A stretch of 10,784 nt of DNA. Origin: Promethearchaeota archaeon (GTDB lineage: Archaea > Asgardarchaeota > Lokiarchaeia > Sigyniarchaeales > SOKP01). The translations under genes were made by a program, and so were the position numbers. Below, piece after piece: positions 1 to 10,784 of the stretch. The stretch lies in contig SDNY01000123.1 in the NCBI GenBank assembly GCA_004524535.1, forward strand, positions 1 to 10,784, written 5' to 3'. The notes beneath the pieces were generated by a model, which saw only the letters and a list, made by a program, of their open reading frames with translations, was not told the origin of the DNA and did no database searches. Every line of letters starts with the position of its first letter. Within the stretch, counting starts at the first letter, position 1.

Positions 1-2
1 TG

Positions 3-518
3 CTGTTTAGCAGACGGATTCCATCATGGTTTTTTATGATTGATCAAGGTGCAACTACTATGTGGGAGCATTGGGATAGTTATATAAAAGGACGTGGCTT
101 CTATAATCCAGTTATGAATTCGTTTAATCATTATTCAATAGGATCAGTTGGCGAATGGATTTATAGAGTTATCTTAGGGATTAACCTTGATGAGAACCAA
201 CCTGGATATAAACATATTATTATCAGACCTATGCCAAGATACCCACTAACATGGGTTAAAGGTTTACATGAATCCATTCATGGTAAAATTAAAATAAATT
301 GGAGTATAGATAATGGGATTTTCAATCTTGAAGTTTCAATTCCGGCTAATACAACCGCTACTGTATATTTACCTGCTGAAAGTGCAGAAATTGCTTATGA
401 GAATGAAATGCCTATCCAAGACTCTAAGGAAATTAAAATCGTGAGTGTTGAAAATAAGACTTTATGTTTAAAGATTAATTCTGGGAACTATTTCTTTAAA
501 TCTTCGTATCCTAATTAA
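3..518 (+). CDS. Alpha-L-rhamnosidase (GH78 family), C-terminal part; 5' end lies outside the window
   Basis: Frame is open from base 3 (LFSRRIPSWFFMIDQGATTMWEHWD), so the ATG at 36 is internal. PSW..M...GATTxWExW, MNSFNHY..GSVGEW and GYKHIIIRP...SIHGKI...W...L.V.IPANTTATVYLP are typical of the GH78 catalytic barrel and C-terminal domain. Confidence 0.9.
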   Translation: MFSRRIPSWFFMIDQGATTMWEHWDSYIKGRGFYNPVMNSFNHYSIGSVGEWIYRVILGINLDENQPGYKHIIIRPMPRYPLTWVKGLHESIHGKIKINWSIDNGIFNLEVSIPANTTATVYLPAESAEIAYENEMPIQDSKEIKIVSVENKTLCLKINSGNYFFKSSYPN

Positions 519-567
519 AAAGTGGTTATTATTGCAAATCTAATTTAATAAATTAAAAAGAAATCTT

Positions 568-957
568 TCAGACGGAAATATTATCTAACTTTAATATTTG
601 AGGAAGTTTATTATTACGTTTTATCCATGAGACTTCATGTTTTAAATATCTCCATGAAATTTCACATTTCTCTTTTTTACCTTTAATTTCTGTTTCAAAT
701 TCCCAAGGATTAATTATAATTAAATCTCCTTTTCTTATCCATACTCTTTTTTTAATTTTGCCTCTAATCCTTCCTACTCTATGCTTTCCATCTTCACAAA
801 AAACACCCATTCTTTCTTGACCATAAATATCTACAACTCTCGCAAACATCTCACCATTTTTTCTGTATGGCATTCTTACACGACTTATTTCTGGTGCTTG
901 ATATGATCCAGGACTTCTTCCACGTTTCTTTCGATTACTCTTTTTCTTTTTTGGCAT
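568..957 (-). CDS. eif1a: Archaeal translation initiation factor aIF-1A
   Basis: RVRMP...GEMFARV..IYG..RM.V.C.DGK.RVGRIRGKIKKRVWIRKGDLIII.PWEF...K.EI.WRY matches the eIF1A/aIF1A OB fold; basic N-terminal tail. Confidence 0.95.
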   Translation of the reverse strand: MPKKKKSNRKKRGRSPGSYQAPEISRVRMPYRKNGEMFARVVDIYGQERMGVFCEDGKHRVGRIRGKIKKRVWIRKGDLIIINPWEFETEIKGKKEKCEISWRYLKHEVSWIKRNNKLPQILKLDNISV

Positions 958-1025
958 AGTTAATTTACTCTAAATGATATCTTCATTATTAGTATAATTC
1001 CGATTAACAAAATAAATCAAATTTC

Positions 1026-1037
1026 TATTTATAAATA
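1026..1037. promoter_or_regulatory. Palindromic TATA-box-like element upstream of aIF-1A
   Basis: TATTTATAAATA reads as TTTATAAA on both strands, about 70 nt upstream of the aIF-1A ATG; the AT-rich background limits specificity. Confidence 0.35.
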
Positions 1038-1079
1038 CTTAAGTTTTGTACTACACAATCAAAATATCTTTCAAATAGA

Positions 1080-1098
1080 AATTCGCAATTTGCGAATT
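1080..1098. promoter_or_regulatory. Perfect 9-1-9 palindrome (candidate operator) in the divergent aIF-1A/csp intergenic region
   Basis: AATTCGCAA-T-TTGCGAATT; contains GC in an otherwise very AT-rich spacer. Confidence 0.5.
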
Positions 1099-1339
1099 GT
1101 AATTTCAAAAATAAAATTAAATTTGAAATATTTATTTATAATCTAATAAGAAAATAATGGTTTCCTTATATACTTTATAATTTTAAGATAAATTCTTTTT
1201 AATAAAAACTAAGTAAATTTTTTTTATTCATTGAATTCGAACTTTTTCCAACATTCAGAAAAAATTAAACTTTATTACTCTTGCATTATTTTCTTAAACA
1301 GTTCTAATTGAACTAAAAAATTTTTTATAAAAGAGAAAT

Positions 1340-1603
1340 TTGGTTTTAAAATTGACAAATGGAATAGTAAAATGGTTTAATAGCCGCAAAGGCTATGGCT
1401 TTATAACCTCCGATGAGGGAGGAGATGTTTTTGTTCATTATTCCGCAATTAGTGGTGATGATGATAAATATAAGAGTCTACATGAAAATGACAAGGTAGA
1501 ATTTGAAGTTGTTGAAGGTCAAAAAGGACCTCAAGCAAATAATGTTGTCATTACAGAAGCAGCCCCTCCACAATTAAATTCTTATCGAGAATTTCGCTAC
1601 TAA
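1340..1603 (+). CDS. cspA: Cold-shock domain protein (CspA family)
   Basis: [15 protein letters not shown] (RNP1), DVFVHYSAI (RNP2), [17 protein letters not shown]. No in-frame ATG; start is TTG at 1340 or 1352. Confidence 0.95.
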
Positions 1604-1765
1604 TTTAATTTATGGTTATAATTCTACAAAATGTAATAATTTAACATAAGATGTAAATAAGAATTAATAAAAATCTTTTTAATCAATTGTTATCTACCCT
1701 TATTTTTTTTTTTAATTTTCATTATATTCATGAATTGCTTCAAACATTGCTAAGATATTTTCAGG

Positions 1766-3208
1766 TTAATGACGCCAAAGATTTAATCCTTCCATCCCGT
1801 ATGCACGAGCTAAAACATAATGATCACGAGATTTTACAAGTTGATCGCGAAGTAATTTATGAAGACGGATTATTTCACTCTTATAATCAGGATTGTTTAT
1901 GAGATTTTCCATTTCATACGGATCTTTTTCAAGATCAAAGAATTGCCATGGTTTACCTCCCCTGCTAGCATCACCCAAAACCGTATACTTATAGCGTTGT
2001 GTACGAAATCCACGCCAATATACTTCATGGTAAGGATAAAATGCACCTACTCTTAAATCGTGTACGAACTCCAGCATCACGCCTTCACGAGGAAGTTTAC
2101 TAATTTCTCCATATATTAAAGGAGTAAGATCCATTCCAGGCTTCTTATCTTTTAGATCTATTCCTGCCAGACCTAGCAATGTTGGATATAGATCTTCAGC
2201 GCATACGGTGTCATTTATCACTTTACCCCTTACTTTAGAACGCCTTGGATCGTAGATTATTAGTGGTATGCCACAAGATTCTTCAAAAGGACCATCCTTT
2301 AAAATATTGATAATATTATGAGCCCCTCCCATCTCACCATGATCGGCCATAAAAATAACAATCGTGTCTTCTTTCAATCCAGTTTCTTTTAGAAAATCCC
2401 GCATGCGTCCCACATTTATATCAAGATTTTCGACCATGGCATAATATTGCTTAAGTCTGTATATCGAATCCTTCTTATTAAAATTAGGGTGATCCTCTGT
2501 AATTTTTAATCCCGGTACTTTATAATTATCTTGAATGGCATAATTAGGGGGAAATATAATTGATTTTTTCCGCCATTTTTCAGCTAAATCAGCAGGAGCA
2601 AATTTATAACCAAAAGGAAAATGAGGTGGTTCAACAGATAATATACAGAGGAAAGGTTTCTCAGAATTAACTTGCTTCCCTAAATAGTCAATCGCAAGAT
2701 CAAATAGACCATCTGTCTGATATCTATCTATCTTTTTAGGTGTGGGATCATCATCTTCAAAATAATACCAATCAAAAAAATCATTAGCAATTTCAAATCC
2801 TAACCATTTCTGCCATCGTCCCTGATGTTCAGGTGGGACAGGGGTTTTATTTGCTTTCTTATTAGAATGTTTAGGTAAAAGGGCGTGCCCTCCATATAGA
2901 TGCCACTTTCCAATATAAATAGTATGATATCCCGCTTCATTAAATTCATCAGCTAATGTGCGTTCAGCTGGAGACATCCGCCATTCAATAGCTGGAACAA
3001 AACGAGAATGTGCATATTCACCAGTTTGCAAAGTAAAGCGAAAAGGGACACAAATTGGATATGTAGAGCATGCATTTGTAAAGCGAACTCCTTCTTTTGC
3101 CAAGTGATCAATATTTGGTGTTGTGAGATTTGGATCTCCATAAATGCTTAACACATGACGCCTTAGTTGATCACTTAAAATTATAAGAATATTTGGTTTT
3201 TTACTCAT
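1766..3208 (-). CDS. Formylglycine-dependent (Cys-type) sulfatase
   Basis: KPNILIILSDQ, TPNIDHLAKEGVRF.NA, CVPFR (CxPxR) then LQTG, GY.T..IGKWHL, PPHFP, ADHGEM.G.H, FDLEKDPYEMENL. Start placed at ATG 3208 (MSKKPN); the ORF track extends to 3253. Confidence 0.92.
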   Translation of the reverse strand: MSKKPNILIILSDQLRRHVLSIYGDPNLTTPNIDHLAKEGVRFTNACSTYPICVPFRFTLQTGEYAHSRFVPAIEWRMSPAERTLADEFNEAGYHTIYIGKWHLYGGHALLPKHSNKKANKTPVPPEHQGRWQKWLGFEIANDFFDWYYFEDDDPTPKKIDRYQTDGLFDLAIDYLGKQVNSEKPFLCILSVEPPHFPFGYKFAPADLAEKWRKKSIIFPPNYAIQDNYKVPGLKITEDHPNFNKKDSIYRLKQYYAMVENLDINVGRMRDFLKETGLKEDTIVIFMADHGEMGGAHNIINILKDGPFEESCGIPLIIYDPRRSKVRGKVINDTVCAEDLYPTLLGLAGIDLKDKKPGMDLTPLIYGEISKLPREGVMLEFVHDLRVGAFYPYHEVYWRGFRTQRYKYTVLGDASRGGKPWQFFDLEKDPYEMENLINNPDYKSEIIRLHKLLRDQLVKSRDHYVLARAYGMEGLNLWRH

Positions 3209-3350
3209 TTTCATTCCATTTTCTAATTCTATAGTATTAAAAAGGTAGCTCAAGGAATAAAATCTTATGAAAATTTGAAAAAGTTTTATAATATTAATAA
3301 TAAACCTTAGTTTATTTTAGTATAACCAAATTGATGTTAAGATAAATAAC

Positions 3351-3361
3351 AAAAAAAAAAA
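3351..3361 (-). terminator. Oligo-T terminator for the small Cys-rich gene
   Basis: T11 tract on the minus strand about 15 nt after the stop codon at 3376. Confidence 0.5.
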
Positions 3362-3375
3362 GAAGTTAGATTTTA

Positions 3376-3534
3376 TTATTTCTTTTTCATTTCCTCTCCG
3401 CAGCAAGAAAAACCTTGGTCTGAACAACTACCTTCCCCCTCACCGCAGCCGCAAGACTTAGAAACTGTTATTTCAAGCCCACAATCTTCGCAAATAAGAA
3501 TATCTCCTTTTTTTAACTCATTACAACCAGTCAT
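3376..3534 (-). CDS. 52-aa Cys-rich desulforedoxin-like metal-binding protein (absent from ORF track)
   Basis: Manual translation MTGCNELKKGDILICEDCGLEITVSKSCGCGEGEGSCSDQGFSCCGEEMKKK followed by TAA TAA. It has the GD...CxxCG....CCG..M desulforedoxin pattern, a GGTGA Shine-Dalgarno-like motif 6 nt before the ATG, a TATA-like element at 3581-3588 and a T11 tract downstream. Confidence 0.85.
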   Translation of the reverse strand: MTGCNELKKGDILICEDCGLEITVSKSCGCGEGEGSCSDQGFSCCGEEMKKK

Positions 3535-3550
3535 TTAGATTCACCATTCA

Positions 3551-3565
3551 AAACATATTATGTTT
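3551..3565. promoter_or_regulatory. 7-1-7 palindrome, candidate operator of the small Cys-rich gene
   Basis: AAACATA-T-TATGTTT lies between the TATA-like element (3581-3588) and the GGTGA motif (3541-3545). Confidence 0.45.
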
Positions 3566-3616
3566 CTAGTTTTTTTAAGATTTTATAAGCATTTTTCTTA
3601 TAGATTATAAAGTAGT

Positions 3617-5065
3617 TCATTTCCAAATATTCACATCACGTCTTTCCAAATCATTAAATATTTTTTCAGTTTTAATATCTGACTTAAATGCTACGGGAGT
3701 ATTTACAATATACAAATCTTTTAAAGAGTTAAGGTTTAATAATGATTGAGGAAGGTTCTTTATAGGATTATTGTTTAACCATAATGCTTTTAATGAAGTT
3801 AAGTGTTCTAAATTTTCGGGTAGGACACTCAATTGGTTATTACTTAGATCCAAGATTTCAAGAGATTCAAAATTATATGAAAACTCGGAAAATCGCTTTA
3901 ATTGATTAAAACTTAAGCCTAAAACTCTCAATGATGTCATTTCATTCATATTTTTTGGTAATTTCATTAACTGATTTCCCCATATTGATAGAATCTCTAA
4001 CATTTTTAATTTTAAAATTGATTCTGGTAAAACTTGAATAATATTATGATTTATATCCAATTCTTTGAGGTTTATTAGGTTCCCAATCTCATTTGGAACG
4101 TTAATTAAATAATTATCACTCAAATCTAATTTTTCAAGATTTATCAACTCGCCGATTGATTCTGGAAGTGAATTTAATCTATTTTCAGTCATGTAGAGCT
4201 CCTTTAAGCTTCCAAGGTTTCCTATCGAGAAGGGTACTAATTTTAATCCACATCTATTAAATCCTAAGGAGACTATTCTATCCTTTTCACACATGAATCC
4301 CATTTGAGTATCTTTTTTAATAACCTCAACGGGACTTATTTCATTGATGAAAAATATCTTTGATTCATCTAAATTGAACTTAATTATATCCAGAAGGGAA
4401 TTCATGTCATTTCCATCAAGAATATCATCATATTTCTTTTTAAATTTCATCTCTATTTGCTCAAAGAACTTTTCCATTAAGAGCTCAATTTCCTCACTAT
4501 TAAAATATTCAAGATAATTTTTTTGAATTAAATATTGAGAAACGCTCCTAGATCCACTCATGAGCCTTTCCACAATTTCATCTTTAAAAACCCTTTTTGC
4601 ATTAGGATCTCCAATATCCGTTAATTTTTTGAGAAGTGGAAAAGCTAAATTACTATGAAGTAGCCGTGTATCATATAAATTTTCAGCCCAAGCTTGCAAA
4701 TTAGAACAATTCCCCCAGAATTCAATTTCAGGCTCTATAAGCTCAATATTTGCATTCTTTTCCAAAGAATGATCGAGTTTTTCGCTGACATCATCGATTG
4801 AATTAACCTTATCGAAATCTTTAAATTCTCCTATTGGAATATCTATTAACAAATATTTACATTGTAGAAATTTTTTATTTTTTACGTAAATTACCGTTTT
4901 ATCTCTCTCTAATTTCAAGGTGATATAATCATTAATCTTAAATTCTTTAATTTCCTTCTTTATAGGTTTGATATCTTTAATTGAAAATTTTATCTTCTTT
5001 CCGCATCTATAACAATAATTATAAGTAGTTTTATTCCTTGTTCCACAATTAGGACAAAAAAGCAT
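3617..5065 (-). CDS. Zinc-ribbon + conserved N-terminal domain + leucine-rich repeat protein
   Basis: N-terminal CPNCG...CYRCG zinc ribbon; about 8-9 C-terminal 23-aa LRRs (e.g. LKELYMTENRLNSLPESIGELIN, LEKLDLSDNYLINVPNEIGNLIN). The middle segment INDYITLKLE..KTVIYV....F.QCKYL...EFWGNCSNLQAW.E..YDTRLLHSNLAFPLLKKL resembles, from recall, a family expanded in Lokiarchaeia. Confidence 0.88.
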   Translation of the reverse strand: MLFCPNCGTRNKTTYNYCYRCGKKIKFSIKDIKPIKKEIKEFKINDYITLKLERDKTVIYVKNKKFLQCKYLLIDIPIGEFKDFDKVNSIDDVSEKLDHSLEKNANIELIEPEIEFWGNCSNLQAWAENLYDTRLLHSNLAFPLLKKLTDIGDPNAKRVFKDEIVERLMSGSRSVSQYLIQKNYLEYFNSEEIELLMEKFFEQIEMKFKKKYDDILDGNDMNSLLDIIKFNLDESKIFFINEISPVEVIKKDTQMGFMCEKDRIVSLGFNRCGLKLVPFSIGNLGSLKELYMTENRLNSLPESIGELINLEKLDLSDNYLINVPNEIGNLINLKELDINHNIIQVLPESILKLKMLEILSIWGNQLMKLPKNMNEMTSLRVLGLSFNQLKRFSEFSYNFESLEILDLSNNQLSVLPENLEHLTSLKALWLNNNPIKNLPQSLLNLNSLKDLYIVNTPVAFKSDIKTEKIFNDLERRDVNIWK

Positions 5066-5138
5066 TTGACAATAGAAATAGCTATGATTAAATTTAGTTC
5101 TCTTTAGTTTATAAAAGGCTATACCTATTTATGCTTTA

Positions 5139-5160
5139 TTTCTTTTCATTATAAGCAAAT
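5139..5160 (+). repeat. 22-bp direct repeat, left copy flanking the AbrB-PIN module
   Basis: TTTCTTTTCATTATAAGCAAAT; 21/22 identical to 6003-6024. Confidence 0.8.
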
Positions 5161-5191
5161 TAATTTTAAAAAGTTTCAAATAATATCATTA

Positions 5192-5219
5192 TTTCCGAAA
5201 AAGTTTAAATATTCGGAAA
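5192..5219 (+). promoter_or_regulatory. TA promoter: TATA box bracketed by an 8-bp inverted repeat (probable autorepression operator)
   Basis: TTTCCGAA-aaagTTTAAATA-TTCGGAAA; the TATA element (5204-5211) is about 23-30 nt before the ATG at 5234. Confidence 0.7.
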
Positions 5220-5233
5220 ACTATGGGTTTTTT

Positions 5234-5494
5234 ATGACAATTGATGAAGAAACAAAAGTAGGAAAAAAAGGAGAAATATTACCAAAAAAGCCATTAAGAG
5301 ATTTCTCAGGGATAAGTCCAGGAGATAAAGTCTTAATTGAAGCTCAACCTGGTAGATTGATAATTAATAAAATTTATTCAGTTGAGGAGCTTTTAGAAAT
5401 GCCAATAATCTCAGAAGGAACTGCTGAAAGCGTTGAAAAAGATATTGAAAAGGAAGTAAAATTACAAGAAAAACTGACAAATGATGAACATTAA
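5234..5494 (+). CDS. AbrB/MazE/SpoVT-family antitoxin
   Basis: TKVGKKGEILPKKPLRDFSGISPGDKVLIEAQPGRLIINK fits the swapped-hairpin AbrB pattern; acidic C-terminus; overlaps the downstream PIN gene. Confidence 0.85.
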   Translation: MTIDEETKVGKKGEILPKKPLRDFSGISPGDKVLIEAQPGRLIINKIYSVEELLEMPIISEGTAESVEKDIEKEVKLQEKLTNDEH

Positions 5495-5978
5495 ACCTCT
5501 CATTTTAGATACCACCTATATTTTACCCCTATTCGGCATCAAAATAATAGATCTAGTCGACTTTAAAAAGATCTCTAATCAGCTATGGACGCATGGTTTA
5601 AAAGGATATCATTTATATTTACCATCAATTTGCTTAATTGAAGTTATGTTTAAATTAAATAGTGAGTATCGGAAAAAAAATGATATAAATATATTAAATC
5701 GTTATTCAATCGCGCTTCCCTCTATTATCTCATCGAAATCAATAGAACTTTTTAATCCGCTCCTAAATCCTGAAGCTAACAGAATTTCAATTAGTATAAG
5801 ACATGCTGGTCATAAAGATGTTCTGGATTGCTTGATTGGAGCAAGTGCTGCTGCTTTAAAAGGCATATTATTGTCAGAAGATATCGAATTGAGTAAAATT
5901 ATGAAAGCATTACCTGAAACTAAAGATTTTCCTGTTTGGTTTTGGAAAGATCTCGTTCAAAACGAATTTAATAAATGA
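5481..5978 (+). CDS. PIN-domain (VapC-like) toxin
   Basis: ILDTTY, SICLIEV, DVLDCLIGASA and LLSED supply the acidic PIN active-site residues; coupled to the AbrB gene. Start is 5481 or 5484. Confidence 0.85.
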   Translation: MMNIKPLILDTTYILPLFGIKIIDLVDFKKISNQLWTHGLKGYHLYLPSICLIEVMFKLNSEYRKKNDINILNRYSIALPSIISSKSIELFNPLLNPEANRISISIRHAGHKDVLDCLIGASAAALKGILLSEDIELSKIMKALPETKDFPVWFWKDLVQNEFNK

Positions 5979-6002
5979 GTTATTTGAATTAAGATTTCCC
6001 TC

Positions 6003-6024
6003 TTTCTTTTCATTATACGCAAAT
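6003..6024 (+). repeat. 22-bp direct repeat, right copy flanking the AbrB-PIN module
   Basis: TTTCTTTTCATTATACGCAAAT; 21/22 identical to 5139-5160. Confidence 0.8.
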
Positions 6025-6061
6025 ATAAAAAAAATATTAGAAAAATAGTATTAAAAAAATT

Positions 6062-6196
6062 TTATTATTGTAATTTATCTTTCATTTCCATATAGAAATC
6101 CAGTGAATCAGGTTTTCTTAAAGCACCTCGATTAGCTACAGTCATACCATGGATGATTTTTATAAAAACAATTTCAACTTTTTTGTTGCTAAAAGT
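6062..6196 (-). repeat. Diverged copy (135 bp) of the 3' end of the acetoacetate-CoA ligase gene
   Basis: Aligns without gaps to 8841-8975; translates TFSNKKVEIVFIKIIHGMTVANRGALRKPDSLDFYMEMKDKLQ** versus gene TFSNKKVEIAVTKIIHGMSVANRGALRNPDSLDFYMEMKDKLQQ*. Confidence 0.95.
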
Positions 6197-6266
6197 TTAA
6201 TGAATTTATAATTGATGAAATTAGAAAAAAAATATTAAGTAGGATTTATATTTATATGATAGAAAA

Positions 6267-6548
6267 ATGGTAGAGAAAATAACAATTAAACTTCCAGCTG
6301 ACCTTCTTGAATTAACCGGTTTGAGTTCGGAAAACCTGGAGGAAAAAAGTCTTCTGATATGGATATTAGAAATTTATTCACAAGGGAAGATAACTCTTTC
6401 TAAGGCGGCCAACCTTTTAAATATGAAGATTGATGTATTTTTATCAGAATTTCATAAACGCCATCTTAGACATATGGGAGGTCCTGAATCCATAGAAGAA
6501 GTTCAAGAGGAGTTTGATGTTGTAAAACAATTAAAAGAAGATAAATAA
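6267..6548 (+). CDS. UPF0175-family putative antitoxin
   Basis: LEIYSQGKITLSKAANLLNM....F...L pattern; ends 5 nt before a PIN gene. Confidence 0.8.
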   Translation: MVEKITIKLPADLLELTGLSSENLEEKSLLIWILEIYSQGKITLSKAANLLNMKIDVFLSEFHKRHLRHMGGPESIEEVQEEFDVVKQLKEDK

Positions 6549-6553
6549 TTTTC

Positions 6554-7006
6554 ATGATTATCCTTGATAATAGCGTATTAAGCGTTTTTACTCGTCTTAA
6601 ACTACTTTCTCAATTGGAGGAATTAATTCCCGAGGCCATAATTTCTGAAGATGTTTTAAATGAGTACTCAGAACATTGGCAGAAAAAAATCCCAAAATGG
6701 ATTAAAATTATAGAACCTAAAGAAAATATTCAAGTTAAATCTTCTCCAATATCCTTAAGTTTAGCAGATCTAACCTTAATAAAGTTAGCTTTAGAATATA
6801 AGATCCCTATTGCTTCTGATGACAAACCTTTACGCCTATTTGCTAAGAAACTAGGGATTTCTATTACGGGGTCTCTTGGGATATTAAAAATTTTATATCA
6901 AAATAGAATTATTAAAACGAGGAAGGAGTATTTAAAATATTTAGATTCTCTTCAGAAAGATATCTACATTTCTGATAAGCTCATGAAGTGGGCTTTAGAA
7001 GAATAA
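6554..7006 (+). CDS. PIN-domain protein (DUF3368-like), putative toxin
   Basis: IILDNSVL, SEDVLNE, LSLAD...I.LA, ASDDKPLRLFAKKLGISITGSLGIL; usual partner of UPF0175 genes. Confidence 0.85.
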   Translation: MIILDNSVLSVFTRLKLLSQLEELIPEAIISEDVLNEYSEHWQKKIPKWIKIIEPKENIQVKSSPISLSLADLTLIKLALEYKIPIASDDKPLRLFAKKLGISITGSLGILKILYQNRIIKTRKEYLKYLDSLQKDIYISDKLMKWALEE

Positions 7007-7036
7007 TGAAAGAGAAATAGAAAAAATATAAAAATT

Positions 7037-7057
7037 TTATTGAAGCTTATCCTTCAT
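7037..7057 (-). repeat. Short copy (21 bp) of the ligase gene 3' end
   Basis: ATG AAG GAT AAG CTT CAA TAA = MKDKLQ*; 20/21 identical to 8115-8135 and followed by a T-rich tract on the minus strand. Confidence 0.75.
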
Positions 7058-7080
7058 AAAAAAAATAAAAAATTAACATA

Positions 7081-7122
7081 TTAAGTTAGCTTATCCTTCA
7101 TTTCCATGTAAAAATCAATAGA
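7081..7122 (-). repeat. Diverged copy (42 bp) of the ligase gene 3' end
   Basis: TCT ATT GAT TTT TAC ATG GAA ATG AAG GAT AAG CTA ACT TAA = SIDFYMEMKDKLT*, with several synonymous differences from the gene. Confidence 0.85.
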
Positions 7123-7347
7123 TTATAAAAATTAAGAAAAATTTTTTTAGTATTTCCCTTTCAAGAACCCTCCATATTAATTTCGATTATATTTTGAGAA
7201 GATATTATTCAAAAAAGAATAACTGAAAATACTGATACCCATAAAAGATAATTATGTATGCCATTTCTTAGAAGGTTTCATCATAATTCTCGATGAAGAA
7301 ATTCAAAAACTTAAAGAGGTGTCCTAAACATTACAAAACTGATAACT

Positions 7348-8094
7348 ATGGATTTTTGGAAATATTACGATGTTACGCACAAGGAGCATCTCATATGCAA
7401 TCCTATGAGCATCGAAAAATTAAACGAGCTTATCACCCTCTTGGCGTTAAAATCAGGTTCAAAAGTGTTAGAAATCGCCACCGGTAAAGGAGAATTTCTG
7501 ATTCGGCTCGTCGAAAAGTATAATGTATCCGCAATAGGCGTTGATATCTCGCCCTACCATCTCGGTGATGCTAAAAGAAAAGCGAAAGAGCGTGTCCCGA
7601 ATGCCGATTTAAAACTAATTGAAATGGACGGTGCCAATTATAAGCCCGATACACCAGAGAGCTTTGACCTCACATGTTGTTTAGGTGCCAGTTGGATTTA
7701 TAACGGAAATGAGGGTACACTTAAGTATTTGATGAGCCAAACAAAGCGCAACGGACTCGTCGTTGTGGGAGAACCATTTTGGATCAGCAAGCCACCAAAA
7801 GAGTATTTCGCTCTCTCGGAAATAGAATATGAGATGTTCAGCAACCACGCTGGAAACGTGCAAATTGGAGAGAATCTCGGTCTAAAACTGCTTTACACTT
7901 TTGTGGGCACCCATGATGATTGGGATAGATATCTCGGGCTCCAATGGTATGCAATGGACAAATATGCTCAGTTATATCCGGAAGATCCTGACCTTCCCGA
8001 GTTTTTGGCCAAATTAAATAAAGAGAAAAAATTATATCTGAAATGGGAGCGGGAGGCATTTGGGTGGGCTATTTATGTGTTTAGAAAGCCGTAA
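7348..8094 (+). CDS. Class I SAM-dependent methyltransferase
   Basis: Motif I VLEIATGKGE, motif II GVDIS, EMDG, SFDLTCCLGASWI, GLVVVGEPFW; visibly more GC-rich than its neighbours. Substrate unknown. Confidence 0.9.
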   Translation: MDFWKYYDVTHKEHLICNPMSIEKLNELITLLALKSGSKVLEIATGKGEFLIRLVEKYNVSAIGVDISPYHLGDAKRKAKERVPNADLKLIEMDGANYKPDTPESFDLTCCLGASWIYNGNEGTLKYLMSQTKRNGLVVVGEPFWISKPPKEYFALSEIEYEMFSNHAGNVQIGENLGLKLLYTFVGTHDDWDRYLGLQWYAMDKYAQLYPEDPDLPEFLAKLNKEKKLYLKWEREAFGWAIYVFRKP

Positions 8095-8114
8095 ATATAA
8101 TAAGAAAAAAAAAA

Positions 8115-8228
8115 TTATTGAAGCTTGTCCTTCATTTCCATATAGAAATCCAGTGAATCAGGGTTTCCTAAAGCACCTCGATTGGCAACAGACATTCCAT
8201 GGAGGATTTTTATGAGCGCAATTTCCAC
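8115..8228 (-). repeat. Diverged copy (114 bp) of the ligase gene 3' end
   Basis: Translates VEIALIKILHGMSVANRGALGNPDSLDFYMEMKDKLQ*; followed by a T10 tract (8105-8114) on the minus strand. Confidence 0.95.
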
Positions 8229-8246
8229 AAGGATGAATATAAAGAA

Positions 8247-8534
8247 TTATAACTGAAGACGCTGTTTTGAATGGAGAATCGCTACTATTTTAATTAACTC
8301 GTTATTTTCATCAACTTGATAAAGAATTCTATAATCTTTAAAAAGAAGTCTTCTAATATTATGCTGCTCTAATTGCGGAATAATTCCATACATTTTAGGA
8401 AATTCTTTAAGAGATTCTATTTTAATATAAAAATCTTCTAAGAAATGTTCTGCATATTGTATAGAATTTTCTGAGTAATAATTATATATGTTCTTTAACT
8501 GCCGCTTGGCTTTTTCTGAGATTCTGATTTCCAT
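8247..8534 (-). CDS. RelE/ParE-family type II toxin
   Basis: IRISEKAKRQLKNIYNY..ENS..YA...IESLKEFPKMYG...RRLLFKDYRILYQVD...IKIVAILHSKQ. Confidence 0.9.
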   Translation of the reverse strand: MEIRISEKAKRQLKNIYNYYSENSIQYAEHFLEDFYIKIESLKEFPKMYGIIPQLEQHNIRRLLFKDYRILYQVDENNELIKIVAILHSKQRLQL

Positions 8535-8722
8535 TTTCCAGACAAACTTTTCATTTCTTCAAGAGAATAAGATCTTCCTTGCTTAAAATCTTCTAAACCT
8601 TCTAATACCTGTTTTTTTACATATAATAAATCAATTAATTCCTCAATTTCCTCAGAAGGCGTATCCTCAGGCAAGTCTTTAATGAGTTTGATAATGTCTT
8701 CTTTAATTAGCTTTAATGTCAT
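8495..8722 (-). CDS. Cognate antitoxin of the RelE/ParE toxin
   Basis: Small protein KEDIIKLIKDLPED...LYVKKQVLEGLEDFKQGRSYSLEEMK..KW directly upstream of, and overlapping by 40 bp, the toxin. Confidence 0.8.
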   Translation of the reverse strand: MTLKLIKEDIIKLIKDLPEDTPSEEIEELIDLLYVKKQVLEGLEDFKQGRSYSLEEMKSLSGKWKSESQKKPSGS

Positions 8723-8822
8723 ACTCTTCTCTATTACTATAAAATTATTAAATTTAATATATTTATGGTTGAAGAGTCTTATAATTTTTACTTATTAATT
8801 CATAGTCTTTACTCTATATATT

Positions 8823-8839
8823 AAAAAAAAATAAAAAAA
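8823..8839 (-). terminator. T-rich terminator of the ligase gene
   Basis: Two T runs on the minus strand immediately after the TAA at 8841-8843. Confidence 0.5.
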
Positions 8840-8840
8840 T

Positions 8841-10784
8841 TTATTGCTGAAGTTTATCTTTCATTTCCATATAGAAATCCAGTGAATCAGGGTTTCTTAA
8901 AGCACCTCGATTGGCAACAGACATTCCGTGAATGATTTTAGTAACCGCAATTTCGACCTTTTTGTTGCTGAACGTATAAGGAATACCGTCTGGTGGAGCT
9001 TGAAAGATTAACTTAGGTACATGTCGTGGAGAGGTTTTTTCTCTTAAAATTTGTCTTATTTTCACTTTTAAATCATCATTTAACTCATACTCTTCATTCA
9101 GAAGCACAAACATTACGATTCTGATATCACCTTGAAATTTTTGCCCGATTACCAATGAATCAGAGACCTCAGGAAGTTGTTCTACCACATTATAAATCTC
9201 TGCTGTCCCAATTCGGACGCCACTTGGTTTTAAAACCGCATCTGATCTTCCCCAAAAAGTAATACCTCCTGTGTCACTATGAATGACAATATAATCACCA
9301 TGTCTCCATATCTTTTTACCCTTAGCTTTAAAATAATCAAAATAAGCTGCTTTATATTTTGTCATGTTGTCATCATCTTCCCAGAAATATATAGGCATTG
9401 AAGGTGCGGGAGCTTCACATACAAGCTCGCCTTGTTCATTCTCTACAATATCTCCGTTATCATTATATGATTCAACCTTCATAGCTAAAGCACGTCCCTG
9501 TAATTCACCAGAATATACAGGAAGTATTGGGATTGCACCAGCAAAACAACCATTAATATCCGTACCCCCGCTGATCGAATTAAAGAATAAATCTTTCTTA
9601 ATTTCTCGGTACACGTATTCAAATCCTTCCGGAGAAAGGGTAGATGCTGTTTGCGAGATTTCTCTTAATGCACTTAAGTCATATTTCTCAGCAGGTTTCA
9701 CACCAAGACCCATTAAGTAATGGATATACGCAGCGCTTGTCCCAAATATAGAGATTTTGTGTTTTTCAATCAATTCAAAAAATCTCAATGGTTCTGGGTA
9801 AAGTGGATTCCCATCATATAAGAATATCGTTGCGCCCACTGCGAGGCCACTGATAAGCCAGTTCCACATTTTGGCTGGTATAAGAAAGACTTATACCATC
9901 ATCCATGAGGGCGCGGTGATATAATTCAGTACATCGCTTCTCTTACAATCAGTGGAAAGAATAAGTTCCTTTAAATGATTGATTAACACTCCACCAGCGC
10001 TCTGTACCATACACTTCGGTTTTCCTGTCGTTCCCGAGGAGAACATTACATAAATAGGATGGTCAAAGGGTAATTGTACAAATTCAAGTGGAGGATCTTC
10101 ATCTTTAGAAATAAAGTCTTCCCAATTCACGGCTTTAGGAATACCACTGACATCACATTTACTATCAGATACATAAGTAACAACAACTACCTTTTCTATA
10201 GAAGGGATAGCTTCCACAACAGCCTTTGCATTCTCTCGAATATCAAAAATCTTATCTCTATAGAAATATCCATCAACGGTAAACAGCACTTTGGGTTCAA
10301 TTTGACCAAATCTATCTATGACTGCGCTTGGTTGGAGCTCTGCTCCACAAGATGCCCAAGTTGCTCCAATTGCTGCACCTGCAAGCATCGCAACTGGAGT
10401 TTCGATTAAGTTAGGAATATAAGATACAACTATATCACCTACCTTAACTCCAATTTCTTTGAGAGATTTTGCTAGACGAGCAACTGTCTTATTTAATTCA
10501 GCGTAGGTCATCTGCTTTGATACTTTTGTTTCACCTTGAAAATCAAAAGCTAACTTGTCGTCTTTATATTTCAGTAAATTCTCAGCAAAATTTAATAATG
10601 CTCCGGGAAACCACTTAGTTCCAGGAAAAACATTCAAATCCTCGACTACCTTATCATATTTTTTTGAGGCAATAATTCCAGCGAAATCCCACATTGCTCC
10701 CCAAAAATCCGGAATTTTTTCAACAGACCACCTATATAGCTCTTTACCACCAGTAATATTTGCATCATAATTTTTATTAGCAAA
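8841..10784 (-). CDS. Acetoacetate-CoA ligase (acetoacetyl-CoA synthetase), 5'-truncated by the window edge and interrupted by a 30-nt in-frame insert at 9870-9899
   Basis: Frame is open from 10784 (FANKNYD...ELYRWSVEKIPDFWGAMWDF). Motifs: WFPGALLNFAENLL, P-loop FSSGTTGKPKCMVQSAGG, SWM|MWNWLISGL, SISGGTDINGCF, WRHGDY, GRSDAVLKPSGVRIGTAEIY, SPRHVP, KKVEIAV. The ORF track's 9891-10694 and 8841-9869 ORFs are in the same frame. Confidence 0.93.
9870..9899 (-). other. Candidate 30-nt bulge-helix-bulge mRNA intron
   Basis: mRNA CCUCA-UGGA-[UG^A]-UGGUAUAAG-UCUUU-CUUAUACCA-GCCA-[AA^A]-UGUGG: two 3-nt bulges, a 4-nt central helix (3 Watson-Crick pairs plus one A.G), a 9-bp inner stem and an in-frame UAA. 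Excision gives UCA UGG AUG AUG UGG AAC UGG (SWMMWNW). Confidence 0.75.

Follow-up and report, generated by a model that had tools for sequence, protein, structure and literature searches.

The displaced-tail architecture is best known from the mobile ORFs of fungal mitochondria (PMC3630166), where a homing-endonuclease element comes with a replacement gene end and the old end is displaced. PMC6083498 gives a precedent for an intron associated with a free-standing endonuclease. In our favoured reading the locus described here has the mobile ORF architecture, but it lies on an archaeal chromosome. Integrons also have small, toxin-antitoxin-rich cassettes; however, they possess an integrase and folding repeats, and neither was found for the present array. 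We analysed a window of 10,784 nt from a Promethearchaeota archaeon (all coordinates refer to this window), together with related Asgard loci, in which we observed an array of displaced gene tails, its variability among relatives, foreign and native tails, endonuclease genes or relics at the site, and a recombination breakpoint at a mini-intron-like insert in the gene. We favour, with some reservation, repeated homology-anchored insertions behind the gene, probably triggered by an endonuclease, with the mobile ORF architecture, as the explanation.

The gene concerned encodes an acetoacetate-CoA ligase on the minus strand and is present as two in-frame ORFs (10784..9891 and 9869..8841) that are split by a 30-nt insert with an in-frame TAA. 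The N-terminal ORF (9891..10784), which runs off the window end, matched positions 28-320 of the NCBIfam model PRK03584/TIGR01217 and the Pfam families ACAS_N and AMP-binding, and the C-terminal ORF (8841..9869) matched model positions 320-654. A previous sequence-only reading had named the end of this gene as the source of the repeats, which holds, with the correction that the gene is not a single open frame in the window. The current gene tail consists of the last ~150 nt (8841-8990; repeat family D1). Its last ~20 nt and the downstream sequence differ from those of the closest relative, L001; the present gene end was nearest to that of L021, which has the same RelE cassette, tied at 30/37 with L015 and L005.

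Using nhmmer on both strands, with a profile made from the 250-nt ends of related ligase genes, we identified four copies of the ligase 3' end, each truncated at its 5' side and all on the minus strand, in gene sense. These were copy A (8093-8228; E 1.9e-32, profile positions 97-232, stop codon 8115-8117 followed by a T-run), copy B (7074-7123; E 2.2e-5 and alignment, about 42 nt of gene tail, stop codon 7081-7083), copy C (7022-7057; 21 nt of gene tail at 7037-7057 plus a T-rich stretch) and copy D (6042-6205; E 2.7e-35, profile positions 70-233, stop codons 6062-6067). Copy C was weak in the profile search (E 0.07), yet it is identical in 21/21 positions to ATGAAGGATAAGCTTCAATAA, the 21 nt that terminate the ligase gene of L001, and none of 200 shuffles gave two matches at three or fewer mismatches. 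It aligns with the gene end of L015, at the head of a cassette common to both. Every copy is closed by TAA and T-rich sequence, and the 3' limit stays the same throughout, about 15-30 nt past the stop codon, whereas the 5' limits vary (profile positions 97, 168, 190 and 70 for A to D). The four displaced ends that had been read by eye, with their orientation, T-rich ends and variable reach, were thereby borne out.

The cargo between these copies was checked with Pfam and NCBIfam. Cassette 1 (8247..8722, minus strand) holds a RelE/ParE toxin (8247-8534, minus; Pfam ParE_toxin 1.5e-17, TIGR02385 RelE_StbE) and a small ORF (8495-8722, minus) without a family match, a putative antitoxin by position and by eye. 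Cassette 2 (7348..8094, plus strand) encodes a SAM-dependent methyltransferase (Pfam Methyltransf_25 and others) and is 95.6% identical to L001 11682-12535. Cassette 3 (6267..7006, plus strand) encodes a UPF0175 protein (6267-6548, plus; Pfam, above cutoff) and a DUF3368 protein (6554-7006, plus; Pfam 26.3 bits, below the 27.3 cutoff); calling the latter PIN-like is our own reading, with no family match behind it. Cassette 4 (5139..6024) contains a PIN protein (5481-5978; Pfam PIN) and a small ORF (5234-5494) without a family match, read as AbrB from position and by eye. A 22-nt direct repeat with one mismatch (5139-5160 and 6003-6024), which 0/200 shuffles reproduced, encloses this cassette. 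Thus, of the cargo previously named, RelE, the methyltransferase, UPF0175 and one PIN protein were confirmed by family matches, whereas the antitoxin and AbrB found no family and the protein named as the other PIN matched DUF3368 below the cutoff. The conserved right-hand flank of the variable region is a leucine-rich-repeat protein gene (3617..5065, minus; Pfam LRR), which lies 3-7.5 kb downstream of the ligase gene in L001, L004, L007, L027 and L035.

Among the 43 related Asgard loci that extend at least 1 kb past the ligase gene, 10 have extra tail copies, one to four each. The gene strand carries all 16 extra copies found in the window and relatives at E <= 1, of which 14 reach the inclusion threshold, and the copies in relatives likewise have a constant 3' limit and variable 5' limits. 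The cargo is different in each case: eIF1A, KatG with Fur, a pair of ADH genes, a cold-shock gene and methyltransferases occur, as do toxin-antitoxin pairs, and one island of 8.7 kb encodes an AAA_15 ATPase together with a DUF6602 protein. An identical cargo order in all relatives, which would have spoken against the previous reading, was not seen, as number and order vary. The window's cassettes occur at other positions in other genomes. The RelE cassette is collinear with gene end plus cassette in L021 and stands behind a tail copy in L020, the methyltransferase (84% identity) lies directly behind the ligase gene in L026, and window positions 6061-7058 are 78% identical to L015 11005-12009, where the gene end and a displaced tail enclose cassette 3. 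These pairs support that a tail end and its following cargo behave as a recurring unit across genomes. The proposal that repeated insertions each added a replacement end with cargo and pushed the old end outward is supported. All data are metagenome-assembled contigs, and the trees carry no support values. The contigs of relatives often break at or near the ligase gene; those of L034 and L046 are interrupted within it, and five contigs stop less than 700 nt past it.

An occupied and an empty site could be compared directly. L046 9295-10544 is collinear with L029 10785-12031, which is the gene tail and flank of L029, at 94.2% identity, and in L046 an 8.7-kb island lies between the ligase stop codon and the displaced native tail. 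The 3' part of the present L046 gene is closer to L018 (94.4%) than to L029 (89.9%), whereas for the displaced copy identity is 92.9% to the L029 gene tail and 77.1% to its own gene (32 synonymous and 7 non-synonymous differences). Over all its 241 nt this copy is native-like and not element-borne.

In three relatives (L010, L028 and L046) a LAGLIDADG homing-endonuclease gene is convergent with the ligase stop codon. L010 and L028 have a 369-aa ORF, 8 nt from the ligase stop to stop and 87% identical to each other, and L046 has a 637-aa ORF at the same position (Pfam LAGLIDADG_3, 1e-6). All 21 members of the endonuclease family matched PF14528 at E <= 0.01, and the PDB matches listed for an AlphaFold model (pLDDT 78.3) were only LAGLIDADG enzymes, namely bI3 maturase, I-Tsp061I, I-DmoI, I-SceI and PI-PfuI. 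In all three loci the intact gene heads an insert closed by a displaced tail. In L032, L044, L018, L039 and L024 a C-terminal relic of the endonuclease directly follows the ligase stop codon, and DNA-level relics were detected in L035 and weakly in L012. Genes and relics together occupy the site in 8-10 of 48 loci (relics alone in 5-7), and these 5-7 have no displaced tail within the available sequence. Neither gene nor relic was present in seven of the ten array-bearing loci. Searches of the window by tblastn, and by profile and phmmer on six-frame translations, also gave none, so the trigger of its four events is extrapolated from relatives. In the two loci with near-identical endonucleases the displaced tails begin at different profile positions (32 and 67); no common insertion point is defined.

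The 30-nt insert in the window's ligase gene (9870..9899, minus strand, in the register predicted by the bulge-helix-bulge motif) lies at the WMM|WNW site and is a candidate bulge-helix-bulge mini-intron. Of the 41 loci that span the site, 6 have this insert; L001 does not. In the predicted fold 96.9% of cells are paired, compared to 33-47% with the partners slid, and cuts after the second nucleotide of each 3-nt bulge, the rule in PMC2738675, would excise exactly 30 nt. The 4-bp helix has an A.G mismatch, and no compensatory changes were found in the motif among the six sequences. The fold suggests that the insert may be removed by RNA splicing.

The mini-intron site is also a recombination breakpoint. 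L010 and L028 are 70-76% identical upstream of it, and from 11 nt before it they agree in 45-49 of 50 positions per window over about 450 nt. Their 3' halves are 91.8% identical (rank 1 of 41) and their 5' halves 77.4% (rank 22), and the first 250 nt past the stop codon are 97% identical, so the common segment begins at the intron site, about 1 kb upstream of the gene end. Between our window and L001, 36 of 120 differences fall within 200 nt after the site. From -15 to +64, 12 of 19 differences are common to all three other aligned intron-bearing alleles, and in nine of these twelve the base has a frequency of 3-24% in intron-less alleles. An intact endonuclease gene accompanies 2/5 intron-bearing and 0/34 intron-less loci (p 0.013), or 3/6 vs 0/34 (p 0.002) if L034 and L046 are halves of one gene. 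The intron was weakly associated with endonuclease traces of any kind (p 0.049) and with arrays (p 0.07).

The endonuclease genes and relics, together with the mini-intron-like insert, point to break-initiated, homology-anchored recombination rather than to a cassette recombinase. DNA from related genomes would recombine in, with the gene-side junction within the ligase gene. The incoming piece would carry its own gene end, with stop codon and oligo-T run, and cargo behind it, so that the ligase stays whole, and the resident end would be left farther downstream as a 5'-truncated, unexpressed fragment. The free-standing LAGLIDADG enzymes probably cut intron-less ligase alleles at the mini-intron site. 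Repair from the invading allele would then copy the intron, the 3' half of the gene, the new tail, the endonuclease gene and the cargo, and the far end may be joined illegitimately or at a displaced tail copy. The endonuclease-free cassettes of the window (toxin-antitoxin pairs, methyltransferase) could be relics of such events or hitch-hikers on the same homologous recombination. At a second gene, the acyl-CoA dehydrogenase of L016, cargo and an 89-nt copy of the gene's own tail were found with no endonuclease nearby, which indicates that the insertion mode can work without an endonuclease in cis.

The copies were once working gene ends, as differences in them are synonymous in excess of the share of 0.207 expected for random point changes. 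Synonymous and non-synonymous counts included 28/10, 17/6, 18/10 and, for the codon differences between copy D and the gene, 11/8 (p 0.0004); p values ranged from 3e-12 to 4e-4, and copy A gave 6/6 (p 0.02). Copies A and D are mosaics, with centres 95-97% and edges about 75-80% identical to the gene; the 5' edge is the most diverged, and the 3' end differs as well. In copy A the central 59 nt match the window's gene at 57/59, the 5' 40 nt at 32/40, and the last ~37 nt with the T-run match the present gene end of L001 at 32/37; in copy D the central block matches the gene at 56/59 and the 5' part no allele better than 54/67. Later gene conversion, or repeated excision and re-entry, is therefore needed beyond the simple model, and the repeated tails would continue to recombine among themselves. 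Such mosaics are also what is expected if, in a Campbell-type cycle without an endonuclease, cassettes excise as circles between tail copies and re-enter the gene tail of the same or another genome by single homologous crossovers at varying points. This model of the previous reading is a possible but not a likely explanation. It would also fit the tail copies behind the UPF0175/DUF3368 cassette in the window and L015, which have near-equal 5' limits (profile 70 vs 64) and 3' parts of different allele types, and the PIN cassette within its 22-nt repeat and the L016 case, both inserts between direct repeats without an endonuclease. However, the 21 nt of copy C and 42 nt of copy B are short for homologous recombination, the displaced copy of the L046/L029 pair is native-like over its whole length, and both the origin of the first duplication and the endonucleases at the site would be left unexplained.

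It is rather improbable that a site-specific recombinase encoded elsewhere, with its core at the very gene end, inserted integrase-less cassettes, as in integrons, Xer-dependent modules or tandem accretion of integrative elements. The last ~20 nt of the ligase gene are present in all 16 extra copies, which share one end point, the shortest being just those 21 nt, and the cassettes are small (1-2 genes) and toxin-antitoxin-rich, as such insertion would have it. Against this, the duplicated lengths spread from 21 to about 270 nt and crossover points vary, as the mosaics differ and the L010/L028 segment starts far upstream of the gene end. No integrase or transposase was found by Pfam among the 15 window ORFs, as had been noted from the sequence, and no tyrosine or serine recombinase among the 178 ORFs downstream of the ligase gene in relatives, where the lone integrase/transposase-type match was a DDE transposase in L037. 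The repeats lack hairpin potential; no attC-like fold was found in the window (single-strand repeat z-scores +1.31, -0.68, -0.25 and +0.63). The integron likeness previously drawn thus fails on the defining features.

Strain variants with one cassette each, falsely chained by the assembler through their common tail sequence, are a very unlikely source of the array. The long copies barely differ in their central 59-68 nt, which could mislead a short-k assembler, and contig breaks near the ligase gene are frequent; but the junctions between cargo and truncated tails are unique, which is not expected in single-tail variants, arrays occur in nine other independent assemblies, and the joins right of the gene tail, copy A and copy C are collinear with other genomes. 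Assembly could nevertheless have affected the order of the cassettes, but not the presence of the copies. Whole-gene tandem duplicates decayed from the 5' side, which the serial copies in one orientation might recall, are hardly credible and already contradicted, as the gene measures roughly 2 kb and no copy is longer than about 270 nt, the copies are separated by unrelated genes, 5' limits are scattered, copies are nearer to alleles of other species than to their own gene (as in L046), and true paralogues in the same loci (ADH, small GTPases) are homologous over the whole ORF.

Under the favoured reading of repeated homology-anchored insertions, the window would be the record of four such events and one intergenic insertion, and Lokiarchaeial genomes have an insertion hot spot in the interval between the ligase and the leucine-rich-repeat gene.

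By its ORFs, their family matches and the related loci, the window belongs to a Lokiarchaeial (Promethearchaeota) genome. The acetoacetate-CoA ligase gene lies on the minus strand of the window as two in-frame ORFs (10784..9891 and 9869..8841) and is followed, in the direction of the gene, by a small ORF with a RelE/ParE toxin gene, a methyltransferase gene, a UPF0175/DUF3368 pair, and a small ORF with the gene of a PIN protein. Beyond the PIN cassette come an LRR protein gene, a sulfatase gene, a cold-shock gene and an eIF1A gene. Based on a repeat search and alignment, the last ~150 nt of the ligase gene were found again at 8104-8255 and 6054-6205, with shorter pieces at ~7037-7122. An nhmmer search with a 250-nt tail profile, made from the gene ends of related loci, placed four copies on the gene strand: copy A at 8093-8228 (E 1.9e-32), copy B at 7074-7123 (E 2.2e-5), copy C at 7022-7057 (E 0.07, the weakest) and copy D at 6042-6205 (E 2.7e-35). 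Copy C contains an exact 21-mer that is identical to the end of the gene in the closest related locus, L001, and no shuffled sequence reproduced this match. Every window copy is closed by TAA and a T-run. The four ligase tails in gene orientation, with stop codon and T-rich end, that had been described by the sequence-only reading were thus recovered by repeat search, alignment and profile search.

The central block of copy A is identical to the gene at 57 of 59 positions and that of copy D at 56 of 59, whereas the 5' parts agree at only 32/40 and about 75%, respectively, and the 3' ends of the two copies differ. Such near-identical centres with diverged edges suggest that the repeats still convert one another, or that cassettes have left and re-entered. 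The window contained no tRNA gene in a tRNA scan and no Rfam family at the gathering threshold, so the insertion site is not a tRNA-type attachment site. A 22-nt direct repeat (1 mismatch; 0/200 shuffles) at 5139-5160 and 6003-6024 brackets the cassette of the small ORF and the PIN gene, and one of its copies sits in the upstream region of the LRR gene; insertion of this cassette duplicated sequence outside the tail.

With the ligase C-terminal ORF as query, 80 loci were retrieved; L001 to L049 are Asgard contigs with 59-97% protein identity, one of which is labelled as a bacterium, and all sequences are metagenome-assembled contigs. The gene tail was detected in 48 loci, the window counted, and 43 of them extend at least 1 kb downstream. 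One to four extra tail copies were present in 10/43 at the nhmmer inclusion threshold. At E <= 1 there were 16 extra copies, all on the gene strand (16/16) and all extending to the stop codon and about 15-30 nt past it, with 5' starts scattered between profile positions 2 and 190.

The DNA between the ligase and the conserved flank was different in nearly every genome, with genes for catalase, KatG with Fur, ADH pairs, ABC transporters, toxin-antitoxin pairs, methyltransferases, cold-shock proteins and eIF1A, which bears out the variable cargo that the sequence-only reading had expected behind the gene. L001 is 92% identical to the window across the gene at the nucleotide level; besides the ligase it shares the LRR gene and the far flank with the window, and the methyltransferase block at 95.6%. 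Where the window has its toxin-antitoxin cassettes, L001 has genes for a Usp protein and a histidine kinase and two uncharacterised genes, and no extra tail copy was found there. The sulfatase gene (window 1766-3350) is also absent from L001, in which the counterparts of window 3351-5118 and 1-1765 (15904-17671 and 17718-19446) are only 46 nt apart; from this alignment, the sulfatase region appears to be a separate 1.6-kb insertion or deletion.

Individual cassettes of the window recur elsewhere, together with matching gene ends. The RelE cassette is contiguous with the gene end in L021, and in L020 the same cassette stands with a tail copy behind two ADH genes. The methyltransferase is contiguous with the gene end in L026, and in L015 the gene end, the UPF0175/DUF3368 cassette and a displaced tail align with window 7058..6061, from copy C to copy D. 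The ligase genes of the window and L001 differ mainly in the last ~20 nt and downstream; copy A bears the L001-type gene end with its T-run (32/37), and the current gene end of the window is nearest to that of L021, which has the same cassette, in a tie at 30/37 with L015 and L005. Each tail end therefore belongs with the cargo 3' of it, and the unit of a gene tail plus downstream cargo, also proposed from the sequence, held in the related loci and in the 3' end of copy A.

Some further features of these loci were observed. The eIF1A gene, ~8 kb from the ligase in the window, is directly behind it in L002 (11314-11703) and L033 (11340-11729), and in L002 it sits between the ligase and a displaced tail copy, indicating that housekeeping-type genes too can become cargo. 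ORFs of the Antibiotic_NAT family (aminoglycoside 3-N-acetyltransferases; Pfam E 1e-87 to 1e-89) lie in the variable region of two Lokiarchaeial MAGs, immediately past the RelE/ParE cassette (L021:5040-5876, L029:13598-14446). The L015 contig is labelled as a Nanopelagicaceae bacterium and is probably mis-binned, since it carries a Lokiarchaeial ligase (89% identity), the cassette of the window and a displaced tail.

When translated in the reading frame of the ligase, the extra copies retain most of the conserved protein sequence. Synonymous and non-synonymous differences between copies and their own genes numbered 32/7, 28/10, 17/6, 18/10 and 13/7, far above the synonymous fraction of 0.207 expected from random changes; in the window they were 11/8 for copy D (p 0.0004) and 6/6 for copy A (p 0.02). 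As the nearest allele to the copy, the own gene ranked only 12 (L046), 29 (L028), 37 (L015) and 42 (L027) of 48. The copies appear, from these comparisons, to be once-functional gene ends, often from other alleles. In L046 an 8.7-kb island separates the ligase stop codon from the displaced copy; this copy and its flank are collinear with the gene tail and flank of L029 (94.2% over 1250 nt), and the gene part now in place is nearer L018 (94.4%) than L029 (89.9%). The displaced copy is therefore the native end, and the working end arrived with the island. A foreign C-terminus in the gene, with the native one displaced downstream, was thus found in the L046/L029 pair and with window copy A, together with the synonymous excess. 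Contig breaks are frequent at the locus: in one MAG the end of L034 and the start of L046 both fall within the ligase and overlap by 279 nt (97.5% identity), and the contigs of L011, L030, L041, L043 and L047 stop less than 700 nt past it, which would fit strain-level variation.

Integrons have an IntI-type tyrosine recombinase beside the array, and their attC sites are imperfect inverted repeats able to fold in single-stranded form. In integrons, as in attC clusters that have no integrase, small cassettes follow one another, each with a repeated element at its bounds, and many are toxin-antitoxin pairs. The ligase array resembles them in its serial small cassettes, many toxin-antitoxin, between repeats, but the repeats are direct copies of a coding end and the cassettes are in both orientations. 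Pfam searches gave no integrase, recombinase or transposase among 15 ORFs of the window, in agreement with the earlier statement that neither integrase nor transposase is visible there, and no integrase or recombinase among 178 ORFs downstream of the ligase in relatives (91 + 87), where the sole transposase match was DDE_Tnp_1 in L037. Single-strand DNA folds of the repeats were no better than those of shuffles (z +1.31, -0.68, -0.25 and +0.63). The proposed likeness to an integron hence stands for the serial small cassettes between repeats, and fails for the integrase and for the hairpin potential of the repeats. ICESt1/CIME at fda, SCC at rlmH and tycheposons rely on a recombinase of the tyrosine or serine type and on a fixed att core. 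In accretion at gene 3' ends and in tRNA islands the gene is regenerated at each insertion and partial copies mark the old junctions, recombinase-less elements included. The ligase locus is like these in its repeated 3'-end insertions, regenerated gene and partial copies at junctions, and unlike them in that the searched ORFs gave no recombinase and the junctions appear to vary in position.

The two ligase ORFs cover positions 28-320 and 320-654 of the family model, and nothing is therefore missing from the ligase. Between them lies a 30-nt in-frame insert (window 9870-9899, minus strand) that holds a TAA and splits the ligase at WMM|WNW. It was found in 6/41 loci covering the site, with 80-87% conservation: besides the window in L010 (~5109-5138), L028 (~9974-10003), L032, L034 and L045; L001 is without it. 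The predicted fold has an exon-exon helix, a 4-bp helix with one A.G, two 3-nt bulges and a 9-bp inner hairpin, and no compensatory changes were seen among the six sequences. Cuts after the second nucleotide of each bulge would excise exactly 30 nt and restore WMMWNW, and the rule known from crenarchaeal cbf5 introns, in the accessible part of that report, is likewise a cut between the second and third bulge nucleotides (PMC2738675). The insert fits bulge-helix-bulge (BHB) intron geometry and is a candidate intron with predicted splicing; EndA homologues are given for 58/60 Asgard genomes in the available portion of a preprint (10.64898/2026.10.13.758758). Alternatively, the gene could be split, with the insert supplying the stop and start codons. 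Two points make this less likely: the non-coding 3' half of the insert hardly varies across six species whose genes differ by 20-25%, and the insert obeys the BHB rule. A spliceosome-like intron was rejected: the insert begins GTATAAGT and has a CAG, and removal from GT to AG would take out 22 nt and break the frame.

At some of the related loci an endonuclease gene stands directly at the insertion site. A 369-aa ORF is present in L010 (6170-7279) and L028 (11035-12144), on the minus strand and convergent with the ligase, with 8 nt from stop to stop, and a 637-aa LAGLIDADG ORF of a separate lineage occupies the same position in L046 (586-2499, minus strand), also convergent with the ligase. 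PF14528 was matched by 21/21 aligned members of the 369-aa family at E <= 0.01 (best 2e-8); the member P0001 itself scored 18.7 bits, under the cutoff of 22.5. Against the PDB, the family profile found the I-DmoI/I-CreI chimera (E 0.004) and also I-Tsp061I, and P0001 as a single sequence gave only insignificant matches (E 0.27). The predicted model of the 369-aa protein (pLDDT 78.3) had 67 Foldseek matches in the PDB at E <= 0.001, and each of the matches listed is a LAGLIDADG enzyme. WLGWLFAEA and ILGYYDGDG are the two motifs seen on translation, and D293, G294, D295 and G296 are invariant in the family. Based on the family-profile matches and the fold matches of the model, the 369-aa ORF is identified as a LAGLIDADG protein with a predicted two-domain fold and acidic residues in each of its motifs. 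Of its 99 relatives most are Asgard proteins, and some are named homing endonucleases by their sources; one of the 99, P0004, appears from its locus-tag prefix to be a second copy in the MAG of L010.

In all three loci with an intact gene (L010, L028 and L046), a displaced tail closes an insert that begins with the endonuclease gene. C-terminal relics of either endonuclease gene, convergent with the ligase, were found directly past its stop codon in L018, L024, L032, L039 and L044, and relics at the DNA level also in L035 and, weakly, in L012. No endonuclease gene or relic was detected in the window by tblastn, the family profile or phmmer on six-frame fragments. The cargo behind the endonuclease genes looks defence-like: in L028 (12379-15513, minus strand) it is a 1044-aa protein that bears a Walker A motif and matches no Pfam family, and in L046 (2678-8804) it includes three uncharacterised ORFs, a DUF6602 protein and an ATPase (AAA_15/AAA_21) with DUF3696.

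The intron site also marks a breakpoint in identity between alleles. Upstream of it, L010 and L028 are 70-76% identical; from 11 nt before the site, 45-49 of every 50 positions agree for about 450 nt. Identity is 91.8% across the 3' half and reaches 97% in the first 250 nt on the endonuclease side. The two are mutual nearest alleles in the 3' half only (rank 1), and rank 22 and 9 in the 5' half. The window is 93-97% identical to L001 save around the site, with 36/120 differences within 200 nt after it. Between -15 and +64, 12/19 differing sites carry in the window the bases common to all three other intron-bearing alleles aligned, and 9/12 of these bases are rare (3-24%) in intron-less alleles. 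We read these patterns as putative co-conversion tracts flanking the mini-intron. Intron-bearing alleles were scattered in gene trees, which were without support values. An intact endonuclease gene was present in 2/5 intron-bearing and 0/34 intron-less loci (p 0.013), or in 3/6 and 0/34 when L034 and L046 were counted as one gene (p 0.002). Associations of the intron with any endonuclease relic (p 0.049) and with arrays (p 0.07) were both weak.

Tentatively, we consider the locus a possible composite selfish system, in which a free-standing LAGLIDADG endonuclease and a 30-nt BHB mini-intron that shields its own allele would home into intron-less ligase alleles, draw in the DNA behind the gene and build arrays of defence, toxin-antitoxin and stress genes marked by displaced tails. 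The gene-side junction is homologous and lies within the ligase, at most as far upstream as the intron site; the one on the far side would be illegitimate or lie in a tail copy, which would account for 5' limits being so scattered. An endonuclease break is the probable trigger and, if the process resembles collaborative homing as treated in the accessible part of PMC6083498, may fall where intron-less alleles would receive the intron. Taken as a whole, the arrangement corresponds to the mobile-ORF (mORF) architecture of fungal mitochondria, as far as the available part of its description goes (PMC3630166). There, in Allomyces macrogynus atp6 and Glomus sp. atp6, atp9, cox2 and nad3, an endonuclease ORF, mostly LAGLIDADG, moves into a conserved gene near its 3' end and brings along a foreign C-terminal segment, so that the gene stays whole; the native C-terminus is left downstream and matches a close relative, and the inserted copy differs mostly synonymously (PMC3630166, in part). 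The L046/L029 pair, L010 and L028 show all those features. Unlike the organellar mORFs, which are fused in frame, the ligase system is on an archaeal chromosome and its endonuclease gene is convergent and free-standing; its inserts carry extra cargo, from 1-2 genes to 8.7 kb (toxin-antitoxin, ATPases, stress genes), as many as four displaced tails follow one another, and most arrays, that of the window included, are without an endonuclease gene.

Similarly, the free-standing F-CphI adjoins the intron-containing psbA of cyanophage S-PM2 (PMC6083498, accessible part). In both systems a free-standing endonuclease gene stands beside a gene whose intron, a candidate one in the ligase, has no endonuclease of its own; here the mini-intron is in all loci with an intact endonuclease, L046 if taken as one gene with L034, and the breakpoint is at the intron site. 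The psbA intron is group I, whereas that of the ligase is a candidate 30-nt archaeal BHB intron, and the endonuclease here is a LAGLIDADG protein that may cut at the intron site. Phage T4 SegF, SegG and MobE are free-standing endonucleases of intronless homing (PMC6083498 and PMC2790892, both as available in part); as is proposed for the ligase, an optional endonuclease gene between conserved genes cuts the neighbour where it is absent and repair co-converts the flanks, but these are phage genomes, without displaced gene ends or cargo arrays in those descriptions. The short pre-mRNA BHB intron of crenarchaeal cbf5 has a relaxed motif and was gained and lost among relatives (PMC2738675, in part). 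The ligase insert, a candidate intron, is like it in being short, in an archaeal protein-coding gene, of relaxed BHB type and gained or lost among relatives, and unlike it in its Asgard phylum, its gene and its tie to a homing endonuclease and putative co-conversion tracts.

Several findings speak against an endonuclease trigger for the window: the window and 7/10 arrays are without an endonuclease gene, the 22-nt repeat that bounds the PIN cassette is not tail sequence, and an acyl-CoA dehydrogenase in L016 has a copy of its own tail with no endonuclease nearby. The last case came from a scan of 620 ORF tails in 48 loci for other genes trailed by their own 3' ends, a search suggested by the sequence-only reading, in which most cases were tandem paralogues and L016 was the one further tail-only case. 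In L016 (14598-18278) a 645-aa secreted repeat protein is encoded behind the dehydrogenase on the opposite strand, and past it stands the tail copy of the dehydrogenase gene, 89 nt long and complete with stop codon and T-run. The first model for the array, homologous cycling of circles made of gene tail and cargo that enter by single crossover, is a live rival. A site-specific recombinase acting in trans is less likely. All copies share the last ~20 nt, as for a fixed crossover core, whereas mosaic copies and scattered 5' limits point to exchange at more than one position. Assembly chimerism, by which the arrays would be artefacts of joined strain variants, is unlikely, and so is descent of the copies from decayed whole-gene duplicates of the ligase, a reading that was dropped on comparison of the related loci.

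In the literature searched, with subscription journals thinly covered, we found neither this architecture described for archaea nor LAGLIDADG genes reported behind Lokiarchaeial genes. If the composite selfish system is true, it would be a break-driven, recombinase-free platform for gene acquisition, and would include the first mobile pre-mRNA BHB intron and the first one outside Crenarchaeota, of which no report was found in that same literature. Genes split by mini-introns will be mis-annotated as pseudogenes or as two genes. The link between endonuclease and mini-intron allows two questions to be tested at the bench: do archaeal BHB introns move by homing, and are defence and toxin-antitoxin islands built by selfish endonucleases? 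Little is understood of how the genomes of Asgard archaea, the closest known relatives of eukaryotes, acquire foreign genes. The ligase locus offers a repeatable, integrase-free way of entry, in which recombination is anchored in a conserved gene and the incomer supplies the replacement end, and the displaced ends form a dated stack of past events that can be searched for in any genome.
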